Shown: in pieces, positions 1-41,326 of the stretch | Layout: every line of letters begins with the position of its first letter | How positions within the stretch are numbered: the stretch's first letter is position 1 | Origin: a virus | Lineage: Duplodnaviria; Heunggongvirae; Uroviricota; Caudoviricetes | Virus record (IMG/VR): IMGVR_UViG_2548876945_000011 | Span: 1 to 41,326 of that record | Direction: 5' to 3' (one strand) | DNA length: 41,326 nt | Position numbers and translations under genes: made by a program | The notes under the pieces: generated by a model | Seen by the model: only the letters and a program-made list of their open reading frames with translations | What the model was told of the DNA's origin: nothing | The model's database searches: none

Positions 1-342
1 ATGATGAAAAAAAGTATTCTGGCGTTTCTGTTACTCACCAGTTCTGCAGCGGCGCTGGCTGCACCGCAGGTGATTACCGTCAGTCGTTTTGAAGTGGGTA
101 AAGACAAATGGGCGTTTAATCGCGAAGAGGTGATGCTGACTTGCCGACCGGGTAATGCTTTGTATGTTATTAATCCGAGTACCCTCGTGCAGTATCCTTT
201 AAACGATATCGCACAAAAGGAAGTTGCCAGTGGGAAGACCAATGCCCAACCCATTTCGGTGATTCAGATTGATGATCCTAACAATCCCGGCGAAAAAATG
301 AGTCTGGCACCGTTTATAGAACGAGCTGAAAAACTCTGTTAA
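1..342 (+). CDS. yebY: YebY, periplasmic DUF2511-family protein (host gene)
   Basis: Complete 113-aa ORF with N-terminal signal peptide ([22 protein letters not shown]); matches my memory of E. coli YebY; K-12 neighbour of pphA. Confidence 0.75.
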
Positions 343-371
343 TTACCTAAAATAGCCTTTTGATTTCCAAT

Positions 372-415
372 AAAAAAACCGCCTCAGTTCTTTCACCAGA
401 ACGGGCGGTTTTTAA
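372..415. terminator. Bidirectional intrinsic terminator downstream of yebY
   Basis: GC stem CCGCC...GGCGG flanked by an A-run upstream and a T-run downstream, so hairpin plus U-tract on both strands. Confidence 0.5.
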
Positions 416-500
416 CATTTCAGCTGATGACCACCACGCTTTTTATTGACCATTTTGCACGCAAACTGGAAAACCTGGCGTCGTCATCTATTCTTAAAGG

Positions 501-603
501 GCAAGGCAACTAAGCCTGCATTAATGCCAACTTTTAGCGCACGGCTCTCTCCCAAGAGCCATTTCCCTGGACCGAATACAGGAATCGTATTCGGTCTTTT
601 TTT
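501..603 (+). ncRNA. sdsR: SdsR/RyeB-like sRNA; its 3' terminator coincides with the prophage attL core
   Basis: About 103 nt between a sigmaS-like -10 (TCTATTCTT near 487-497) and a perfect hairpin CCGAATAC-AGGAATC-GTATTCGG followed by T7; the yebY-pphA intergenic region is the known sdsR/ryeA locus. Identity from memory, not searched. Confidence 0.5.
578..597. repeat. attL core (ACAGGAATCGTATTCGGTCT)
   Basis: 20-bp sequence repeated with one mismatch at 40234-40253; adjacent to int; weaker flanking similarity extends to about 574-603. Confidence 0.6.
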
Positions 604-645
604 AATTGTATTTAAAATCAATTAGTTGCAAACGTCTCCCCGAAA

Positions 646-665
646 TTACTCGAAATTTACTCGAA
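646..665. repeat. Tandem TTACTCGAA repeats, candidate integrase arm-type binding sites
   Basis: Two direct copies at 646-654 and 657-665 between the attL core and the int stop; a related AACTCGAAA lies at 40109-40117 near attR. Confidence 0.3.
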
Positions 666-734
666 TTTCTGTATTCCGGTCTTTTTTGGTTATATCACAA
701 CCAAAACACATTTAACAATCCATTTACGTTAAAA

Positions 735-1811
735 TCAGAGCAGTAAGTACGTTTTTTCTCTCTCATCAAGATACATTTTTGTTGTCTTCTCCGATGTGTG
801 GCCAAGTAGACGTTGAGCAAATTCTTCCCCACATGTTTCTTTGTACAATCGTCCAGCCAGACTTCTGATCTCGTGAAAAGTTGGTGGGTTTTCACTGAAC
901 TGGATACCTGTTAATTTTCTGGCTGCGACAAATTTCTTTGTCAGGCCGTCCGGGTGAATGCTGCCGTCAGGGCTGTTTTTTCTAATCCCGGCACTGATTA
1001 GATAATCCCCCCTACTTACCATGCGGCACTGTTCAACTACTGTACCAAGTCGTAAACCAGCGACAGGAAGGCTGAGTGACAGGGGGATAGCAATCATCAT
1101 TCCTGTCTTAATTTGCCTGATGTGGAGACGATCATCATAAATCTCACTGAACCGCATATTTGTTATGTCTTCGCGACGTTGTCCTGTTACAAGGGCTAAG
1201 TCCATAGCTAATGGGAACCATGTCGGAAGTTGATCTGCTGCCTCCCTGATGCAGTTGTATGTCTTTAGTTTCAGCCGTTCTCTTGTAACTACTATTTTCG
1301 GTGCTCTTGTTGGCGTTACTGGATTTTGAGATATACGTCCTTCAACAATGGCCTCGCGGAACATATCAGATAACACAGAACGCATTGATCCTGCCATCGT
1401 GTTTTTCCCTCCTTCAATCCACAAATCAAGAAACTCGGCAATATGGCGAGTGGTTATTTCTGTCAGTAAAACTCCTCCTAATTTTTCTTTTATTGTCTCC
1501 AGTTGATTTACCCGAATTTTATAAGTATTTCTGGACACTTTTCTCCTTATAAGAATCGTTTTGTAACGTTCAATCCAGTCTGCCATAGTAAATGAGTCGA
1601 ACCCTTTTAGTTTTTCAATTAAGGCAGCAGGAGAGTAGTTTTTGTATATATAATGATTTGCTTCAATTGCCTGCGCTACTGCATCTCTTCTTGAAATTTT
1701 ACCTAGTGTAAATTCTTCTTTCGTCAGAGGGTTGCGCCAGTAATATGCTTTGTCCCTCCTTCGATATGTTAAGTTTTTAGGCAAATTGGGATCGTATTTT
1801 TTCCGCTGCAT
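735..1811 (-). CDS. int: Tyrosine integrase, lambda Int family
   Basis: 358-aa ORF; N-terminal arm-binding-like region and overall similarity in pattern to lambda Int; next to the att core and overlapped by the xis ORF. Confidence 0.9.
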
Positions 1812-2064
1812 GTTTTAACTTCTCCAGTAACGGACTGTCTCTCCCTTGTCGCCCATTAGGCTGATGGTGTGTTATATCGGTATCAACCTTATTTGGGTTG
1901 ATATAGAAAGCTTCCGGAACCACCCTGTAACTTCTCCCGTGTAGTTCAGGTGCAGGATAAATGTTTCCATTCCTTGCCCATCGTCTCAGCGTTGATATTG
2001 ATGGTGGGTTATCCGGATATCTGAGTTTTCCCCACGTTTTGAGTGTCACAAGATTCATTGCCAT
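1777..2064 (-). CDS. xis: Excisionase-like protein
   Basis: Small basic ORF overlapping the int start by about 35 nt, the typical xis-int arrangement; AAGAGG RBS; the true start may be the second ATG at 2058. Confidence 0.6.
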   Translation of the reverse strand: MAMNLVTLKTWGKLRYPDNPPSISTLRRWARNGNIYPAPELHGRSYRVVPEAFYINPNKVDTDITHHQPNGRQGRDSPLLEKLKHAAEKIRSQFA

Positions 2065-2164
2065 ACCTCTTACGATATGACCGCCAGTAAATATACAGAA
2101 TACTGGCGGGTGTGGTTGATTTTTAATAATCAGCTATGAAGTTCTAATTTGTATATAATGCAAC

Positions 2165-2353
2165 TCACGAGGACAGAAGTTTCTCGCAATTAAAATTTAT
2201 CAGCTTTACTTTCTGCTCTCTGGACACGCCTGCTTCTTTTTTCCCTGAGAGCATTTTTTCGCATTCTGATTTCGTTAATTTAGATTTTGAATATCTTGTC
2301 CAGTTAGTAGGAGTGCCACCTTCTTTTTCAATAGTGGCAGTTATTTTATACAT
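2165..2353 (-). CDS. Small hypothetical early protein (YdaC-like position)
   Basis: 62-aa ORF starting at an internal ATG preceded by GGAGGTG; AT-rich; lies between xis and ralR as ydaC does in Rac. Confidence 0.4.
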   Translation of the reverse strand: MYKITATIEKEGGTPTNWTRYSKSKLTKSECEKMLSGKKEAGVSREQKVKLINFNCEKLLSS

Positions 2354-2540
2354 GAACACCTCCATTATTATTTCCAGTAGTTCGTTTATTCCATCTTTCG
2401 AGTGCTTCTTTTTCACTTCCACCATAGCCAGTTCGGGATTCGCATCCGTTGCATTTTGCCCGGTAATATCCTGAAATTGCTTTCACCGTAACAGATGGAC
2501 AACCACAAAACGGACATGGTTTAACATCGTCATATCTCAT
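2346..2540 (-). CDS. ralR: Lar/RalR-family restriction-alleviation protein (type I toxin candidate)
   Basis: 64-aa product from MRYDDVKPCPFCG... with CPFCG/CNGC zinc-ribbon motifs characteristic of the Lar family; Rac-like position upstream of recT. Confidence 0.6.
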   Translation of the reverse strand: MRYDDVKPCPFCGCPSVTVKAISGYYRAKCNGCESRTGYGGSEKEALERWNKRTTGNNNGGVHV

Positions 2541-2596
2541 AATTTTTGTCATAAAAACTGTCTCACGTTGGCGGTGCATTACACCGCCAGGCTGAA

Positions 2597-3406
2597 TTAT
2601 TCTTCTGAATTATCGATTACACTGTATTCCCCGGTTAATACAGAGGAGTCTGCCGGATCGATTGTCAGTGGTTCCTTTTCATCCATTGATACTGCACGCT
2701 GGATTTCAATTGAGACAGGCAGGTATTTAAACAGGCGACGAATAGCCGTTTTTTTTGCCATTTCTTCCCAGTGAGTTACCCATGGCCCGTTATTACCAGC
2801 CTTACTCTGGCTGCGCACCAGTTCAATCTGTTTGCGCGTCATAACTTCAAACTGAGTCCCTCCGTCTTTCAGTCTTGCGACAGCATAGACGTGGGTCACT
2901 GGTGCATCTTCGTTTTCTCCCGGGCGGTGTATTAACTTTTCATCAAGGCCAAATTCAAAACTAAACTCGTCACCTTCACGGACAACACGGGCTGACAGGC
3001 TGGCGATTTGACCAGAACGGCGAGCCAGATCAATCATGCCGCGATAACCAATGATTAGCTGAACGTTCTTTTTACCGCTCTTTTCGTTTTTATTACCAAA
3101 AGGCAGTAAATATGCGTGGCCGAGGGCGCTACCTGGCTCAAGGCCGAGCTGTGAACACTGAACGATCGCACTGACAAAACTCATGGTGTCACAGTTTCCT
3201 AGCGCCGGAACCTTACGAATTTCTGTGGTGGCGATACGTATCATTCGTTCAGCCGTCATATGGCGTGGGAGAGCTGCTGCCAGTTGCTCTTTCATTGATG
3301 GCTGATTAATAAAGCTGATCACGTCGTTATTTTTTACTGCTGCTGGTGCACGGTTTCCCTGGGTTTTTTGCAGATCGGCTTTTGCGATAGGTGGTTGCTT
3401 AGTCAT
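2597..3406 (-). CDS. recT: RecT single-strand annealing recombinase
   Basis: 269-aa product from [13 protein letters not shown]...; matches my memory of Rac RecT; AAGGAG RBS 7 nt upstream. Confidence 0.9.
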
Positions 3407-6050
3407 TTGCATACTCCTTAGCCCAGCGGGGCAGTGATAACGTTTTAATAGCTGGCCATTCATCGGTATTCAGGCAGTCAGCCAGGGTCCTCAGATTGCG
3501 GTGATATTCCTGCTGGCCTGCCAGTTTTGCTTCTTCGCCCATCATGAAAATCTCAACCGGGTAACGTCCGCATTCAACAGTTGTGCTGGCAACCAGAAAA
3601 ACGAAAGTTGGCAGCACGCCAAACTGTGCTTCATAACCGTCACTGTAGAATGCATCCTGAACGTGATAGCGGTAGTCGTAATAAGCCGTTTTGAATCGTT
3701 GAATATCCGCTGTGGTTTTCACGTCCATGATCCAGTGAAATTCAGGAATAATTTTGTCCGGACGGCACCGACACAAAATTCCTGTTTCCGGATCTTCCCA
3801 GTAAATTGATGATTCAGCGTGTCCGGCGCTTTCAACAAGCCATTGCCCCAGCGGCAAAGCCATAACGCTTTGATACATGAGTTCAATTTTCCGGCCTTCT
3901 TCCGCAGTGATAACCGTTTTTCCTGTGCTTGCGCATTCCATCAGAAACGCTTTCTCTTCTTCTTTTCCGGCGTTTGTACGGCGGTTAAATTCAGGTGCTA
4001 CGATAAAGCGGTTACTGAATTCTTCCGGTTCAAGTACCCGGCAGTGGAAAGCGGTTCCTAAATCGAGCGTTTTTGTCTTTGTAGTGTCCACGGGGGCATT
4101 TTTACGCCACAAATACAGTGCCGGAGTATCAGCAATGTCATCGAGCTGAGACTTACTGACACCGGGACCCGCGTGGTAATTCTCATTCGAAATTCCGTAA
4201 TAAATACCTGGCTCTATGTCTTCTACGATTACGGGATCTGCGACTTCGCCAGTTTCATCACTGCAATCGCGATGCGGATCGCTGCCAGCATTCTCATTGT
4301 GCGGATGTTCAGCGCCTTCCATTTCCTCCGGATCTTTTTCCTTAGCTTCAACCTGATTCTCTTCACCGAATGTTTCCTGGTATGTTGCGTCGCCCATCAC
4401 CGCACCACAGTCAGGGCAGTTATCCCCGCCAGTCTGACCGCAGGCATTGCAGACTATTTCCGGTTCCTGTTGCACTACTGGCTCAGGTTGTTTCGCATCC
4501 GGGCTGATTTTTTCCGTTTCTGGCTGGTTCTGGTACACAGAATCGCGAGTCTGGATCCCCTTAACCCATTTCGGATCGTTCGGGTCGCTAATCCCTTCAA
4601 CAAATTCTCCGCGAGAGGCAGCCAGTAATTTGTCTGCATCGACAGGATTTTTGGGCGGAATGTTTTTCCGGGCTTCATGGAGTTCTGCCCGCAGTTTCTG
4701 ATATTTCGCATCAACAGAATTTACCTGTGACTGAGCATCCAGCGACTGCGTGTCCTGATGATGTTCAGTTGCATCCGGTTCCACTGTTTCAGCCGTTGCC
4801 TGTTCATCTGCCATTGCGCAAGATGGTTGCAGTTTTTCTTCATCATCCTGTTTTTCTTCTTCTGTTACACGCTGCGGCATCGGGGCAGAGGAACGACCGC
4901 AGGCAATATCCACGATTTCTGGATCAGGGTTGGCATGATCAGTTTCAGTCAGTACTTTGTTCAGATATTCAGTGACGTGTGCGGGGATAACCTCGATCCC
5001 AATTGGTGCTTCTTTTACGGACGCAACCACGATGGCGCGGGAATAATCCAGCCCACCAGGCATGGTGATGAATTTGTCGCGGAAAACAGAAAAGGGTGGT
5101 TTATTTTCAGCGATAATTTCCTCGACACGTTTAGCGTGTGCCGGATGAAGGTTATAAATGTCCACGTCCATTGAACGAGCCAGTACGCCAGTGGCTACGT
5201 CGCGCGCCAGTGACGTCAGATCGTGAACGAAACCTTCGCCGCGATCGGTGAGGTTCCCGCCGCCAGCATTAGCGCCGGAAGCCGTGCGCGTGATGCGTGA
5301 AACACGATTTCCTTTTCGCCATTCTTTTGTCAGAAGACCGCGATCAATGTGTTCGGTATCCAGCCAGGCTGAAATGAAATTCTTAAATTCATAGGGCTGA
5401 TGTTTTTTCGTGATAGAGAACACTGCCTTAATTGCATCAGTCAGGCGGAGCAGGGCGGCATTATCCAGAGTTGTCGGTTCTGCCATGCTGCGTATGGCCA
5501 ACAGCAGATTCTGGACATAGCTGTTTTCCTGATCCATCTCAAGAGCAGTAATGTGTTTGCGTTGTTCACGGGTGGCATGATGCAGGTATTTCCGATCCCC
5601 GGCAGCATACGTAAAAATGTGCAGAAGACGCTGTGTGAACCGCAAAGTGGCTACAGAGACTTCGCAATCCTGGCAATCCTCGTGGGCGTCTGCCTGCGCG
5701 TTTTCTTCCTGGCCTCCCGCCAGTTCTTTGGTTTCTTGAGCATTATCCTGGTGGTGAACGTCGTCTGGCGCTGCTCCCGGTTTTAGTTCCCAGGTCATGG
5801 AGTCTTTGCTGAGTTGATAGCGTTCACTCCAGGTAAAATCGATCTCACCTTCAGGGGGCAGGTCATTAACGACAGGAAAATTCGTGGCAACAGCTTTAAA
5901 ATAGCTGCTCAGTTTTTTACCTGACTTAACGATCAGGTAGTCCAGAGTGGCACAGGTCGATTCAAAATCGTCGCTTGCCCACAGGACGACGTCAGGTTCA
6001 CCGGATGATTTTTTCGCTTTCCGTAACAGGAAGAGTGGTTTTGTGCTCAT
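3399..6050 (-). CDS. recE: RecE exonuclease VIII
   Basis: 883-aa ORF immediately upstream of and overlapping recT; N-terminus [14 protein letters not shown]... and length agree with Rac RecE. Confidence 0.9.
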
Positions 6051-6073
6051 TGTTTTTTAACCTCAACTCATAT

Positions 6074-6370
6074 TCAGATTGCATAAAAGAAACGAACTGA
6101 TGATGCGATGCCTGAGAGTTCTTTCAGTCGTTGATAACTGATGCCGTATTTCTTGTCAGCCTCTTCAATACGAGCTGCGAGTAATGCTACTTCTTTAATG
6201 GCACACACATAACAATCAAATGCTCCCAGAACGTAACCGCCATCAATAATTACCGTAACGTTTTCTTTTTGGGAAATCTGAATAAAACCATGTAATGTAT
6301 TCCCACATTTGAATTCGGCGAGAGAATCGTTAATGACATTAAGTTCAATTTCACATTCAATAATGCTCAT
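6074..6370 (-). CDS. racC: RacC-like protein
   Basis: 98-aa product from MSIIECEIELNVIN... with an AAGGAAA RBS; sits upstream of recE as in Rac. Confidence 0.55.
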   Translation of the reverse strand: MSIIECEIELNVINDSLAEFKCGNTLHGFIQISQKENVTVIIDGGYVLGAFDCYVCAIKEVALLAARIEEADKKYGISYQRLKELSGIASSVRFFYAI

Positions 6371-6444
6371 TTCTGTTTCCTTTTTTAAGATTGATAGAAT
6401 CCCTGCCATTGCTGGCATAAATTCAGTTTCGGATAGTCAGTTAA

Positions 6445-6615
6445 TTAAAGTTCGTGTGCCATCTGGTCTTTTTCGGCACAAGATTCACTGCAATATTTTC
6501 TCGGTTCGTCTTTTGATAAAGTCCCGTGCATGAAGTGGAGCATTCTTTCAATAGCTTTGCTTTCTTCAACGTCTTTTTTGCAAAGGTGGTAAGCACATTT
6601 TATTTTCTTGACCAT
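6445..6615 (-). CDS. ydaE: YdaE-like small zinc-binding protein (below the ORF-track length cutoff)
   Basis: Hand translation gives the 56-aa [56 protein letters not shown]; its ATG overlaps the kilR stop by 1 nt. Confidence 0.6.
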   Translation of the reverse strand: MVKKIKCAYHLCKKDVEESKAIERMLHFMHGTLSKDEPRKYCSESCAEKDQMAHEL

Positions 6616-6836
6616 CACCATGACTCCGCCTTTACAGGTAAACCATCACGACCGAGGAAGACTTTAATCATGCGGTCAGTAATGCATGTTTTTGTGGTCA
6701 GGTTACGAATATAAAGTTTTCGCTTTTTAATATTGTTTGCCGAGGCAATATATGTCCGGCCTTCATGAAGAACATAATCGCCAGGAGTCACACACTGACG
6801 TGGTATTTCATCAGTTCCGAAGTGATGTGCAATCAT
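6615..6836 (-). CDS. kilR: KilR cell-division inhibitor
   Basis: 73-aa product from [21 protein letters not shown]...; matches my memory of Rac KilR; GGAG RBS. Confidence 0.75.
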
Positions 6837-7030
6837 AATTATCTCCATTTTTACAAATGAACTTTGTTGATGCGGTGTCTGGTGCCTCCAGGTGACGTTA
6901 ACCAGTTAACAATTAACGCCGGATACAGAGAACCCACCCATAAGAACCAATACGGAAGTCAACTGGCCTTTTTAACTGTGCCGCGTGCGCTGAGCCGCAT
7001 TCACCGCATCACAAAATTCACTTTAAAAAG

Positions 7031-7070
7031 GGCGGGTATCACAAGGGAAAACAAAAAACGGATACCCGCC
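7031..7070 (-). terminator. Leftward intrinsic terminator upstream of kilR (tL-like)
   Basis: 10-bp inverted repeat GGCGGGTATC/GATACCCGCC; on the minus strand it is followed by CTTTTT. Confidence 0.4.
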
Positions 7071-7295
7071 AAAAGGTAATCAACATGGGTTGTTGCAGCG
7101 GGGTTGTCACTCAGGCGTATGGTCAACCTGACAACCCGGTGCTCCTGTGGGGATTACATGAACCCCCGCCATACTTACCACCGCGCCATTTCGCGGATTG
7201 CCACAACCGGAAGCGCACGGTCGAAGAAATTTAACGACAAGCCTTCTAAGGGAAAAACACCTCCTCCGTGCGCCTTCGTGTTGTGTGCCTGTCTT

Positions 7296-7323
7296 TTTAC
7301 CACTTCAGGCTCGGTGGTATACT
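7296..7323 (+). promoter_or_regulatory. Candidate sigma70 promoter for the zinc-ribbon gene
   Basis: TTTACC, 16-bp spacer, then extended -10 TGgTATACT about 33 nt upstream of the ATG at 7356. Confidence 0.35.
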
Positions 7324-7355
7324 GGAGTTCTCACACAACCAGTAAGGAATTTAGT

Positions 7356-7634
7356 ATGGTAATTACTTCACTCTGCCCTGTTTGTTTGGCTACATCTTCT
7401 GTGCAGACTTTAGTTGAAGGACAGCGCGAATTTTTGAAAATTTATCATTGTCCAAATCATGGTAGTTTTGCCGTTCTTCCTGATCTGGACGTGAAATTGC
7501 AAGCAATGAGGTGTTCGTCGGGTTATAAGATTGAGCATTCGGAAGAGGCTATCAGGCTCGATGCACGCTTACGTGAAAGCATACGCCCAGTAGATGGTCC
7601 TCAGTCGAAAATTCCAGTATTCCGCTCTGTCTAG
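7356..7634 (+). CDS. Small zinc-ribbon-like protein, function unknown
   Basis: 92-aa ORF with CPVC...CPNH motif and AAGGA RBS; occupies the sieB-equivalent position opposite the early-left operon. Confidence 0.5.
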   Translation: MVITSLCPVCLATSSVQTLVEGQREFLKIYHCPNHGSFAVLPDLDVKLQAMRCSSGYKIEHSEEAIRLDARLRESIRPVDGPQSKIPVFRSV

Positions 7635-7646
7635 TTTTCCCCGACT

Positions 7647-7662
7647 GGCACCCTGTGGTGCC
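7647..7662. terminator. GC stem-loop between convergent genes (possible terminator)
   Basis: GGCACC-CTGT-GGTGCC hairpin in the 30-bp gap between the 7634 and 7665 stop codons; no clear U-tract. Confidence 0.3.
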
Positions 7663-7664
7663 GG

Positions 7665-7964
7665 TTACATCTCCTCGATCATCGCATTTGCTACGGCCCG
7701 CAGATCTTCCAGTGCACTTTCAACTTTTGGATCTTTTGCGGTCTCACTGACTTTTTTCATGGCATCAGCCATTCTTTTAATCAGATCATTTGGAGTCTCT
7801 TTCGGGTTAGCAGACACCCTGCTGGCCAGCTCCAGTGCAAGACGTGCATCTTTTGGTGTAATGCCTTTATCTTTTGCCATCTCTGCTGCCAGCTCAGAAA
7901 GCTCGGATGCAAGAGTGAGAACGCTTCTTCCCGTTTTTGACGGATATATATCGTGTGTGAACAT
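7665..7964 (-). CDS. Hypothetical helical protein, first gene of the leftward early operon
   Basis: 99-aa ORF with strong GAGAGGAAAAC RBS; sits where lambda N sits but has no arginine-rich motif. Confidence 0.6.
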   Translation of the reverse strand: MFTHDIYPSKTGRSVLTLASELSELAAEMAKDKGITPKDARLALELASRVSANPKETPNDLIKRMADAMKKVSETAKDPKVESALEDLRAVANAMIEEM

Positions 7965-8133
7965 TGTTTTCCTCTCCCCTTAACGCCGGGGTAGCGGAAC
8001 AAAAACCTGCTGCATAGTTAAAGTTGAACCCTGCCGTCATGTTCTTACGCCTCGGGCTGGCTACTTAACCCCTGACCACTGCCTGGTAACTCGAAGTATT
8101 GCCCTGCATTCTGTGGGGCGGGGTGGGTTGGTA

Positions 8134-8178
8134 TTTTTAGTTTAATAAACATTAAACTTAAGTCAAGTAAAAACTAAA
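8134..8178 (-). promoter_or_regulatory. PL-like leftward promoter with flanking operator half-sites
   Basis: On the minus strand TTGACT, 16-bp spacer, TAAACT; flanked by ACTAAAC and an inverted TTTTAGT; mirrors the PR-like element at 9136-9200. Confidence 0.4.
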
Positions 8179-8249
8179 CCATGGAGCGAACAAACACAAC
8201 GCTTTTGATAAAGTCGTTGCGGTTGTTATGTTTCTATTGGTAGTGAAAG

Positions 8250-8528
8250 TTAGGGAAACTGGCGTCTTGCGTGGATCACGTTTACTACTTCAACGCTTGA
8301 TGTTGTTACGCGGTATAGAATTATATAGTTAGGGTGGGCTACAATCTCACGCAAGCCAGGTACTCTGTCGCTTGGTGGGTATAAATACGGATGTTCGGAT
8401 AACGGCAGCACACAACCCCTTAATCGCTGCCATAAGCGTTCAGCCGCATCTATGTCGAAACGAGCAATATAGCTAGTTATATCATCTAGGTCGGTATCTG
8501 CGCTTTCAAGCCATAACACGGGTAACAT
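8250..8528 (-). CDS. parE: ParE/RelE-superfamily toxin
   Basis: 92-aa product from MLPVLWLESADTDLDDITSYIA... with the ParE-like C-terminal pattern; starts 1 nt after the antitoxin stop. Confidence 0.75.
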   Translation of the reverse strand: MLPVLWLESADTDLDDITSYIARFDIDAAERLWQRLRGCVLPLSEHPYLYPPSDRVPGLREIVAHPNYIILYRVTTSSVEVVNVIHARRQFP

Positions 8529-8529
8529 T

Positions 8530-8721
8530 TTACTGCTTGCTCCGTTCCTTGCGCATTTTAGCAAAGCGTTCTGCCATTCTGCGCTCAACTTCGTCATGGG
8601 GAATTGCTGGGCGCGGATCTGCAAGGCTCGTTGCTACTTTCGCACGCAGCCATTCGTTGTAACTGTTTTCTTGTTCAATGGTTTCAAATTCAGAAACCAT
8701 TGGTGAAAGGGCTCTATTCAT
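8530..8721 (-). CDS. paaA: Antitoxin of the ParE module (PaaA-like)
   Basis: 63-aa product MNRALSPMVSEFETIEQENSYNEWLRAK... with GGAGG RBS, immediately upstream of the toxin; resembles PaaA2 as I remember it. Confidence 0.6.
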   Translation of the reverse strand: MNRALSPMVSEFETIEQENSYNEWLRAKVATSLADPRPAIPHDEVERRMAERFAKMRKERSKQ

Positions 8722-8741
8722 GTTTCCTCCGGTTTTATAAC

Positions 8742-9137
8742 TCAGGCGCGGCGGCATTTTTGCGCCGCAATCCATCTCGCTATGAGATCTTCCATTGATT
8801 CTTTTTTCTGCTTTAACTCGCTGATTATCTGGCGTTGCTCATCCTCAGGGAAGGCTGAAAAAATCTGCAATAATTCCAGTTGATTAGACGTTAACCCTGC
8901 ATGTGGTGGAGAAGCTTCCGGTTGTTCTGCGTATTCCGCATCCAGATACCCTTCCGGCATCCCGTATGTTTGCTCTATTCTTCTGGCAGCCTTTTCTCCA
9001 AACGAGGCCCTCCCACTCATTAGTTGAGATAGGTAGCTCTTCTCTTTGGGTGGCAGAGTTTTATCTTTAAACCACTCCTTGAGACGTAAACGGCGAATTT
9101 CTTTTTTTTGCATGTGGTAATTATCTTTAGTAATCAC
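8742..9137 (-). CDS. paaR: HTH XRE-family repressor (CI analogue, PaaR/RacR-like) lacking a peptidase domain
   Basis: 123-131 aa with HTH (KSYLSQLMSGRASFGEKAARRIEQ); divergent from ydaS; first gene of the repressor-antitoxin-toxin operon. The first in-frame codon is GTG at 9137; the first ATG is at 9113. Confidence 0.7.
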   Translation of the reverse strand: MITKDNYHMQKKEIRRLRLKEWFKDKTLPPKEKSYLSQLMSGRASFGEKAARRIEQTYGMPEGYLDAEYAEQPEASPPHAGLTSNQLELLQIFSAFPEDEQRQIISELKQKKESMEDLIARWIAAQKCRRA

Positions 9138-9200
9138 TAAACAAGCAAATACTTGACTTAATGGTTTATTAAATACTAAACTCGCAAAAAAACACTAAAC
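9136..9200. promoter_or_regulatory. Divergent promoter/operator region (PR-like) with three ACTAAAC repeats
   Basis: ACTAAAC at 9136-9142, 9175-9181 and 9194-9200; TTGACT at 9153-9158 with 18-bp spacer to TAAACT at 9177-9182, upstream of ydaS. Confidence 0.45.
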
Positions 9201-9210
9201 CGAGGAAGGT

Positions 9211-9513
9211 ATGACATTAAAAGAGTTTATTAAATCATTGAGGGTTGGTGATGCTAAGAAATTCGCGGCCAGACTTGGTGTATCGCCATCTTACTTATCG
9301 CAAATGGCGTCTGGACGAGCAGCTATATCTCCAACCCGCGCCCTTATGATCGAATCTGCGACGGAAGGCCAAGTAAGTAGGGCGGAGCTACGACCCCATG
9401 ATTGGGAGCTTATTTGGCCTGAGTATGCGAGCGGCATTCGTTTGGGGCAAACACATGTAGTTCATGCTGAAGGTGATTGTAGTGCATGCTTATCTGATGG
9501 AGTTGATTCATGA
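9211..9513 (+). CDS. ydaS: YdaS-like Cro-type HTH regulator
   Basis: 100-aa ORF (MTLKEFIKSLRVGDAKKFAARLGVSPSYLSQ...) transcribed divergently from the repressor; matches my memory of Rac YdaS. Confidence 0.75.
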   Translation: MTLKEFIKSLRVGDAKKFAARLGVSPSYLSQMASGRAAISPTRALMIESATEGQVSRAELRPHDWELIWPEYASGIRLGQTHVVHAEGDCSACLSDGVDS

Positions 9514-9935
9514 AAATCAAGCATGAACACATCCGCATGGCGATGAATGCCTGGGCGCATCCGGACGGTGAAAAAGTTCCGGCAGCTGAAATAACCAGGG
9601 CTTATTTTGAACTGGGTATGACGTTCCCAGAACTGTATGACGACAGCCATCCGGAAGCCCTGGCTCGTAATACCCAGAAAATTTTCCGCTGGGTGGAGAA
9701 AGACACCCCTGATGCGGTTAAAAAAATTCAGGCGCTGTTACCGGCGATCGAAAAGGCAATGCCACCTCTGCTGGTGGCCCGAATGCGCAGCCACAGTTCA
9801 GCCTATTTTCGGGAGCTGGTGGAGACGCGGGAACGACTGGTGAGAGACGCTGATGATTTTGTCGCAGTGGCGATCGCTGGTTTCAATCAGATGAATCGTG
9901 GTGGCCCGGCGGGAAATGCCGTGGTCGTTCATTAA
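9510..9935 (+). CDS. ydaT: YdaT-like protein (CII-like regulator/toxin family)
   Basis: 141-aa ORF overlapping the ydaS stop by 4 nt (MKIKHEHIRMAMNAWAHPDGEK...). Confidence 0.75.
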   Translation: MKIKHEHIRMAMNAWAHPDGEKVPAAEITRAYFELGMTFPELYDDSHPEALARNTQKIFRWVEKDTPDAVKKIQALLPAIEKAMPPLLVARMRSHSSAYFRELVETRERLVRDADDFVAVAIAGFNQMNRGGPAGNAVVVH

Positions 9936-9956
9936 GAATGGTATAGGAGAAAATCG

Positions 9957-10250
9957 ATGACATTTACAAATGAAGGTCGAATTGTTTTTGATTTTGAGTA
10001 CGAAACTCCATTGCAGAGATTGATTATGTTAAGAATTTTCTGCTCCGGGAGTGGCGATGGTGGGCGTGAAAAGCGTTTTGAAGATCAGGAATTCCGACGT
10101 TTTTGTTGTTGTACGTTTGATGAGTTTGAGCAGGCTATCGCCAAACTTATCGAGATGGGGGTGATTCATAAAATAAGTTATGGATATCAATACGGAAAGC
10201 CATCAAGTGGTTACATCATCAAAGATCCAGATGAAATTATTCAGTTATGA
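9957..10250 (+). CDS. Hypothetical protein
   Basis: 97-aa ORF with GGAGA RBS, overlapping the start of the replication initiator gene. Confidence 0.5.
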   Translation: MTFTNEGRIVFDFEYETPLQRLIMLRIFCSGSGDGGREKRFEDQEFRRFCCCTFDEFEQAIAKLIEMGVIHKISYGYQYGKPSSGYIIKDPDEIIQL

Positions 10251-11212
10251 GTCTTCTTTTTGCTGAACGCCCGCTGGTTATTAACACGCAGCTGGCGATG
10301 AAAATTGGTCTGAACGAAGCCATCGTGTTGCAGCAGCTGCATTACTGGTTGAGAGATACCGGTTCCGGCATGGAATGTGATGGTGTTCGCTGGATTTATA
10401 ACACAACAGAACAATGGCTGGAACAGTTCCCGTTCTGGTCAGAGTCAACGTTAAAACGCGCATTTGCAAGTCTGAAAGCGCTGGGGCTTTTGCGTTGTGA
10501 AAAGCTCAACAAATCAAAGCGTGACATGACTAATTTTTACACGATTAATTACGAGAGCGAGCTTTTAGATGGTGGCAAAGTGAGCGAATCCATCAGGTCA
10601 AAATGCGCCGCTCCATCAGGTCAAAATGACACGATGGAAGAGGCCAAAATGGCACGCTCCATTGGCTCAAAACGACCCAATGTCATCGGGTCAAAATGGC
10701 CTGATGATCTTACAGAGAATACAACAGAGATTACTACAGAGAATAAAAACACTTCTCGTCCGGAAGCTTTGCAACCGGACATGCAGACGGCTGAACAGGA
10801 TTTTTTAACCCGACACCCTGACGCGGTTGTGTTCAGTGCGAAAAAACGCCAGTGGGGCAACCAGGAGGATTTAGCGTGTGCGCAGTGGATCTGGGGACGA
10901 ATCGTGAGTCTTTACGAGCAGGCTGCCAGCGATGATGGCGAAATCATGCGACCGAAAGAACCCAACTGGACTGCATGGGCCAATGATGTGCGCACAATGC
11001 GGATGCTGGATGGCAGAACTCACAGACAAATTTGCGAAATGTTTGGTCGGGTACAGCGGGATCCATTCTGGGTAAAAAACGTCATGAGCCCGTCAAAGCT
11101 TCGCGAAAAATGGGATGAGCTGGTTATTCGTCTGGGGCGTTCACCTGTACAGCGTTGCGTGAATCACATTTCTGAACCGGACACCGAAATTCCGCCGGGC
11201 TTCAGGGGGTAA
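10247..11212 (+). CDS. Replication initiator / replisome organiser (lambda O-like)
   Basis: 321-aa ORF immediately upstream of the DnaC-like gene; contains iterons inside its coding sequence, as lambda O contains ori. Confidence 0.65.
   Translation: MSLLFAERPLVINTQLAMKIGLNEAIVLQQLHYWLRDTGSGMECDGVRWIYNTTEQWLEQFPFWSESTLKRAFASLKALGLLRCEKLNKSKRDMTNFYTINYESELLDGGKVSESIRSKCAAPSGQNDTMEEAKMARSIGSKRPNVIGSKWPDDLTENTTEITTENKNTSRPEALQPDMQTAEQDFLTRHPDAVVFSAKKRQWGNQEDLACAQWIWGRIVSLYEQAASDDGEIMRPKEPNWTAWANDVRTMRMLDGRTHRQICEMFGRVQRDPFWVKNVMSPSKLREKWDELVIRLGRSPVQRCVNHISEPDTEIPPGFRG
10592..10698. repeat. Candidate replication origin: five iterons (consensus ATCrGGTCAAAATG)
   Basis: Direct repeats starting near 10592, 10615, 10638, 10661 and 10685 at about 23-bp spacing, followed by three ACAGAGAwT repeats at 10711-10745. 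Confidence 0.6.
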
Positions 11213-11218
11213 CGAAGC

Positions 11219-11719
11219 ATGAAAAATATTGCGACAGGCGGTGTTCTTGAACGCATCCGTAAGCTGGCTCCGCAGCATGTAACCGCGCCATACCGAACAG
11301 TGGACGAGTGGCGCGAGTGGCAACTTGCTGAAGGCCAGAAACGTAGCGAGGAGATCAACCGCCTGAATCGCCAGTTGCGGGTGGAAAAAATTCTGAATCG
11401 CTCAGGCATCCAGCCGTTGCACCGCAAGTGCTCGTTTGCGAATTACCAGGTGCAGAACGAAGGGCAGCGATACGCGTTAAGCCAGGCGAAATCCATCGCC
11501 GATGAACTGATGACCGGGTGTACAAATTTTGCGTTCAGCGGAAAACCTGGTACCGGGAAAAATCACTTAGCGGCAGCTATCGGGAATCGCCTGCTGAAAG
11601 ACGGTCAGACAGTGATTGTGGTTACCGTGGCTGATGTTATGAGCGCCCTGCACGCCAGCTATGACGACGGGCAGTCAGGCACGCAAAAGTTGCAGGACTG
11701 GATGATGCCGATACCGTAA
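11219..11719 (+). CDS. DnaC-like helicase loader, apparently C-terminally truncated
   Basis: Walker A GKPGTGKNHLAAAIG present, but the ORF stops at 166 aa, before the expected Walker B region, against about 245 aa for DnaC-family proteins. Confidence 0.6.
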   Translation: MKNIATGGVLERIRKLAPQHVTAPYRTVDEWREWQLAEGQKRSEEINRLNRQLRVEKILNRSGIQPLHRKCSFANYQVQNEGQRYALSQAKSIADELMTGCTNFAFSGKPGTGKNHLAAAIGNRLLKDGQTVIVVTVADVMSALHASYDDGQSGTQKLQDWMMPIP

Positions 11720-11876
11720 CGCTTAAGGAAGTGACAGAAGCATTGTTGCATTGTGCGGAACAGATTCGCGCGCCTGAATAATTAAATTTAGTGTTGTAAA
11801 TAAAATTTAATCCTTAACCGGAGGGATTTCTGCACCCTCAGAACATCAGGAGGCCGCCCGAAAGGGCGGTAATGAA

Positions 11877-12059
11877 ATGCGAAAGTTCAGAATAATTATT
11901 GAAACGGGAATAGCTGGTGGAGATTTTGAGGATGTATTCGAAGTGGATGATGGTGCGACACCAGATGAAATACAGGACGAAGCAAAAGAAATTTTCTTTA
12001 ACTACTGCAATTACTCATATCACGAAATAAAAGATGAGGAGGAAGAACAAAATGGCTGA
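11877..12059 (+). CDS. Small highly acidic protein
   Basis: 60 aa with 18 D/E against 5 K/R; AGGAGG lies 23 nt upstream, separated from the ATG by a CCGCCC-GAAA-GGGCGG hairpin. Confidence 0.45.
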   Translation: MRKFRIIIETGIAGGDFEDVFEVDDGATPDEIQDEAKEIFFNYCNYSYHEIKDEEEEQNG

Positions 12060-12228
12060 TTTTGGTTCAACTAAATACAACGTCAGTTTTGAAGAATGGC
12101 ATGAACTGTTAATGGACTATGCAGAGTTACGCGGTGGAAGTGCCGCTGATGCTGAAGCATGGCGTGATGACTACGAAGCAGGAAAAACTCCGGTCGAAGC
12201 ATATTGTGATGAGTGGGGCGATGAATGA
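12052..12228 (+). CDS. Small acidic protein
   Basis: 58 aa from MADFGSTKYNV... with 16 D/E against 4 K/R; GGAGGAAG RBS; start overlaps the previous gene's end. Confidence 0.45.
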   Translation: MADFGSTKYNVSFEEWHELLMDYAELRGGSAADAEAWRDDYEAGKTPVEAYCDEWGDE

Positions 12229-12439
12229 GCGAGATTAATTATCAGGAAGGACATGATTTCGTTATGCTTGATGGAGGGCGCTATATATTTTCCTCGCACC
12301 TGTGATAAAAATGATGAGCCGAGACTGTATTTACGGGACGCTGAGAGAATACCATAGAAAAGCTTATCTAACTTAAGTAGAATTGCTGCGGGTGCTTGAG
12401 GCTATCTGCCTCAGGCATGAACACCAAAGGCAGATAGAG

Positions 12440-12510
12440 AAAAGCCCCAGTTAACATTACGCGTCCTGCAAGACGCTTAACATTAATCTGAGGCTCAATC
12501 TATGAACGGC
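12440..12510 (-). ncRNA. sok: Sok-like antisense RNA (antitoxin of the hok locus)
   Basis: Minus-strand promoter TTGCCT (12545-12540), 17-bp spacer, TAACCT (12522-12517); the transcript would be complementary to the mok start region. Ends are approximate. Confidence 0.4.
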
Positions 12511-12558
12511 AAATCTAGGTTAGCCTCTTACGTGCCGAAAGGCAAGGAGAAGCAGGCT

Positions 12559-12714
12559 ATGAAGCAGCAAAAGGCGATGTTAATCGCCCTGATCGTCATC
12601 TGTTTAACCGTCATAGTGACGGCACTGGTAACGAGGAAAGACCTCTGCGAGGTACGAATCCGAACCGGCCAGACGGAGGTCGCTGTTTTCGTAGACTACG
12701 AATCTGAGAAGTAA
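12559..12714 (+). CDS. hok: Hok/Gef-family type I membrane toxin
   Basis: 51-aa MKQQKAMLIALIVICLTVIVTALVTRKDLCEVRIRTGQTEVAVF...; closely matches the HokD/RelF and HokC sequences I remember; in-frame mok-like leader from 12502. Confidence 0.8.
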   Translation: MKQQKAMLIALIVICLTVIVTALVTRKDLCEVRIRTGQTEVAVFVDYESEK

Positions 12715-12784
12715 GAGTGACCAGGCGGGAGAGTAATCTCCCGCCACCTCTGATGTGTCGGCATCCTCAACGCACCCGCGCTTA

Positions 12785-12806
12785 ACCCGCTTCGGCGGGT
12801 TTTTTG
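12785..12806 (+). terminator. Intrinsic terminator of the hok transcript
   Basis: ACCCGC-TTCG-GCGGGT hairpin followed by TTTTTTGTTTT; preceded by a 9-bp perfect hairpin at 12724-12745 (fbi-like 3' element). Confidence 0.6.
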
Positions 12807-12880
12807 TTTTACGTATTCTGGTTTACAATCCACAGGCCAGCCTGAACAACTGGCACCTGCTGCGCCAGCGGAGAACTACG

Positions 12881-13480
12881 ATGGCGCATATACAACTGGT
12901 CAAACAAACCTCTTCCGGATTACTTCTCCCGGCGACGCCGGAGAGTTGCGATTTTTTGCATCAAATCAAAATAGGTGAGTGGATACACGCAGACTTTAAG
13001 CGTGTGCGTAACTACGCATTCCACAAGCGTTTTTTCAAACTCCTGCAACTGGGATTCGATTACTGGACTCCGGTCGGTGGGGCGATCACGCCTCGCGAAC
13101 GAAAACTGGTATCAGGCTTCGTTGATTACCTGTGCGAATCAGTAGGTCGGGAACACACTCCAGCCCTGAGTGATGCCGCAGAGCAATACCTTAATACAGT
13201 TGCGACATGCAGAACCCGGGATACGGCATTGCTAAAGTCGTTTGACGCTTTCCGCGAGTGGGTAACCATTCAGGCCGGATTTTACACCGAGCATATTTAT
13301 CCTGATGGTAGTCGTGGGCGCAGGGCAAAATCTATCGCATTTGCGAACATGGACGAAACCGAGTTTCAGCAGGTTTATAAATCTGTACTGAATGTGCTGT
13401 GGAACTGGATCCTGTTCCGTAAATTTTCCTCTCCGGAGGAAGTCGAAAATGTGGCCGTGCAGCTGCTGGAGTTTGCGTAA
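12881..13480 (+). CDS. Conserved lambdoid nin-region protein (possibly DUF1367-like)
   Basis: 199-aa product from MAHIQLVKQTSSG... with GGAGA RBS; the upstream part of the tracked ORF overlaps the hok terminator and is unlikely to be coding. Confidence 0.55.
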   Translation: MAHIQLVKQTSSGLLLPATPESCDFLHQIKIGEWIHADFKRVRNYAFHKRFFKLLQLGFDYWTPVGGAITPRERKLVSGFVDYLCESVGREHTPALSDAAEQYLNTVATCRTRDTALLKSFDAFREWVTIQAGFYTEHIYPDGSRGRRAKSIAFANMDETEFQQVYKSVLNVLWNWILFRKFSSPEEVENVAVQLLEFA

Positions 13481-13770
13481 TGGTGGATTTACGTAAAGCG
13501 GCGCGGGGCCAGATGTGCCAGGTCAGAATCCCTGGCTACTGCAATCACAATCCCGAAACGTCTGTGCTGGCGCATTACCGACTGGCGGGAACGTGCGGAA
13601 CGGCGATAAAGCCACACGATATGCAGGCAGCGATTGCCTGTAGCTCGTGCCACGATTTAATCGACGGGCGGGTAAAAACCAGCGATTACACCAAAGAAGA
13701 ATTACGCCTGATGCACGCAGAAGGTGTTTTTCGCACACAAGAAATCTGGAGAAAGGAAGGTTATTTATGA
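13480..13770 (+). CDS. ybcO: YbcO-like putative nuclease (DUF1364)
   Basis: 96-aa ORF with conserved Cys pattern (CQVRIPGYCN...CSSCHD); resembles DLP12 YbcO as I remember it. Confidence 0.65.
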   Translation: MVDLRKAARGQMCQVRIPGYCNHNPETSVLAHYRLAGTCGTAIKPHDMQAAIACSSCHDLIDGRVKTSDYTKEELRLMHAEGVFRTQEIWRKEGYL

Positions 13771-14321
13771 TTTACCCAACGAATACAGGAAAAAGCGGAG
13801 AACACCTTCGTCTCACCACGCTGGAAAGTGTCTGGATTCAGGGAAAACTGCGTATGTGGGGGCGCTGGTCGTATATTGGTGGCGGTAAGACGGGGAATAT
13901 GTTCAACCAGTTGTTGACCTCTAAAAAGCTGACAAAAACGGAAATTAACGAGGCGCTCCGCAGGATGAAAAAAGCAGGTCTGGACAAACCTGAACTTGAG
14001 GCTTTTTTGCGGGGTATGATTAACGGCAAGCAAAAGAGCTGGCTGGCACATTGTACCGATTCAGAGGCATTAATAATCGACAGGGTTATTGGCGAAGTAC
14101 TGGCAGAACACCCAGGATTGATTTGTATCCTCCAGCAACGATATGAAGGGAGTGGGATGACTAAGCGAAAAATGGCTGAATTGCTGAATGATTCACACCC
14201 TGAGTGGTGTTACGCCACGTGCCGTAATCGCATAGATGCGTGGTTGAAAATGGCAGAGTTTATGCTCTATCTGCCGATGCGTGATGCATTCTCTTCCGGG
14301 GATTTAAAAACTGTCTGTTGA
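13767..14321 (+). CDS. Putative late antiterminator (Q-like)
   Basis: 184-aa ORF coupled to ybcO by an ATGA overlap; a promoter-plus-terminator pair follows directly; assignment by position and weak motif resemblance only. Confidence 0.4.
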   Translation: MIYPTNTGKSGEHLRLTTLESVWIQGKLRMWGRWSYIGGGKTGNMFNQLLTSKKLTKTEINEALRRMKKAGLDKPELEAFLRGMINGKQKSWLAHCTDSEALIIDRVIGEVLAEHPGLICILQQRYEGSGMTKRKMAELLNDSHPEWCYATCRNRIDAWLKMAEFMLYLPMRDAFSSGDLKTVC

Positions 14322-14347
14322 CTCAATCTGTTATCCGGGGCTATATT
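14318..14347 (+). promoter_or_regulatory. Candidate late promoter (PR'-like)
   Basis: TTGACT overlapping the Q-like stop codon, 18-bp spacer, TATATT. Confidence 0.35.
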
Positions 14348-14407
14348 TCCGAAGCGCCAGCAAAATCTGGCGTCGGGATTGGAACCCCGGATATCGAAAC
14401 GGTGCAT

Positions 14408-14427
14408 ACCGCGCTGGCGGTTTTTTT
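14408..14427 (+). terminator. Candidate tR'-like terminator
   Basis: ACCGC-GCTG-GCGGT hairpin followed by T7, about 60 nt downstream of the candidate late promoter. Confidence 0.4.
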
Positions 14428-14590
14428 ATGCGCTAAGCACAGTCACATTCGCGATTTATGGCGGGCTGTGTGGGGGCACCGAAAGGTGCACCGGATGTTT
14501 CGACCGGTAGTTCCAACCCTGCACAGTTCGCCACCCGATGATTGGAACCTGAAGGTGGTGAGGTAAAAATTATCGAAACGCGAGGTCGTT

Positions 14591-15154
14591 ATGACTGTTC
14601 AAGTTGCTGTCAAAAACCTTTCCCCTGTCACTTATAACCAGATTCCTGTAATCACAACTGAGTTACTCGCCCGCCTTTACGGAACAGAAGCAATCCGTAT
14701 ACAGCAGAATCACCATAAAAATAAATCTCGATTTATTGAGGGAAAACACTTCTTTAAAGCTGTTGGTGATGAGCTCAAAAATTTGCGACTAGTTTTAAAC
14801 GAGTCGCAAAATGAGGTGAAAATTTCTCCAAAAACCCGCTCCCTCATCCTCTGGACAGAACGCGGCGCAGCCCGCCACGCAAAAATGCTCGAAACCGATC
14901 AGGCGTGGGATGTGTTCGAAAGACTGGAAGACTGCTATTTCAGACAAAAGGATCCGTCAGCGCCAGTTTCATGCCAGAAAAGTTACGACACGCGAGTTCT
15001 CTGTTATCAGCGAGGCGGTGTCACTGTTTCCACAATTCAGTTGCGGGATGATGATATTGTTATTTCCCTTGAGTCATGGCTGGAACTGGCGAGAGCCAAT
15101 GGTTGGTTTGTTGTTCGCAGAGATAAACTGGTGGAAAGGCTGATGCAGCTTTAA
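14591..15154 (+). CDS. ORF6N-domain protein (antirepressor-like N-terminal domain)
   Basis: 187 aa; motifs NKSRFIEGKHFF and LILWTERGAARHAKMLETDQAWDVFERLE match my memory of the ORF6N family. Confidence 0.65.
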   Translation: MTVQVAVKNLSPVTYNQIPVITTELLARLYGTEAIRIQQNHHKNKSRFIEGKHFFKAVGDELKNLRLVLNESQNEVKISPKTRSLILWTERGAARHAKMLETDQAWDVFERLEDCYFRQKDPSAPVSCQKSYDTRVLCYQRGGVTVSTIQLRDDDIVISLESWLELARANGWFVVRRDKLVERLMQL

Positions 15155-15244
15155 AAAAGTTCTTGCAATTTTAGCCATAAACTGCTTCAATCCCAGTACG
15201 CTTCGCAAAGCTGTATCGCGAGGCGAACCAAGCGCATGAACTTT

Positions 15245-15283
15245 ACCAGAACCCGCCATTGAGCGGGTTTTGTTGTTTCTGGT
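15245..15283 (+). terminator. Intrinsic terminator after the ORF6N gene
   Basis: CCCGC-CATTGA-GCGGG hairpin with outer ACCAGAA/TTCTGGT pairing, followed by TTTTGTTGTTT. Confidence 0.55.
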
Positions 15284-15387
15284 ACTGGCGAACCTGATGT
15301 TTCATTTCTGAAGCGCGATTCCTGGCGGAATACCTAGAATCGAGACATTCTGGTAAAATTGTGTTCAGTACAGGATGTGGAGGTGAG

Positions 15388-15957
15388 ATGAGAGAACTAC
15401 CTAAAGTTTATTTTTTAGGAGTAGATGATGAGCTCGTCGATTATCTTGAAAAACAAGGGGAAGAGACGATACGAGAGATTCATCTTTCTAACAAAACCAA
15501 TGTTGAGAATGGATACAAACTTCTGAACATTCAGATTGTTGGAATTGGCTCATCTTTTTTATTGCTGACACAGAAAACTAATTTCGATTTTCTCACCGCC
15601 GGAATTACCACATTTACATTACTATGGACATGGTGCGCCATTTACTTGGTATGTACTGGTTTATCTGTGAAGGTTAGGGGCCTGATCAATGCCCCTCCTG
15701 ATCATCTATATCATGAAAAATATAAGGATATGGAGCCCTCGAGCTTTAAAATATTCGCTGATGCAGGATATTTAGGACCTGATAAGTTATTGCCGCTTAT
15801 ACGAAGGTATCGCCTTGTTGACTTGAGTGATACAGCAAGAGAGTTACTGTTGGAAAATGAGAAAATCCGCACGAGTCTCGATAAAGCAAGGATGTATACC
15901 ATCCTTGCTCCGGTAGCGGCGATGTTTATCTCGGCTGTTTTTTTATATGTTCAATGA
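15388..15957 (+). CDS. Hypothetical membrane protein (cargo gene between late promoter and lysis cassette)
   Basis: 189 aa from MRELPKVYFLG...; GGAGGTG RBS; about three predicted hydrophobic helices; visibly AT-rich relative to flanking genes. Confidence 0.55.
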   Translation: MRELPKVYFLGVDDELVDYLEKQGEETIREIHLSNKTNVENGYKLLNIQIVGIGSSFLLLTQKTNFDFLTAGITTFTLLWTWCAIYLVCTGLSVKVRGLINAPPDHLYHEKYKDMEPSSFKIFADAGYLGPDKLLPLIRRYRLVDLSDTARELLLENEKIRTSLDKARMYTILAPVAAMFISAVFLYVQ

Positions 15958-16087
15958 CTGAGTCGGCAGAATCTCCAACAAAAACACGACGTGTAGCAAA
16001 GTCTGCAGTACTTTGTGTTGGAGTTGGTTTTGGTGCCACGGGTTGCTGAGGTTTATTTTCACCTTGTGGCTTGTTTTTTTCAGACAT
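15926..16087 (-). CDS. Small proline-rich hypothetical protein, convergent with the membrane protein gene
   Basis: 53 aa (MSEKNKPQGENKPQQPVAPKPTPTQ...) with AGAGGA RBS 5 nt upstream; 3' ends of the two genes overlap by about 30 nt. Confidence 0.4.
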   Translation of the reverse strand: MSEKNKPQGENKPQQPVAPKPTPTQSTADFATRRVFVGDSADSVIEHIKKQPR

Positions 16088-16181
16088 AAAAATCCTCTTT
16101 GTTTGAATTGTTACTTTTGGCGATTTAACGATATCAAACACGAGTATATACCGCCAGAAGCTTAATCTGGCACTCCATCTG

Positions 16182-16206
16182 GCCCCGGCATGTCCCGGGG
16201 CTTTTT
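16182..16206 (+). terminator. Intrinsic terminator upstream of the holin gene
   Basis: 7-bp GC stem GCCCCGG/CCGGGGC with 6-nt loop, followed by TTTTT. Confidence 0.6.
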
Positions 16207-16304
16207 CGTTGTTAGGCTCCGGAAACATCCTCGACTTCTTGTTAGCAAGACTGAGAGCCTGAATCTTACACTTAGCACCATCCGAACTCTCGGAGGTGAG
16301 GCTT

Positions 16305-16646
16305 ATGAAAATGCACAATGCCCCTCATTCCTGGCCTGACTTACTGGAACTCTTACAAAGTTGGTGGCGTGGAGATACGCCGCTGGGCGCAGTGGTTATG
16401 TCAATTATTATGGCTGGTTTGCGCATTGCCTATTTTGGCGGTGGCGGCGGCTGGAAACGAAAAACGCTTGAGATTCTGCTTTGTGGTGCTCTGACGCTGA
16501 CCTTTGCATCCGCGCTTGAGTATGTCGGATGGCCTAAATCACTTTCTGTTGCCATTGGTGGTGGGGTGGGGCTGATTGGTGTTGATGCTATTCGTGGTGC
16601 GGCAATGAGGGTCATCGGTAACAAGTTCGGTGCCCATAAGGAGTAA
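16305..16646 (+). CDS. Holin, lambda S family, with dual-start motif
   Basis: Begins M-K-M (ATG AAA ATG) after GGAGGTGAGG; S-like hydrophobic architecture; immediately precedes the endolysin. Confidence 0.8.
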   Translation: MKMHNAPHSWPDLLELLQSWWRGDTPLGAVVMSIIMAGLRIAYFGGGGGWKRKTLEILLCGALTLTFASALEYVGWPKSLSVAIGGGVGLIGVDAIRGAAMRVIGNKFGAHKE

Positions 16647-16649
16647 TTA

Positions 16650-17126
16650 ATGCAGACACTTAATTCCCAGCGTAAAGCTTTCCTTGATATGGTGGCATGG
16701 TCAGAAGGAACGGATAACGGGCGACAACCGACACGTAACCACGGTTATGATGTTATTGTTGGTGGCGAACTGTTCACTGATTACTCCGATCACCCTCGCA
16801 AACTTGTCACGCTAAATCCGAAACTCAAATCAACAGCCGCCGGACGTTACCAGCTTCTTTCACGCTGGTGGGATGCCTACCGCAAGCAACTTGGTCTGAA
16901 AGATTTTTCTCCAGAAAGCCAGGATGCTGTAGCGCTGCAGCAGATTAAAGAGCGTGGCGCTTTACCGATGATTGACCGCGGCGATATTCGTCAGGCAATC
17001 GACCGTTGCAGCAATATCTGGGCGTCGTTACCTGGTGCAGGTTACGGTCAGTATGAACATAGAATCGGTGACCTGATTTCCCGATTTAAAGAAGCTGGTG
17101 GGGTGGTAAATGAAGCTGAGATATAA
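16650..17126 (+). CDS. Endolysin, lambda R-like lytic transglycosylase
   Basis: 158 aa with long stretches matching lambda R as I remember it (NQRKAFLDM.AWSEGTDNGRQ.TRNHGYDVIVGGELFTDYSDHPRKLV...). Confidence 0.9.
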   Translation: MQTLNSQRKAFLDMVAWSEGTDNGRQPTRNHGYDVIVGGELFTDYSDHPRKLVTLNPKLKSTAAGRYQLLSRWWDAYRKQLGLKDFSPESQDAVALQQIKERGALPMIDRGDIRQAIDRCSNIWASLPGAGYGQYEHRIGDLISRFKEAGGVVNEAEI

Positions 17127-17502
17127 GCTGGTTATTGTTGCCTTCTTTGTTACCGTCATCGGTTCTTTTATCTGGTCTGCCGGGCATTACTACAGCAAAT
17201 ATCAACACGAAAAGGAGCGTGCTGATGAGGCTGTACGAAATGCTGAATCTGCAACAGCCATTACCAGTAACGTCCTGCAATCACTGCAAATCATCAATAC
17301 AGTTATAGAGGCTAACCAGCATGCAAAACAGCAGATCGCACTGGAGTCACAGAGAACCCAGGAAGATATCAAAGTGGCTGTTGCGGATGATGATTGTGCT
17401 GTTCGTATCGTTCCTTCTGGCGCAGTTAAGCGGTTGCACGAATACGCGAACGGTATACGTGTCGGTGCCGGTCGTTCCGTTACCAGCCAGTCTGACGGAT
17501 GA
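17110..17502 (+). CDS. Rz-like i-spanin
   Basis: 130 aa with N-terminal TM helix and coiled-coil region; overlaps the endolysin end; contains the Rz1 start in another frame. Confidence 0.7.
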   Translation: MKLRYKLVIVAFFVTVIGSFIWSAGHYYSKYQHEKERADEAVRNAESATAITSNVLQSLQIINTVIEANQHAKQQIALESQRTQEDIKVAVADDDCAVRIVPSGAVKRLHEYANGIRVGAGRSVTSQSDG

Positions 17503-17665
17503 AACACCCCAGCCAGATTTACCCGACCCGTTTACGTGGGGAGCCAGCCTTAACCTGAATGTTGCGTTGTTGTCAGCGTTAGCACAGTGCAACAGGGATA
17601 AGGCCGATATCAGGACTTTTGAGAAAAACAGGGCAGCACAAACCAATGGCACGATTAAACGTTGA
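17387..17665 (+). CDS. Rz1-like o-spanin lipoprotein
   Basis: Signal peptide with lipobox LAQLSGC and proline-rich mature region; starts inside Rz in another frame and extends 163 nt past its stop. Confidence 0.55.
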   Translation: MMIVLFVSFLLAQLSGCTNTRTVYVSVPVVPLPASLTDETPQPDLPDPFTWGASLNLNVALLSALAQCNRDKADIRTFEKNRAAQTNGTIKR

Positions 17666-17831
17666 AGTTATCCCACCAGACAGCGAAACGATGAACGGGA
17701 TTTTTGCAGAGATTGAACGTAAATATGCGCATCAGCCGATGACGCAAAAAGTTATCGATGAAATGCAACGCGAAGCGGCGCGCCTTGTAAGGCGAGCGAC
17801 AAACACGAAGGTTACGTTTGTTCGGGACTGA
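17646..17831 (+). CDS. Small hypothetical protein
   Basis: 61 aa from MARLNVEVIPPD... between the spanins and the terminase; no recognisable motif. Confidence 0.35.
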   Translation: MARLNVEVIPPDSETMNGIFAEIERKYAHQPMTQKVIDEMQREAARLVRRATNTKVTFVRD

Positions 17832-17888
17832 CATTACAGAAGCTCCTTTGATAAGGGGCTTCGATAATGTCACTAAGAGGAAAAATTC

Positions 17889-18638
17889 ATGGCAAAACCG
17901 GACTGGGAGGCCATCGAATCGGCATACCGGGCCGGAGTCCTTAGCCTCCGTGATATAGGCGAGAAATACGGCGTTACAGAAGGGGCTATCAGGAAGAGGG
18001 CCAAAAAGCTTGGTTGGGTACGCAGTGGCGGTACGCAGGTTTGCAAAAATGGTACGCAAAAAAGAAAAGTGCGTACCAGCAGAAAGCCTGCCATTACTGG
18101 CCTTACACAAAAAGGTACGCAACTAAAAACAGAACCTACACTGGATACGAAACCGATACGCGGAATGCGTACCGATCCCCCGACTAACCCATTCCAACCC
18201 GGTAACCAACAGGCATTAAAACACGGTGGTTATGCCCGTCGCCTTCTGCTCAAAGATGAGGTGATAGAGGACGCTAAAGCGTTGACGCTCGAGGACGAAT
18301 TATTTCGCCTTCGTGCTAACAACCTTGTCGCTGCAGAGAATATCGGTCGGTGGCTGGTGTCGCTGGAAGATGCTAATGGGGACCAGGAAAGGAAGATGCT
18401 GATGGAAAATATCAGCGCCGCCGAGAAAGCAATGATGCGCAATACAGTTCGTATTGAGTCCATCGTTGGCACGCTTGCGACGGTAGGAAAAATATTTGCT
18501 GATACAGCCTACCGCAAGGCCGCCACTGATAAGGTGTCTCTGGAGGCTGATCGTCTTCGCCGTGATGCAGGTATTGATGATGGCAATGGAGAGCGTGACC
18601 TCAATGACTTCTATTCTGACATCCAAACCGACGCTTAA
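17889..18638 (+). CDS. Terminase small subunit
   Basis: 249 aa with N-terminal HTH-like segment; AAGAGGAAA RBS; immediately upstream of and overlapping the large terminase. Confidence 0.7.
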   Translation: MAKPDWEAIESAYRAGVLSLRDIGEKYGVTEGAIRKRAKKLGWVRSGGTQVCKNGTQKRKVRTSRKPAITGLTQKGTQLKTEPTLDTKPIRGMRTDPPTNPFQPGNQQALKHGGYARRLLLKDEVIEDAKALTLEDELFRLRANNLVAAENIGRWLVSLEDANGDQERKMLMENISAAEKAMMRNTVRIESIVGTLATVGKIFADTAYRKAATDKVSLEADRLRRDAGIDDGNGERDLNDFYSDIQTDA

Positions 18639-20007
18639 TCCGGCTTTACGTAGTTTCTGGACTACGCGGGCACGTAACAAAGTGCTTTATGGTGGCCGGT
18701 CATCGTCAAAATCATGGGATGCCGCTGGCATTGCCATATTTCTGTCGAATAAATACACCCTGCGTTTTTGTTGTGCCCGTCAGATCCAGAATAAAATCGA
18801 AGAGTCGGTGTATACCCTGCTCAAAATTCAGATAGACAGGTTTGGCCTGCGGCACCGTTTCCGGATTCTGAACAACAAAATCATTAACCGGGTTACTGGC
18901 TCGGAATTTGTTTTTTATGGATTATGGCGCAACATCGAAGAAATTAAGTCACTGGAGGGGATCGACGTGTTGTGGCTGGAAGAAGCCCACGCACTGACTG
19001 AATACCAGTGGAAAATTCTGGAGCCAACGATCCGTAAAGAGGGTTCGGAATGCTGGTTCATATTCAACCCCGGACTTGTTACTGATTTCGTCTGGCGTAA
19101 CTTCGTTGTTGATCCGCCTGAAGGCACTCTCATCCGCAAAATTAACTATGACGAAAATCCGTTTCTGTCTGACACCATGCTTAAGGTTATCGACGCGGCG
19201 CGACGCCGTGATCCGGATGGTTTTAAACATGTGTATGAGGGCGTTCCGGAGTCTGATGATGATGCGGCAATCATCAAACTGTCCTGGATAGAAGCCGCAG
19301 TGGATGCGCACAAAACGTTAAATTTCGAACCCAGTGGAAGAAAGCGTATTGGCTTTGACGTGGCTGACAGTGGTACAGATAAGTGCGCTAACGTTTACCG
19401 TCACGGTTCCGTTGTTTTCTGGGCCGACGAATGGAAGGCCAAAGAAGATGAATTACTGAAGAGCTGCCAGCGTACTTATCAGTCGGCGCTGGAGCGTGAA
19501 GCAGATATTGTTTACGACTCTATCGGTGTTGGTGCGTCTGCCGGTGCTAAATTCTCTGAAATTAACGCTGACCGGAAGAGCGAGAATGCATACGCGCGAC
19601 GTGTGAATTACCAGAGGTTTAACGCCGGCGCTGGTGTGCATGAACCAGATGACGAATACAACGGCATCCCCAACAAAGACTTTTTCGCAAATCTTAAGGC
19701 TCAGGCATGGTGGCTGGTGGCTGACCGTTTCAGAAATACGTTTAACGCCATTAACAACGGAGAACAGTATCCTGTGGATGAGCTGATCAGCATAGATTCT
19801 CGTTGTCCGTTGCTTGAAAAGCTGAAACTGGAACTGACAACACCTCATCGTGATTTCGACCGTAACGGACGTGTGATGGTCGAAAGTAAAAAAGACCTCG
19901 CAAAACGCGAGATACCGTCACCAAACGTTGCTGACGCATTCATTATGGCCTTCGCGCCAATTGATACATCGCTGGATATCTGGGAACAGCTGGGGAGACA
20001 GGCCTGA
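18604..20007 (+). CDS. Terminase large subunit
   Basis: About 468 aa with ATPase and nuclease-like regions; start chosen at MTSILTSKP inside the tracked ORF; followed by portal. Confidence 0.85.
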   Translation: MTSILTSKPTLNPALRSFWTTRARNKVLYGGRSSSKSWDAAGIAIFLSNKYTLRFCCARQIQNKIEESVYTLLKIQIDRFGLRHRFRILNNKIINRVTGSEFVFYGLWRNIEEIKSLEGIDVLWLEEAHALTEYQWKILEPTIRKEGSECWFIFNPGLVTDFVWRNFVVDPPEGTLIRKINYDENPFLSDTMLKVIDAARRRDPDGFKHVYEGVPESDDDAAIIKLSWIEAAVDAHKTLNFEPSGRKRIGFDVADSGTDKCANVYRHGSVVFWADEWKAKEDELLKSCQRTYQSALEREADIVYDSIGVGASAGAKFSEINADRKSENAYARRVNYQRFNAGAGVHEPDDEYNGIPNKDFFANLKAQAWWLVADRFRNTFNAINNGEQYPVDELISIDSRCPLLEKLKLELTTPHRDFDRNGRVMVESKKDLAKREIPSPNVADAFIMAFAPIDTSLDIWEQLGRQA

Positions 20008-21473
20008 TGGCACGAAACAAGCAAGCCCTGCGAAGAACTGCGCAGGCCACAGCTGATGGTTATGAGAATTTTATTGCCCGCGTAGGGATGCAGACACCTA
20101 ACCAGCACTCAGCATCCACCTACCGGGCTAATTTCACCAGTCGTAACCGCATGCTGGTGGAATGGTCCTATCGTTCGTCCTGGATTATCGGCGAAGCGGT
20201 CGATGCTATCCCGGATGATATGACCCGCAAAGGCATTCGCATCACTTCGGAAATTGATGCAAAAGATCGTGGCATTCTCGAATCACAACTGGATGAGTTG
20301 CAAATCTGGGATGCGCTGAACGACGTGCTGAAATGGTCGCGCCTCTACGGCGGCGCGGTGGGTTTCATCATGATTGAGGGGCAGGCACCAATGACCCCGC
20401 TGCGACCCGAAACCATCGGTAAGGGCAAGTTTAAGGGGATTCTCCCGCTCGACCGCTGGATGATCGACCCGGTACTGACCCGCCGCATTAAAGATATGGG
20501 GCCGGACCTGGGTAAACCTGAGTTTTACGATGTGGTGACCACAGCAACGGGAATTCCTGCCTGGCGCATTCATCACAGTCGCCTGATTCGCTTTGATGGC
20601 GTCACGCTGCCATTTCAGCAGAAGATGACTGAGAACGAATGGGGAATGTCGGTTGTAGAGCGTATCTTGGATCGTCTTACCGCGTTCGACAGCGCTACTG
20701 TCGGCGCGGCGCAGCTGGTCTACAAAGCGCATCTGCGGACCTACAAGGTGGAAAAACTTCGTGAGCTTATTGCGCTGGGCGGCCAGGCATTCGAGGCGCT
20801 GCTGAAAAACATTGATCTGATTCGACAGTTTCAGAGCAATGAAGGCATGACGCTAATGGATGCCAAAGATACCTTCGAAACCCATCAGTACAACTTCAGT
20901 GGTCTGGATGACATCCTTTCGCAGTTTGCAGAACAGATTAGCGGCGCTGTTGGTATCCCACTGGTGCGGTTGTTCGGACAGTCCCCGAAAGGATTTTCTA
21001 CCGGTGATGCAGATCTTGCCAACTATTACGACCGGGTAAGCTCATTGCAGGAGAGGCGTTTACGTCTTCCGGTGCGGCGGATACTGGACATCATGCATCG
21101 TTCGGAACTTGGCAAGCCGCTCCCGGATGATTTCACGTTTGAGTTTAACCCGCTCTGGCAAATGTCTGATGTCGATCGTTCAACGGTGGCGTTAAATACC
21201 ACCAACGCAATCAGTACAGCGCTGGGTGATGGTCTGATGACACTGAAAGCCGCTATGACTGATTTGCGCGAAAATTCTGACGTAACCGGCATCGGGGCAT
21301 CCATTACCGACGAGGACATCGAGAATGCCGAAGATGAAGCGCCGCCCGGCATCGGCGAACCTGATGACGAACCGCAGGAACCGTCAGGCGGAAATCCGGT
21401 ATCGAACCAGCCTACGCAGGATAGCGCGGGCGGTCGGGGACATCGTAAATGGTCACTACGATGGTTCAAATGA
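20007..21473 (+). CDS. Portal protein
   Basis: 488 aa with acidic C-terminal tail, directly after the large terminase (ATGA-type junction). Confidence 0.75.
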   Translation: MARNKQALRRTAQATADGYENFIARVGMQTPNQHSASTYRANFTSRNRMLVEWSYRSSWIIGEAVDAIPDDMTRKGIRITSEIDAKDRGILESQLDELQIWDALNDVLKWSRLYGGAVGFIMIEGQAPMTPLRPETIGKGKFKGILPLDRWMIDPVLTRRIKDMGPDLGKPEFYDVVTTATGIPAWRIHHSRLIRFDGVTLPFQQKMTENEWGMSVVERILDRLTAFDSATVGAAQLVYKAHLRTYKVEKLRELIALGGQAFEALLKNIDLIRQFQSNEGMTLMDAKDTFETHQYNFSGLDDILSQFAEQISGAVGIPLVRLFGQSPKGFSTGDADLANYYDRVSSLQERRLRLPVRRILDIMHRSELGKPLPDDFTFEFNPLWQMSDVDRSTVALNTTNAISTALGDGLMTLKAAMTDLRENSDVTGIGASITDEDIENAEDEAPPGIGEPDDEPQEPSGGNPVSNQPTQDSAGGRGHRKWSLRWFK

Positions 21474-22098
21474 CAGTATCACGGAAATTATTGAGGCGCT
21501 GGAACGCTACAGTGAAATCATCACCCCCTGGGCGACAAAGGTCGCGGAAAACTTTACCGCCGACATTGTGCGCAAGAATGATGAGCAGTGGCGTAAACAC
21601 AGCAAAACCATCAGCCGTGAGCTCCGCAATCTGGTAAACAGTGCCCCGCCAGGGCAGGTGATGAAATCCATCGTTGCCGAACAGGTTAAGTACATCAAAT
21701 CGCTCCCCCTCGAGGCGGCTGACAGGGTGTACGACATCCAGAATCGGGCGATTGAAGCTGTTGTGACCGGTGGGAGAGCGGAACATTTTGCTAAAGAAAT
21801 AGCAGCATCGGGTGATATAGCAAAGTCCAGAGCTGACCTGATTGCCCGTACTGAACTTGGACGTGCAACCGGCGCGCTGGATCAGGCGCGTGCGCTGTCA
21901 ATTGGTTCGAATGGTTATATCTGGCGTACAGCCGAAGATGGTGACGTCAGGCATTCTCATCGGGAAATGGAAGGTAAATTTGTCGAATGGGGCAAACCTC
22001 CAACGCTTGACGGCATGACAGGTCACGCTGGCGAGCTCCCGAATTGTCGCTGTTATAAAGAAATCGTTTTTCCCACCTCCCAATCTTATCCCGCCTGA
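21325..22098 (+). CDS. Head morphogenesis protein (Mu F / SPP1 gp7-like)
   Basis: 257 aa; position after portal and F-like pattern; the ORF overlaps the portal 3' end by about 150 nt and the true start may be 21334 or 21364. Confidence 0.7.
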   Translation: MPKMKRRPASANLMTNRRNRQAEIRYRTSLRRIARAVGDIVNGHYDGSNDSITEIIEALERYSEIITPWATKVAENFTADIVRKNDEQWRKHSKTISRELRNLVNSAPPGQVMKSIVAEQVKYIKSLPLEAADRVYDIQNRAIEAVVTGGRAEHFAKEIAASGDIAKSRADLIARTELGRATGALDQARALSIGSNGYIWRTAEDGDVRHSHREMEGKFVEWGKPPTLDGMTGHAGELPNCRCYKEIVFPTSQSYPA

Positions 22099-22112
22099 AT
22101 CGCAGGTAACAC

Positions 22113-23333
22113 ATGAAATATTTTTTCAATACCCGGCTGGGGGAAACCCGCTATCAGCTGGCTGACGGCTCGTTGCTGTGCAGAGACGTGCCGATAGGAC
22201 GAACAGGTAAGCAGCTCTATGGTGCTGATGACCTGCCAAAACTGAAACCCGATAAGTTCGGTGAAATAGTCGTCACGCGTTCTCCTGAGCAGGTATTCCA
22301 TCCGACCACGCTTGCCTCATTCGAAGGGATGAGCATCACGATTCTGCATCCTGAAGATGAAAACGGGAATGTGCGGCTGGTAAATCCCGAGAACTGGAAA
22401 GAGCTTGCTGTCGGGCACCTCCAGAATGTCCGGCGCGGGACGGGTGAGCAGTCTGATTTGATGCTGGCTGACCTTATCGTCAAAGACGAAAGCGCCATTC
22501 AGCTTATCGAAGATGGCCTGCGCGAAGTGTCGTGCGGCTATGACGCGGAGTATGAGCAGACCGAGCCAGGTAAAGCCGAGCAGGTCGATATTACCGGAAA
22601 CCATGTGGCTCTTGTCCCCAAAGGCAGAGCCGGAAATCGTTGTGCAATTGGAGACAGAGACACAATGGCAAATCAAAAGAAAAACTGGTGGAACCGCATG
22701 CGTGCAGCCATCAAGACAGGAGATGCCGACACCATGAACGAACTGGTGGAGTCGGCTCCCGCATCGGTTACAGGAGATGAGGGGGATTTGCCGCAGGGCG
22801 TTAATCTCAACATCAACCTGTCCCCGCAGCAACCACTACCGGACAAAGCACCAGAGATGGGCGGAGGTCCAACCGGCGACAGTGATGATGACCTCAAAAC
22901 ATTACTGAAATCCCTGCTGGCTAAGCTGGAAGGAAATGCGACGGGCGATAACGATAATAAGCCTGACGATAATCCAACCGGTGACGGCGAGGACGATGAA
23001 GAGGAAACCACGATTACTGGTGACTCAGCCTGGCGTGCCGAAGTTATCGTTCCGGGTATCGATCTGAGCCGTAAGATGAAACCGACCGCGTTCAAACGCG
23101 AGGTTCTGGCTTCTGCTGACAAAACGCTGGTTCGCCAGATAGTCGGTGATGCGGATATCCGCAAATTGCCGAAACAATCGGTCGACATGGCGTTTAATGC
23201 CGTGTCTGAGATTGCCAAAGGGCGAAACACCCGCGCCACCACCGGCGATGCACAGCGCCTAAACATGGGCATGACCAGTATCGCTTCCCTGAACAAACAA
23301 AACGCTGAATTCTGGGCAAACCGTAAAGGGTAA
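22113..23333 (+). CDS. Putative prohead protease/scaffold protein
   Basis: 406 aa with acidic low-complexity C-terminal half, between the F-like and capsid genes. Confidence 0.5.
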   Translation: MKYFFNTRLGETRYQLADGSLLCRDVPIGRTGKQLYGADDLPKLKPDKFGEIVVTRSPEQVFHPTTLASFEGMSITILHPEDENGNVRLVNPENWKELAVGHLQNVRRGTGEQSDLMLADLIVKDESAIQLIEDGLREVSCGYDAEYEQTEPGKAEQVDITGNHVALVPKGRAGNRCAIGDRDTMANQKKNWWNRMRAAIKTGDADTMNELVESAPASVTGDEGDLPQGVNLNINLSPQQPLPDKAPEMGGGPTGDSDDDLKTLLKSLLAKLEGNATGDNDNKPDDNPTGDGEDDEEETTITGDSAWRAEVIVPGIDLSRKMKPTAFKREVLASADKTLVRQIVGDADIRKLPKQSVDMAFNAVSEIAKGRNTRATTGDAQRLNMGMTSIASLNKQNAEFWANRKG

Positions 23334-23336
23334 AAA

Positions 23337-23843
23337 ATGAATAATGTATTTCTGTACCGGATGCCTGTTGGCATTGCCGGGGCTGTCTCTCGCCCGCAGG
23401 ACTTAACCGTCGAACCGGTGGTCCTTAAATCCGATAACGCCTTCGCTGCCTATGGCCTGGCTGGTAAATACGATGATGACGGTTTTTTCGTGCCGCTGGC
23501 AGATGGTGATACCGCAGACAAGGTGAAGGGGATCTACGTGCGCCCTTATCCGACCACTTCGCAGCCGGACATGGTTCGCCAGGTGGGGACTGGCAAGAAC
23601 TTCCCGGGCGACGCCATGAAGCGTGGCTACGTGACCGTTAATCTCGGTTCTGATTTTGATGCCAGCACCATCAAAAAAGGCGACCCGGTATACGTTGTCG
23701 TCTCCACTGATGAATCCATCAAAGTGCCGCTGGGTGGATTCATGTCCACGTCAGTCAGTGGCAAAAACGTGGTGCTGACCAACGCTGAATTCACAGGTGC
23801 CGGTGATGCTGACGGCAATGCAGAAATTTCCTGGAAGATTTAA
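23337..23843 (+). CDS. Putative head structural protein
   Basis: 168-aa ORF between scaffold and major capsid genes. Confidence 0.45.
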   Translation: MNNVFLYRMPVGIAGAVSRPQDLTVEPVVLKSDNAFAAYGLAGKYDDDGFFVPLADGDTADKVKGIYVRPYPTTSQPDMVRQVGTGKNFPGDAMKRGYVTVNLGSDFDASTIKKGDPVYVVVSTDESIKVPLGGFMSTSVSGKNVVLTNAEFTGAGDADGNAEISWKI

Positions 23844-23854
23844 GGAACAGACGA

Positions 23855-24796
23855 ATGATTACTTTTGATCAGGCAACCGTTGACAGCTCTGGTGCCTTTC
23901 TCATCGGGGAGCTGGAGCGACTCGACCAGACGCTGAACCTGCCACTGGTGGGGTACACCTGGACCCGCGATATTCAGTTGCGTGAAGATGTCTCTATCGC
24001 AGATGACATTTCCAGCTGGACGAATACCAGCTTCGCCGCTGCGGGTACTGGTGCAAATCCGAATGGCAAAAACTGGGTAGGCAAAGACTCAACCGCTATT
24101 GCTGGCGTGAACGTGGATATCGGCAAATCCGGTAACCCGCTGAACCTGTGGGGGATGGAACTTGGCTGGACGGTCATAGAATTGCAGGCTGCTCAGCAGG
24201 TCGGCCGCCCGATTGATACGCAGAAGTATGACGGTATGCAACTGAAATGGCAGATGGATAACGATGAACAGGTATATGTTGGCGATTCCGCATTAAACCT
24301 GAAAGGCCTTGTTACCCTGGACGGCGTGCCTGTCAACAACGCTGCTAAAACGTGGGCAACCTCAACACCGGACGAAATCCGCGCAAGCATTAACCAGGTG
24401 CTGTCTGATGCGTGGGCCGCTTCCGGTTACTCTGTGGTTCCGCGTGATTTGCTGATCCCGCCTGAGCAGTTTGCTCTGTTGTCCAGCATCATCGTTTCAT
24501 CTGCGGGTAACCAGTCCCTGTTGACGTATCTTCAGACCAACACCATCAGCTATCACCAGAACGGTGTTCCGCTGAATATCCGCGCGGTTAAATGGCTGAA
24601 AGGCCGTGGTGTGGGGAATAAGGATCGCATGGTTGCGTACACCAACGATAAAAAATACGTCCGCTACCCGCTGGTTCCGCTTCAGAGCGTGCCGGTGCAG
24701 TATCGCGGCCTGTATCAGATCGTCACTTACTACGGCAAGCTGGGTGCAGTCGAGCCAGTGTATAAAGAAACTCTGTCCTATGTGGACGGTATCTGA
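23855..24796 (+). CDS. Major capsid protein (Mu-like head family)
   Basis: 313 aa at the major-head position; followed by a strong GC stem-loop at 24807-24822. Confidence 0.65.
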   Translation: MITFDQATVDSSGAFLIGELERLDQTLNLPLVGYTWTRDIQLREDVSIADDISSWTNTSFAAAGTGANPNGKNWVGKDSTAIAGVNVDIGKSGNPLNLWGMELGWTVIELQAAQQVGRPIDTQKYDGMQLKWQMDNDEQVYVGDSALNLKGLVTLDGVPVNNAAKTWATSTPDEIRASINQVLSDAWAASGYSVVPRDLLIPPEQFALLSSIIVSSAGNQSLLTYLQTNTISYHQNGVPLNIRAVKWLKGRGVGNKDRMVAYTNDKKYVRYPLVPLQSVPVQYRGLYQIVTYYGKLGAVEPVYKETLSYVDGI

Positions 24797-24836
24797 TAAC
24801 CAGAATGGCCCCGAAAGGGGCCTGAAGGAAACTGAA

Positions 24837-25205
24837 ATGGCGAAAGAAAAGCTGGTTACCATCCATGTTCACACCCCGTTTACGCTGACGCTCGGCGATC
24901 AGTCAAAACAGGAGTTTGGCCGGGGACGGCATAACGTACCGGAAGAGGTCGCGTCGCACTGGTTCACCCAGGCGCACTCTGAGCTTTCCGAAAGCGTGAT
25001 TAGCGACACCGATGATCTGCAACCCATTATCGACGGCCTGCAAGCGCAGATTGCCGACAAAGATAAGCTGATTGCCGATCTGAAAGATGCATTGCTCAAA
25101 CTGCAGGAGCAGAACGACAGCCTGCAGGCGCAGATTACTGCCGCCCGGACTGGCGGTAATGGGGCTAAAGATGTCAAAGAATCAAAGTCTGCCAGCGGTA
25201 AGTGA
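24837..25205 (+). CDS. Hypothetical head-associated protein with coiled-coil C-terminus
   Basis: 122 aa from [11 protein letters not shown]... with AAGGAAA RBS; directly downstream of the capsid gene. Confidence 0.5.
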
Positions 25206-25578
25206 TTTTCGCCGCGACTTCCCGCAATTTGCTGACCCGGCAAAATATCCCGACGCCCAAATCGGGTTCCGTCTGAATCTGGCCGATGAACTGCTGAGCG
25301 AAAATGTCACCGGCAAAAAGTTGTTTCCGTACTTTGCCGGGTTGTTCGTTGCTCACTACATGACGCTCTGGGCGGCTGACAGCAGAGCGATGCTGGCTGG
25401 TGGTCCGGGCGGTTCAACCAATGGTGTTCAGTCCTCAAAGTCCGTGGATAAGGTAAGCGTCAGCTATGACACCAGCGCGACGCTGAATCCTGATGCAGGT
25501 TTCTGGAATAACACCCGATATGGCGCTGAATTTTATCAGTTGATCACGATGTTCGGTGCAGGTGGTCGCCAGCTATGA
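25171..25578 (+). CDS. Putative head-tail connector protein
   Basis: 135-aa ORF in the morphogenesis cluster; start chosen at MSKNQ, uncertain by about 12 nt. Confidence 0.45.
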
Positions 25579-26129
25579 GTTTCAAAAGCGGTGTAACAAC
25601 GAGGGTGGATAACGCTAAGGCCATTCTGGATGCGCTCAGGTCGTTAACCAAAAAAGATGTGCTGGTCGGCATCCCTTCGGAAGACAGCGAGCGGGATGAT
25701 GTTCCGTTTGGTAATGCGGGCATCGGTTACCTCAACGAATACGGCTCACCAGAGCAGAACATCCCGCCACGACCTCACCTGGTCCCCGGCGTTAAATCGG
25801 CAGAAGAGCAGACGGTGCCGCAGCTCAAAGCCGCGGCGCAGGCTGCACTTGATGGTAATGCTGCGGGAGCAGAACGCGCACTCAACCGTGCCGGAACGCT
25901 GGCCGCTAATGGCGTCAGGCGTTACATGACCATTACCGGCTTTACGCCGCTTGCTGACAGTACTGTTGAAGCCCGGGCTCGTCGGGGGCGCAAGGGGGCA
26001 ACAATGGAACTTGCCCGGCGTGCTGCTGGCGAATCTCCGGGAACCGAACTGGCGAAACCATTAATTGACACCGGGCAATATCGCAGAGCTATTACCCATG
26101 TTGTGAGGGATAAAAATGCCGACTCTTGA
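25575..26129 (+). CDS. Putative virion morphogenesis protein
   Basis: 184-aa ORF coupled to the previous gene by overlapping stop/start. Confidence 0.5.
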
Positions 26130-26505
26130 TGTAACAGATGTGCTTTTTGACCCCGATTTTTGCGACTTCAATTTGTGGGTAACACGCCGTGTGCAAACGG
26201 TGGATGAGGACGGGATCGGCAGCGACAGCGAAGTTAAAAAGCAGTTTGCCGGAGTCGTTACTGTTGATCGCTCTCTGGAAAACCGTCGTATGCAGGCCGG
26301 GCAGGTAATCAGTGGTGCAATTCTGATTGTGACGACTGAGCGACTGACACAGGGACAGACTGGCCGTGATGCCGATATCGTGACGTATCAGGGCCGTGAT
26401 TATCGTGTGACCTTCGTCGACCCGTATACAGCTTATGGGGCCGGATTCGTTCAGGCGCATTGTGAGTTGATGCCGTTTGATGGGGGAACTCCGGTTGAGC
26501 AATAA
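26116..26505 (+). CDS. Putative head-tail joining protein
   Basis: 129-aa ORF overlapping its neighbours within the morphogenesis cluster. Confidence 0.5.
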   Translation: MPTLDVTDVLFDPDFCDFNLWVTRRVQTVDEDGIGSDSEVKKQFAGVVTVDRSLENRRMQAGQVISGAILIVTTERLTQGQTGRDADIVTYQGRDYRVTFVDPYTAYGAGFVQAHCELMPFDGGTPVEQ

Positions 26506-27043
26506 CACCAGTACAGAGCGCGGATGGTTAATACCAACCAGTGGCGATCCGGATTATGACGAAGCGCTCGACAGGCTGTTAAGCCAGTGGATGCGTAACG
26601 TTTCCGGTCTGTCTGCCGGGATGGTTCGCCCGCGCTGGCAGAAAGAGCAGCCGCCACTGCTACCGGTTGAAACGAACTGGTGTGCGTTTGGGGTTATCGG
26701 ATGGTCAGGTGATGACAGTCCGGCATTCACCAGACAGACCGATGATGGCTCTCAGCTCTGGCGGCATGAAACGATTGAGTGTATGGCTTCGTTTTATGGA
26801 CCGGCGGGGATGGTGTATGCGTCCCGGTTTCGTGACGGTATATCTGTGCCGCAGAACAATGCAGCACTGAATGCGCTGGGGCTGTCTCTTGGCGATTACA
26901 CAGGTCTGACTCCCTTCCCTGAACTTATTAATCAGCAATGGGTCCGCCGCTACGATATGACGGTGCGCCTGCGCCGGAAGGTTGTGCGTGAGTACGGTAT
27001 TAAATCGCTGGTGGAAGCGCCAGTCATCTTTTTCGGAGATTAA
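26477..27043 (+). CDS. Putative tail completion protein
   Basis: 188-aa ORF immediately upstream of the sheath gene. Confidence 0.45.
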   Translation: MMGELRLSNNTSTERGWLIPTSGDPDYDEALDRLLSQWMRNVSGLSAGMVRPRWQKEQPPLLPVETNWCAFGVIGWSGDDSPAFTRQTDDGSQLWRHETIECMASFYGPAGMVYASRFRDGISVPQNNAALNALGLSLGDYTGLTPFPELINQQWVRRYDMTVRLRRKVVREYGIKSLVEAPVIFFGD

Positions 27044-27046
27044 GCT

Positions 27047-28192
27047 ATGGCACAGGGCTTGCCTGTATCAAACGTTGTTAATGTTGATGTGATCATGTCG
27101 CCGCGTGCAGCATCAGGGCGAAATTTTGGTGCATTACTCATTCTCGGCCCGTCCACAATCATTCCGGTAAGTGAGCGCATTCGCCGTTATTCTGCCGCGG
27201 AAGATATTGGAAAAGATTTTGGCGTGGAATCACCAGAATATAAGGCTGCGCAGGTGTTTTTCTCTCAATCACCGAAACCTCAGGAGGTTTTTGTTGGTCG
27301 TTGGGTGAAAACGAAGGGAGACAGCGAACAGGCCACGACTGAGACGCTGGAGCAGGCTGTGAATGCCATGCTTGATTATACTTCATGGTATGGGCTGGGG
27401 ATTGCAGACGATGAAGATATTCCGGATGCAGACTGGCTGAAAGTGGCTGCGGCGATCGAATCCTCTTCTGTAAGCCGTATTCTGGCGATTACGACAAGCG
27501 ATGAGAAATGCCTGCAGACTGCATCCAGCGATGATTTGGCATCAAAACTGAAAGCCGCCGGATATTCACGCAGTTTTATTCAGTATTCATCGGGTAATAA
27601 ATACGCTGCGTTATCTGCATTTGGCCGGGCATTCACGGTTAATTTCAATGGCAGTAATACCGCGATTACGCTCAAGTTTAAGCAGGAGCCGGGTGTCGGG
27701 TATGAAACACTGACAGTCAGCCAGGCATCGGCACTTGATGCAAAAAACTGCAATGTGTTCGTGTACTACCAGAATGATACAGCTATCCTCCAGCAGGGAG
27801 TGATGGCTAACGGCGATTTCTTTGATGAACGCCACGGCCTGGACTGGTTACAGAATTATGTGCAGACCAACCTCTATAACCTGCTTTATACCAGCACCAC
27901 GAAAGTTCCCCAGACTGAAGCCGGTATTACCCGACTGTTATCAAATGTTGAAAAATCACTGGATCAAGCCGTTCAGAATGGACTGATTGCTCCGGGCGTA
28001 TGGAACGGGGGCGACCTTGGTCAGTTGTCATCAGGTGACACACTGCCCAAAGGTTATTACGTATACGCTCAGCCGCTGGATGAACAGGCTCAATCAGAAC
28101 GTGAAGCCCGTAAGGCTCCGGTGATTCAGGCTGCAATAAAACTTGCAGGCGCGGTTCATTACGCTGACGTACAGATTAACGTTGTTCGCTAA
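27047..28192 (+). CDS. Tail sheath protein
   Basis: 381 aa directly followed by a tube-sized gene, chaperone and tape measure: the canonical contractile-tail order. Confidence 0.6.
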
Positions 28193-28202
28193 GGGGAAGT
28201 GA

Positions 28203-28643
28203 ATGTCTACCTATTCTTTTATGGATGTCACTGCGACGCTGACCGGGCCGACCGGTTCGATTGACCTCGGGTACGGTTCTGCAAGTTCTGAAGAGGGGAT
28301 TGTGGTTGCGATGGGCGGTCCTAAAAACACCATGACCATCGGTGCTGATGGCGAAGTGATGCACAGTCTCCATGCAGATAAAAGCGGGACGATTACCGTT
28401 AACCTTCTGAAGACATCACCGACAAATAAAAAATTGTCGCTGGCGTATAACGCACAGAGCCAGTCTTCTGCCACATGGGGGAATAACGTTATTGTGATCC
28501 GCAACAAGGTCAGCGGCGACATCATCACGGCACGTAGTGTTGCGTTCCAGAAACAACCGGATAATGCCAACGCTAAAACCGGTAATACGATGCCGTGGGT
28601 GTTTGACTGCGGCAAGATTGACCAGGTTCTCGGGGAGTTTTAA
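28203..28643 (+). CDS. Tail tube protein
   Basis: 146 aa between the sheath and chaperone genes. Confidence 0.6.
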   Translation: MSTYSFMDVTATLTGPTGSIDLGYGSASSEEGIVVAMGGPKNTMTIGADGEVMHSLHADKSGTITVNLLKTSPTNKKLSLAYNAQSQSSATWGNNVIVIRNKVSGDIITARSVAFQKQPDNANAKTGNTMPWVFDCGKIDQVLGEF

Positions 28644-28646
28644 TAC

Positions 28647-29099
28647 ATGGAATTCGAAATCAAAGGCGTGAAATATCGCGCGGCAAAACTCAGCGTTTTT
28701 GACCAGCTGAAAGTGACCCGCAAACTTCTTCCGGTACTGGCGGGGATGATGTCAGATTTCGGGAGCATTCGCTCCCGTTTGCCTGCTGATGGCAAAATCG
28801 ACACCGTGAAATTCGAGCAGTTAAAACCGGTGTTTGAAACCATGCTCCCGCGTATCGCTGAGGAACTGTCTTCCCTGACCGAAGATGACACCGATGCGAT
28901 TATTCATCCCTGTCTTGCGGTGGTATCGCGGCGTCATATGGACGGATGGGTGCCGGTATTTACCCGGGGCGAACTGATGTTTGATGATATTGACCTGCTG
29001 GTCATGCTGCAGCTGGTGGCGCGGGTGGTCGCCGATTCGCTGGGAAATTTTTTGCCTACACCCCTTACCAGCACGACGCAGAGCCTGCAACAGGGCTGA
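28647..29099 (+). CDS. Tail assembly chaperone (G-like)
   Basis: 150 aa immediately upstream of the tape measure gene; slippery TTTTTTG near its 3' end with an open -1 frame beyond the stop. Confidence 0.6.
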   Translation: MEFEIKGVKYRAAKLSVFDQLKVTRKLLPVLAGMMSDFGSIRSRLPADGKIDTVKFEQLKPVFETMLPRIAEELSSLTEDDTDAIIHPCLAVVSRRHMDGWVPVFTRGELMFDDIDLLVMLQLVARVVADSLGNFLPTPLTSTTQSLQQG

Positions 29100-29287
29100 C
29101 GTTTAACAGCCTGCCGGACGGGCTGTCCTACCTTCTCAATCCGGTTGACGCCGGGTTAATTCCTTATACAGCACTTAAAGATGGCTCTGTCGATTTGTAC
29201 GACATTGCTCTCTTGAATGACCATCTGGCGGTAAAAGCGGATAACCAGCGGCGCATTGAGAAATGGAGAGAGGATAATGAACGCTGA
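29048..29287 (+). other. Programmed -1 frameshift site and extension (G/GT-like fusion)
   Basis: Heptamer T TTT TTG at 29048-29054; the -1 frame is open for 77 codons to a TGA at 29285-29287, overlapping the tape measure start. Confidence 0.5.
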
Positions 29288-31283
29288 AACTATTAAAGAT
29301 TTCCTCGTCTCGCTTGGCTTCAGTGTGGATGATGCAGGAGCGAAAAAGTTCGGTTCTGTCCTCGCCGGTACAACTGCAAATGTCATCAAAATGGGGCTGG
29401 CTGTTGAAGGGGCTGCGCTGTCCGTGGTGGCCTTCACGGCTAAGATCGCCTCCGGTCTGGATAATCTTTACTGGGCGTCACAGCGCACCGGCGCGACGGT
29501 CCAGGGAATTCAGTCTATTGGCTATGCGGTTTCGCAGGTTGGCGGCAGTGTGGACGCTGCGCGATCTTCTCTGGAAAGCCTCTCCCGGTTTATTCGTAAC
29601 AATCCCGGAGCAGAAGGCTTTCTGAATCGCCTGGGCGTACAGACCCGTGATGCCAGCGGTAACATGCGTGACATGGCTGCTATCTTTACGGGCGTTGGAC
29701 AGAAACTCAGCAGCATGCCGTATTACCGGGCTAACCAGTATGCGCAGATGCTGGGCATTGACGAAAATACCCTGATGGCTATGCGTCGCGGAGTGGGGCA
29801 GTTCAGCGCTCAGTATTCAGAAATGGTGAAAGCGATCGGATTTAATGCCGATCAGGCTGCCTTATCGTCAAACCGGTTTATGACCTCGCTGAAATCGCTC
29901 GGTGAAATGGCCGGGATGGCGCGGGACAAAATCGGATCGAATCTTGCGGACGGACTGGCGGGGCAGATTGATAACCTGCGCAAAAAGATAATTGAAAATT
30001 TTCCCAAAATTGAAGTCACCATCACAAAGGTCATAAAAGGGATCCTCTGGCTGGGTGAGATAGTCGGGCGGGTAGCATTTCGGATAGTCGATGGTGTCGG
30101 AGATATCATCGAGTGGTGGGGGAAACTGGATGCCGAAACGAAAACCCTGATAGAGGTTATCGGCGGCCTGGTTGTCGCCATGCGGATACTTAACTCTACT
30201 TTCTGGATGTCACCTATAGGGCTGATTACTGGTCTGATCGTGGCTCTCGGTCTCTTGTGGGAAGACTACAAAACATGGAAAGAAGGCGGTAACAGCCTTA
30301 TCGACTGGGAAAAATGGCAACCGGCAATAGATAAAGCGAAGGATGCGATCACCTGGTTCCGCGACAAATTACTCGAGCTGAAAGACAGCGTGGGGGGATG
30401 GCAAAAATCATTGGAAATCCTCGGTACATTCATCGCGGGTGTCTGGATATCCAAGGTTCTGGGGGCTTTCGGAAAAATATCAGGTTTGCCGATCCCACCC
30501 TGGCTTAAATTGTGGGCGCTTTACGCGGGTTATATTGTTAGTGACAGAGAAAATATTGCCGATAGCGCAAAATCTTCACTGAGGTATACGAAGCGAATTA
30601 TCGGCGACACGCTGGCTGCTATTGGTATAAAAACAGATATCGGACGCAGGGATGTCAGTGAGGTCCGTGAATGGCCTGCGTGGATGGACTGGTTGCACGG
30701 GGGACCCGGTAAAGTTATCCGGCAGGGACAGAGTAACGGTGTAGTGCATGGCTCCAACGTCCAGCCCGACATCCCCGGCGGCGGCACTCTTGCTGATCGT
30801 AACAATAACCCCGGGAACATTCGCCCGGTGAGCGGTAAAGGGTTCCGGTTTTTCGAATCAGCGCTTGAGGGCTGGGAGGCGATGAAAAACCAGCTCATGC
30901 GTTACTTTACCGGGAAAACAACCGGACGGGCATTACAGACTATTCAGGATATTGTCAGTACCTGGGCCCCGGCAGGTGATAACAACGATCCGAAAAAGTA
31001 TGCACAGGATGTTGCGAAATGGATGGGAGTATCACCGAATGCAATATTGAATCTTACAGATCCCCGGACTATGGGTGCATTGATGCAGTCGATGGCGCGC
31101 AAAGAAGGTTATTCAAACTGGAACAGCCCGCTGGCGTATCAGGCCGCCGCTGGCAGCCTTAACCAGCAGACTGTTATAAATGTTCATGGAGTTAACAACC
31201 CTCAGGAGGCGGCTAATCTGATCGCTGACAAGCAGGGGGCTGTAAATGCCAGGGCGGTACAGCAATTGAAAGGACCTGCGTAA
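29277..31283 (+). CDS. Tail tape measure protein
   Basis: 668 aa, helical and Gly/Ala-rich with hydrophobic segments; GGAGAGAGG RBS; follows the chaperone. Confidence 0.75.
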   Translation: MNAETIKDFLVSLGFSVDDAGAKKFGSVLAGTTANVIKMGLAVEGAALSVVAFTAKIASGLDNLYWASQRTGATVQGIQSIGYAVSQVGGSVDAARSSLESLSRFIRNNPGAEGFLNRLGVQTRDASGNMRDMAAIFTGVGQKLSSMPYYRANQYAQMLGIDENTLMAMRRGVGQFSAQYSEMVKAIGFNADQAALSSNRFMTSLKSLGEMAGMARDKIGSNLADGLAGQIDNLRKKIIENFPKIEVTITKVIKGILWLGEIVGRVAFRIVDGVGDIIEWWGKLDAETKTLIEVIGGLVVAMRILNSTFWMSPIGLITGLIVALGLLWEDYKTWKEGGNSLIDWEKWQPAIDKAKDAITWFRDKLLELKDSVGGWQKSLEILGTFIAGVWISKVLGAFGKISGLPIPPWLKLWALYAGYIVSDRENIADSAKSSLRYTKRIIGDTLAAIGIKTDIGRRDVSEVREWPAWMDWLHGGPGKVIRQGQSNGVVHGSNVQPDIPGGGTLADRNNNPGNIRPVSGKGFRFFESALEGWEAMKNQLMRYFTGKTTGRALQTIQDIVSTWAPAGDNNDPKKYAQDVAKWMGVSPNAILNLTDPRTMGALMQSMARKEGYSNWNSPLAYQAAAGSLNQQTVINVHGVNNPQEAANLIADKQGAVNARAVQQLKGPA

Positions 31284-31933
31284 TGGACTTTTTATCTGTT
31301 TTACTGCAGCAGCGAACCCGCTCAATAGGAATCATTATTCCTGATGTGGTTATTACCGAAAAGCACACAGACGCCCTGGAAATTACGGAACATCCGGTTG
31401 AACAGCCCACGAATGCTGGTGCCAGTGGTGAGGGTGCTGGTTACATATCAGAACACGCATTCAGGCGCCCTTCTGAGGTTGTGATGGAAACCGGTTTTTC
31501 CGGAGGCGGATCGCTGCTTGATTTTGCCAGTAACCTGACGGCTACCAGTTTACTGGGGCTGAGCCCGAAAGAACTGTATCAGGAACTGCTTAACCTGCAG
31601 CGGAATCGTATTCCTTTCGATGTGACAACCGGCAAGCGTATTTACAACAATATGTTGATAAAAACGCTGGAGGTCACGACCGATAAGAGTAGTGAAAATG
31701 TGCTTCTGGCGACACTTACCCTCAGGGAAGTAATTATTACCTCCACGCAGTCAGTCAGGGTTGCCCCGAAAAACAATATGACCGAGGGAGTCGGAACGTC
31801 TGCTGTGCAGAATACAGGCACCAAAACAACGGTGCCGCCGAATAATTCCATTCTGAAATCGCTGCCACAGATGGCGCAAGAAGGTATCTCCACTGTTGAT
31901 GGGTATTTGAGCAATTTATTTCTGGGAAGGTGA
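31283..31933 (+). CDS. Putative tail/baseplate protein
   Basis: 216-aa ORF coupled to the tape measure stop. Confidence 0.45.
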   Translation: MDFLSVLLQQRTRSIGIIIPDVVITEKHTDALEITEHPVEQPTNAGASGEGAGYISEHAFRRPSEVVMETGFSGGGSLLDFASNLTATSLLGLSPKELYQELLNLQRNRIPFDVTTGKRIYNNMLIKTLEVTTDKSSENVLLATLTLREVIITSTQSVRVAPKNNMTEGVGTSAVQNTGTKTTVPPNNSILKSLPQMAQEGISTVDGYLSNLFLGR

Positions 31934-31936
31934 TTC

Positions 31937-32239
31937 ATGAAAGCCGTAGAAATCCCACTGGTTGCTGACAATCAGACTTTTGCCACCACAATTAACGGTT
32001 CGGTTTATCACCTGTCTGTCATCTGGCGAGGCGAGTACTGGGTTCTGGATCTTGCTGACAGCAATGGCTCCGCCATTATATCAGGTATACCGATGATTAC
32101 GGGGGCTGACCTGCTGGCACAGTATCGATATATGGATCTGGGTTTTTCTCTGGTGGTGCTCTGCGACGTGGCAGGGCAGGAGAATCCGACGCAATTCGAT
32201 CTTGGAACGCTCTCACACCTCTATGTTTTCACGGAGTAA
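31937..32239 (+). CDS. Hypothetical tail protein
   Basis: 100-aa ORF within the tail operon. Confidence 0.4.
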   Translation: MKAVEIPLVADNQTFATTINGSVYHLSVIWRGEYWVLDLADSNGSAIISGIPMITGADLLAQYRYMDLGFSLVVLCDVAGQENPTQFDLGTLSHLYVFTE

Positions 32240-32241
32240 CA

Positions 32242-33273
32242 ATGTCGAAAAACTGGATGCGTCACTTTGAATTATTGCTTGTTGATGATAAGGGCGACGG
32301 GATAAAAATTTCTGAGCTTAAAGTCACTTTCAATATTCAGAAAATGCCTGCGACCATATTCAATGGATTCGTTGGGAATTTTAAGGTTTATAACCTGTCC
32401 CCTACCACTCAGAACCGGATTATGCAGAAGGAGTTTTCGCGTATACAGGTTATTGCCGGATACAAGGGGCAACCGGATGCAGCAGGTAATTATCCTGATG
32501 AAAACGTTGGTATGATATTCAATGGAGATATCCGTTTTACTGTCACTGGTAAAGATAATGCCACGGACAGTTGGATCATGTTGCAGTGTATTGACAGCTG
32601 GGAAGGCCACCTGAACGCAAGTGTGAAAACCACAGTGGCAGCTGGCTGGAAGTACAGAGATCTTTTCAGTCTGGGTATGAAATCATTCGAACCATATGGC
32701 ATCGAATCCGGCGCAGTTCCTGACATGCCTGAAACGGTATTTCCCCGGGGTCGCGTTGTTTATCAAAACACATCAAGGTTGATGAATCATATCGCAGGGC
32801 AGTGTAAGGCTAACTGGTGGTATGAAAATAATCTGGTAAATATTGTTCCTGAAGATAAATATATTGGTGTTGCTACGGTGTTGAATGCTAACACCGGGCT
32901 TATCGGTATGCCACAGCAGACGATGGGAGCTGGCGTAAATGTCAGATGTCTGATTAATCCAAATATTAAGCTCGGTGGGCTTATTCGTCTGGATCAGGCA
33001 TCTGTATACCGTGCCTCTTTGAGTAATGACCAGGTAGCGAAATCGCCAGCACGACTGGATGAGTCTGAAAGCGACGGTAATCTCTACGTTAACGGTCTGC
33101 CAGGCATGTCACAGCCTGCCAGCATTAATACTGACGGTGATTACATTGTGGGCAGCATTGATTATACTGGCGACACCCGAGGGCAGGCGTGGTATATGGA
33201 CCTGCTTTGCCTGGCTAAAGGTGGCAAAGAATTGCTTAACTCGAAAGGGATTGATGCGGCGAAATACACATGA
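32242..33273 (+). CDS. Putative baseplate hub protein
   Basis: 343-aa ORF upstream of the spike, gp25-like and baseplate J genes (Mu-like order). Confidence 0.5.
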   Translation: MSKNWMRHFELLLVDDKGDGIKISELKVTFNIQKMPATIFNGFVGNFKVYNLSPTTQNRIMQKEFSRIQVIAGYKGQPDAAGNYPDENVGMIFNGDIRFTVTGKDNATDSWIMLQCIDSWEGHLNASVKTTVAAGWKYRDLFSLGMKSFEPYGIESGAVPDMPETVFPRGRVVYQNTSRLMNHIAGQCKANWWYENNLVNIVPEDKYIGVATVLNANTGLIGMPQQTMGAGVNVRCLINPNIKLGGLIRLDQASVYRASLSNDQVAKSPARLDESESDGNLYVNGLPGMSQPASINTDGDYIVGSIDYTGDTRGQAWYMDLLCLAKGGKELLNSKGIDAAKYT

Positions 33274-33605
33274 AAAGACCATTGTTGACAGTTTTACTTG
33301 TCTGTATCTCCTTCATTTCCTTTGCTGATACCGGTTGCGGACCATTTACGATCAACTGGAAAGCGCAAGACGGACTTGCAAGGATTAATGGACAGAAACC
33401 GGAGACACAGAAAATCATCTTTCTCAAACAGGAAGGTGATTATGATAATGTGAACATCCAATGGATGATTCCGGGTAATGGGCGTTGGTTAGGGATGGAT
33501 TTTGTGGCCAGAAATGGCAAGCCGATCCTCAACGTTGAAGTTATCCGCAAAAATATGGACGAGCCTCGGGAGTTATGGACGTATGATTGCCGGAAGGTGA
33601 AGTGA
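33270..33605 (+). CDS. Secreted hypothetical protein inside the baseplate operon
   Basis: 111 aa with Sec signal peptide (MKRPLLTVLLVCISFISFA/DTG) and two Cys in the mature part; ATGA overlap with the hub gene. Confidence 0.55.
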   Translation: MKRPLLTVLLVCISFISFADTGCGPFTINWKAQDGLARINGQKPETQKIIFLKQEGDYDNVNIQWMIPGNGRWLGMDFVARNGKPILNVEVIRKNMDEPRELWTYDCRKVK

Positions 33606-33680
33606 ATTACATTGGCGTCCAGCTTCTGCAGAACAGCATGGATGCGCCGAAAATCATCGGTTCCTTTCCATGCAAAAAGA

Positions 33681-33708
33681 TTGTTGATTAATCACTCGTA
33701 ATTATAAT
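33681..33708 (+). promoter_or_regulatory. Candidate sigma70 promoter for the small membrane-protein gene
   Basis: TTGTTG, 16-bp spacer, consensus TATAAT, about 35 nt upstream of an AAGGAA RBS. Confidence 0.45.
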
Positions 33709-33744
33709 GTGATACTTCTACTTTCACGATAAGGAATTTGTCAC

Positions 33745-33984
33745 ATGTTCGGATTTGATAAATTAATAACTCCAAAAATCATCAACGTTCTGTATGGCAT
33801 CACAATGTTACTTCTGGTTGTTGCCGCCATTATAACGTTTGTTAATGGGAAGGCTGCTGGCGCTTTAGTGCTTTTGTTATGTGCTGTATTTTGCCGAATA
33901 TTCTTTGAGTGCATCATGGTTTCATTTAAAAACAATGAGTATCTTCGCCGAATAGCTGAAGCGTTAGAAGCAAACAAGCAGTAA
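33745..33984 (+). CDS. Small two-helix membrane protein (DUF4282-like)
   Basis: 79 aa (MFGFDKLITPKIINVLYGITMLLLVVAAI...); about 37.5% GC by hand count; flanked by its own promoter and terminator. Confidence 0.6.
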   Translation: MFGFDKLITPKIINVLYGITMLLLVVAAIITFVNGKAAGALVLLLCAVFCRIFFECIMVSFKNNEYLRRIAEALEANKQ

Positions 33985-34002
33985 TGAAACTTCAATAATG
34001 AA

Positions 34003-34024
34003 CCCGCCACCCGGCGGGTTTTTT
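34003..34024 (+). terminator. Intrinsic terminator after the small membrane-protein gene
   Basis: CCCGCC-ACCC-GGCGGG hairpin followed by TTTTTT, 20 nt upstream of the next baseplate gene. Confidence 0.65.
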
Positions 34025-34043
34025 ACTTTCTGGAGACATATGA

Positions 34044-34796
34044 ATGCCCGTTTCTTTAAGCGCTCAACTTGGTAGCAAAGAACAGGCCGATGTAAGACTT
34101 GCTGGCTCTGTCATGTCGGCGCTGCGTGTTTCTATGCCCGGCATCGTCCAGTCATTTGATCCGGACACGGTAACAGTGGTTGTTCAACCTGCGATTAAAG
34201 GCTATGAGCCGGACTCAAATGGAATCAACCAGTCGACGACATTACCCCTGCTGGTGGATGTGCCAGTGGTATTTCCGCGCGGCGGAGGCTGTACGTTGAC
34301 TTTTCCGGTAAAAGCCGGTGATGAATGTCTGGTGATTTTTGCTGATCGTTGTATTGATTTCTGGTGGCAGAACGGCGGGATACAGGAGCCGGTCGATGAC
34401 AGAATGCATGATTTATCGGATGGGTTTTGTATTGTCGGTCCCCAGTCGCAGGCGAGGAAGATTAGCGGTATTAATACCAGTGCTACACAGTTGCGTAGTG
34501 ACGACGGCAGCACCTATTTTGAGCTTAATCCTGATACCCGGAAAATTAAAATTGTCGCTCCGGGGGGGCTTGATGTGGTTGCCCCTCTGGCTGATTTTTC
34601 TGAGAAAGTAACCATTCATGGCCTGTTAACCTGGATGGGTGGCATGGTGGGGTCTGTTGTTTCTGGTGTGGCTTCAAAAATCACTGGTGCTGTTGAGTTT
34701 TTGGGTAGCGTGAAGGCTAACGGCAAGCCAATCGATGATACGCACACTCATGGCGGTGTTCAGCGCGGTGGAAGCAATACCGATGGGGTAAACTGA
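34044..34796 (+). CDS. Baseplate assembly/spike protein (gpV-like)
   Basis: 250-aa ORF with GGAGA RBS at the spike position of a Mu-like baseplate cluster. Confidence 0.5.
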   Translation: MPVSLSAQLGSKEQADVRLAGSVMSALRVSMPGIVQSFDPDTVTVVVQPAIKGYEPDSNGINQSTTLPLLVDVPVVFPRGGGCTLTFPVKAGDECLVIFADRCIDFWWQNGGIQEPVDDRMHDLSDGFCIVGPQSQARKISGINTSATQLRSDDGSTYFELNPDTRKIKIVAPGGLDVVAPLADFSEKVTIHGLLTWMGGMVGSVVSGVASKITGAVEFLGSVKANGKPIDDTHTHGGVQRGGSNTDGVN

Positions 34797-35149
34797 TGCG
34801 ATACAGACGTGAAGACGCCGATGGCGATTACACCTTTGGCAGCGGTGATGACACCTGGCTGATTAACTCACCGGAGGCCGTGGCGCAGGCGGTAAAAACG
34901 CGATTCGAATTGTGGTATGGGCAATGGTTTCTCGACACCACCGAAGGGACTCCGTGGATCCAGTCCGTGCTCGGTAAGCAGAAGCCGGAAACCTACAACC
35001 TGGCGATCCGTAAGCGCATCCTCGAAACGCGGGGCGTTAAATCAATCCTCTCTTTCAATACGACAGTGGATACCACGACCCGACGTGTCATGTTTTCCGC
35101 TGAAATCGACACTCTTTATGGAATAACGACTGTTACATCGGAGGCGTAA
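34796..35149 (+). CDS. Baseplate wedge protein (gp25/W-like)
   Basis: 117-aa ORF between the spike and baseplate J genes. Confidence 0.5.
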   Translation: MRYRREDADGDYTFGSGDDTWLINSPEAVAQAVKTRFELWYGQWFLDTTEGTPWIQSVLGKQKPETYNLAIRKRILETRGVKSILSFNTTVDTTTRRVMFSAEIDTLYGITTVTSEA

Positions 35150-36348
35150 TGGCTCTGAACCTTGATTCTCTCGGTTTATCTGCAAAGGTAACCGCGGAGG
35201 GGATCAGTGCGCCTGATTATCAGACGATACTCAGCACCCTGATTAGCTATTTTCAGCAGATTTATGGCAGTGATGCCTACCTCGAACCGGACAGCAAAGA
35301 CGGCCAGATGGTGGCTCTGATGGCGTTGGCGATTCATGATGCCAATAATACGGCGATAACTGTCTACAACTGTTTTTCACCGGCAACCGGCTATGGGGCT
35401 GCACTGACCAGTAACGTGAAAATAAATGGTATTTCACGTAAAGGCGCGACGAATTCTACGGTTGATTTGCTTCTTACAGGAACTGCCGGAACAACCATCA
35501 TTAATGGCAGCGTGAAAGACAGTAATAATGTGATATGGCGTTTGCCTGCTTCAGTGGTGGTCGGCGTGGATGGTACAGTGATGGTGACTGCAACATGTTC
35601 CGTCAGTGGTGCAGTGGCGGCGCTGGCTGGAACTATCACTGAAATAAATACGCCAACCCGTGGCTGGGTTTCGGTAACTAATCCTGCTGCGGCTACCGTG
35701 GGCACTCCGGCAGAAACTGACGCGGAGTTACGTATCCGCCAGTCGCAAAGTGTTGCGTTGCCATCAATAACCCCATTTGAAGCACTGGATGGTGCTGTTT
35801 CTAATGTTACCGGTGTAACCCGCCACAAACTCTATGAAAACGATACTGGTTCGGAGGACGGTAACGGGTTACCGCCACACTCTGTTGCTGTAATTGTGGA
35901 TGGCGGTGATGTAACGGATATTGCTCAGGCTATCAGAGGGAATAAAGGCCAGGGGACAGCCACTCACGGTACAACATCCGTTACGGTTCCGGATAAATAC
36001 GGCAATCCCCATGTAATCAAATTCTCGCGTTCCAGTGATGTGCCTGTTTATGCCCGGATTAAATTAAAAGTTTTTACGGGTTATACCTCACAGATAGGGC
36101 AGCAGATCCAGCAGGCTATTTCCGACTATATCAATAGTCTGATGATTGGTAATTCGGTCCTTTTAAGTCGCATTTACTCACCGGCGAATCTTGGCGTGGT
36201 GAGTGGCGGGAATGCACGCTATTACGATATTCAGGAACTGACGATTGGGAAATCCCCGGGGGCTTTGTCGTCATCAAACATTGATATCAGATATAACGAA
36301 TCTGCGTCCTGTACCCCGGAAAATATCGTTATAACGGTGGAGTCATGA
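35149..36348 (+). CDS. Baseplate J-like protein
   Basis: 399-aa ORF, the size and position typical of baseplate J (Mu gp47-like). Confidence 0.65.
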   Translation: MALNLDSLGLSAKVTAEGISAPDYQTILSTLISYFQQIYGSDAYLEPDSKDGQMVALMALAIHDANNTAITVYNCFSPATGYGAALTSNVKINGISRKGATNSTVDLLLTGTAGTTIINGSVKDSNNVIWRLPASVVVGVDGTVMVTATCSVSGAVAALAGTITEINTPTRGWVSVTNPAAATVGTPAETDAELRIRQSQSVALPSITPFEALDGAVSNVTGVTRHKLYENDTGSEDGNGLPPHSVAVIVDGGDVTDIAQAIRGNKGQGTATHGTTSVTVPDKYGNPHVIKFSRSSDVPVYARIKLKVFTGYTSQIGQQIQQAISDYINSLMIGNSVLLSRIYSPANLGVVSGGNARYYDIQELTIGKSPGALSSSNIDIRYNESASCTPENIVITVES

Positions 36349-37025
36349 GCAAATACACCGAACTAATCACGAACTACCACGCCACCAAACCTAAATTTCT
36401 TGCACATGTTGATCTGATGACCCGGCCGCTTATTGATGTTGCGGCTGCCACCAGAGGGCTGATTACTGCATTTGATATTGACTCTGCGGTTGGTGTGCAA
36501 CTTGACATTCTGGGATTGTGGATCGGACGTAGCCGTGTTGTCAGCCAGCCTATTTCAGGTGTCTATTTCAGCTGGGATACCGACGGGCTTGGATATGATC
36601 AGGGTGTATGGCAGGGGCCATACGATCCTGATTCCGGATACATGTACCTCAGCGATGAAACTTATCGTGTCATCCTTAAAGCGAAGATTGCGATTAATAA
36701 CTGGGACGGACGGAATGATTCGCTTCCGGCAATTCTTGACGCGGCAACAGCAGGATCCGGACTGCGAATGCAGATAGTCGATAACCAGGACATGACGATA
36801 TCGGTCTGGGTCTTTCCTGATACTGATATTTCAGATGTATCGCGTGAGTTAATTGCGGCAATTAAACAGGGGTATCTCACAGTAAAAGCCGCCGGGGTAT
36901 GGGCGGGTGGCATTGAAACACCTTCGGTGGAAACCCCATCGGAAGGCTCAAAATTTTTTGGTTTTGATATGGATAACGAATTCATCAGTGGTTTTGATGT
37001 AGGAGCATGGGGAGTATTACTCTGA
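36345..37025 (+). CDS. Baseplate/tail protein (gpI-like)
   Basis: 226-aa ORF immediately upstream of the tail fiber gene, joined to it by an ATGA overlap. Confidence 0.5.
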   Translation: MSKYTELITNYHATKPKFLAHVDLMTRPLIDVAAATRGLITAFDIDSAVGVQLDILGLWIGRSRVVSQPISGVYFSWDTDGLGYDQGVWQGPYDPDSGYMYLSDETYRVILKAKIAINNWDGRNDSLPAILDAATAGSGLRMQIVDNQDMTISVWVFPDTDISDVSRELIAAIKQGYLTVKAAGVWAGGIETPSVETPSEGSKFFGFDMDNEFISGFDVGAWGVLL

Positions 37026-37834
37026 TGGCGAAAAATGACTTTAAAGCGTTTGCAACGGATCGAAATGCCAATGTTATATCGCAGGAGGAATGGGAAGCGT
37101 TGCCCGCGCTTTTATCTGGATTTACAGCAGGGAAAGCCTCCAGTGCGCAAGTCAATAAGGTTATTCGGCAGGCCAGCTTTATTGCTGCAGCTCTGGCCCA
37201 GTTTGTAAGTGATAAAACGCAACGGGATGTGCTTGATAATGGTGATCTGCCCGGTTTTGTTGAATTGCTGGGATCGGGGTTTGCTGTTGAATACCTGAGC
37301 CGCAAGAATCCGTTTGGTGATATCAAATCGGATGGCACGGTGAAAACGGCTCTCGAAAACCTTGGTTTGGGAGAAGGCTCTGCATTACCGGTTGGTGTGC
37401 CTGTTCCGTGGCCTTCAGCCACTCCGCCAACGGGGTGGCTAAAATGTAACGGAGCAGTATTTTCTTCTGAAAAGTACCCAAATCTGGCAAAGGCTTACCC
37501 AACATTAAAATTACCAGATTTACGCGGTGAATTTATTCGTGGCTGGGATGATGGGCGCGGGATTGACTCTGGTCGTAACTTATTATCTGCACAGAATGAT
37601 GCAATTCAGAATATTGTTGGTTCTTTTGGGCGTACCCAGCTTTTTAGAGACGTACTTAGTTCAGGGCCATTTAGTCAACATGGGCAAGTATTATCTACAG
37701 GTCTAAAGGAAGCCGAAATTATTGATGGTTATGGCGCTTATAACTGGACATTCGACGCATCTCGCTCAGTTCGCACAGCATCTGAAACCCGCTCCCGTAA
37801 CATCGCCTTTAATTATATTGTGAGGGCTGCATGA
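37025..37834 (+). CDS. Tail fiber protein (constant N-terminus plus invertible C-terminal collar domain)
   Basis: Tail-collar-like motif PVGVPVPWP...LPDLRGEFIRGWDDGRGIDSGR; the crossover site at 37350-37375 lies inside the ORF. Confidence 0.7.
   Translation: MAKNDFKAFATDRNANVISQEEWEALPALLSGFTAGKASSAQVNKVIRQASFIAAALAQFVSDKTQRDVLDNGDLPGFVELLGSGFAVEYLSRKNPFGDIKSDGTVKTALENLGLGEGSALPVGVPVPWPSATPPTGWLKCNGAVFSSEKYPNLAKAYPTLKLPDLRGEFIRGWDDGRGIDSGRNLLSAQNDAIQNIVGSFGRTQLFRDVLSSGPFSQHGQVLSTGLKEAEIIDGYGAYNWTFDASRSVRTASETRSRNIAFNYIVRAA
37350..37375. repeat. Left crossover site of the invertible segment (hix/gix-like)
   Basis: CTCTCGAAAACCTTGGTTTGGGAGAA fits the Hin/Gin-family consensus TTnTnnnAAACCnnGGTTTnnnAnAA; its right 14 bp are a perfect inverted copy of 39295-39308. 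Confidence 0.65.
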
Positions 37835-38436
37835 TAAGTAAAGCTGTATTAAATAATGAACTCATCGCCACAAAGGCCGGAGACATTACCGTTTATAATT
37901 ATGATGGTGAAACACGGGAATATATTTCCACATCAACTGAATATCTTGCTGTGGGTGTCGGTATCCCGGCATGTTCCTGTTTAGATGCTCCTGGCTCATA
38001 TAAAGCTGGTTATGCAATTTGCCGTTCTGCAGATTTTAACTCATGGGAATATGTGCCAGACCATCGCGGTGAAGTTGTCTATAGTACCGAAACGGGAGAT
38101 ACCAAAGAAATCGCAGTTCCGGGTGATTATCCTGAAAATACAACCACTATCGCCCCGTTAACGCCATACGATGAATGGGATGGTGAGAAATGGGTGACCG
38201 ATACTGAAGCACAGCATAGCGCCGCAGTAGGCGCGGCAGAAGCACAGCGTCAGTCACTGATTGATACTGCAATGGCTTCCATTAGTCTGATTCAACTGAA
38301 ATTGCAGGCCGGGCGGAAGCTGACGCAGACAGAAAACACCCGACTTAACGCTGTGCTGGATTACATTGACGCGGTGACTGCAACAGATACCAGCACCGCG
38401 CCGGATGTCATCTGGCCTGAACTACCGGAGGCGTAG
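37831..38436 (+). CDS. Tail fiber assembly protein
   Basis: 201 aa with C-terminal ...APDVIWPELP motif typical of Tfa proteins; follows the fiber gene. Confidence 0.7.
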   Translation: MISKAVLNNELIATKAGDITVYNYDGETREYISTSTEYLAVGVGIPACSCLDAPGSYKAGYAICRSADFNSWEYVPDHRGEVVYSTETGDTKEIAVPGDYPENTTTIAPLTPYDEWDGEKWVTDTEAQHSAAVGAAEAQRQSLIDTAMASISLIQLKLQAGRKLTQTENTRLNAVLDYIDAVTATDTSTAPDVIWPELPEA

Positions 38437-38851
38437 GCCATTCAATATCTGGAGCACTGGAGGTATCAACCAGTTCCAGTGCGTCCAGATAATCCAGCCA
38501 TAAATTATATTGTTCCAGCTCGTAACCTTTCAGACGACCAATAGCAGCTTTGCCAGGCCACTGATGGGTATTGATGTAGTTATTGACTTCTGAAACCAAA
38601 GATATCTTTTTCATTTCAGCCGCCAGCATCTCATCCTCTTTTGAAGGCGGCGGGGAATTAATCCATATTGGCCGTCCTGAACTGTCAGCGCCAATTTCTT
38701 TCCCTTCTGGATGCAGCCCAAGAAATTGCTCATATGTTTCTCTGGTAATTTCAATAACATCATCAGGAAGCGTTCCCGCATCCTCATATTCTGGAAACAA
38801 TTCTTGCAGATAAAAACTTTTACTTGCGGGTGAAAAGAATACTGAGTTCAT
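38408..38851 (-). CDS. Alternative tail fiber assembly protein (inverted orientation)
   Basis: 147 aa on the opposite strand with C-terminal ...APDIEWPTPP motif; convergent with the first tfa. Confidence 0.7.
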   Translation of the reverse strand: MNSVFFSPASKSFYLQELFPEYEDAGTLPDDVIEITRETYEQFLGLHPEGKEIGADSSGRPIWINSPPPSKEDEMLAAEMKKISLVSEVNNYINTHQWPGKAAIGRLKGYELEQYNLWLDYLDALELVDTSSAPDIEWPTPPVVQAR

Positions 38852-38853
38852 TC

Positions 38854-39348
38854 TTACCGTCCAATGATTAACGCTGAGACGCTGGTATCTGAAGGAAAGG
38901 CTGCATTCAGTGGTTTGTCGACTTTGAACACAATCGTATTATTCCCCCTGACAGCGGCAAAAGAACAAACCGCCGTCGCGTATGAACCTGTAATATTACT
39001 GGATACACCACCATAAGCTGTTGTTGATACCAGAGGGATAACGCCCAGCACCTTATTAGGAAATACAAAGGGCAATGTGGCTGTGGCAATATAAGACTTA
39101 TTAGAACCTGTAATGGCATAAGCATTATCAGTCATTCCATTCATCGCCACTGGACCGCTTATACTTACAGTAACCATCTGAATGATTAGCCCGTCAGGTT
39201 GACGAATCACAAAATTTCCATTGCCACCAGTAACCGTCCAGAAAGACATATCAGGGATTTGGTTTTCCCCGTTGCCCACATTTCGTTTTGCCGCTTCTCC
39301 CAAACCAACGTTTATGAAAATGCAGAAATAACGAGCAAATGGCATCAT
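38854..39348 (-). CDS. Alternative tail fiber C-terminal segment (expressed only after inversion)
   Basis: Minus-strand ORF whose N-terminal region encodes GLGE across the right crossover site, matching ENLGLGEG at the left site; lacks its own plausible start. Confidence 0.55.
   Translation of the reverse strand: MMPFARYFCIFINVGLGEAAKRNVGNGENQIPDMSFWTVTGGNGNFVIRQPDGLIIQMVTVSISGPVAMNGMTDNAYAITGSNKSYIATATLPFVFPNKVLGVIPLVSTTAYGGVSSNITGSYATAVCSFAAVRGNNTIVFKVDKPLNAAFPSDTSVSALIIGR
39295..39320. repeat. Right crossover site of the invertible segment
   Basis: TTCTCCCAAACCAACGTTTATGAAAA; inverted match to the left site with identical central dinucleotide after inversion. Confidence 0.65.
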
Positions 39349-39374
39349 TCCTGCTTTTGTCAGGGGGATCTACC

Positions 39375-39929
39375 ATGCTTATTGGCTATGTACGCGTATC
39401 AACAAATGACCAGAACACAGATCTACAACGTAATGCGCTGAACTGTGCAGGATGCGAGCTGATTTTTGAAGACAAGATAAGCGGCACAAAGTCCGAAAGG
39501 CCGGGACTGAAAAAACTGCTCAGGACATTATCGGCAGGTGACACTCTGGTTGTCTGGAAGCTGGATCGGCTGGGGCGTAGTATGCGGCATCTTGTCGTGC
39601 TGGTGGAGGAGTTGCGCGAACGAGGCATCAACTTTCGTAGTCTGACGGATTCAATTGATACCAGCACACCAATGGGACGCTTTTTCTTTCATGTGATGGG
39701 TGCCCTGGCTGAAATGGAGCGTGAACTGATTGTTGAACGAACAAAAGCTGGACTGGAAGCTGCTCGCGCACAGGGACGAATTGGTGGACGTCGCCCCAAA
39801 CTTACACCAGAACAATGGGCGCAGGCCGGGCGACTAATTGCATCAGGAGTTCCTCGCCAGAAGGTGGCGATCATTTATGATGTTGGCGTATCGACTTTGT
39901 ATAAGAAGTTTCCGGTCGGAGATAAATGA
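39375..39929 (+). CDS. pin: Serine DNA invertase (Pin/Gin/Hin/Cin family)
   Basis: 184 aa from MLIGYVRVSTNDQNTDLQRNAL... with catalytic-Ser N-terminus and C-terminal HTH; adjacent to the invertible segment. Confidence 0.85.
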   Translation: MLIGYVRVSTNDQNTDLQRNALNCAGCELIFEDKISGTKSERPGLKKLLRTLSAGDTLVVWKLDRLGRSMRHLVVLVEELRERGINFRSLTDSIDTSTPMGRFFFHVMGALAEMERELIVERTKAGLEAARAQGRIGGRRPKLTPEQWAQAGRLIASGVPRQKVAIIYDVGVSTLYKKFPVGDK

Positions 39930-40233
39930 AACCGTAGCACGTCGTATGCAAGAACGTGCCACGGCTGGCTGATGGACGTTCGATAGCGCGAGTTTGAATG
40001 AAAATCAGCCGGAGGTGATTTTACATAATTGTTGCGGAATCATTCAATATAGGGATTGCTTATTTCTGCCTGGATTGGTCTGAAATAGTCCCGAAATTTT
40101 CTCTAAAAAACTCGAAAAAAATGGTAACTAATTGAATGCATTAATATGCAATGGTACGTGTTTGGGATTAAAAGATGAGCGTAATTTTGCTTAACAAATT
40201 AATTTAAAAAGGGTTTCTTGTTTGTTGACGAAA

Positions 40234-40253
40234 ACAGGAATCGTGTTCGGTCT
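40234..40253. repeat. attR core (ACAGGAATCGTGTTCGGTCT)
   Basis: 19/20 match to the attL core at 578-597, with weaker flanking similarity; 140 bp upstream of pphA. Confidence 0.6.
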
Positions 40254-40393
40254 CTTTTTATCTGTTAAAAGCCAGAAGCATTTCCTTCGCTGACTTTATA
40301 GTCAACCATAACACACACTCTACTGTCTGAGTCCAGCGTTTTTTAACATTCTTGTTAAGATTATGTGATCTTTAGCGCGGGAGGAAAATATTG

Positions 40394-41050
40394 ATGAAAC
40401 AGCCTGCGCCCGTTTATCAGAGAATTGCGGGTCATCAATGGCGACATATCTGGCTTTCTGGCGATATACACGGTTGTCTTGAGCAGTTGCGCCGCAAATT
40501 ATGGCATTGTCGTTTTGATCCGTGGCGAGATTTACTTATCTCAGTGGGAGACGTTATCGATCGTGGGCCGCAAAGTTTACGTTGTCTGCAGTTACTGGAA
40601 CAACATTGGGTTTGTGCGGTAAGAGGCAATCATGAACAGATGGCGATGGATGCGCTGGCATCCCAGCAGATGTCTTTGTGGTTGATGAATGGCGGCGACT
40701 GGTTTATTGCGCTGGCAGATAATCAACAGAAACAAGCGAAAACGGCGCTGGAAAAATGTCAGCATTTGCCCTTTATTCTTGAAGTACACAGTCGCACCGG
40801 CAAGCATGTTATTGCTCATGCCGATTATCCAGATGATGTTTATGAATGGCAAAAGGACGTTGATTTGCATCAGGTCTTGTGGAGCCGCTCGCGATTAGGT
40901 GAACGCCAAAAAGGGCAGGGAATTACAGGTGCTGATCATTTCTGGTTTGGTCATACACCGTTGCGACATCGCGTGGATATTGGCAACCTGCATTATATTG
41001 ATACCGGTGCTGTCTTTGGGGGCGAACTGACTCTTGTGCAATTGCAATAA
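40394..41050 (+). CDS. pphA: Serine/threonine protein phosphatase 1 (host gene)
   Basis: 218 aa with metallophosphatase motifs (GDIHGC, GDVIDRG, GNHE); matches my memory of E. coli PphA; GGGAGGAAAAT RBS. Confidence 0.85.
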   Translation: MKQPAPVYQRIAGHQWRHIWLSGDIHGCLEQLRRKLWHCRFDPWRDLLISVGDVIDRGPQSLRCLQLLEQHWVCAVRGNHEQMAMDALASQQMSLWLMNGGDWFIALADNQQKQAKTALEKCQHLPFILEVHSRTGKHVIAHADYPDDVYEWQKDVDLHQVLWSRSRLGERQKGQGITGADHFWFGHTPLRHRVDIGNLHYIDTGAVFGGELTLVQLQ

Positions 41051-41242
41051 TTAAAAATCACCGTACTCCTGTGCAGGTCGCCAGAAACCATCTATAAAAT
41101 CCTCAATCGGAAAACAACCGCCCTGGCGGATCCGTTGATCGCTCATAGAATAAAGACACTGCTGTTCCGTGTTGTAGACATCCACAACAATATCTTCACA
41201 ACCGCCATCCAGGTAGCAAACAAAAAGTACCAGCGCGAACAT
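41051..41242 (-). CDS. yebW: YebW-like small protein (host gene)
   Basis: 63-aa product from MFALVLFVCYLDGG..., the length of K-12 YebW; convergent with pphA; the tracked ORF extends upstream to the window edge. Confidence 0.55.
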   Translation of the reverse strand: MFALVLFVCYLDGGCEDIVVDVYNTEQQCLYSMSDQRIRQGGCFPIEDFIDGFWRPAQEYGDF

Positions 41243-41326
41243 TTCATCCCCGAAGTGTGGTGCCGTACCGTTAAGTTTAGGAGAGATTTTACAACGGGGG
41301 AATAACCAGGACAAATAACCCGCCAT

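Follow-up and report, generated by a model that had tools for sequence, protein, structure and literature searches.

A prophage at the terminator of the small RNA gene sdsR in the yebY-pphA intergenic region of Escherichia coli

The prophage and its junctions

The window, i.e. the whole stretch of 41,326 nt that was analysed, carries a prophage of ~39.6 kb in the intergenic region between yebY and pphA, flanked by 20-bp repeats at 578-597 and 40234-40253. The left bacterial flank is yebY (1-342, plus strand; Pfam DUF2511, E 2e-45), annotated under this name in matching E. coli genomes. The right bacterial flank is pphA (40394-41050, plus strand), a metallophosphatase gene according to Pfam (Metallophos) and annotation. 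The prophage body (598-40233) was delineated from the annotation of homologous prophages, phage genome matches and Rfam. Its early region is Rac-like, with int, xis, ralR/RalA, recT, recE, kilR, a repressor, replication genes and hok/sok, and its late region has myovirus genes and a Pin invertase. By comparison with the annotated homologous prophages, the genes for early functions, lysis, head, tail and tail fibres are all present. Rfam matches in the window were found to RalA, sok, isrK and C4. The best-matching genomes of induced E. coli phages were 93% identical over 47% of the early half and 97% identical over 61% of the late half.

The repeat at 578-597, ACAGGAATCGTATTCGGTCT, differs from the copy at 40234-40253 by a single mismatch, A589 versus G40245. 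The similarity runs wider than the 20 bp, with 32 of 37 bases identical between 573-609 and 40229-40265. Taken alone, a 19/20 repeat within 41 kb is weakly improbable.

Both junctions were compared with an uninterrupted bacterial site and with a phage site. The uninterrupted attB of E. coli K-12 corresponds exactly to the left side of attL followed by the right side of attR, and the contiguous attP of phage record PP818812.1 corresponds, again exactly, to the left side of attR followed by the right side of attL. Recombination between an intact attB and a contiguous attP would yield exactly these attL and attR sequences as its reciprocal products. The repeat is not a chance similarity, because the sequence continues base for base with K-12 across the junction and with the attP of the free phage. 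In these comparisons, attB of K-12 and other E. coli served as a proxy for the pre-insertion site of the host, and attR matches them exactly. The attL core (578-597) was defined by the four-way comparison of attB, attP, attL and attR, and the attR core (40234-40253) by its identity to K-12 attB from base 40245 rightwards.

Two polymorphic bases, T/A at 577 and G/A at 589, bracket the crossover to the 11 bp at 578-588 (ACAGGAATCGT). Across the IMG/VR loci, the base at polymorphic position 589 was A in all 15 attL and G in all 11 E. coli-type attR. The 7-bp overlap is probably the loop of the sdsR terminator, AGGAATC (580-586), with the stem arms as flanking inverted repeats; both the overlap and the sites of cleavage were deduced from symmetry and the two flanking polymorphisms. 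Strain WEC, considered as a case of a phage "scar" in an empty site (match to 609), was rejected, as its attB is normal apart from one SNP.

The first-pass annotation had described the attR copy as degenerate, which proved wrong. attR has the exact K-12 attB sequence GTGTTCGGTCTCTTTTTATCTGT, and the deviating copy is that of the phage attP, GTATTCGGTCTTTTTTTAATTGT. Decay of attR as the origin of the mismatch was likewise rejected by K-12 attB, phage attP and the bases of the IMG/VR attL and attR sites. The sole reason why attR has no hairpin is that the 5' arm of the stem was left behind at attL (-4.7 versus -15.8 kcal/mol).

sdsR, ryeA and pphA in the lysogen

The small RNA gene sdsR (SdsR/RyeB) lies in the yebY-pphA intergenic region at 501-603 on the plus strand, opposite to the SraC/RyeA match, as revealed by Rfam and by alignment with K-12 attB and phage attP. 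The Rfam model SdsR_RyeB (RF00111) matched 504-603(+) with 118.1 bits (gathering threshold 38), covering model positions 1-100 of 100. Upstream, a sigma-S-type promoter at 487-497 (plus strand) is identical to that of K-12, with T487 at -14, C488 at -13, a -10 element TATTCT (489-494) that includes C493 at -8, and TAA (495-497) as the A/T-rich discriminator. The sigma-S hallmarks described for sdsR are C at -13, T/G at -14, C at -8 and an A/T-rich discriminator (PMC3333887). The position of the -10 element places +1 at G501 and thus gives a unit of about 102 nt, in agreement with the sRNA-sized unit noted earlier behind a sigma-S-like -10. The fold of 501-603 had an energy of -34.8 kcal/mol (z -4.7). 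SdsR is typified as an RpoS-dependent RNA of about 100 nt that is made in stationary phase and binds Hfq.

The terminator of sdsR is a hairpin, GGACCGAATAC-AGGAATC-GTATTCGGTCT, followed by T7, with a folding energy of -15.8 kcal/mol. It was the sole terminator-like site in a scan of 300-2200. Both this hairpin and the 20-bp core repeat with one mismatch were found where the first-pass annotation had placed them. Bases 501-577 of sdsR are bacterial, the junction falls in 578-588, and 589-603 come from the phage. In PP818812.1, attP includes ACAGGAATCGTATTCGGTCTTTTTTT, i.e. the 3' segment of the target gene sdsR. The proposal of a phage-derived 3' part of the sRNA gene was borne out by the junction alignments to attB and attP, and the window proved colinear with the uninterrupted K-12 site across the junction. 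The covariance-model search suggested for SdsR and SraC gave 118.1 and 179.1 bits, respectively.

Hairpin energies were -15.8 kcal/mol for both attL and attB, -4.7 kcal/mol for attR and -4.0 kcal/mol for attP. The sdsR gene rebuilt at attL has two base changes relative to K-12: a G.U wobble becomes an A-U pair, and the tail UCUCUUUUU becomes UCUUUUUUU. E. coli attB has the G.U wobble and a C inside the U tract, both of which are absent from the phage copy. A stronger terminator stem contributed by the phage copy was considered and rejected, as the energy is -15.8 kcal/mol with either G.U or A-U and only the U tract differs.

The antisense gene ryeA was not found as a contiguous gene. The Rfam model SraC_RyeA (RF00101) matched 607-463(-) with 179.1 bits (gathering threshold 37). 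The 3' body of ryeA (RyeA/SraC nt 45 to ~270) occupies 372-597 on the minus strand, as placed by RF00101 and by the RyeA ends and constructs of PMC6610125. Its promoter and nt 1-44 lie 39.6 kb away from this body (597-372), at 40254-40311 on the minus strand, with nt 1-44 at 40297-40254 and the -10 element TATGGT at 40311-40306. This placement was obtained by mapping data of PMC6610125, namely the primer for the -10 mutation (ACCATA to CTCGAG), the RACE primers and the construct coordinates. Since the promoter and first 44 nt are on the attR side, ryeA is split. The displaced promoter now faces the right end of the prophage. Its location on the attR side had been overlooked in the first-pass annotation.

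A bidirectional hairpin, A7-CCGCC...GGGCGG-T5, was read directly at 372-413; it is the terminator of yebY on the plus strand and of RyeA on the minus strand. The RyeA transcript is about 270 nt long, and its 3' ends, +261 to +270 (PMC6610125), fall on this hairpin if +1 of RyeA is 40297.

In K-12, according to PMC6610125, pphA is transcribed mainly via read-through from the sdsR promoter. In the window, pphA is 39.6 kb away from that promoter, and the gene order indicates that the insertion detaches pphA from sdsR read-through. By analogy with published K-12 and Salmonella experiments, lysogens are predicted to keep or raise SdsR, to lose native RyeA or have less of it, and to lose the read-through expression of pphA.

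Integrase, attachment-site architecture and distribution

Next to attL, int (735-1811, minus strand) encodes a lambda-family tyrosine integrase of 358 aa with the Pfam domains Arm-DNA-bind_1, Phage_int_M and Phage_integrase. The N-terminal arm-binding domain (PF09003) spans residues 3-61 and scored 28.1 bits, with a cut-off of 22. The protein is 38% identical to lambda Int and 41% identical to HK022 Int. When aligned with lambda Int, residues R212, K235, H313, R316, H338 and Y347 fall in invariant columns and correspond to its catalytic residues R212, K235, H308, R311, H333 and Y342. The start of int is overlapped by xis (1777-2064, minus strand; Pfam Exc, E 6.5e-14), annotated as excisionase in homologous prophages.

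On the P' side of the core, an H'-like match to the IHF consensus, AATCAATTAGTTG, is found at 616-628 (plus strand), 33 bp from the overlap centre. The IHF pattern WATCAANNNNTTR has just three matches in the whole window, one of which is 616-628. The position of the H'-like site is also kept in two further phage groups (representatives L035 and L012). It is followed at 639-669 (plus strand) by three tandem arm-type Int sites, P'1-P'3, with the conserved repeats CCCGAAATTA, CTCGAAATTT and CTCGAATTTC. Representatives of all 17 phage groups have repeats beginning +43/44, +53/54 and +64/65 after the core (+46/56/67 in L020), and a strict P' search pattern found all three repeats in 15 of the 17 groups. 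The P arm of attP (40090-40137, plus strand) has two arm-type sites, CCCGAAATTT (40090-40099) and CTCGAAAAAA (40111-40120), and an IHF-like site, TAACTAATTGAAT (40125-40137). In most of 23 other phage P arms, repeats were found near -145 to -142, -132 and -122; a few of the 23 had no arm repeat by the pattern used. The sequence features indicate that int is a lambda-type arm-binding integrase acting on a complex attP, with predicted sites on both arms.

A core-like element, GTATTCCGGTCTTTTTT, at 671-687 (plus strand) nearly repeats 588-603, with 1 nt inserted. The best core match was at +73 to +77 in 17 of the 17 phage groups. It was close in four of them (1-2 mismatches, equalled by no more than 6 of 1000 shuffles); in most of the 17, the present phage included, the ungapped match was not above shuffles. 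A role of this element, together with P'3, as a back-up sdsR terminator was rejected, as no conserved hairpin plus U tract was found in the 16 groups folded.

The overall arrangement resembles that of lambda and HK022 in the arm, core and catalytic domains of Int, the adjacent Xis and the two P-arm sites (near -145 and -124; lambda P1 lies at -148). As in lambda, there are three tandem P' sites, at +56 from the overlap centre, in a geometry that fits lambda P'1-P'3, and the IHF site at +33 is nearly identical to lambda H' (TATCAATTTGTTGCAACGAAC) and at the same distance from the core. Unlike in lambda, with its arm-type sites AGGTCACTAT, CAGTCAAAAT and AAATCATTAT, the arm consensus is YCCGAAAWTT. 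The core sequence also differs, attB lies in an sRNA terminator and not between gal and bio, and a further conserved core-like element follows P'3.

Intact attB was detected in 5191 of 5426 complete E. coli genomes and this integrase adjoining sdsR in 228, so that about 4% of the complete genomes have an insertion at sdsR. The phages at this site fall into 17 groups, the integrases of which are 50-100% identical, with arm-type repeats and IHF sites at lambda-like distances. A DNA-pattern scan of IMG/VR revealed related integrases at the same site in other enterobacterial genera. An integrase search of genome contigs gave two near-identical loci, one in E. coli and one in Shigella. The integrase in a Salmonella record shared 72.6% identity across residues 102-358, which make up 72% of the query.

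Integration at the sdsR terminator and its predicted consequences

It is very likely that a temperate phage integrated in the Rho-independent terminator of sdsR by lambda-type site-specific recombination, with the 3' end of sdsR being rebuilt and ryeA being split. This agrees with the first-pass annotation, which had recognised a prophage in the SdsR/RyeB terminator of the yebY-pphA region, and it is backed by the Rfam matches, K-12 attB and the attP of the free phage. In its attP, the phage carries the last ~26 nt of sdsR, from the terminator loop through the 3' stem arm to the U tract, and strand exchange takes place within 578-588, with the loop AGGAATC as the most likely overlap and the two stem arms as putative inverted core-type Int sites. 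Because attP has this copy, a complete sdsR is restored at attL, with unchanged predicted stem stability. The antisense ryeA is not restored, its sigma-70 promoter and first 44 nt being left at attR, and its body and terminator at attL. pphA is parted from the sdsR promoter, its main transcriber in K-12.

It is extremely improbable that the repeat is due to chance, or that the insert is a non-phage island or dead remnant without site-specific recombination at sdsR. A 19/20 repeat is only modestly improbable in 41 kb, and several other two-copy repeats were found at chance level. However, this reading is refuted by the exact agreement of the junctions with K-12 attB and the free phage attP. Against it are also int and xis directly at attL, the complete phage gene complement from early and lysis functions to head, tail and tail fibres, the induced phage genomes at 93-97% identity, and the recurrence of the junction in 228 genomes.

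Two further readings concern antisense transcription over sdsR. A promoter-like element, TTTGCA-16-TACAAT (605-632, minus strand; 9/12 matches), overlaps the IHF site, and a minus-strand promoter had been proposed here. As a sigma-70 promoter of the P' arm (632 to 605), it would replace the ryeA promoter and give a 5'-shortened hybrid RyeA of ~227 nt from ~598, which would keep SdsR in check. We consider this unlikely. The hexamers and their spacing are present, and they are kept in the 97%-identical phage record PP818812.1, but the comparison did not support a promoter role: the element is missing in all 15 other phage groups using the sdsR site and is thus no conserved feature of sdsR-integrating phages. 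Nor is the element above chance alone, with two promoter-like sites found versus 4.0 +/- 1.9 in shuffles, and the perfect IHF consensus at the lambda H' position accounts for the sequence by itself. In lysogens of the Salmonella phage PhiW104, ryeA has a modified 5' portion and a reduced level, as summarised in PMC7380047, which implies some phage-side transcription across the core in that system. Alternatively, the antisense RNA could be read-through of the int mRNA, with the RyeA body becoming the int 3' UTR and transcription ending at the RyeA terminator. int and the ryeA body have the same orientation and are 137 bp apart, and neither the scan nor a reading of 598-735 revealed a minus-strand terminator-like site from the int stop (735) to the core. 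However, the scan also missed the RyeA terminator itself and is therefore of limited sensitivity, and int is usually poorly transcribed in a stable lysogen, as in lambda, which leaves this reading doubtful as well.

An extension of int read-through, which we regard as highly speculative, is that the int mRNA would gain a RyeA-body 3' UTR and SdsR would act as a host-encoded, sigma-S-controlled counterpart of lambda sib. If so, this 3' UTR would be fully complementary to SdsR, which is abundant in stationary phase; SdsR could cause int transcripts to be cleaved by RNase III, and excision competence would be tied to the growth phase. Upon induction, int read-through would in turn sponge SdsR. 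In ~4% of E. coli, moreover, the insertion would amount to a natural knockout of the ryeA promoter, with SdsR raised and pphA silenced.

Lambda-type integration into the sdsR terminator, the reading we prefer, has known parallels. Integration of the Salmonella phage PhiW104 at ryeA/ryeB was reportedly described by Balbontin, Figueroa-Bossi, Casadesus and Bossi in J Bacteriol 2008, 190:4075. According to the summary in PMC7380047 (citing Balbontin 2008), the target of PhiW104 in Salmonella enterica DT104 is the last ~23 bp of ryeB, and the insertion alters the 5' part of ryeA, with ryeA down and ryeB up. The ryeA/ryeB locus has been called a repeated insertion hot spot (PMC3333887). As far as such summaries allow a comparison, the present phage resembles PhiW104 in using the Rho-independent terminator of ryeB, internal to ryeA, and in the kind of outcome, with ryeB surviving and ryeA acquiring a different 5' part. 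It differs in its host, E. coli, and is a different phage, with a Rac-like early region and myovirus late genes. Literature searches turned up no paper that expressly describes a prophage at yebY-pphA or sdsR in E. coli. Insertion in the sdsR terminator is a real and already described type of attachment site, known from Salmonella since 2008, and the value of the present results is mainly confirmatory. They extend the sdsR terminator beyond Salmonella, as a general enterobacterial attachment site for one lambda-type integrase family.

Integration into tRNA and tmRNA 3' ends with gene regeneration (Williams 2002, as cited in PMC3603311) follows a similar scheme. There as here, attP holds the 3' part of the RNA gene, so that the target gene stays intact, and a stem-loop with a 7-nt loop provides dyad symmetry and overlap. 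Unlike at tRNA and tmRNA sites, the target is the terminator of a regulatory sRNA, and ryeA, a second gene encoded on the other strand, is not restored. An E. coli sRNA gene also serves as a prophage attachment site at a different locus, ryeE (cyaR), where a P2-like phage integrates (Wassarman 2001, as cited in PMC3603311).

The lysogens are natural mutants, in which ryeA is decapitated and pphA is off the sdsR promoter. They are suited to testing the K-12 model of mutual SdsR/RyeA degradation, transcriptional interference and pphA read-through. When genomes of such strains are annotated, the sdsR feature should span the attL junction, and ryeA should be entered as a split gene.

The sdsR terminator as attachment site

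The window opens at the start codon of yebY (1-342, Pfam DUF2511) and ends past pphA (40394-41050, Pfam Metallophos). In an Rfam search at gathering thresholds, SdsR_RyeB matched at 504-603 on the plus strand (118.1 bits, threshold 38) and SraC_RyeA at 607-463 on the minus strand (179.1 bits, threshold 37). The SdsR/RyeB-like sRNA unit proposed by the first-pass annotation was thereby confirmed. The suspected sigma-S-like -10 also proved real: the sdsR promoter is complete and has the K-12 sequence throughout, with -10 TATTCT at 489-494, C-13 at 488, T-14 at 487, C-8 at 493, an A/T-rich discriminator and +1 at G501. PMC3333887 describes the same set of sigma-S features for sdsR. The terminator (569-604; GGACCGAATAC-AGGAATC-GTATTCGGTCT followed by T7) was the only terminator-like site detected within 300-2200. 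Full-length SdsR folded with -34.8 kcal/mol (z = -4.7).

Window positions 1-604 were matched by all 5426 complete E. coli genomes, and the match continued into the integrase gene in only 228; the yebY-pphA spacer was uninterrupted in 5191. The 20-bp core at 578-597 recurs at 40234-40253 with one mismatch, as first noted, and the similarity reaches 37 bp at 86% identity. In K-12, attB reads CGAATACAGGAATCGTGTTCGGTCTCTTTTTATCTGT. A contiguous attP, CGAAAACAGGAATCGTATTCGGTCTTTTTTTAATTGT, was found in GenBank phage record PP818812.1, whose integrase shares 98% identity with the window integrase; this attP is flanked on one side by sequence of window 40060-40233 and on the other by that of 598-742. 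The left junction, attL (573-609), combines the left side of attB with the right side of attP, and the right junction, attR (40229-40265), the left side of attP with the right side of attB. Alignment to uninterrupted E. coli thus showed continuity across the junction, and the prophage in the sdsR terminator does supply the 3' part of the sRNA gene. The identification made from sequence alone was correct.

Since attB and attP differ at 577 (T/A) and 589 (G/A), the crossover is confined to ACAGGAATCGT (578-588). The same comparison shows that the single mismatch is natural attP/attB heterology: attR carries the bacterial G and attL the phage A, a segregation repeated in 15 attL and 11 E. coli-type attR loci of IMG/VR. 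The attR copy is therefore not degenerate, contrary to the earlier proposal. The terminator stem arms are inverted repeats about a 7-nt loop, which suggests that they serve as core-type Int sites, with AGGAATC (580-586) as the putative overlap region, by analogy with att sites in tRNA anticodon loops (Williams 2002, as cited in PMC3603311).

Integrase and attP architecture

The integrase gene (1811-735, minus strand) encodes the lambda Int arm-binding, central and catalytic domains, and an Exc-family excisionase gene overlaps its start. The protein is 38% identical to lambda Int and 41% to HK022 Int; all six catalytic residues of lambda Int are conserved in the alignment. On the P' arm, a predicted H'-like site at 616-628 matches the IHF consensus exactly (AATCAATTAGTTG), one of three exact matches in the whole window. 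Three arm-type repeats in tandem come next (639-669), and P-arm repeats lie at 40090 and 40111. Int binding sites are thus predicted on both arms. The distances match those in lambda (H' at +33 from the overlap centre, P'1 at +55/56, P1 at about -148), and the window H' sequence is nearly identical to lambda H'.

A minus-strand promoter on the phage side, pointing back across the core, had also been suggested. Its hexamers exist (TTTGCA-16-TACAAT at 632-605). However, promoter-like sites were not enriched in the region (2 observed versus 4.0 +/- 1.9 expected), the element was limited to the phage group of the window (0 of 15 other groups at the same site), and its hexamers overlap H'. An IHF site is the simplest reading of this sequence, and promoter activity a less likely one.

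Directly 3' of the third P' arm site, window 671-687 nearly duplicates the 3' stem arm and U tract of sdsR (GTATTCCGGTCTTTTTT versus GTATTCGGTCTTTTTTT). In 17 of 17 phage groups that use this site, core-like sequence was present +73 to +77 past the core, with a close match (1-2 mismatches) in only 4. A counterpart was sought in lambda and not found, and folding across the phage groups revealed no conserved RNA hairpin at the element.

Predicted consequences for ryeA, SdsR and pphA

Choi et al. 2019 (PMC6610125) list a primer used to mutate the ryeA -10, primers for RACE and the coordinates of their constructs. By these, the ryeA -10 (TATGGT) falls at window 40311-40306 and the RyeA +1 at 40297. 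A start at 40297 joined to the body at 597-372 gives 270 nt, in agreement with the 3' ends of +261 to +270 in that source. The promoter and nucleotides 1-44 of ryeA therefore sit at attR, aimed into the right end of the prophage, and at attL the RyeA body is preceded by phage DNA. The displaced promoter faces the Pin invertase gene (39339-39929), antisense to pin.

PMC6610125 also reports that the sdsR promoter of K-12 suffers interference from ryeA transcription, that RyeA and SdsR degrade each other, and that pphA is expressed mainly by read-through from the sdsR promoter. As to the regulatory consequences of the insertion, all of which we infer, a lysogen would be expected to contain more SdsR and to lose native RyeA and pphA read-through. 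The changes described for lysogeny of Salmonella by PhiW104 in PMC7380047 (ryeA 5' part changed, ryeA lowered, ryeB raised) agree with this expectation. SdsR of the lysogen carries two base changes; its stem energy is the same (-15.8 kcal/mol), and the U tract of C plus five U becomes seven U. No minus-strand terminator-like site was found between the int stop (735) and the core, so that int read-through is a second possible source of antisense RNA.

Phages at the sdsR site, and the prophage body

An exact-pattern scan of IMG/VR found the core in at least 119 viral contigs. Contigs of the attL type, with the sdsR body on the left, numbered 67, in 18 right-flank groups. An integrase 50-100% identical to that of the window occupied the same place and orientation in all but one group. 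Bacterial flanks were 70-100% identical to E. coli over yebY-sdsR, which points to several enterobacterial genera. In representatives of 17 groups, the three arm repeats began at +43/44, +53/54 and +64/65 past the core (+46/56/67 in one). Among 23 further phage types, most P arms carried repeats near -145 to -142, -132 and -122, together with an IHF-like TTGAT motif. By these sequence features, the integrases form a single family dedicated to the sdsR terminator. Three attR-type loci of IMG/VR (L019, L039, L054) combined an E. coli pphA-side flank with P arms unlike that of the window phage, indicating at least two or three further phage types at the same E. coli site.

Phage attachment at the ryeB/sdsR terminator, with the ryeA change that follows from it, was published for Salmonella in 2008 (PMC7380047, PMC3333887 and PMC3603311); our literature search found no paper on the E. 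coli case. Added here are the crossover mapping, the origin of the mismatch, the splitting of ryeA, the re-reading of the "promoter" as a likely IHF site, and a predicted lambda-like attP plan conserved throughout the integrase family of sdsR-site phages.

PP818812.1 ("Actinobacillus phage vB_Apl-pPE4") is labelled with the host Actinobacillus pleuropneumoniae, and its attP is built around an enterobacterial sdsR terminator; the label looks doubtful, and the phage may be an induced E. coli prophage. In E. coli 2017-03-3CC (NZ_AP027783.1, locus 3517-4900), an IS4-like ISVsa5 lies inside sdsR, near the equivalent of window 516, a natural sdsR/ryeA disruption unconnected with the phage att site.

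The early region of the prophage is Rac-like (int, xis, ralR/RalA, recT, recE, kilR, ydaS/T-like regulators, replication genes, hok/sok); among induced E. coli phage genomes, the best matches share 93% identity with 47% of the early half. RalA antitoxin RNA (2169-2347, plus strand; Rfam, 219 bits) is antisense to the ralR/DUF1187 genes, forming the Rac-type type I toxin-antitoxin pair in a prophage located elsewhere than the Rac (ttcA) site. A 23-nt repeat (CATCAGGTCAAAATG...) occurs four times at 10591-10706, spaced by 23, 46 and 24 nt, and resembles a lambda-type origin iteron array within the O-like replication gene. Rfam sok antitoxin RNA follows at 12390-12564 (plus strand, 112 bits), and homologous prophages have hokD annotated at the corresponding position. 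Between the replication and late regions, isrK (72 bits) is directly followed by C4 antisense RNA (73 bits; 14354-14538, plus strand); RNAs of this kind occur in Gifsy-1 and in the anti-repressor control of P1/P7. The late region is a myovirus module; over 61% of the late half it shares 97% identity with vB_EcoM-606R2, and its identity to Salmonella phage SEN34 is about 81%. At the right end of the prophage, the Pin-family serine invertase (Resolvase and HTH_7) adjoins oppositely oriented tail-fibre/assembly ORFs, and 38408-39929 is an invertible host-range segment.

Follow-up and report, generated by a model that had tools for sequence, protein, structure and literature searches.

The window analyzed here, a 41,326-nt stretch of viral DNA, carries two convergent open reading frames (ORFs), one encoding a 92-amino-acid (aa) protein on the + strand (7356-7634) and the other a 99-aa protein with an ATG start on the - strand (7665-7964). 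Both were present in the ORF list as proposed in a sequence-only reading of this DNA, which had also described a dedicated extended -10 promoter, a stem-loop between the two stop codons, and a location equivalent to that of sieB in the Rac prophage. The 92-aa ORF begins at a conserved ATG (7356) that is preceded by a Shine-Dalgarno (SD) sequence, and its product reads MVITSLCPVCL...HCPNHG.... A 176-aa reading that starts at a TTG and likewise ends at 7634 was rejected, since its upstream part shows no conservation.

Substitution patterns show that both ORFs are real genes. The dN/dS ratio is 0.12-0.21 for the 92-aa gene (with dS of up to 1.4-1.9) and ~0.1 for the 99-aa gene, and the other five frames of the 92-aa region contain 3-6 stops. 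A chance antisense frame from which no protein is made could account for the antisense position of the 92-aa ORF within an operon, for its lack of a family match, and for its low-confidence structure model. However, its dN/dS values and the stops in the other frames argue against such an origin, as does the conservation of its SD and start codon and, in 28 clusters across genera, of its Cys/His ligands and tail motif; we regard this explanation as effectively refuted.

The 92-aa gene is predicted to encode a C3H zinc ribbon, i.e., a protein with two knuckles and four Cys/His ligands (C7, C10, C32, and H35) conserved across the family, together with a C-terminal tail of the form P-x-F-R/H-S. 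Among its relatives, C7, C10, and C32 are invariant and H35 is replaced, by Asp, only in one distant 95-aa member. All ligands are kept in relatives of 29-35% identity, and ligands and C-terminal motif alike persist down to 24-35% identity. A profile search of 5.8 billion proteins delimited the family to 28 clusters found only in Enterobacteriaceae; all of their members are small stand-alone hypothetical proteins, with no informative domain fusions among the 28 clusters. Two further relatives were all that an exhaustive HMMER search of 1.8 billion representatives contributed.

Neither the 92-aa protein nor the 99-aa protein has an above-threshold match in Pfam, PHROGs, NCBIfam, or PADLOC, and the sole Pfam match of the former at E ≤ 0.1 is Zn_ribbon PF23545 (23.4 bits vs. 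a gathering score of 27). Comparison with PDB sequences (phmmer and profile searches) yielded just the N-terminal ribbon of a radical-SAM enzyme for the 92-aa protein (E = 0.003-0.13) and only designed helical bundles for the 99-aa protein. AF2 modeled the 92-aa protein as four strands and two helices with low confidence (pLDDT 63), the strands spanning residues 3-40 at a pLDDT of only ~70-78, and the 99-aa protein as four helices, also with low confidence (pLDDT 62). In Foldseek searches of the PDB and BFVD, neither model had a match below E = 0.1. The 92-aa protein has no characterized homolog by sequence or fold. In keeping with the earlier view that neither protein could be assigned a function, HMM, structure, and defense-library searches gave no characterized family for either one.

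The 99-aa gene, which encodes a predicted helical protein, appears to be the first gene of a repressor-controlled early-left operon. The N-terminal half of its product is conserved (...MAKDxGITPKDARLALELA...) and the C-terminal half is mosaic; the family comprises only seven clusters. In another E. coli prophage (L007), nucleotide homology to this region is limited to 7822-8001. The promoter scan and an operator block mark a pL-like early-left promoter on the - strand, TTGACT-16-TAAACT (8139-8169; scan coordinates 8166-8139), and the scan also places a pR-like promoter on the + strand (9153-9182). A -35/operator block of ~30 nt is found in mirrored form at both promoters: inverted repeats I1, I2, and I5 connect 8141-8182 with 9150-9182, and TACTTGACTTAA, an exact 12-mer, has just two occurrences, at 8158-8169 (-) and 9150-9161 (+). 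Going leftward from pL, the 99-aa gene is the first ORF, which supports its proposed status as the first leftward early gene. Its position suggested a lambda N-type antiterminator, a candidate that was rejected given that the protein starts MFTHDIYPSKTGRSVLTLASEL, lacks an Arg-rich motif, matches no such family, and is modeled as four helices.

The GC stem-loop separating the two stop codons maps to 7643-7666. On the + strand it forms 10 bp with a folding energy of -16.8 kcal/mol (z = -3.3), and its - strand version has 6 bp only. In Salmonella and Cronobacter, the hairpin is retained by two-sided changes (G-C to A-T and C-G to T-A), compensatory changes of this kind being found in loci L004 and L005. 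The G-U pairs and this covariation show that the hairpin is selected on the + strand. It lacks a U-tract and was not among the sites called by the terminator scan.

Together, the promoter of the 92-aa gene (hereafter, the cargo promoter), the zinc-ribbon gene, the hairpin, and the 99-aa gene make up a mosaic cassette (7298-7974) whose flanks are common among E. coli prophages. By Megablast, these flanks occur in ~4,400 records from E. coli, compared with ~7 for the middle of the cassette. Homology of the flanks to O157/Qin-type loci stops at 7297 and restarts at 7975, and the 7975-8400 flank is 97-99% identical to those loci. Among otherwise near-identical prophages, the cassette is present, absent, or swapped for other occupants, and its GC content is unremarkable. 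An Rfam search detected no known sRNA under the cassette; outside of it, a weak sub-threshold match to STnc100 was observed at 6829-7028.

The left end of the cassette is occupied by a ~60-nt module of promoter, leader, and SD on the + strand (7287-7348), delimited by the promoter scan and by conservation. A T-rich stretch is followed by the -35 element TTTACC (7296-7301), a 16-nt spacer containing CCAC-N9-GGTGG, the extended -10 element TGgTATACT (7315-7323), and a predicted transcription start near 7330; the C/A-rich leader CTCACACAACCAG then separates that start from the SD, TAAGGA (7343-7348). The scan located the anticipated promoter at 7296-7323 (+ strand, TTTACC-16-TATACT) with 9/12 consensus matches and a TG preceding the -10, the -35 being weak (4/6 matches). 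By itself, the scan is not significant (6 promoter-like sites vs. 3.4 ± 1.6 expected in 2.5 kb), and the cargo promoter is convincing because it is conserved across loci, not because of its score.

Indeed, the module is nearly unchanged in Salmonella and Cronobacter, where the SD and start of the cargo gene are conserved too, and it is 83-91% identical beside cargo that is 29-35% identical or unrelated. Across 50 unique viral-contig sequences, conservation sets in ~28 nt ahead of the search probe and ends at the SD; the conserved interval extends from -45 to the SD only. The module was recovered in viral contigs and E. coli genomes, with ~105 viral-contig occurrences ahead of ~15 unrelated small-protein families; an exact-pattern scan of GTDB species-representative genomes gave no match. 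Its left neighbors (RecE, YdaE, KilR, and Kil) are encoded on the opposite strand in every case. Across these loci, the promoter/leader module is the conserved and portable part and the cargo the swappable one, while the cargo gene keeps its position and orientation. In addition, the pL/pR operator block of the prophage is missing from the cargo promoter, and the module is unchanged next to repressors of different types, both of which would fit immunity-independent expression.

Other candidate features of this region were rejected. A GTTGTGTG...CACACAAC repeat around the promoter, considered as an RNA structure, is broken in Salmonella without compensation and was treated as chance, as was a nonconserved inverted repeat (7316-7332/7607-7623). 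The C/A-rich leader was considered as a GcvB target or sponge, a role that was discarded since 35% of shuffled leaders match its duplex energy with K-12 GcvB. AgvB is located at a different site, PR' (PMC4104026).

That promoter and leader are far better conserved than any cargo would also fit a cis-acting brake, whereby rightward transcription into pL damps leaky expression of toxic kil/dicB-type genes in the lysogen and the ORFs are secondary passengers or modulators. The element is always convergent with pL, 3' ends often overlap with no terminator between them, and expression of the early-left operons is highly toxic in these prophages (PMC5069750). Nevertheless, cargo ORFs are under clear purifying selection and have strong SDs, the + strand-specific hairpin after the stop codon suggests a transcript meant to finish there, and interference leaves the conservation of the leader and SD unexplained. 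We consider this type of brake unlikely to be the main role of the element.

The location of the cassette can be related to that of a known exclusion gene. The gene order in K-12 Rac is kilR (-), KilS sRNA (-), sieB (+), ydaF/ydaG (-), and racR (-), and sieB lies, as had been suggested, at the position of the 92-aa gene; it also points the same way. The segment 7268-7318 of the window is homologous to DNA upstream of Rac sieB, and the promoter core is partly present ahead of that gene; a tblastn search of the whole window with K-12 SieB gave no credible match. In the L007 prophage, the gene that converges with a close homolog of the 99-aa gene encodes a true SieB (PF14163). More generally, homologs of the 99-aa gene converge on SieB, on an 80-aa protein, or on a SieB-C-terminal-like protein, and the zinc-ribbon relatives of L013 and L016 have unrelated genes as their convergent partners.

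This partner swapping on both sides speaks against the 92-aa and 99-aa genes being a functional pair inherited as a unit, either as effector and immunity (as in SieB/Esc) or in a toxin-antitoxin-like fashion. In E. coli, Salmonella, and Cronobacter alike, the two genes lie side by side in convergent orientation with the hairpin kept between them, and both families are very rare, as would fit a pair. Their co-occurrence is, however, explained by linkage of adjacent genes, and of the 88 loci that bear the module and extend at least 1.5 kb to its right, only 16 have a 99-aa homolog on that side, making a functional pair very unlikely. The architecture put forward in the sequence-only reading (i.e., own promoter, convergent orientation, and sieB position) is upheld, whereas the pairing that it implied is not obligate.

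Since the module precedes many unrelated cargo families, the 92-aa gene probably occupies, as one of several alternatives, a hypervariable slot for accessory genes ("morons") at the sieB position. The cargo genes of this slot encode many unrelated, very small proteins (59-148 aa) behind a fixed promoter, whose core, GCCTGTCTTTTWACCAC-N9-10-GGTGGTAT, is also found ahead of the ECs_2282 gene of O157 prophages. Most of the other cargo families have no hairpin such as that at 7643-7666, and their ORF overlaps the converging ORF. Of 5,426 E. coli genomes, 2,062 carry an ECs_2282-type cassette. The O157 protein and a family member encoded behind the full module (cargo F8) score 57.3 and 57 bits, respectively, against NF047912 (curated cut-off, 37 bits); a literature search on ECs2282 found nothing.

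Unrelated small proteins behind a fixed promoter are a pattern typical of anti-defense loci as well, and the cargo could represent counter-defense or establishment factors. A constitutive promoter would then fire at DNA entry, and a fast-diversifying cargo would neutralize host defenses or condition the cell instead of shielding the lysogen. The cargo families of the slot gave no match to known defense proteins, and restriction-alleviation genes occur nearby, in the early-left region of the same prophage type (Lar_restr_allev in L004 and ralR in L001). Yet the cargo is antisense to the early operon and would be silenced just when early transcription peaks, homology to anti-defense proteins was not found, and SieB, the only slot occupant with a documented exclusion role, is a lysogen-expressed exclusion protein. 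A function of this kind seems improbable to us.

Our preferred explanation is that a lambdoid prophage of the Rac/Qin type holds, in its sieB slot, the 92-aa gene as a self-contained accessory cassette, and we give this explanation, with all of the steps below, about an even chance of being correct. The sigma-70 extended -10 promoter, short leader, and strong SD would drive rightward expression of the 92-aa gene against the pL operon. Because it lacks the prophage operators, the cargo promoter should work both in the lysogen and right after DNA entry, and the + strand hairpin would end or stabilize the short cargo mRNA. Upon induction, transcription from pL (~8139-8166) would proceed through the 99-aa gene, antisense over the whole cassette, to the sRNA locus, kil, ydaE, and recE. 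As these transcripts cross the cassette in antisense, they should silence the cargo through polymerase collision and full-length antisense RNA, for which the switching of P22 sieB by the antisense RNA sas is a precedent. The 92-aa protein would be soluble, a C3H zinc ribbon followed by a helical tail, most likely binding a protein or nucleic-acid target, and its role may lie in conflict among phages or between phage and host, superinfection exclusion or defense being our first choice. The activity of the promoter, cargo expression in the lysogen, its silencing by pL, and the function of the protein are inferences. One consideration that weakens the accessory-cassette explanation is that conservation of the module may partly stem from its use as a recombination junction, and not from expression.

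More tentatively, the slot might be a previously unrecognized, hypervariable single-gene cargo hotspot, with variants in a large share of E. coli genomes. Its occupants, which include the 92-aa C3H family, the ECs_2282 family, and ~13 other small-protein families, would then be new and mechanistically diverse lysogen-expressed anti-phage exclusion proteins or counter-defense proteins that pL silences on induction; we see this as possible, with the balance of likelihood against it.

The main new result is that the promoter/leader module is conserved far beyond its 92-aa cargo. If the slot occupants act in phage-phage or phage-host conflict, the module offers a sequence handle for at least ~15 uncharacterized small effector families of enterobacterial prophages, including families that NCBI names by locus tag only (ECs_2282 and ECs1072). 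The cassette may also be a small natural model of the interference that convergent promoters exert between a putatively lysogen-expressed gene and a toxic early operon (kil, a DicF/KilS-type sRNA, and recET). For the window itself the practical gain is modest: two hypothetical genes prove to be real, and their regulatory signals, as well as the pL and pR of the prophage, have been located.

Among known systems, SieB (Rac, lambda, and P22; PF14163) is encoded in the same slot, rightward within the early-left operon, and converges on the first leftward gene or genes; it has its own promoter, and its upstream DNA is partly homologous to that of the cassette. In P22, sieB is subject to the antisense sas RNA from pL (PMC12197685, PMC7067206). 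However, SieB has no sequence similarity to the 92-aa protein (Pfam at E ≤ 0.1 and tblastn) and is a membrane protein, whereas the 92-aa protein is a predicted soluble zinc ribbon of about half its size, so that any exclusion mechanism would have to differ. No Esc-like internal product is evident for the 92-aa gene.

The ECs_2282 family (NF047912) of O157-type prophages likewise comprises small stand-alone zinc-ribbon proteins encoded rightward in the same slot and between the same flanks. Its genes share the promoter core GCCTG(T)CTTTTWACCAC-N9/10-GGTGGTAT, as seen at positions 4556-4600 of L002 (GCCTGCTTTTAACCAC...GGTGGTATCCT), and cargo F8 shows that a member can also occur behind the full module. 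In contrast, the ECs_2282 ligands are four Cys (CxxC...CxxC in 66-70 aa) rather than CxxC...CxxH, and the O157 version has another leader and faces pL with no intervening leftward ORF. Homology between the two proteins was rejected (BLASTP E = 2.6; no NF047912 match at E ≤ 0.1).

The 99-aa gene resembles ydfA/ydfB/ydfC of Qin dicBF and ydaG/ydaF of Rac in being the first small ORF after the repressor-controlled early-left promoter, ahead of the sRNA locus and the division inhibitor (PMC5069750). The 99-aa protein differs in that it has no sequence relation to YdfA/B/C or DUF1391, is longer, and is predicted to form four helices. A type II toxin-antitoxin pair was discarded as a model for the two genes, which are convergent and whose families each have other partners.

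Finally, prophage morons are accessory genes that bring their own promoter and terminator and are expressed while the prophage is repressed. The cassette shares with them an autonomous promoter-gene-hairpin unit (predicted in silico), presence or absence among related prophages, and an antisense orientation to lytic genes. Genes that run antisense to lytic operons from a promoter of their own are typical accessory loci of prophages (PMC7067206). The cassette departs from the moron pattern in its hairpin without a U-tract and its nondistinctive GC content. Moreover, classical morons are inserted at scattered sites and each brings its own signals, whereas here a fixed ~60-nt promoter/leader precedes ~15 interchangeable cargo families at a single site.

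The window is a Rac/Qin-type lambdoid prophage. Its leftward strand carries the repressor gene (8742-9137), a PaaA2/ParE toxin-antitoxin pair (8250-8775; PF21217, E = 2e-19, for the antitoxin and PF05016, E = 5e-16, for the toxin), a regulatory region of ~285 bp, the 99-aa gene (7665-7964), an sRNA-type locus, a KilR-like gene (6615-6848), a YdaE-like gene (6445-6621), and recE (3399-6050), and a cro/YdaS-like gene followed by a YdaT gene runs rightward from 9211. The 92-aa gene (7356-7634, + strand), which borders the sRNA-type locus on the side away from the KilR-like gene, lies on the strand opposite to its neighbors. The annotation of a near-identical E. coli prophage agrees with this layout and labels the 92-aa and 99-aa genes "hypothetical protein." The early-left (pL-like) promoter was located at 8166-8139 (- strand) and shares a mirrored -35/operator block with the rightward promoter at 9153-9182; an exact 12-mer, TACTTGACTTAA, is confined to these two sites. 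The presence of this block at both promoters makes the 99-aa gene, which the sequence-only reading had proposed as the first leftward gene, the first ORF of a repressor-controlled leftward operon.

The two promoter regions (8139-8182, - strand, and 9150-9182, + strand) are near-mirror copies of the arrangement TACTTGACTTAA...TTTATTAAA...ACTAAAC, each with TTGACT-N16/18-TAAACT. Separated by ~1 kb that includes the repressor gene and toxin-antitoxin pair, they probably represent the operators of this immunity type. The PaaA2-type antitoxin and ParE toxin, inserted between the repressor gene and the early-left promoter, are probably cotranscribed with the repressor in the lysogen, and a RelE/ParE toxin is annotated beside the repressor in the same arrangement at two O157-type loci (L002 and L003). 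Rfam matches at gathering level were found at 463-607 (SraC/RyeA and SdsR/RyeB), 2169-2347 (the RalA antitoxin sRNA, opposite ralR), 12390-12564 (hok/sok), and 14354-14538 (IsrK and C4 antisense RNA, upstream of the late-control region). Since SraC/RyeA and SdsR/RyeB belong to the host flank, the left prophage end lies near the start of the window.

Both ORFs were recovered by the ORF listing where the earlier reading had placed them, and both are real genes. For the 92-aa gene, pairwise comparisons gave a dN/dS of 0.12-0.21, with dS reaching 1.4-1.9; for the 99-aa gene the ratio is about 0.1. There are 3-6 stops in the five alternative frames over the 92-aa gene, a result that together with the gene's dN/dS excludes a spurious ORF at 7356-7634. 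Close relatives are few (5 clusters for the 92-aa protein and 7 for the 99-aa protein among 5.8 billion proteins), and in a Salmonella and a Cronobacter locus the two genes again lie side by side, convergent, between kilR and the repressor gene. Two further relatives of the 92-aa protein, at 29-35% identity, came from an exhaustive HMMER search, and profile search extended the family to 28 clusters of 88-108 aa, from Enterobacteriaceae throughout, none of which has a member with an annotation or a fused domain. The zinc ligands C7, C10, and C32 are invariant in this family, as is H35 except in one distant member, and a C-terminal P-x-F-R/H-S tail is conserved. AF2 predicted four strands followed by two helices for the 92-aa protein (pLDDT 63) and four helices for the 99-aa protein (pLDDT 62). 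Searches of curated families, defense models, solved structures, and viral models returned no meaningful match for either protein, so the homology to a characterized family that would have counted against the sequence-only reading was not found.

The predicted stem-loop between the two stop codons is also present. On the + strand, the hairpin at 7643-7666 has 10 bp (-16.8 kcal/mol; z = -3.3), whereas on the - strand only 6 bp form because the outer pairs are G-U wobbles. The hairpin is therefore + strand specific, and it is covarying; it has no U-tract and was not called by the terminator scan. Most other cargo genes found at this position simply overlap the converging ORF.

The promoter scan did retrieve the proposed promoter at 7296-7323 (TTTACC-16-TATACT with a TG extension), but 6 promoter-like sites were found versus 3.4 +/- 1.6 expected, so this site alone is not above chance. 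The evidence for it comes from conservation. In a three-genus alignment upstream of the 92-aa gene, the sequence is near-invariant from just before the -35 via TGgTAT to the SD, and the coding sequence diverges to 69% nucleotide identity over the same genera. The same ~60-nt module is 83-91% identical upstream of the 29-35%-identical relatives (L013 and L016) and of an unrelated 80-aa gene (L009); these loci were found via their proteins, so this conservation is no ascertainment effect. A 30-nt probe from the -10/leader part matched 102 IMG/VR contigs. At the 105 module occurrences, the next ORF within 45 nt fell into 16 BLAST-unrelated groups (59-148 aa). We count these as about 15 families, since one of the groups probably reflects a mis-called variant; 12 of the 105 loci carry the zinc-ribbon family. 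One cargo group is an ECs_2282-family member (57 bits) and another an "ECs1072 family" protein, and none of the groups has a known function or a defense-library match. Upstream of the probe, and so outside the search, conservation is 60-99% over about 28 nt (GCCTGTCTTTTTACCACTTCAGGCTC, the -35 and spacer) and then falls to background, a footprint that at the sequence level corresponds to a promoter with a short leader. In this arrangement, a conserved and autonomous expression module is followed by real, selected, and freely exchanged cargo genes. The left neighbors, at the 88 loci with enough flank, are on the opposite strand without exception (RecE in 64/88, YdaE in 54, KilR in 40, and lambda-type Kil in 20).

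That promoter conservation exceeds cargo conservation would also fit a purely cis-acting role, in which the element restrains leaky transcription of the toxic kil/dicB-type genes from pL (PMC5069750). We consider this improbable, as it does not account for SD conservation, for purifying selection acting on the ORFs, or for the hairpin. As a separate observation, the spacer (7300-7317) and its equivalents in about 50 unique module sequences always contain the inverted repeat (A)CCAC-N9/10-GGTGG(T), which is retained where the bases between the arms vary. Rather than being neutral, this stretch could bind a conserved regulator.

The position of the cassette is fixed: it lies at the sieB site, antisense to the early-left operon. 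The parallel drawn with Rac holds, the K-12 order being kilR(-), KilS sRNA(-), sieB(+), ydaF(-), ydaG(-), and racR(-). When 7100-8200 was compared with 5,426 complete E. coli genomes by megablast, its ends matched about 4,400 records and its middle about 7; local BLAST showed that the shared left flank ends at 7297 and the right flank resumes at 7975. The left flank is the DicF/KilS locus, with bona fide DicF at the aligned position in the O157-type L002 and KilS in K-12 Rac (PMC8175672), and the right flank consists of the pL promoter with its leader. Between these flanks, other prophages carry ydfC/ydfB/DUF1391 genes, and O157-type prophages additionally carry a rightward "ECs_2282 family putative zinc-binding protein." The full module is present in 84/5,426 complete E. 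coli genomes; the ECs_2282 gene, whose cassette type occurs in 2,062 genomes, has the same promoter core with a different leader, and the sieB genes of Rac and the E. coli locus L007 keep the core as far as GGTGGT.

The sequence-only reading had implied a pairing of the 92-aa gene with the 99-aa gene, and their adjacency in other genera might suggest an obligate pair. This is contradicted by partner swapping. In L007, the early-left operon likewise opens with a homolog of the 99-aa gene (56% identity), and the converging gene is a PF14163 SieB; the product of the converging gene in Salmonella loci is either a helical protein of 80 aa, which is unrelated, or a protein of 104 aa with a C-terminus (...NPEY..L..TWNPCTK.F...) that matches the corresponding part of SieB from L007; and the distant zinc-ribbon relatives in L013 and L016 keep their position and orientation within recE/ydaE operons with unrelated converging genes. 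The two genes are therefore independent modules whose linkage here is incidental. The 99-aa gene is itself mosaic: its 5' half (7822-7964, ~48 N-terminal residues, ...MAKDxGITPKDARLALELA...) is 93% nucleotide identical to L007, and its 3' half (7665-7821) has no relation to that locus. Cargo exchange may use the conserved half as its right-hand recombination junction and the module as its left-hand one. In L009-L011 and L013, which are Salmonella and metagenomic loci, the recE/ydaE "early-left" module lies downstream of, and is codirectional with, the replication genes and a Q-like antiterminator (PF03589), rather than divergent from them, and the antisense slot and promoter module are still kept. 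The L011 occupant (5457-5771, - strand) is a 104-aa protein similar solely to the C-terminal, non-membrane part of SieB; its upstream region lacks the module, and the protein recalls the Esc product of P22 sieB. We found no description of the slot or its protein families in open-access literature text.

The DicF/KilS position is occupied in the window by an sRNA-like element (7026-7150, - strand), with a strong leftward terminator (GGCGGGTATCCG...GATACCCGCC plus TTTTT, 7075-7026) preceded by a 9-bp hairpin (7101-7147). Its flanks align with the O157 DicF and K-12 Rac KilS loci, its body matches neither, and Rfam found no DicF in it; judged from its sequence, it may represent a third variant of the seed in this family of prophage sRNAs. 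The conserved stretch from its terminator to the kilR-like start (6829-7028, - strand) gave a weak, subthreshold STnc100 match (24 bits versus a gathering score of 47; E = 0.022) and contains a block, GTGCGCTKAGCCGCATTCACCGCATCACAAAATTCACTTT, that is invariant in Rac, O157-type, and L007 loci.

We postulate that the cargo promoter is active in the lysogen, since it has no prophage operator block and is unchanged beside different repressor types, and that the + strand hairpin would end or stabilize the mRNA of the 92-aa cassette. After induction, pL transcription would cross the cassette antisense on its way to the sRNA locus, kil, and recET, so that cargo expression should be shut off; a precedent is P22, in which the antisense RNA sas regulates sieB (PMC12197685, PMC7067206). 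The 92-aa product would be small and soluble, a zinc ribbon carrying a helical tail, and it probably binds a protein or nucleic acid in conflict between phages or between phage and host. We are confident that the gene is part of an autonomous accessory cassette; an exclusion or defense role specifically is proposed tentatively, and the composite explanation as a whole appears evenly balanced. The diversity of these tiny proteins would also suit counter-defense or establishment, a role we think unlikely given an orientation that would be silenced at the peak of early transcription.

The 92-aa gene resembles sieB in function by position and ECs_2282 in protein type and slot; the protein failed the profile tests for membership of both families. 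Ordinary in itself, it is a useful entry point to a widespread, uncharacterized cargo hotspot. In kind, it is most probably a prophage moron, with the less usual arrangement of one fixed promoter and leader serving many interchangeable cargo genes at a single site.

Follow-up and report, generated by a model that had tools for sequence, protein, structure and literature searches.

The closest described systems to the locus studied here are the paaR2-paaA2-parE2/ydaS-ydaT region of the lambdoid prophage CP-933P (Sp12) of Escherichia coli O157:H7 (Hallez et al. 2010, cited in PMC8630535; PMC8630535; PMC9986795), the cI-rexA-rexB region of phage lambda, and the canonical ParD-ParE modules of RK2, Caulobacter, and Vibrio. 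In the O157:H7 allele, paaR2, paaA2, and parE2 form one operon under the control of PaaR2, a repressor without a peptidase motif that is unresponsive to mitomycin C, and the antitoxin PaaA2 lacks a DNA-binding domain or motif (PMC8630535). PaaR2 and YdaS leave footprints on the 97-bp intergenic region, where the operators are GTTTAGTAA-type repeats, and both repress a second promoter, PL, which has the same −35 and −10 elements as PR, by ∼100-fold (PMC8630535). YdaS acts like Cro and YdaT acts like CII, and the locus is both bistable and addictive (PMC8630535). YdaT is a POU-type DNA-binding tetramer with a solved structure, its operator OM was defined by footprinting, and the paaA2-parE2 pair replaces rexAB (Prolic-Kalinsek et al. 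2023, PMC9986795). Crystal structures have been published for ParE2-PaaA2, the PaaR2 N-terminal domain, and YdaT.

The DNA analyzed here (the window) is a stretch of 41,326 nucleotides from a virus of the Caudoviricetes, and its segment 7978–9935 is, judged by its sequence, almost certainly an allele of imm933P, the immunity cassette of CP-933P/Sp12; no observation speaks against this assignment. A total of 28 EDL933 primers taken from Table S3 of Jurenas et al. 2021 (mBio, PMC8630535) map colinearly onto positions 8133–9542 with at most one mismatch each, and the published PL933P, PRM933P/PR933P, and PRE933P fragments were placed on the window by this mapping. Aligned with an O157:H7 chromosome, the window shows near-identity between 7978 and ∼9560. 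Gene order and orientation are those of CP-933P, the gene gaps and the 97-bp intergenic length agree with PMC8630535, ParE2 and PaaA2 are identical, the PR, PRM, PL, and PRE fragments and the YdaT operator are present, and the operator palindromes differ by a single base. The locus thus contains what characterizes PaaR-PaaA-ParE systems and imm933P: a distal ParE toxin, a PaaA antitoxin gene upstream of it, a paaR gene on the same strand, and ydaS-ydaT diverging over 97 bp with GTTTAGTAA-type repeats and a distal PL/OL. The initial annotation had pointed to a likeness to the O157 PaaR-PaaA-ParE module; this proves to be identity, as ParE2, PaaA2, and PaaR2 residues 1–65 are each 100% identical to PDB chains, and the comparison of the three proteins with PaaR2, PaaA2, and ParE2 that had been suggested beforehand gave a match for all three.

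The window is not CP-933P itself. The flanks of the cassette are unrelated to those of CP-933P, neither the CP-933P flank primers nor the ydaT 3′ primer map to the window, and SNPs at 9174 and 9240 also argue against this identity. Among complete E. coli genomes, the best match of positions 8100–9215 reaches 99.7%, and the longer segment 7600–10300 is covered to at least 80% in none of them. The locus is an ordinary one, and its module, promoters, operators, regulators, bistability, and addiction are already in print for the O157:H7 allele. The identity and anatomy reported below were computed on the window and the functional steps come from papers on the O157:H7 allele (PMC8630535, PMC9986795); binding, promoter activity, bistability, and killing are inferred for the window allele from its near-identity to that allele.

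Three genes are stacked on the minus strand with a gap of 20 bp between paaR2 and paaA2 and a gap of 1 bp between paaA2 and parE2, as the initial annotation had stated, and its assignment of the distal, middle, and proximal open reading frames to a ParE-family toxin, the antitoxin of this toxin, and a CI-like repressor is borne out in each case. The distal gene, parE2 (8250–8528), encodes a protein of 92 amino acids that is identical to the ParE chain of PDB 5CW7_B/5CZE (92/92 residues) and matches the Pfam family PF05016 ParE_toxin (E = 1.9e-16, 60.9 bits with a curated cut-off of 23). The similarity to Caulobacter ParE1 (3KXE, 3.6e-5) is weak but significant, as it is to other ParE structures, and the exact ParE2 sequence is present on at least 1000 contigs. 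The middle gene, paaA2 (8530–8721), encodes an antitoxin of 63 amino acids whose residues 2–63 (62/62) are 100% identical to PaaA2 in PDB 3ZBE/5CW7; it matches Pfam PF21217 PaaA2 (1e-19, 70.7 bits, cut-off 27) and the NCBIfam equivalog model NF050103 “RelB family antitoxin” (5e-24). PF21217 is its sole Pfam match, with no ParD, RHH, or other DNA-binding family at E ≤ 0.01. The earlier label “ParD/ParE-type” is therefore right for the toxin and wrong for the antitoxin, which belongs to a family of its own and has no DNA-binding domain. Canonical ParD-ParE modules share the toxin fold and the family PF05016 with the pair described here but differ in that the antitoxin of the latter lacks the RHH DNA-binding domain and a separate repressor regulates the genes, so that the system has three components. 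The 20-bp gap upstream of paaA2 contains a Shine-Dalgarno sequence (GGAGGAAAC). Directly downstream of parE2, a hairpin on the minus strand (8189–8227) may act as a weak terminator for the paaR2-paaA2-parE2 transcript; the RNA fold of 8168–8262 on this strand has −17.7 kcal/mol (z = −2.66), and the hairpin was not called by a consensus terminator scan.

The proximal gene, paaR2 (8742–9113, minus strand), encodes a CI-analogous repressor of 123 amino acids. Residues 1–65 are 100% identical to the “phage repressor protein CI” of PDB 7NKV/8C3K/8C3L, and the full-length protein is identical to the O157:H7 allele at 121 of 123 residues, the sole differences being E66 A67 in the linker here versus G66 G67 there. 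The start had previously been set too far upstream, with an open reading frame of 8742–9137. The GTG at 9137 (131 amino acids) is ruled out by published N-terminal sequencing, 5′-RACE, and mass, and position 9137 lies inside operator IR1. The sequenced N-terminus is MQKKE and the 5′-RACE +1 of the leaderless mRNA coincides with the paaR2 ATG (PMC8630535), which is position 9113 of the window. For the window PaaR2 carrying a His6 tag, the computed mass is 15,167 Da compared with the published 15,081 Da for PaaR2-His (PMC8630535), a mismatch that is explained by the G66 G67 of the O157:H7 allele, which yields 15,081.0 Da. A Pfam search with the 123-aa protein returned no family and no Peptidase_S24 domain, and residues 68–119 show a weak, sub-threshold match to the DicA C-terminus. 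PaaR2 is a functional analogue of lambda CI and LexA-type repressors and not a member of their family. Public annotation still labels it “hypothetical protein”.

The divergent control region (OR) occupies 97 bp between paaR2 and ydaS (9114–9210), exactly the segment delimited by the EMSA primers FL1/FL2, and contains PRM933P, PR933P, and the PaaR2/YdaS operators. The initial annotation had described repeats of ACTAAAC flanking the module, and these are the published operators, as the GTTTAGTAA repeat type is the reverse complement of this motif. Across the window ACTAAAC is unremarkable (five occurrences, 3.3 expected), but three exact copies (at 9136, 9175, and 9194) fall within the 97 bp (P ∼ 8e-8) and a fourth lies at 8173 near PL. 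The 18-bp palindromes have this motif as their right half. At a threshold of 14 of 18 positions, the published palindrome has five matching 18-mers in the window (0.2–0.3 expected), four of them at OR and OL; the fifth (7354–7371, 14/18) was considered as a third operator cluster and left out, as one such match is compatible with chance. The two OR palindromes (9125–9142 and 9164–9181) each agree at 16 of 18 positions with the inverted-repeat consensus published for GTTTAGTAA, and an additional half-site is present at 9192–9200. The elements TTGACT and TAAACT, which had been noted as common to both promoters, were recovered by a consensus scan at 9153–9182 on the plus strand and at 8166–8139 on the minus strand. 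The former is not the promoter of the repressor gene but the rightward PR933P (TTGACT-N18-TAAACT), which drives ydaS-ydaT, falls within the PR/PRM reporter fragment of the literature (9113–9186), and has a −10 element that overlaps the ACTAAAC copy at 9175–9181. The repressor promoter PRM933P (9120–9148, minus strand) was read from the sequence as TTGCTT (9148–9143)-N17-GATAAT (9125–9120) with its +1 at 9113; the consensus scan missed it because its −35 element matches only 3 of 6 positions. Position 9174, which borders the 5′ end of an ACTAAAC half-site and precedes the PR −10 element by 3 nt, is T here and C in O157:H7.

The second promoter has been published as PL933P, and the fragment cloned in the literature corresponds to 8133–8249 on the minus strand (primers F-PL and R-PL map without mismatches to 8229–8249 and 8133–8154). 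The promoter consists of TTGACT (8166–8161)-N16-TAAACT (8144–8139), and the region can be aligned with that of PR in inverted orientation. Two OL operators (8140–8157 and 8162–8179) are palindromes at 14 of 18 positions. The single ACTAAAC copy that had been claimed here is the one at 8173, whereas the inverted copy reported alongside it is not exact: only copies with one mismatch are present near PL (TTTTAGT at 8135–8141 and GTTTAAT at 8140–8146). Directly upstream of the PL −35 element, approximately eight bases differ between the window (ACTAAACCATGGAGCG) and O157:H7 (ACTAAATCGCGGGACAT).

On the plus strand, ydaS (9211–9513) encodes a Cro analogue of 100 amino acids (Pfam YdaS_toxin 3.9e-12, HTH_3 1.4e-6) and ydaT (9510–9935) a CII analogue of 141 amino acids (Pfam YdaT_toxin 1.1e-9). 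Their description as Cro/CII-like genes opposite the repressor agrees with these matches and with the roles shown by experiment (PMC8630535). YdaS is identical to the O157:H7 allele at 99 of 100 residues (A37 here, T37 there) and YdaT is 85% identical, with the divergence mostly after residue ∼60. The YdaT operator OM, TTGATT-N6-AATCAA, has its sole exact match in the window at 9503–9520 (plus strand), at the ydaS/ydaT junction and within the PRE933P fragment (9419–9538, primers at 9419–9437 and 9519–9538). Public annotation still calls YdaT a “toxin”.

The arrangement parallels that of lambda: a leaderless repressor gene transcribed leftward and followed by two accessory genes, divergent PRM and PR promoters with repeated operators, a second operator cluster and PL to the left, and Cro-like and CII-like genes with a CII-dependent PRE to the right. 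The placement of the toxin-antitoxin pair in the slot of rexAB, proposed in the initial annotation, is an analogy that PMC9986795 states verbatim. The two systems have no detectable sequence relationship, and unlike lambda CI, PaaR2 has no S24 peptidase domain and cannot be cleaved in the SOS response. Furthermore, there are four 18-bp repeats and overlapping direct repeats instead of three operators, a toxin-antitoxin pair instead of rexAB, and a POU-domain tetramer instead of the CII fold.

By analogy with the O157:H7 allele, PaaR2 translated from a leaderless mRNA starting at the ATG at 9113 would bind the GTTTAGTAA-type inverted and direct repeats in OR and in the OL cluster ∼1 kb leftward, and would strongly repress PR (ydaS-ydaT) and PL. 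PRM would be stimulated at low and repressed at high PaaR2 levels. The Cro-like YdaS would compete for the PaaR2 sites with a preference for PRM, a competition that would lead to two heritable, mutually exclusive states, and the CII-like YdaT bound to the TTGATT-N6-AATCAA operator would switch on the leftward PRE. The paaA2 and parE2 genes would be carried on the repressor transcript, with PaaA2 neutralizing ParE2 through direct binding. ClpAP and ClpXP would degrade PaaA2, so that ParE2 (nucleoid-associated, SOS-inducing, and probably a topoisomerase poison) would be set free once the cassette is lost and would kill the cells that lack it; this addiction would stabilize the immunity region. 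The quantitative behavior of the switch could differ from that of the O157:H7 allele because of T9174 in OR, the changes upstream of PL, and the 85% identity of YdaT.

Other readings of the locus have to be set against such a PaaR2-controlled addiction cassette. A conventional, self-regulating ParD/ParE module that only happens to neighbor the phage repressor, with an antitoxin that binds its own promoter and with expression independent of the switch, is very improbable. Such a module would agree with the genuine ParE-family toxin and with the RefSeq label of the antitoxin (RelB-family type II), but PaaA2 matches the PaaA2 family only (a 33-position profile) and no RHH, ParD, or DNA-binding family, has no domain with which to bind DNA, and is encoded in one PaaR2-regulated operon (PMC8630535); the 20-bp gap upstream of paaA2 holds the Shine-Dalgarno sequence, and a consensus scan for minus-strand promoters there was negative. 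The names “YdaS_toxin” (Pfam) and “toxin YdaT family protein” (RefSeq) would make ydaS-ydaT a toxin-antitoxin pair as well, and hence the locus two back-to-back systems. This notion is hardly credible, as YdaT shows no toxicity and both proteins are transcription regulators (PMC8630535), and as YdaT is a POU-type DNA-binding tetramer (PMC9986795) whose operator is present at 9503–9520; for the O157:H7 allele it has already been refuted.

A function in exclusion (abortive infection) similar to rexAB, instead of or besides addiction, is rather unlikely; an infecting phage would deplete PaaA2 and ParE2 would be released. Type II toxin-antitoxin systems with a part in phage defense are established elsewhere. 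The pair has the same position downstream of the repressor as rexAB (PMC9986795), is expressed in both switch states, and includes a protease-labile antitoxin (PMC8630535), all consistent with exclusion. However, what the published data show is that the pair stabilizes plasmids through post-segregational killing, with no activity of ParE2 at steady state (PMC8630535).

The cassette belongs to an att-bounded prophage of ∼39.6 kb that occupies the sdsR/ryeA-pphA locus and combines Rac-like early genes with SEN34-like myovirus late genes. Unlike the cryptic CP-933P, this prophage looks largely complete. An ORF6N-domain antirepressor-like protein is encoded at 14591–15154, and the antisense RNAs IsrK and C4 lie ahead of it (14354–14538). 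As PaaR2 lacks a RecA-cleavable domain, this protein might be what flips the switch. That it does so, and that PaaA2-ParE2 protects the cassette from being replaced through heteroimmune recombination or acts in a rexAB-like manner, is a doubtful proposal drawn from gene content only.

Overall, the cassette is present in 595 out of 5,426 complete E. coli genomes (∼11%). The block from 7978 to ydaT moves between unrelated prophages, lambdoid or myovirus-tailed, as one discrete unit, in keeping with the proposed stabilization of the immunity cassette by the toxin-antitoxin pair. The window provides a natural allele (the EA linker of PaaR2, A37 of YdaS, T9174 in OR, and the OL-proximal variant) that can be compared with the O157:H7 allele. 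The whole cassette is also found in Escherichia phage Evi (LR597642.1) at ∼97–99% DNA identity, with an identical ParE2 and conserved OR and OL operators; Evi differs from the window by a single K-to-R change in PaaA2, an E-I linker in PaaR2, and a C at the position of 9174, as in O157:H7. The Evi record leaves parE2 unannotated although its open reading frame is intact.

Opposite ydaS (9211-9513, plus strand; 100 aa, Pfam YdaS_toxin/HTH_3) and ydaT (9510-9935, plus strand; 141 aa, Pfam YdaT_toxin), the minus strand carries the three stacked open reading frames reported by the initial annotation, separated by 1 nt (parE2/paaA2) and 20 nt (paaA2/paaR2), with the Shine-Dalgarno sequence GGAGGAAAC inside the 20-nt gap. 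The distal product (8250-8528; 92 aa) matches ParE2 of Escherichia coli O157:H7 at 92/92 residues (PDB 5CW7_B/5CZE) and passes the Pfam ParE_toxin threshold, as expected of the ParE-family toxin proposed there, and its partner is PaaA2 (8530-8721; 63 aa; identical to PDB 3ZBE/5CW7, Pfam PF21217 'PaaA2' also passed), an antitoxin for which the label 'ParD-type' is not supported. The repressor frame ends at 8742 as annotated but starts at ATG 9113 and not at GTG 9137: in the dissected EDL933 version of the locus (Jurenas et al. 2021, mBio 12:e02947-21, PMC8630535) the paaR2 mRNA is leaderless with its +1 at the ATG, and the N-terminus was sequenced as MQKKE. Read from this ATG, residues 1-65 are identical to the PaaR2 N-terminal domain (PDB 7NKV/8C3K/8C3L, deposited under the title 'phage repressor protein CI'). 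PaaR2 is CI-like as a functional analogue but stands outside the CI family because it lacks an S24 domain. RefSeq genomes label PaaR2 a 'hypothetical protein' and still name YdaT a 'toxin'.

The EDL933 oligonucleotides from Table S3 of PMC8630535 were placed on the window; 28 are colinear, 25 with no mismatch and three with one. Together with the protein identities, they bear out the initially annotated resemblance to the PaaR-PaaA-ParE module of O157 cryptic prophages. They delimit the EMSA fragment at 9114-9210 (exactly the 97-bp paaR2-ydaS intergenic region, OR), the PRM/PR reporter fragment at 9113-9186, the PL933P reporter fragment at 8133-8249 and the PRE933P fragment at 9419-9538.

Intergenic footprints of about 78 bp for PaaR2 and about 65 bp for YdaS were reported over DNA containing four evenly spaced 18-bp palindromes with the half-site consensus GTTTAGTAA, and overlapping direct 'operators' (PMC8630535). 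Read on the opposite strand, GTTTAGTAA becomes TTACTAAAC, so the initially annotated ACTAAAC motif is the published half-site. It occurs three times in the divergent region, as claimed (9136, 9175 and 9194; P ~8e-8 for three copies within 97 bp), and a fourth time at PL (8173), where the inverted copy also described is imperfect. When each 18-mer of the 41-kb window was scored against the palindromic consensus, with shuffles as control, the top palindromes were 9125-9142 and 9164-9181 (both 16/18), followed by 8140-8157 and 8162-8179 (14/18); the shuffles give 0.2-0.3 palindromes of at least 14/18 per window. A lone 18-mer, GTATGGTAATTACTTCAC (7354-7371), about 790 bp left of the PL operator cluster (OL), also scores 14/18, which is compatible with chance at that expectation.

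The promoter scan recovered the annotated TTGACT/TAAACT elements at PR (9153-9182, plus strand, N18 spacer) and PL (8166-8139, minus strand, N16 spacer), and the two regions align as inverted copies. The assignment in the divergent region had to be corrected: the elements belong to PR, and PRM, read directly from the sequence (9148-9113, minus strand), is TTGCTT-N17-GATAAT-N6-ATG, its spacer filled by the palindrome 9125-9142. The YdaT operator TTGATT-N6-AATCAA, published at the ydaS/ydaT junction (Prolic-Kalinsek et al. 2023, PMC9986795), has a single exact occurrence in the window (9503-9520). A weak hairpin 3' of parE2 (8189-8227, z = -2.7) may be a candidate terminator of the operon transcript.

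Both PaaR2 and YdaS repress PR, PRM and PL, PRM is activated by low PaaR2 and PRE by YdaT, the locus is bistable, and the cassette stabilises a mini-F plasmid via post-segregational killing (PMC8630535). In the published mechanism PaaR2, the CI analogue, is in competition with YdaS, the Cro analogue, for the OR and OL repeats, and a bistable switch results; YdaT, the CII analogue, drives PRE, the repressor transcript also carries PaaA2-ParE2, and the cassette is addictive because PaaA2 is protease-labile. The switch, the addiction mechanism and the module are already known from publications. Identity, geometry and motifs with their statistics were established in the window; the evidence for DNA binding and promoter regulation, for leaderless translation and bistability, and for toxicity and post-segregational killing comes from literature on the O157:H7 allele, and we infer that the window allele acts like it.

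The window was aligned with the CP-933P/Sp12-type locus of O157:H7 chromosome NZ_AP018488.1. The common block opens at 7978, exactly where the published pCP-933P insert begins on the left, remains nearly identical until about 9560, then diverges within ydaT (YdaT is 85% identical) and closes at the ydaT stop. The window differs from O157:H7 at OR position 9174 (T versus C), a base that adjoins a half-site and precedes the PR -10 by 3 nt, at several positions clustered immediately upstream of the PL -35, where the motif 8173-8179 is ACTAAAC versus ACTAAAT, in the PaaR2 interdomain linker (E66 A67 versus G66 G67), at YdaS residue 37 (A versus T) and by a few silent changes. The computed mass of O157:H7 PaaR2 with His6, 15,081.0 Da, equals the value in PMC8630535, confirming which allele was studied there.

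Both flanks of the cassette are unrelated to CP-933P. The abrupt edge at 7978, the decay of identity in ydaT and the unrelated flanks therefore indicate that the immunity cassette, toxin-antitoxin pair included, behaves as a single exchangeable mosaic unit; its presence in a genome otherwise unrelated to CP-933P is ordinary lambdoid mosaicism. Among 5,426 complete genomes of E. coli, 595 have a region covering at least 80% of 8100-9215. The same cassette is also found in phage Evi (LR597642.1), where the PaaR2 linker is of a third variant. The Evi parE2 frame (3280-3558 of locus L001) is intact but unannotated in that record, and encodes a protein identical to that of the window. The first frame downstream of PL (7665-7964, minus strand; 99 aa) lies left of the shared block and hence is distinct from what CP-933P has next to PL (an ECs_2282-family protein and ydfC); its exact sequence is found on >500 contigs of E. 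coli, with cluster relatives in Salmonella as well, and no family in Pfam or PHROG matched the protein.

Imperfect 33-bp direct repeats (CGAAnACAGGAATCGTnTTCGGTCTnTTTTTA; 572-604 and 40228-40260) enclose a prophage of ~39.6 kb. On the left, the repeat forms the 3' end of sdsR/ryeB, an sRNA gene (463-607; Rfam SdsR_RyeB and SraC_RyeA matches), and the host phosphatase gene pphA (40391-41050; NCBIfam equivalog, 443 bits) lies directly right of the right copy. With these host flanks, RyeA/SdsR and pphA, the entire prophage and both attachment junctions are inside the window. The early region is Rac-like (integrase, RalR/RalA, RecT, RecE, Kil); in the late region, the similarity is to SEN34-like myoviruses and to induced prophages of E. 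coli. The DnaC-like helicase-loader gene (11219-11719) encodes 166 aa, versus 248 aa in the related phage vB_EcoS-666R9, and spans 42-152 of the 238-position IstB_IS21 profile; unrelated small frames (DUF7167 and others) seem to have taken the place of its 3' half, and the prophage may therefore be replication-defective.

Two further toxin-antitoxin systems were found in the prophage: a type I hok/sok locus (12390-12714; Rfam sok, 112 bits; Pfam HOK_GEF, 1e-22 for the frame 12502-12714) and a Rac-type RalR/RalA locus (2169-2579), with the RalA sRNA at 2169-2347 (plus strand, 219 bits) and a RalR-like frame (MRYDDVKPCPFCG...) within 2346-2579 (minus strand) beside recT. An IsrK sRNA (14354-14427) and a C4 antisense RNA (14454-14538) immediately precede the frame of an ORF6N-domain protein (14591-15154), an arrangement similar to P1 immI and Gifsy antirepressor modules. 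The module (14354-15154) is a candidate that could be the induction route for a repressor without a self-cleavage domain.

Follow-up and report, generated by a model that had tools for sequence, protein, structure and literature searches.

A probable lambda-type replication origin inside a prophage initiator gene, and a 12-nt motif adjoining its iterons

Where does the lambdoid prophage contained in this 41,326-nt stretch of DNA (the window) initiate its replication, and what is the function of the two sets of short repeats that lie inside the gene for its presumed initiator? To judge from the sequence, the region 10568-10780 is very likely the replication origin of the prophage, located where its own initiator gene encodes a linker. 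The array itself would be an ordinary lambda-type origin, previously uncharacterised, and lambda is the textbook case of an origin in such a place. Of 5426 complete E. coli genomes, 1846 carry the gene under the label "hypothetical protein", and this part of the result annotates it. Possibly the weightier result is that a 12-nt unit adjoining the array has the same bases at its synonymous sites in organisms as distant as Bacillus, Escherichia, and Chloroflexi.

The initiator gene and its neighborhood

The genes of the module are ordered cI, cro, cII, initiator and DnaC-like. A YdaS/Cro-like gene (9211-9513) and a YdaT/cII-like gene (9510-9935) are located upstream of the initiator gene, and a PR-like promoter candidate on the plus strand (9153-9182; consensus match only) could drive the cro-like, cII-like, and initiator genes, with transcription passing through the origin. 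The DnaC-like helicase-loader gene (11219-11719, plus strand; IstB_IS21) is truncated, given that homology to full-length genes stops at 11680 and that only positions 1-160 of the 248 in the PRK12377 profile are covered. Because this adjoining loader gene is truncated, the origin may be silent in this particular prophage unless host DnaC takes over. The same module is present in the named phages mEp460, PhiR42_1, and HannyBb. In BL21, the homologue of the initiator gene sits among dicB, hokD, and rem, a neighborhood which we take to be the Qin prophage and not Rac. Both BL21 Qin and PhiR42_1 are without the DnaC-like gene, and host DnaC presumably serves in them.

The initiator gene (10247-11212, plus strand) encodes a protein of 321 amino acids which consists of a winged-helix-like N-domain, a disordered linker, and a C-domain like that of lambda O, and which matches phrog_391, "replication initiation O-like" (E value 9e-96). 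Searches of Pfam and NCBIfam with the whole initiator returned the DnaT-like tail and no other domain match. The helical C-domain (residues 183-296; 10793-11134, plus strand) is homologous to that of lambda O: residues 147-294 share 34% identity with lambda O over 148 residues by BLASTP (E value 1e-26), and hhalign aligned the C-domain only, with a probability of 95%. It is followed by a C-terminal tail ending in SEPDTEIPPGFRG (11147-11209, plus strand), which is almost the same as that of E. coli DnaT. The N-terminal domain (approximately residues 10-105; 10274-10561, plus strand), the presumed iteron binder, has no match to Phage_rep_O or TIGR01610 (phage_O_Nterm) in Pfam and NCBIfam, whereas lambda O itself matches with an E value of 5e-39. 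This qualifies the description of the product as O-like in the first-pass annotation.

The N-domain was modelled with AF2, which gave an H-H-beta-beta-H-H-beta-beta pattern at a pLDDT of about 50-75. Confidence in the model as a whole is low (mean pLDDT 55), its alignment being a shallow one with 14 close sequences, and the model is too weak for a firm fold assignment. The top Foldseek matches to this low-confidence domain model, 4pql, 5kbj, and 4pt7, are weak (E values 6e-3 to 4e-2; TM 0.5-0.57); these structures are the N-domains of staphylococcal plasmid RepA initiators (pSK41 and pTZ2162 RepA). Across 37 initiator clusters, residues Y33, W34, and L76 hardly vary. Between the two folded domains, residues 108-177 (10568-10777) have an AF2 pLDDT of about 25. 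This predicted disordered linker is rich in S, K, T, and E, and its coding DNA comprises the iterons, the 12-nt units, and an inverted repeat.

The iteron array and the adjoining 12-nt units

Five direct repeats of 23 nt, which form one family, occupy 10591-10706 at successive spacings of 23, 23, 23, and 24 nt. They are iteron 1 (CATCAGGTCAAAATGCGCCGCTC; 10591-10613), iteron 2 (CATCAGGTCAAAATGACACGATG; 10614-10636), iteron 3 (GAAGAGGCCAAAATGGCACGCTC; 10637-10659), iteron 4 (CATTGGCTCAAAACGACCCAATG; 10660-10682), and iteron 5 (CATCGGGTCAAAATGGCCTGATG; 10684-10706), the last of which is located 17 nt before the block of 12-nt units. All five are dyad-symmetric around an A-tract, with centers at 10602, 10625, 10648, 10671, and 10695, respectively. 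Iteron 2 is the best palindrome of the array (10 of 13 arm pairs), and in iteron 4 both arms are altered together (CATTGG/CCAATG). A degenerate sixth iteron (10568-10590; center approximately 10579) lies in register 23 nt 5' of iteron 1 with weak dyad symmetry (6 of 13 pairs); its equivalent is well formed (GAGGTCAAAGTG) in mEp460 and in Klebsiella phage Kp4882-3. The folding of the array is far better than that of shuffled sequences (z -3.6). In a test seeded with a copy from the sequence itself, the in-register chain numbered 4, against a longest chain of 2 in 300 dinucleotide-preserving shuffles of the initiator gene. Copies 3 and 4 differ more from each other than from the consensus.

Immediately beyond the array, three ACAGAGAwTACw units of 12 nt follow on the plus strand (10712-10723, 10724-10735, and 10736-10747), in frame with the initiator gene, and form the presumed unwinding or helicase-entry region. 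The shorter pattern ACAGAGAWT occurs three times in the window (10712, 10724, and 10736; period 12 nt), with 0.6 occurrences expected. The stretch 10710-10749 is the lowest-stability 40-mer of the gene (-44.3 kcal/mol, versus a regional mean of -54.3 with a standard deviation of 4.5). On the coding strand, purines make up 70% of the 33-nt core at 10712-10744. Its AT content of 67% is just moderate, and nearby intergenic stretches are even less stable. As single-stranded DNA the block has no structure on either strand, and in every unit one strand has CTG and the other TTA or CTA. On the right side of the presumed unwinding region is the inverted repeat GTCCGG-N11-CCGGAC (10758-10780; hairpin -8.1 kcal/mol, z -2.1), which is present in many relatives as GTCCGGTTGCG-N-CGCAACCRGAC.

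The first-pass annotation had placed a likely lambda-like origin here, and every sequence-level test agrees with it. Its five copies at about 23-bp spacing are borne out by the repeat search, and iterons and 12-nt units are all inside the open reading frame 10247-11212, as it had stated. Of the 14-mer that it had given as present five times (ATCrGGTCAAAATG; ATCRGGTCAAAATG), just three exact occurrences exist in the window, at 10592, 10615, and 10685; the remaining two copies (10638 and 10661) have three mismatches each, yet are in register. Its three ACAGAGAwT repeats are present, with limits (10711-10745) that were one base off at each end. The repeats were undervalued there: they are real, and conservation of the motif as DNA extends far outside this initiator family.

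The iterons are features of the DNA and not of the peptide. Their copies translate as SIRSK, SGQN, EAKM, IGSK, and IGSK, and since a period of 23 nt places them in all three reading frames, they are not a peptide repeat. In relatives, the five repeats keep their number, their period, and their register with the 12-nt block, and the repeat core co-varies with the N-domain, changing from GGTCAAAATGAC to GGGCAAATTGCCC, GTGATCAAnnTG, and ATGCAGGAAAnCTGCA as N-domain identity drops from 100% to 33%. The iteron DNA is 79-85% identical, compared to 67-74% for the DNA that encodes the N-domain.

By analogy with lambda, initiation would proceed in four steps. Dimers of the winged-helix N-domain would bind the five or six dyad-symmetric 23-bp iterons, a spacing equivalent to 2.2 helical turns. 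The bound dimers would then wrap the DNA into a nucleoprotein core, and the stress of wrapping would melt the adjoining, least stable 36-40 bp, i.e., the three ACAGAGAwTACw units. Finally, the lambda-O-like C-domain together with the DnaT-like tail would recruit a DnaB-loader complex to the melted single-stranded DNA, from which origin activity would follow.

Conservation of the 12-nt unit and alternative roles of the repeats

At least 120 viral contigs and no fewer than 120 genomes (GC 0.22-0.64) contain the exact 12-mer pattern. It is located in initiator genes of at least nine bacterial phyla, where it adjoins the repeats of related genes, and it recurs beside otherwise unrelated iterons in the initiator genes of many phages and bacteria. 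A homologous N-domain precedes it in 92 of the 120 genome matches listed, while the partner genes downstream are varied, as are the helicases and loaders that adjoining genes encode. Nearly all of the genome matches listed lie on the coding strand and share one frame, and T-E-x-T is encoded in 105 of 120. Some copies are nonetheless outside long open reading frames or are translated in another frame. Two matches, from a Nostocales cyanobacterium and a DPANN archaeon, were discarded as false positives, being unrelated D-Y-N-R repeat proteins in another frame. The 8.4-kb plasmids of Bacillus velezensis, which are rolling-circle plasmids whose rep gene spans the record start, were dropped as a clean non-coding case; they are ambiguous, as the block keeps an open frame of 88 amino acids.

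Codon usage within the unit is nearly fixed. In a codon-degenerate search, ACA and GAG were used in 76-77 of 80 among the matches listed. In the third unit of 97 non-redundant initiators, which the search pattern left unfixed, ACA accounts for 38 of 39 and GAG for 39 of 39; these counts depend in part on the collecting pattern and are not fully independent, because tandem units can homogenise one another, so that the codon-degenerate scan among the matches listed is the cleaner test. Changes in the third unit at ACA were to TCA, GCA, or CCA in 15 cases and to the synonymous ACG in one, and those at GAG were to GAT, AAG, or CAG in 21 cases and to the synonymous GAA in none. Position 8 of the unit is free, encoding N, I, T, or S. 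As a control, the conserved N-domain residues of the same genes use all synonymous codons. These comparisons indicate that the unit is under sequence-specific selection at the DNA level across many phyla, and it is therefore more than a generic AT-rich stretch.

The identity at synonymous sites, the unrelated iterons, and the differing helicases and loaders point to specific recognition of the 12-mer sequence during phage replication, at the step where the DNA is unwound or the helicase is loaded. The candidate readers are a conserved part of the initiator that acts on single-stranded DNA, the replicative helicase, or the primase. Readings as an IHF site, a DnaA-trio, a primase site, or an R-loop were considered, but none is convincing for the full range of host phyla. 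A literature search for the DNA motif on both strands and for the encoded peptide, and another on oriJ/Rac and phage iteron origins, returned nothing relevant; figures and subscription papers, which lay outside these searches, may describe the motif. The putative sequence-specific unwinding-region motif is apparently undescribed so far. We tentatively propose, as a possibility that we do not regard as the likelier outcome, that ACAGAGAnTACw, in 2-5 tandem copies directly past the iterons, may be an ancient and previously undescribed sequence-specific origin element, recognised in its DNA form by a conserved partner, and common to one large superfamily of winged-helix initiators of phages, prophages, and plasmids in at least nine bacterial phyla.

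It is unlikely that the block is instead kept mainly as a homology patch for recombination between N-terminal modules, which would carry origin specificity, and C-terminal modules, which would carry loader specificity, and not as a functional unwinding element. Mosaic joints do flank the block, as the shared segment of the query is 58-534 in Klebsiella phages, 497/500-966 in O157-type genes, and 460-499 only in Stx phages. Likewise, of 137 element-bearing open reading frames, 50 have just the N-domain in common with the window and 6 just the C-domain, with diverse partners downstream. Recombination cannot, however, explain why the block is identical in phages from Firmicutes, Proteobacteria, Chloroflexi, Cyanobacteria, and CPR bacteria, given that their flanks do not align and that their GC content spans the range given above, and the fixed place of the block right after the last iteron, together with its low stability, fits a role in the origin. 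The two roles are not mutually exclusive.

We consider it quite unlikely that the iterons are sites at which the initiator or another regulator mediates autoregulation, copy control, or exclusion, with replication starting elsewhere in the prophage. Plasmid iterons also act in copy control and autorepression, but the locus has the full lambda-like order of iterons, low-stability asymmetric block, and inverted repeat at a fixed distance, conserved with the gene. No DnaA box (TTWTNCACA) is present anywhere in the window, where 4.2 would be expected by chance, nor does the 41-kb window contain a second comparable repeat array.

Selection of the 12-mer at the RNA level, for example as a translational pause that would give the emerging N-domain time to bind the template encoding it and so make the initiator cis-acting, is very unlikely. 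The near-restriction of the element to the coding strand and to one frame speaks for it, and conserved wobble positions are also what RNA-level selection would yield. An Rfam search of 10200-11250 at permissive thresholds gave nothing relevant, however, and the unit has no structure and no apparent strong complementarity to the anti-Shine-Dalgarno sequence; copies outside open reading frames and in other frames also argue against it. We know of no universal pausing mechanism for such a sequence.

That the repeats are the by-product of a repeated peptide in a low-complexity linker, without a role at the DNA level, is hardly credible, for although the region encodes a predicted disordered linker and the 12-nt units are in frame with a recurring T-E-x-T, the iterons are spread over three frames, the synonymous positions of the 12-mer are fixed while a non-synonymous one is free, control codons in the same genes vary freely, and a few copies lie outside long open reading frames or in another frame. 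The frame analysis already contradicts this reading, which is the peptide part of what the first-pass annotation had named as its refuting case.

Comparison with known systems

The probable origin resembles lambda ori in gene O in having dyad-symmetric iterons with an A-tract center, spaced 20-24 bp apart in the linker-coding DNA of the initiator, followed by a low-stability region that is purine-rich on the coding strand and by an inverted repeat at the equivalent place. The initiator C-domain is homologous, and the module order of repressor, cro, cII, initiator, and loader is the same. In contrast, lambda has four iterons of another sequence, as opposed to five to six here, the N-terminal family of lambda O has no match to the N-domain of this initiator, the partner is P and not a DnaC-like protein, and ACAAAAGA occurs merely twice at the place where three conserved copies of the 12-mer are found here.

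The Rac module (ydaS-ydaT-ydaU-ydaV) has the same gene order and YdaS/YdaT-type regulators, and YdaU has internal repeats (AAGCAGATGTTCAA, four copies). An active origin, oriJ, has been reported for Rac (PMC3945230). The K-12 Rac initiator YdaU is, however, a DUF1376 protein of another family, with different repeats of its own and without the ACAGAGA block. Of the two comparisons suggested by the first-pass annotation, the one with lambdoid phages, made here with lambda ori, yields a like layout, and the one with Rac yields a different initiator.

The staphylococcal RepA_N initiators (pSK41 and pTZ2162) provide the best solved-structure match to the predicted N-domain, a weak one (E value 6e-3) obtained with a modest model. 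In the RepA_N family, the iterons are located centrally in the rep gene, between the regions coding for the N- and C-domains. These initiators differ from that of the window in lacking a sequence-level match to it and in their C-domains.

The 13-mers of oriC, the DnaA-trios, and the plasmid 13-mers, one strand of which is bound by Rep, are short tandem repeats beside initiator sites, in which the sequence, and not AT content alone, is conserved. The unit described here differs from oriC 13-mers and DnaA-trios in its sequence, its 12-nt period, and the lack of DnaA boxes in the window, but it shares with all three the character of short, tandem, sequence-conserved repeats that adjoin (presumed) initiator sites. 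If the proposal of a widespread origin element is true, the 12-mer would be the phage counterpart of the oriC 13-mers and DnaA-trios, concealed in a coding region, and it could serve as a simple sequence marker to locate origins in phage, prophage, and plasmid genomes.

Iterons within the initiator gene

The whole repeat region, iterons and ACAGAGAWT units alike, is contained in the initiator ORF at 10247–11212 (plus strand, 321 residues). A repeat search identified five 23-nt direct repeats at 10591–10706, with start-to-start distances of 23, 23, 23 and 24 nt. Exact copies of the 14-mer ATCRGGTCAAAATG number three in the 41-kb window, all of them within this array; the remaining two copies have three mismatches each to it, yet are in register. 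A sixth, degenerate copy lies 23 nt upstream of the first full one and is well formed in relatives, among them mEp460 and Klebsiella phage Kp4882-3. In 300 dinucleotide-preserving shuffles of the initiator gene the longest in-register chain was 2, as against 4 in the real sequence, from which the seed had been drawn. The array inside an O-like gene that the first-pass annotation had described is therefore present. The same annotation had named, as what would refute its reading, that a repeated peptide motif alone explains the repeats. Since 23 nt does not divide into whole codons, the frame shifts from one copy to the next (SIRSK, SGQN, EAKM, IGSK and IGSK), which removes this explanation.

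Each iteron is an imperfect palindrome around an A-tract, e.g., TCCATCAGGTCA-AAA-TGACACGATGGA, with dyad centres at 10602, 10625, 10648, 10671 and 10695. In copy 4 both arms are altered together (CATTGG … CCAATG). When folded as single-stranded DNA, the array far outperforms its shuffled versions (z -3.6). The iterons of lambda share this palindrome and A-tract design (ATCCCTCAAAACGAGGGA).

Relatives ranked by N-domain identity to the window were compared over the 125 nt that precede the 12-mer block. Five 23-nt repeats are found in unchanged register throughout, and their core drifts along with the N-domain, being GGTCAAAATGAC at 73–100% identity, GGGCAAATTGCCC or GGGTCAACTTGGGCC at 58–66%, GTGATCAAnnTG at 40% and ATGCAGGAAAnCTGCA at 33%. 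This co-variation is indirect, comparative evidence for recognition of the iterons by the initiator. In moderately diverged relatives the iteron DNA, which codes for a linker, is better conserved (79–85% identity) than the DNA encoding the folded N-domain (67–74%). Among 137 complete ORFs bearing the 12-mer, both domains are shared with the window in 35, the N-domain alone in 50, the C-domain alone in 6 and neither in 46, and the joints in BLAST alignments fall just past the 12-mer block. This shuffling is the classical lambdoid pattern, the N-terminal half determining specificity for the origin and the C-terminal half that for the partner.

The 12-mer block

The iterons are followed by three copies of the 12-mer ACAGAGAwTACw (10712–10747). 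ACAGAGAWT is present three times in the window versus 0.6 expected, all at 10712–10744 with a 12-nt period; the three repeats previously noted are thus real, their limits of 10711–10745 being one base off at each end. The block begins 17 nt after the last dyad centre, and 10710–10749, the presumed unwinding region, is the least stable 40 bp of the gene (-44.3 kcal/mol; 40-mers across 9000–12500 have a mean of -54.3 kcal/mol, sd 4.5). Purines make up 70% of the coding strand in the 33-nt core (10712–10744), and both strands of the block are unstructured as single-stranded DNA. An inverted repeat, GTCCGG-N11-CCGGAC, follows at 10758–10780 (hairpin -8.1 kcal/mol, z -2.1). Lambda has its parts in the same order (iterons, low-stability block, inverted repeat), and its AT-rich region at 39119–39164 (L131 1120–1165) contains ACAAAAGA twice, in a position equivalent to that of the ACAGAGA units; these copies may be related to the ACAGAGA element, in degenerate form. 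No DnaA box (TTWTNCACA) was found on either strand of the whole window, where 4.2 would be expected by chance. The homologue in E. coli 201609 (L006 1501–2478) has four 12-nt units (TENTTENTTEITTEN) rather than three, so copy number appears to vary by in-frame slippage.

Using a codon-degenerate pattern for T-E-x-T-T-E-x-T-T-E, ACA and GAG were found in 76–77 of the 80 matches listed (21–22 of 24 distinct 30-mers), the exceptions being T-E-S-T or T-E-T-T repeats in contigs with a GC of 0.23–0.33. The third unit, which the search pattern leaves unfixed, was analyzed in 140 diverse contexts. Departures from ACA were amino-acid-changing (TCA, GCA or CCA) in 15 and synonymous in 1; departures from GAG were to GAT, AAG or CAG in 21 and to GAA in none. 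Position 8 of the 12-mer is free (N, I, T or S). Among 97 non-redundant initiators, N-domain codons served as the control: its most conserved residues use every synonymous codon (Tyr, TAT 45 and TAC 49; Glu, GAA 34 and GAG 24), with Thr being ACA in 26% and Glu being GAG in 44% of cases. The corresponding figures for the third unit are 38/39 and 39/39, although, as in all these codon counts, tandem units homogenise each other. Copies located outside long ORFs, directly after iteron arrays, occur in Orenia, Planococcus and a Hyphomicrobiales MAG, and copies read in another frame in a Lachnospiraceae and a Halomonas genome; some of these may be decayed remnants. By these sequence comparisons, conservation of the 12-mer at the DNA level reaches far outside the family of the window's initiator.

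Stx, Bacillus and Staphylococcus phages match the initiator gene over these 40 nt only (BLAST). The exact pattern ACAGAGANTACNACAGAGANTAC was found in at least 120 viral contigs and gave at least 120 matches in one-genome-per-species contigs. Across the viral matches listed, GC ranges from 0.29 to 0.64, the proteins form 36 clusters (identity of at least 50%) and the motif lies mid-ORF. For the genome matches listed, the T-E frame is the longest open frame in 105 of 120 (median 317 aa), and an N-domain fitting one profile is present in 92 of 120, including Alpha-, Beta-, Gamma- and Deltaproteobacteria, Bacilli, Clostridia, Negativicutes, Chloroflexi, a cyanobacterium, Gracilibacteria, Fibrobacteres and Nitrospirae. 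Two genome matches were discarded as unrelated repeat proteins. Named phages bearing the motif infect Acinetobacter, Staphylococcus, Bacillus, Klebsiella, Escherichia, Erwinia, Pseudomonas, Burkholderia, Vibrio and Lactobacillus, and nearly all annotated records designate the gene a replication protein or helix-turn-helix regulator. The iterons directly upstream are wholly different between clusters, e.g., GGGAAAACC in Stx phages and GTCCCCGAAATCGGGGAGA in a Lachnospiraceae genome. Across 31 clusters, the downstream gene encodes a DnaB-type helicase (7), an IstB/DnaC-like loader (5), lambda P (3), DUF6475 (3) or others. Since the phage-encoded partner varies and the N-domain superfamily and host machinery are constant, the candidate reader of the 12-mer is either the initiator itself (e.g., on single-stranded DNA) or a host replication protein.

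The B. velezensis plasmid pBamNAU-B3a (8.4 kb; L303 7270–7390) contains three iterons (CCTACAGGGAAAGA) and then ACAGAGATTAC three times, upstream of a rolling-circle rep gene spanning the record start; the sole frame that stays open through the block has 88 aa. This array would be a remnant, or else a second origin, of the theta type. At least four more plasmids of B. velezensis or Bacillus sp. (8.4–8.9 kb) have the same 40-nt match, pBamNAU-B3a being the one inspected.

The initiator protein and its prophage module

A Pfam search with the initiator product returned zero domains; the product matches phrog_391, 'replication initiation O-like' (9e-96). Residues 147–294 share 34% identity (E value 1e-26; hhalign probability 95%) with the C-terminal half of lambda O. 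The N-terminal part has no match to the lambda O N-terminal family, which lambda O itself does match. The AlphaFold model (shallow alignment, mean pLDDT 55) includes a helix/beta-hairpin N-domain (residues about 10–105), a low-confidence segment (108–177; pLDDT about 25) and a helical C-domain (183–296). The low-confidence segment corresponds to nt 10568–10777, exactly the iterons, 12-mers and downstream inverted repeat. The top solved structures are N-domains of staphylococcal plasmid RepA (4pql, 5kbj, 4pt7), a weak match (E value 6e-3; TM 0.5–0.57), and among predicted viral proteins the model matches phage replication proteins with two domains.

The last 21 residues (11147–11209; …SEPDTEIPPGFRG; VQRCVNHISEPDTEIPPGFRG) are nearly identical to the C-terminal tail of E. 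coli DnaT (PDB: 2ru8, 6aep, 9zbt). In E. coli, dnaT precedes dnaC in one operon (PMC13377028), an order mirrored in the window by the initiator and a DnaC-like gene. The near-identity and matching gene order suggest that the tail is part of a loader-recruiting interface, and hint that the two either have a loader-recruiting peptide in common or share their ancestry.

The initiator is located in a Rac-like early-right module with a cI-like gene (8742–9137, minus strand), a putative PR-like promoter (9153–9182), YdaS/Cro-like (9211–9513) and YdaT/cII-like (9510–9935) genes and, after the initiator, a truncated DnaC-like helicase-loader gene (11219–11719). Compared with its full-length counterpart in E. 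coli TUM1881 (248 aa), the latter loses homology at 11680, where unrelated sequence takes over; only profile positions 1–160 of 248 are retained, and, judged by position, Walker B and later motifs should be missing. Because of this truncation, the origin may be silent here or reliant on host DnaC. Initiator homologues (at least 80% gene coverage) are present in 1846 of 5426 complete E. coli genomes, including BL21, where the neighbours are dicB, hokD and rem, a locus that we take to be the Qin prophage. The gene is also found in phages PhiR42_1, mEp460 and HannyBb, and is annotated nearly everywhere as 'hypothetical protein'. In BL21 Qin and PhiR42_1, the loader gene is absent after the initiator.

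A 97-aa ORF (9957–10250) overlaps the initiator start and matches positions 9–87 of 223 in phrog_4617, 'replication initiation protein' (E value 5e-8); it may be what is left of another initiator, or a winged-helix domain of one that stands alone. In close relatives, e.g., TUM1881, its place is taken by a longer YdaT-family gene. Left of the cI-like gene, two small overlapping minus-strand ORFs (8250–8775) have a TUM1881 counterpart annotated as a RelE/ParE-family toxin and RelB antitoxin. Rfam matches at 463–607, 2169–2347, 12390–12564 and 14354–14538 comprise ryeA/ryeB (SraC/SdsR), at the window's left end, RalA, sok antitoxin RNA, and isrK with C4 antisense RNA, and thus indicate a lambdoid prophage adjoining the ryeAB locus.

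Proposed mechanism and relation to known origins

We consider it quite probable, on this in silico evidence, that the region is, or was, the prophage origin, in support of the lambda-like origin inside the initiator gene proposed initially. In a lambda-like pathway, the initiator would be transcribed rightward through the origin, and N-domain dimers would fill the five to six iterons. The iteron DNA would wrap, with 2.2 helical turns per site and an A-tract bend in each, the neighbouring 12-mer block would melt, and the C-domain would recruit DnaB plus loader.

The iteron array itself is ordinary; it is the 12-mer that raises the significance of the region. A literature search for the sequence-specific 12-mer found no description, and an earlier one may exist. 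Only tentatively do we put forward the possibility that it is a sequence-specific origin element, pan-bacterial and not described before.

The first-pass annotation had also suggested comparison with Rac. The K-12 Rac initiator is different, namely YdaU (DUF1376), and has its own repeats without the 12-mer: AAGCAGATGTTCAA occurs four times mid-gene (L181, the ydaU region, 2472–2563) at spacings of 33, 33 and 12 nt, which makes this a place where oriJ may lie, in an initiator of another family. Lambda is a known case of an initiator gene that contains the origin. Other lambdoid phages, P22, SPP1 and RepA_N plasmids are further cases. The kind of origin is thus an established one, of the lambda type, on which the sequence-specific 12-mer is a variant feature.

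Follow-up and report, generated by a model that had tools for sequence, protein, structure and literature searches.

Probable microhomology-mediated deletion of the 3′ part of a DnaC-type helicase-loader gene in a Rac-like lambdoid prophage

The closest described relatives of the gene considered here are the YdaV/DnaC-type helicase loaders of prophages and phages, which belong to the same family (PRK12377) and include those of Escherichia phage vB_EcoS-673R7, Shigella phage 75/02 Stx and Gifsy-1/2. Rac YdaV and the loaders of lambdoid phages are encoded directly after an O-like initiator gene, as is the loader in the window (the whole 41,326-nt stretch that we analysed, IMG/VR record IMGVR_UViG_2548876945_000011); they differ in being 246–248 aa long with a full AAA+ module, whereas the loader sequence in the window ends at residue 154 and is followed by a 12-aa foreign tail. 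In E. coli DnaC, D169 and E170 belong to Walker B, N203 is sensor I, R220 is the arginine finger and R237 is sensor II. The window loader has the same fold family and domain order as DnaC (PDB 6QEL/6QEM; N-terminal domain 6KZA), but DnaC is a host gene and the window loader is a phage paralogue that lacks equivalents of D169/E170, N203, R220 and R237. The defective lambdoid prophages of O157 Sakai (Asadulghani et al. 2009, PMC2669165) resemble the window prophage in having small inactivating lesions in otherwise complete genomes. They use lambda-P-type, DnaC-type or DnaB-type loaders, and some of their defects were discussed or shown as being rescued by other resident prophages (PMC2669165). 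Their O and P functions, however, were judged apparently functional in all of the lambdoid prophages except Sp3 (PMC2669165), whereas in the window the lesion sits in the loader itself. The main text of a paper on the Stx-phage replication region (PMC8044961) makes no mention of DnaC, helicase loading or IstB.

The window extends from yebY (1–342) and the RyeA/SdsR small-RNA locus (463–607) to a gene for a NinI-like Ser/Thr phosphatase (40391–41050), which from its position is probably host pphA. An imperfect direct repeat of ~33 nt over the SdsR terminator, at 573–605 and 40229–40261, represents attL and attR and thus delimits an E. coli prophage of ~39.7 kb, inserted at the 3′ end of the bidirectional RyeA/SdsR locus between yebY and the phosphatase gene. 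Its early genes encode integrase, excisionase, RalR/RalA, RecT, RecE, KilR, a ParE/PaaA2 pair, a divergent repressor candidate, a YdaS/Cro-like protein and YdaT, and are followed by the replication module. The middle region carries DUF7167, hok/sok, DUF1367, YbcO and a DUF1133/Q-like antiterminator; lysis genes (holin, lysozyme, spanin) and a full myovirus-type set of virion genes are also present, the latter running from the small terminase to the tail fibres and including an invertible fibre segment with its invertase. The first-pass annotation had called the gene set otherwise complete, and the att sites, integrase, initiator, lysis and virion genes support that description, the exception being an 831-nt scar downstream of the loader gene.

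That scar lies at ~12253–12256, 580 nt downstream of the lesion in the loader gene, and has ~1 nt of microhomology. Relative to E. coli 2009C-3133, 831 nt are missing (3702–4532 of that locus sequence), such that a 171-aa hypothetical gene (WP_001289996) runs to its codon 10 and continues in frame into the end of an 85-aa gene (WP_001176099); the product is a 26-aa ORF (12225–12305) that includes the last 15–16 codons of the 85-aa gene. Elsewhere in the prophage, three toxin-antitoxin modules (2169–2347, 8250–8720 and 12390–12714) correspond to RalR/RalA, a ParE-toxin/PaaA2-antitoxin pair adjoining the repressor, and hok/sok. The Q-like gene is followed by an isrK-like RNA (14354–14427), a C4 antisense RNA (14454–14538) and then an ORF6N-domain gene (14591–15154), and together this region (14354–15154) looks like an antirepressor control cassette of the P1/P7 immI or Gifsy-1 isrK style. 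The invertible tail-fibre segment (37357–39929) is bounded by 20-nt inverted repeats (37357–37376 and 39294–39313) that enclose, on the minus strand, an assembly gene and an alternative C-terminus for the fibre, with a Gin/Pin-type DNA invertase gene at 39339–39929.

Upstream of the loader, the replication module comprises the following features:

9957–10250, plus strand: 97-aa ORF, a conserved member of the module, annotated in the intact E9 module and present in the source-contig gene calls
10247–11212, plus strand: O-like replication initiator, 321 aa, intact; its E9 counterpart, also of 321 aa, is annotated ‘phage replication protein O’
10591–10748, plus strand: origin-like array within the initiator gene, identified by a repeat search

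The initiator gene is located upstream of the loader gene and translationally close to it. The array within it consists of five 23-nt iterons (10591–10706) at 23–24-nt spacing, followed by three A/T-rich 12-nt repeats (10711–10748); by analogy with the lambda ori, which lies inside gene O, it would represent a lambda-like origin, and it appears intact. The C-terminal 20 aa of the initiator weakly resemble the C-terminus of DnaT (E 0.004), and its last 63 nt (11150–11212) share 94% identity with the 3′-terminal part of a different gene, which encodes a 356-aa ‘phage replisome organizer’ in the prophages of LSN03-016011/A and 2009C-3133; this 20-aa tail may be a shared partner-binding tail. A promoter and terminator scan of 11000–12800 gave sites no more numerous than in shuffled sequence.

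The loader gene and the sequence that interrupts it can be divided as follows:

11219–11719, plus strand: ORF for a YdaV/DnaC-type helicase loader, 166 aa, as present in the window
11219–11680, plus strand: retained 5′ part of the loader gene, codons 1–154, 98.5% identical in DNA to the intact E9 module
11674–11680, plus strand: probable deletion junction with 5–7 nt of microhomology, (GT)CAGGC, located by base-by-base comparison
11676–11781, plus strand: 3′ remnant (last 34 codons and stop) of a 66-aa hypothetical gene of the WP_001546006 type, identified by tblastn and DNA identity
11681–11719, plus strand: 12-codon out-of-frame tail TQKLQDWMMPIP and stop codon that end the 166-aa ORF, where the protein alignment diverges after G154

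Codons 1–154 encode the N-terminal DnaB-binding domain, Walker A and the first portion of the AAA+ core. Homology places the predicted DnaB-interacting domain at the N-terminus, where residues 2–57 align to 6KZA_C (E 1.6e-5) and the domain also aligns with residues 2–55 of DnaC in 6QEL. The Walker A sequence GKPGTGKN (residues 108–115) is present and aligns with DnaC G106–N113, including K112. Over its whole length, the truncated ORF aligns to residues 2–158 of the 245 of E. coli DnaC (6QEL; E 5e-42), and its best NCBIfam match is to the YdaV-type ‘ATP-binding protein’ subfamily PRK12377, of which it covers positions 1–160 of 248 with a score of 311.7 bits, under the curated cut-off of 389. 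For the DnaC equivalog PRK07952, the match spans positions 5–150 of 246 (score 168 against a cut-off of 357). The Pfam domain IstB_IS21 (PF01695) passes its cut-off (38.5 versus 24.1), with ORF residues 46–162 corresponding to profile positions 42–152 of 238. Family models are thus matched over their first 60–65% only, and this partial coverage, together with the score below the curated cut-off, indicates that the ORF is, as judged by these models, a fragment of a YdaV/DnaC-type family member and fails as an intact one.

What is missing can be read from the intact relatives. Their Walker B, DLLVLDEIG, occupies approximately residues 164–172 (LLVLDE ~165–170, matching DnaC D169/E170), past the break at residue 154, and this Walker B (hhhhDE) is not encoded anywhere in the window. 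Sensor I, the box VII arginine finger and sensor II (equivalents of DnaC N203, R220 and R237) are likewise absent from the ORF; they are present in the intact E9 relative, which aligns with E. coli DnaC residues 2–240 (E 9e-74), and on that alignment the equivalents of D169/E170, N203, R220 and R237 all fall after residue 154. The original description of a DnaC-like ORF of 166 aa that contains Walker A and stops before Walker B is therefore borne out, both by the relatives and by the extent of PRK12377 coverage.

In a tblastn search of deposited phage genomes, the close relatives all aligned to loader residues 1–160, with identities over that range of 91% for Rac YdaV, 90% for several vB_EcoS phages and 77% for Shigella phages 75/02 Stx and POCJ13. 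Their loader genes are 741–747 nt long (246–248 aa) and have a YdaW/DUF1627 gene directly downstream, an order kept in five intact comparators, and each close relative examined runs on for another 94 residues past the break. In an alignment with three intact copies from E. coli prophages (E9, ETEC6335 and CDE6306), identity held through G154, after which the intact copies read EKFLRELCEVDLLVLDEIG... to residue 248, whereas the window reads TQKLQDWMMPIP and then stops. Loader sequence proper thus accounts for 154 of the 166 residues, and the remaining 12 are an out-of-frame read of foreign DNA. No intact 166-aa homologue was found in phages, the loaders of complete deposited phage genomes being 246–248 aa. 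We also considered a naturally short loader family and rejected it, as the other members of 31–182 aa in the 90% cluster are ‘partial’ entries at contig ends, whose sequences proceed normally into Walker B. Many loader entries from draft genomes are such partial ones, cut by contig ends at residues 149–182, which suggests that contigs of draft assemblies frequently end partway through the loader gene, probably where co-resident prophage copies diverge.

A second open frame at the end of the loader ORF had been noted in the first-pass annotation, which placed it just beyond the stop codon at 11665–11781 and took it for a possible frameshifted remnant of the loader, left by a frameshift or a deletion. 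The frame is indeed open and protein-like as quoted: it opens at 11665, after a TAA at 11662–11664, stops at 11779–11781 and reads RRAVRHAKVAGLDDADTVTLKEVTEALLHCAEQIRAPE*. It begins, however, 55 nt ahead of the loader stop codon, so that it overlaps the end of the ORF rather than following it; it has no start codon giving at least 25 aa and is absent from the ORF list. A deletion scar is what the comparison supports, but the second frame is no remnant of the loader. Residues 33–66 and the stop of the 66-aa protein of 2009C-3133 correspond by tblastn to window 11677–11781 with 100% identity, and window 11676–12256 is 99.8–100% identical to prophages of strains LSN03-016011/A and 2009C-3133, in which the counterpart of 11676–11781 is the 3′ half of the gene for WP_001546006.1, located after a DUF977 gene. 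ETEC6335 carries the loader, the DUF1627 gene and the 66-aa gene in that order, the last normally lying ~1 kb downstream of the loader, after the DUF1627/YdaW gene. The remnant is out of the loader frame (position modulo 3 is 1, versus 2 for the loader start at 11219), and the loader ORF therefore reads 12 nonsense codons and then stops.

A frameshift, whether programmed or mutational, can be rejected, as the second frame encodes part of an unrelated 66-aa protein and the loader C-terminus is absent from the window. With the full-length loader as a tblastn query against all six window frames, nothing was found for residues 161–248 (best chance match E 0.54), which means that the 3′ end is missing rather than shifted; since the window lacks the last 285 nt of dnaC, no simple indel could restore the gene. 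The DUF1627 protein likewise had no match in any of the six window frames (best E 1.3). These negative six-frame searches also led us to reject an inversion or rearrangement that moved the loader 3′ end within the window.

The junction was compared base by base with E9 and ETEC6335 on the dnaC side and with 2009C-3133 and ETEC6335 on the small-gene side. Homology to dnaC stops at 11680, and homology to the small gene starts at 11674 (ETEC6335) or 11676 (2009C-3133), so alignment to full-length homologues and related prophages, as had been proposed at the outset, places the lesion at 11674–11680. The sequence (GT)CAGGC is common to the loader gene and the downstream 66-aa gene, and a shared joint of 5–7 nt is, on this comparison, the apparent signature of an illegitimate microhomology-mediated deletion. 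To the left, window 9901–11680 is 98.5% identical to the intact replication module of E9, and 10746–11680 is 96.5% identical to ETEC6335. Relative to ETEC6335, the nearest intact arrangement, 1,137 nt are missing: 285 nt of dnaC (94 codons and the stop), a 22-nt spacer, the 744-nt DUF1627 gene and the start of the small gene, which overlaps the end of the DUF1627 gene and has lost its first 32–33 codons.

We consider it very probable that the truncated loader arose by deletion. A single illegitimate, microhomology-mediated event of at least ~1.1 kb in a Rac-like lambdoid prophage would have fused loader codon 154 to codon 32/33 of the downstream 66-aa gene, out of frame. It would have removed the last 94 codons of the loader (Walker B, sensor I, arginine finger and sensor II), the DUF1627/YdaW gene and the 5′ half of the 66-aa gene. 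Among the E. coli genomes searched, no exact parent with more than 99% identity on both flanks was found, and the right flank is nearest to a different prophage type; the deleted length is therefore uncertain, at roughly 1.1–1.6 kb.

The exact 166-aa sequence is recorded in two contigs only: the source of the window (GCA_000446585.2, contig AIBB01000037.1, 258 kb) and a Logan assembly of run SRR21142961, which agrees with the window at 100% identity along a 7,549-nt stretch that takes in the junction and 175 nt past it. None of 5,426 complete E. coli genomes spans the junction, either with a 1.3-kb query or with a 141-nt query centred on it, and searches of GTDB species representatives, JGI metagenomes and IMG/VR with a degenerate 30-mer over the junction found no copy. 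A literature search for the source assembly and run accessions gave no match. The truncated allele is private and presumably recent, and the event that produced it would be limited to the strain lineage of the window.

The flanks themselves raise the question of whether the joint was made within one prophage. Illegitimate recombination between two co-resident or infecting lambdoid prophages, one of the E9/ETEC6335 type with dnaC and the other of the 2009C-3133 type with DUF977 and the 66-aa gene, would produce a mosaic joint instead of an internal deletion, with the same outcome for the loader. Consistent with such an exchange, identity jumps at the junction, from 96.5–98.5% on the left to 99.8–100% on the right (LSN03-016011/A and 2009C-3133), the prophage type that matches the right flank at 100% has its 66-aa gene placed after DUF977, and strain E9 has both segment types at separate chromosomal places. 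Lambdoid prophages are mosaic anyway, however, and unequal identities need no two-parent event at the junction itself; moreover, the ETEC6335 prophage holds both segments in the right order, 1.1 kb apart. We therefore regard a joint between two prophages as a possible but rather unlikely origin, and internal deletion as the preferred one. That the joint is an artefact of sequencing or assembly, and the true loader gene intact, seems extremely unlikely. The source is a draft assembly (AIBB01000037.1), and the loader gene is a frequent break-point of contigs in E. coli drafts, with the ‘partial’ entries ending at 149–182; but here the junction is internal to a 258-kb contig, and the independent SRR21142961 assembly shows the identical junction with 175 nt beyond it. 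An overlap of 5–7 nt at the joint is also far under any assembler k-mer and could not mislead an assembler.

Whether the gene arose by deletion or by exchange, its product could in principle be a functional short form whose N-terminal part binds host DnaB and either sequesters it or alters its activity; it might, for instance, be toxic once the prophage is induced or exclude phages that depend on DnaB. Its N-terminal domain is intact and homologous to the crystallised DnaC fragment (6KZA; residues 2–57, E 1.6e-5), the start, upstream context and translational arrangement with the initiator gene are all unaltered, and DnaB sequestration by lambda P is a known toxic mechanism (PMC4926192). Against this, thousands of genomes and billions of proteins yield the allele in only one or two samples, which gives no hint of selection, the 12-aa tail is out-of-frame nonsense, and half of an AAA+ core is likely to be unstable; we consider a selected short form very unlikely. 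It is equally improbable that the truncated loader, rather than being inert, acts as a dominant-negative DnaB-sequestering protein on prophage induction, a reading that is without support from conservation. If true, such a protein could poison host replication along with co-resident or superinfecting phages, and would amount to an accidental abortive or exclusion factor.

On the preferred reading, a deletion pseudogene, the 166-aa product would keep the DnaB-binding N-terminal domain and the P-loop but would be without three of the five core β-strands. The lost strands would have carried Walker B and sensor I, and the lost arginine finger is the one predicted to build the loader spiral on DnaB. 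The product would thus have none of the residues for ATP hydrolysis or for oligomerising on DnaB; lacking these, it should not load helicase, and from its sequence it should be inactive as a loader. After induction, the intact initiator and origin could still fire, and the prophage would then either borrow a loader (host DnaC or the YdaV-type protein of another prophage) or fail to replicate. A replication defect of the prophage, as judged from the gene content, is plausible, and the host or another prophage could supply the loader in trans. Of the 5,426 complete E. coli genomes, 4,457 contain DNA matching the initiator and loader module, often at multiple loci, which makes a resident helper plausible. 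In the prophages of 2009C-3133 and LSN03-016011/A, the 3′ end of the initiator gene (63 nt) is 94% identical to the one in the window, yet a loader gene is missing; a phage-encoded loader may therefore not be strictly required.

In conclusion, the loader ORF at 11219–11719 is best labelled a loader pseudogene made by a deletion of ~1.1 kb, and 11676–11781 the remnant of a second gene. A lesion of this kind, a deletion pseudogene in a prophage, is ordinary prophage decay, and no new biological question arises from the loss of the loader. Despite its complete structural, lysis and integration modules, the prophage is not to be presumed capable of autonomous replication. With two deletion scars within 600 bp, it provides a clean, well-delimited case of microhomology-mediated decay in a young prophage.

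What the first reader, a model, noticed from the sequence alone, without database searches (positions are those of the whole stretch)
11848..12228. Tandem, translationally coupled small acidic proteins with a hairpin between SD and start codon
Two adjacent ORFs of 60 and 58 aa are strongly acidic (18 and 16 D/E against 5 and 4 K/R), a composition typical of DNA-mimic anti-restriction or anti-defense proteins. For the first, AGGAGG lies 23 nt upstream of the ATG, but the intervening CCGCCC-GAAA-GGGCGG hairpin would bring the two together when folded. The second starts within the end of the first after GGAGGAAG.
Basis: inference. Interest (0 to 1): 0.45.

Follow-up and report, generated by a model that had tools for sequence, protein, structure and literature searches.

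The report
Two acidic phage genes, split ribosome site
Two real but uncharacterised small acidic genes of an E. coli lambdoid prophage sit behind a widespread, portable leader in which a stable RNA hairpin separates the ribosome-binding sequence from the start codon, probably a split ribosome-binding site like those of phage T4 genes 38 and 25; nothing computed here shows that the proteins are DNA mimics.

Summary
ORF1 (11877-12059, 60 aa, 18 D/E against 5 K/R) belongs to Pfam DUF7167. ORF2 (12052-12228, 58 aa, 16 against 4) belongs to PHROG 519. Both evolve under strong purifying selection (pN/pS about 0.09), so both are real genes.

They are unrelated to each other. Outside one roughly 450-bp lambdoid module the two families occur separately, so they are neighbours, not an obligate pair.

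AlphaFold models are a beta-hairpin plus helix for ORF1 and a three-helix bundle for ORF2. Structure searches returned only generic or uncharacterised matches, none to Ocr, ArdA or other mimics. The DNA-mimic and anti-defence reading is therefore neither supported nor excluded.

The more informative result concerns the hairpin. The leader, AGGAG and 7-bp GAAA hairpin (-14.4 kcal/mol) form a conserved intergenic cassette found in 46% of complete E. coli genomes. It precedes at least five distinct gene types, and the start codon always lies 5-10 nt after the hairpin. The spacer carries no Shine-Dalgarno sequence of its own in all gene types but one. This fits a portable split ribosome-binding site of the T4 gene 38 type.

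Covariation in the stem is not statistically significant, and no expression experiment exists. Interest is moderate.

The parts
11774..11847 (+). Conserved 5' part of the intergenic leader. It starts 6 nt before the stop codon (TAA 11780-11782) of the upstream gene remnant. It contains a small GAGGG/CCCUC stem at 11821-11825 and 11835-11839.
   Evidence: Homology with 121 distinct contexts begins at 11774 (81 contexts), 11805 (24) or 11674-11676 (13). Read in the ORF1 frame, the leader has pN/pS 1.17, so it is non-coding.
11848..11853 (+). Shine-Dalgarno sequence AGGAGG. The AGGAG core is kept in 28 of 29 variants (one reads GGGAG). The sixth base is G, A or T and forms the outermost pair of the hairpin.
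   Evidence: Predicted duplex with the 16S 3' end is -10.3 kcal/mol. The G6, G7, A8 and G9 columns are invariant across 29 distinct cassette variants. Unpaired probability is 0.73.
11853..11870 (+). 7-bp hairpin GCCGCCC-GAAA-GGGCGGU lying between the Shine-Dalgarno sequence and the start codon.
   Evidence: The 18-mer folds at -14.4 kcal/mol, one of about six places in the window with an 18-mer at -12 or lower. 92.6% of pair cells are standard pairs over 29 variants, and two pairs change on both sides, but this does not exceed the shuffle controls. In the variant table (186 occurrences, each scored as a 40-nt fold starting at CAGGAG, which gives -15.5 for the reference hairpin), 161 fold at -12 kcal/mol or lower. 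No T-run follows the stem on either strand, so it is not an intrinsic terminator.
11871..11876 (+). 6-nt A-rich spacer AATGAA between the base of the hairpin and the ATG.
   Evidence: The spacer is 5-10 nt in every cargo class that follows the cassette.
11877..12059 (+). ORF1: a 60-aa acidic protein of Pfam family DUF7167 and PHROG 1997.
   Evidence: Pfam PF23768 scores 48.5 bits against a cut-off of 24.4; PHROG 1997 matches at E 7.9e-29. RefSeq annotates the 60-aa gene in the identical module of L001 as a DUF7167 family protein (WP_001224945.1). pN/pS is 0.093. The AlphaFold2 model has pLDDT 82: strands 2-9 and 16-23, helix 29-43.
12036..12042 (+). Shine-Dalgarno sequence GAGGAGG for ORF2, lying inside the codons of the ORF1 acidic tail (GAT GAG GAG GAA GAA).
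   Evidence: Read directly from the sequence.
12052..12228 (+). ORF2: a 58-aa acidic protein of PHROG 519, with no Pfam family. Its start overlaps the ORF1 stop (ATGGCTGA).
   Evidence: PHROG 519 matches at E 4.5e-23. RefSeq annotates the 58-aa gene in the identical module of L001 as a hypothetical protein (WP_000753060.1). pN/pS is 0.095. A profile search found 74 clusters at 50% identity. The AlphaFold2 model has pLDDT 87.7 and is a three-helix bundle.
12225..12305 (+). 26-codon remnant of the third gene of the chain, whose ATGA overlaps the ORF2 stop. The gene is 171 aa in other genomes and is cut here at 12256 by an 831-bp deletion.
   Evidence: Window 11676-12256 is 100% identical to L001 3001-3581. 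Homology then resumes at L001 4413.

Best explanation
ORF1 (DUF7167) and ORF2 (PHROG 519) are two genuine, unrelated small acidic accessory genes in the rightward early operon of a Rac-like lambdoid prophage. They lie between the replication genes and hok/sok and the Q antiterminator.

How they are translated (inferred):
- ORF1 is translated from a split ribosome-binding site. The 16S rRNA pairs with AGGAG at 11848-11852.
- The stable 7-bp GAAA hairpin at 11853-11870 stays folded. It shortens the 23-24 nt linear distance to an effective spacing of about 6 nt before the AUG at 11877. This is the mechanism shown for T4 genes 38 and 25.
- ORF2 is then translated from its own GGAGG, which lies inside the ORF1 tail codons. 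Initiation is either fresh or by ribosomes terminating at the overlapping stop.

The leader, Shine-Dalgarno sequence and hairpin form a self-contained, portable cassette. Recombination joints fall at its two edges, so different cargo genes are placed 5-10 nt after the hairpin and use its Shine-Dalgarno sequence.

What is shown: the genes are real, the families are identified, the hairpin is stable, and the cassette is distributed and positioned as described.

What is inferred: the hairpin enhances translation. Also inferred, with low confidence, is that the proteins act as small acidic binders or inhibitors of host or defence proteins, possibly nucleic-acid-binding ones. They are not classical B-DNA mimics of the Ocr or ArdA type.
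For: Genes are real:
- pN/pS is 0.093 for ORF1 and 0.095 for ORF2. Variable sites are concentrated at third codon positions. The leader read in the ORF1 frame gives 1.17.
- Family hits and RefSeq annotation agree.
- Both families have diverse members: 140 hits for ORF1 and 74 clusters for ORF2.

Operon context: integrase, RecE-like exonuclease, YdaS/YdaT, replication genes, hok/sok, YbcO, DUF1133/Q and terminase surround the region. No promoter-like site lies upstream of ORF1.

Hairpin:
- The 18-mer folds at -14.4 kcal/mol, one of about six such stable places in 82,618 windows.
- The Shine-Dalgarno core and the AUG are predicted mostly unpaired, at 0.73 and 0.77.

Cassette:
- Among 121 distinct IMG/VR contexts, the leader-AGGAG-hairpin unit precedes DUF7167 (82 contexts) and 35 contexts carrying other genes. 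These include DUF4014, a 43-aa peptide, unnamed proteins of 135-187 aa and an antiterminator Q.
- The ATG lies 5-10 nt after the stem in all of them. The one apparent exception is a class with an extra in-frame ATG 1 nt after the stem, whose likely start is 7 nt after it. The spacers are AATGAA, AAGAA, AGTGAAAA, AACAAATA and AACAGATA, which contain no Shine-Dalgarno sequence. Only the Q gene adds GGAG.
- Homology right ends cluster at 11869-11879 (38 contexts) or at 12256 (71 contexts). Left ends fall at 11774 or 11805.
- RefSeq gene starts agree with these positions.
- The cassette occurs in 2472 of 5426 complete E. coli genomes.

Divergent copy: the DUF7167 copy in L094/L095 (68% aa identity) keeps 7 of 7 pairs despite five substitutions, including a C-G to A-U change at the closing pair.

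Precedent: in T4 gene 38 a hairpin reduces 22 nt to 5 nt, and in gene 25 it reduces 27 nt to 11 nt; destabilising mutations lower translation (PMC3014915).

Acidity: it is conserved in DUF7167, with net charge from -7 to -18 and a median of -13.
Against: - There is no expression, toeprint or reporter data.
- Stem covariation does not exceed the shuffle controls. About 13% of cassette copies have weakened stems, with 40-nt folds between -5.4 and -10.1 kcal/mol against -15.5 for the reference.
- The hairpin segment is the most variable part of the leader, with 10 of 16 positions variable.
- A weak Shine-Dalgarno-like GGGCGG (-7.8 kcal/mol) sits in the 3' arm at canonical spacing. The stem could therefore repress translation.
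- DUF7167 genes in Citrobacter, Klebsiella, phAPEC8-like and Enterococcus phages use ordinary ribosome-binding sites without any hairpin.
- For the proteins, nothing points to a target. Fold searches gave only generic or uncharacterised hits.
Confidence: 0.55

Rival explanations
1. The two proteins are DNA-mimic anti-restriction or anti-defence proteins. On this view their acidic surfaces imitate the DNA backbone and titrate a restriction enzyme, RecBCD, BREX or a similar system.
For: - Both are strongly acidic, with net charge about -13 and -12 over 60 and 58 aa. This is conserved across DUF7167.
- They are early accessory genes of temperate and virulent phages.
- In Klebsiella phage VLCpiS11a the DUF7167 gene overlaps the start of an exonuclease gene, and exonuclease annotations lie under or beside the hit in two Enterococcus-type phages. 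From my own knowledge, T7 gene 5.9 sits similarly in front of the gene 6 exonuclease.
- PHROG 519 members of Kuttervirus phages were called candidate anti-CRISPRs by AcrHub. This is a prediction only (PMC9409062).
- Small acidic inhibitors that are not strict mimics exist, for example TifA (PMC11322646).
Against: - There is no sequence or profile match to any known mimic or anti-defence family in Pfam, NCBIfam or PDB sequences, and no PADLOC defence model matches either.
- In the ORF2 family net acidity ranges from +1 to -15. The conserved residues are aromatic core positions (W16, W37, Y41), not acidic ones.
- Five acidic residues of ORF1 lie in a tail whose codons also form the ORF2 Shine-Dalgarno sequence.
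- High acidity is not specific to mimics, and the uncharacterised DUF7167 relatives are just as acidic.
Confidence: 0.12
2. The cassette is mainly a DNA-level mosaic linker: a conserved intergenic stretch at which homologous recombination swaps flanking genes. On this view the hairpin is incidental, or serves mRNA stability or processing, and does not build the ribosome-binding site.
For: - Homology breakpoints pile up exactly at the two edges of the cassette.
- It occurs at 3835 places in E. coli genomes, up to 7 per genome.
- Upstream and downstream genes both vary.
- Stem covariation is not significant, and the stem is the most variable part of the leader.
Against: - A pure DNA linker would not need an AGGAG kept in 28 of 29 variants directly 5' of the stem.
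- It would not explain why start codons of unrelated genes sit 5-10 nt after the stem without a Shine-Dalgarno sequence of their own.
- The two readings can both be true.
Confidence: 0.2
3. The hairpin represses translation. It hides a weak proximal Shine-Dalgarno-like GGGCGG and holds AGGAGG too far from the AUG, so ORF1 is kept at a low level or is controlled by a factor that melts or binds the stem.
For: - GGGCGGU in the 3' arm pairs with the anti-Shine-Dalgarno sequence at -7.8 kcal/mol, 6-7 nt from the AUG.
- Structure near a start codon commonly lowers initiation (general knowledge).
Against: - The strong, nearly invariant AGGAG is left single-stranded at the base of the stem.
- T4 precedents show that this geometry enhances initiation.
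- The L094 variant changes the 3' arm to UGGUGGU while keeping the stem.
Confidence: 0.1
4. The ORFs are not genes: the acidity and overlap arise by chance in non-coding DNA.
For: None beyond their small size.
Against: pN/pS is about 0.09 in both ORFs against 1.17 in the adjacent leader. Pfam and PHROG families have members in distant phages. The AlphaFold2 models are confident.
Confidence: 0.01

Closest known systems
Split ribosome-binding sites of bacteriophage T4 genes 38 and 25 (Nivinskas et al. 1999; Malys and Nivinskas 2009; reviewed in PMC3014915)
   Same: The Shine-Dalgarno sequence lies more than 20 nt from the AUG. A stable hairpin lies wholly between them and reduces the effective spacing: 22 to 5 nt in gene 38, 27 to 11 nt in gene 25, and 23-24 to about 6 nt here. 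The Shine-Dalgarno sequence and the AUG stay single-stranded.
   Different: This case is in a temperate lambdoid prophage and has not been tested. The unit is not tied to one gene: it is a portable intergenic cassette shared by at least five gene types and present in 46% of complete E. coli genomes. The stem has a GAAA tetraloop.
Start-associated sequences (SAS/ESAS) of Cluster K mycobacteriophages (from my own knowledge, Pope et al. 2011; not checked here)
   Same: A conserved short sequence that includes the ribosome-binding region sits immediately upstream of the start codons of several unrelated phage genes.
   Different: SAS elements occur many times within one genome and have no bridging hairpin between the Shine-Dalgarno sequence and the start. 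The cassette here is single-copy in this window and in every fetched stretch, and is defined by the hairpin.
DNA-mimic anti-restriction proteins Ocr (T7 gp0.3) and ArdA
   Same: High content of Asp and Glu, small size, early phage or mobile-element genes.
   Different: There is no sequence or fold similarity. The proteins here are half the size or less. No charge pattern matching B-DNA has been shown.
Very small acidic inhibitors: T7 Gp5.9 and phi29 p56 (from my own knowledge), and TifA of Enterococcus phage phi47 (PMC11322646)
   Same: Small, strongly acidic phage proteins that block a host DNA-binding enzyme (Gp5.9 and p56 are about 50-60 aa). In Klebsiella phage VLCpiS11a the DUF7167 gene lies directly in front of an exonuclease gene, and two Enterococcus-type phage hits carry an exonuclease annotation under or beside the match.
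   Different: No homology or fold match was detected. No target or activity is known for DUF7167 or PHROG 519.
Accessory genes of the ea and nin regions of lambdoid phages (Ead/Ea22 neighbourhood)
   Same: Both families sit directly after Ead/Ea22-like genes, in either the leftward or the rightward early operon, within chains of small overlapping genes.
   Different: That is a positional class, not a functional one.

Membership tests
Pfam DUF7167 (PF23768) | Match to the family HMM above the gathering score. | tested here: met
   ORF1 scores 48.5 bits against a cut-off of 24.4, E 9.1e-13, covering profile positions 1-60 of 60. PHROG 1997 matches at E 7.9e-29.
PHROG 519 | Match to the family profile. 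| tested here: met
   ORF2 matches at E 4.5e-23 over profile positions 76-137 of 143. No Pfam or NCBIfam family matches.
Split ribosome-binding site (T4 gene 38/25 type) | A strong Shine-Dalgarno sequence lies too far from the start codon for direct use (more than about 13 nt). | tested here: met
   AGGAGG lies at 11848-11853 and the ATG at 11877, with 23 nt between them.
Split ribosome-binding site (T4 gene 38/25 type) | A stable hairpin lies wholly between the Shine-Dalgarno sequence and the AUG and brings the effective spacing to 5-11 nt, with both left unpaired. | tested here: met
   The 18-nt hairpin folds at -14.4 kcal/mol and a 6-nt spacer follows it. Unpaired probabilities are 0.73 for the Shine-Dalgarno core and 0.77 for the AUG.
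Split ribosome-binding site (T4 gene 38/25 type) | No competing Shine-Dalgarno sequence at canonical distance. | tested here: inconclusive
   The spacer has none, but GGGCGGU in the 3' arm pairs with the anti-Shine-Dalgarno sequence at -7.8 kcal/mol when the stem is unfolded.
Split ribosome-binding site (T4 gene 38/25 type) | The structure is conserved among relatives, with compensatory changes. | tested here: inconclusive
   92.6% of pair cells are standard pairs and two pairs change on both sides, but 89 of 500 shuffles reach the observed covariation score. L094 keeps 7 of 7 pairs after five substitutions. About 13% of copies are weakened.
Split ribosome-binding site (T4 gene 38/25 type) | Mutations that destabilise the stem lower translation, and compensatory mutations restore it. 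| not testable with these tools
   This needs reporter fusions or toeprinting.
Translational coupling of ORF2 to ORF1 | The start codon overlaps or abuts the upstream stop codon. | tested here: met
   In ATGGCTGA the ATG lies at 12052 and the TGA at 12057-12059. The arrangement is kept in 32 of 36 unique module sequences.
Translational coupling of ORF2 to ORF1 | Downstream translation depends on upstream translation. | not testable with these tools
   ORF2 also has its own GGAGG 9 nt upstream, so it may initiate independently.
Ocr / ArdA DNA-mimic anti-restriction proteins | Sequence membership in the Ocr or ArdA families. | tested here: not met
   Neither ORF has a Pfam hit to these families at E up to 1. 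PDB profile searches at E up to 10 show no mimic.
Ocr / ArdA DNA-mimic anti-restriction proteins | Fold similarity to a solved mimic. | tested here: not met
Ocr / ArdA DNA-mimic anti-restriction proteins | A surface carboxylate pattern that superimposes on B-DNA phosphates, and inhibition of a DNA-binding enzyme. | not testable with these tools
   Model coordinates and binding assays were not available. Only net charge could be computed.
Intrinsic (Rho-independent) terminator | A GC-rich hairpin followed by a run of T. | tested here: not met
   The stem is followed by TAATGAAATG on the + strand and by CCTCCTGATG on the - strand. The terminator scan does not list it.
Known RNA families (Rfam 15), including nut/boxB-like elements | A covariance-model match. 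| tested here: not met
   Between 11600 and 12800 only sok (12390-12564) matches; nothing matches the leader at E up to 1. No boxA-like sequence is visible upstream of the stem by inspection.

The most novel reading that the evidence does not exclude
The 97-nt leader, AGGAG and GAAA hairpin form a dedicated plug-in expression cassette of lambdoid phages. The hairpin both assembles a split ribosome-binding site and marks the exact joint at which accessory genes are exchanged by recombination. Any cargo placed 5-10 nt after it is then translated without needing its own Shine-Dalgarno sequence. On this reading, DUF7167 and the PHROG 519 protein are two of its commonest cargos and act as acidic inhibitors of host defence or DNA-processing enzymes.
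Probability: 0.3. Interest if true: 0.6.

Novelty: new member of a known kind. Interest (0 to 1): 0.4.

Why it matters
Split ribosome-binding sites bridged by a hairpin have been demonstrated in very few genes, the classic cases being T4 genes 38 and 25. This cassette would be a natural example outside T4. It is present in nearly half of complete E. coli genomes and is reused by unrelated genes. That makes the mechanism easy to test, and it bears on start-site annotation: database entries of 87-93 aa read straight through the leader.

The finding also shows how lambdoid mosaicism can exchange coding cargo while keeping one translation signal.

The two proteins add little by themselves. They are abundant, conserved, strongly acidic early phage proteins with no known function, which makes them reasonable candidates for anti-defence or host-takeover screens.

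Tried and rejected
- Literature: searches for DUF7167, the RefSeq accessions and the hairpin sequence found nothing on function. PHROG 519 appears only as a computational anti-CRISPR prediction and in a table.
- Family and defence libraries: NCBIfam and PADLOC gave no hits.
- Solved structures by sequence: PDB profile searches gave only chance-level hits.
- Tandem duplication: rejected, because the two family profiles are unrelated.
- Upstream-extended 87-aa form of ORF1: rejected, because the leader has pN/pS 1.17 and this window has no in-frame start codon there.
- Intrinsic terminator, nut/boxB or another known RNA family for the hairpin: rejected.
- Promoter in the leader: none found.
- Pas sRNAs of EPEC prophages: they lie near Q and the lysis genes and are unrelated.
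- K-12 Rac and Qin prophages: neither carries the cassette, so no K-12 expression data apply.
- Stem covariation: two alignments (21 and 29 variants) did not reach significance.
- Obligate ORF1-ORF2 pairing: rejected. DUF7167 is followed by other genes in Citrobacter, Serratia, divergent E. coli copies and virulent phages. ORF2 homologues follow Ead/Ea22 genes directly in Enterobacter prophages and occur alone in Kuttervirus phages.
Full report
**Setting.** The window is a Rac-like lambdoid prophage of E. coli. It carries an integrase (735-1811, minus strand), a RecE-like exonuclease (3399-6050, minus strand) and YdaS/YdaT-type regulators (9211-9935). It also carries a replication organiser (10247-11212) and a DnaC/IstB-like loader (11219-11719). 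After the two ORFs of the finding come hok/sok (12390-12714), DUF1367, YbcO, a DUF1133/Q-type antiterminator, lysis genes and terminase. The finding therefore lies in the rightward early operon, between the replication genes and Q.

**Observation.**
- ORF1 runs from 11877 to 12059: 60 aa, 18 D/E against 5 K/R, pI 4.05.
- ORF2 runs from 12052 to 12228: 58 aa, 16 D/E against 4 K/R.
- AGGAGG lies at 11848-11853, and 23 nt separate it from the ATG.
- CCGCCC-GAAA-GGGCGG lies at 11854-11869 and extends through G11853-U11870 to a 7-bp stem. The 18-mer folds at -14.4 kcal/mol.
- The ORF2 ATG overlaps the ORF1 stop (ATGGCTGA) and follows GAGGAGG at 12036-12042.
- The two ORFs are the most acidic of the 153 ORFs of at least 50 aa in the window.
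- Compact hairpins this stable (18-mer windows at -12 kcal/mol or lower) occur at only about six places among 82,618 18-mer windows on both strands.

**The ORFs are real genes.** The same module occurs in 323 IMG/VR contigs, of which 80 were fetched. It also occurs in many E. coli genomes, where RefSeq annotates the two genes as a DUF7167 family protein and a hypothetical protein.
- Over 36 unique module sequences, pN/pS is 0.093 for ORF1 and 0.095 for ORF2, with variable sites concentrated at third codon positions.
- The leader read in the ORF1 frame gives 1.17. The 87-93 aa database versions that start upstream are therefore artefacts of reading through the leader.
- ORF1 is Pfam DUF7167 (48.5 bits against a cut-off of 24.4) and PHROG 1997. 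ORF2 is PHROG 519 and has no Pfam or NCBIfam family.

**The pair is not an obligate pair.** The two family profiles are unrelated.
- DUF7167 relatives occur in phAPEC8-like, Guernseyvirinae and Enterococcus Herelleviridae phages, among others.
- ORF2 relatives occur in Kuttervirus and other Ackermannviridae, in Klebsiella phages and in Enterobacter prophages. A profile search found 74 clusters at 50% identity.
- Apart from the closely related lambdoid records, the listed matches of the two families fall in different phage groups.
- In Citrobacter, Serratia and a divergent E. coli lineage, DUF7167 is followed by other genes.
- In Enterobacter, the ORF2 homologue (79% identity) follows an Ead/Ea22 gene directly.
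- The ORF1-ORF2 arrangement belongs to one roughly 450-bp module, window 11805-12256, that moves as a unit.

**Structure and the DNA-mimic idea.**
- ORF2: with a 42-sequence alignment, AlphaFold2 gives a three-helix bundle (pLDDT 87.7).
- ORF1: with 51 sequences, it gives two beta-strands and a helix followed by an acidic tail (pLDDT 82.1).
- Foldseek against BFVD finds only uncharacterised phage proteins.
- Profile searches of PDB sequences and of PADLOC find nothing.
- Acidity is a conserved trait of DUF7167 (net -7 to -18, median -13). It is less so in the ORF2 family (+1 to -15), where the conserved positions are aromatic core residues.
- Five of the acidic residues of ORF1 form a tail whose codons (GAT GAG GAG GAA GAA) are also the ORF2 Shine-Dalgarno sequence.
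- The only literature link is a software prediction of PHROG 519 as an anti-CRISPR in Kuttervirus phages (PMC9409062).
- Small acidic inhibitors that are not strict mimics are known, such as TifA (PMC11322646).

An inhibitor role therefore remains plausible, but nothing here supports it.

**The hairpin belongs to a portable cassette.** This is the main new result. I searched IMG/VR for the leader only (TGCACCCTCAGAACANCAGGAG), with no requirement on what follows. Pooled with the loci fetched earlier, these gave 121 distinct contexts.
- In all of them, AGGAG is followed by the hairpin or a variant of it.
- Downstream lie DUF7167 (82 contexts) and other genes (35 contexts): DUF4014 (72 aa), a 43-aa hydrophobic peptide, several unnamed proteins of 135-187 aa and an antiterminator Q. 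Four further contexts have no ORF of at least 30 aa there and look like disrupted copies.
- The ATG lies 5-10 nt after the stem in every class. One class has an extra in-frame ATG 1 nt after the stem, and its likely start is 7 nt after it.
- The spacers (AATGAA, AAGAA, AGTGAAAA, AACAAATA, AACAGATA) contain no Shine-Dalgarno sequence. Only the Q gene adds GGAG.
- Homology with the window ends at 11869-11879 in 38 contexts and at 12256 in 71. It begins at 11774 or 11805 in most.
- RefSeq gene starts agree with these positions.
- The 77-nt cassette is found in 2472 of 5426 complete E. coli genomes, at 3835 places, and is unannotated. It is absent from K-12 Rac and Qin.

**How it probably works.** The arrangement matches the split ribosome-binding sites of T4 genes 38 and 25. 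In those genes a hairpin between the Shine-Dalgarno sequence and the AUG reduces 22 nt to 5 nt and 27 nt to 11 nt, and destabilising it lowers translation (PMC3014915). Here 23-24 nt become about 6 nt. The Shine-Dalgarno core and the AUG are predicted mostly unpaired, at 0.73 and 0.77. A divergent DUF7167 copy (68% aa identity, L094/L095) carries ACTGCCA-GAAA-TGGTGGT. It keeps 7 of 7 pairs after five substitutions, including a C-G to A-U closing pair.

The caveats are real:
- Covariation over 21 and 29 variants does not beat the shuffle controls.
- About 13% of copies have weakened stems.
- The stem is the most variable part of the leader.
- A weak GGGCGG in the 3' arm could serve as a proximal Shine-Dalgarno sequence if the stem melts.
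- DUF7167 genes elsewhere use ordinary ribosome-binding sites.

The hairpin is not a terminator, since no T-run follows it, and it matches no Rfam family.

**Verdict.** The hairpin interpretation is supported by position and distribution but is untested. The DNA-mimic interpretation is unsupported but not excluded. The proteins belong to already catalogued families of unknown function. The cassette is an apparently undescribed example, in a new setting, of a known translational device: no paper in the searched library contains its sequence.

Noticed in passing
window 11219-11782 (junction at about 11676): The DnaC/IstB-like helicase-loader ORF is only 166 aa; K-12 YdaV is 248 aa. At about 11676 it runs out of frame into the 3' end of a 66-aa gene that ends at TAA 11780-11782. 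A deletion or recombination has cut the loader, so the prophage may be defective for replication.
   Followed up: partly
window 12225-12305 (junction at 12256): Relative to E. coli 2009C-3133 (L001), 831 bp are missing after 12256. The third gene of the overlapping chain (171 aa in L001) is reduced to a 26-codon remnant. No complete E. coli genome among the top hits shows this exact joint.
   Followed up: partly
window 12390-12714: A hok/sok type I toxin-antitoxin locus lies here. Rfam sok scores 111.7 bits at 12390-12564. The 70-aa ORF at 12502-12714 contains the Hok/Gef domain (residues 25-66, E 1.1e-22).
   Followed up: partly
window about 24806, 28760, 34002 (both strands), 31158 (-), 16200 (-): These are the only other compact hairpins as stable as the one in the finding (18-mers at -12 to -14.5 kcal/mol). 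The one at 24806 follows the 313-aa ORF 23855-24796. They may be terminators or mRNA-stabilising stems.
   Followed up: no
L002 (PP818812.1) and L003 (JAIHTM010000290.1): A record named Actinobacillus phage vB_Apl-pPE4 is 99% identical to this E. coli prophage module. A MAG contig labelled Collinsella sp. also carries it at 94% identity. These host labels look doubtful, through contamination or misassignment.
   Followed up: no
P0001, P0002, P0004 (87-93 aa) against window 11811-11876: Some database DUF7167 proteins start upstream and translate the leader and hairpin (for example ...EAARKGGSE-MRKF). The leader has pN/pS 1.17, so these N-terminal extensions are annotation artefacts.
   Followed up: yes
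window 12031-12051: The ORF1 acidic tail DEEEE is encoded by GAT GAG GAG GAA GAA, which is also the ORF2 Shine-Dalgarno sequence. In phAPEC8-like phages the gene upstream of DUF7167 likewise ends in GAGGAGGAGGAG before the next ATG. Part of the acidity of such tails may therefore come from ribosome-binding-site constraints.
   Followed up: partly
L087 (Klebsiella phage VLCpiS11a) 2501-4025; Enterococcus phage MDA2 and phage ENP2309: In VLCpiS11a the DUF7167 homologue overlaps the start of an exonuclease gene and lies close to a Gp2.5-like ssDNA-binding gene. Exonuclease annotations also lie under or beside the hit in two Enterococcus-type phages. This is a possible hint of a link to DNA-end processing.
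   Followed up: no
window 11821-11839: A second small stem in the leader pairs a Shine-Dalgarno-like GAGGG with CCCUC. CCUC could alternatively pair with the true Shine-Dalgarno GAGG (11850-11853). The upstream stem may thus keep the real Shine-Dalgarno sequence free.
   Followed up: no
P0141 (127 aa): One database protein fuses a different 69-aa N-terminal segment (MPKYQINATIKKPGGG...) to a full ORF2 sequence. This is probably a frameshifted read-through from another upstream neighbour.
   Followed up: no
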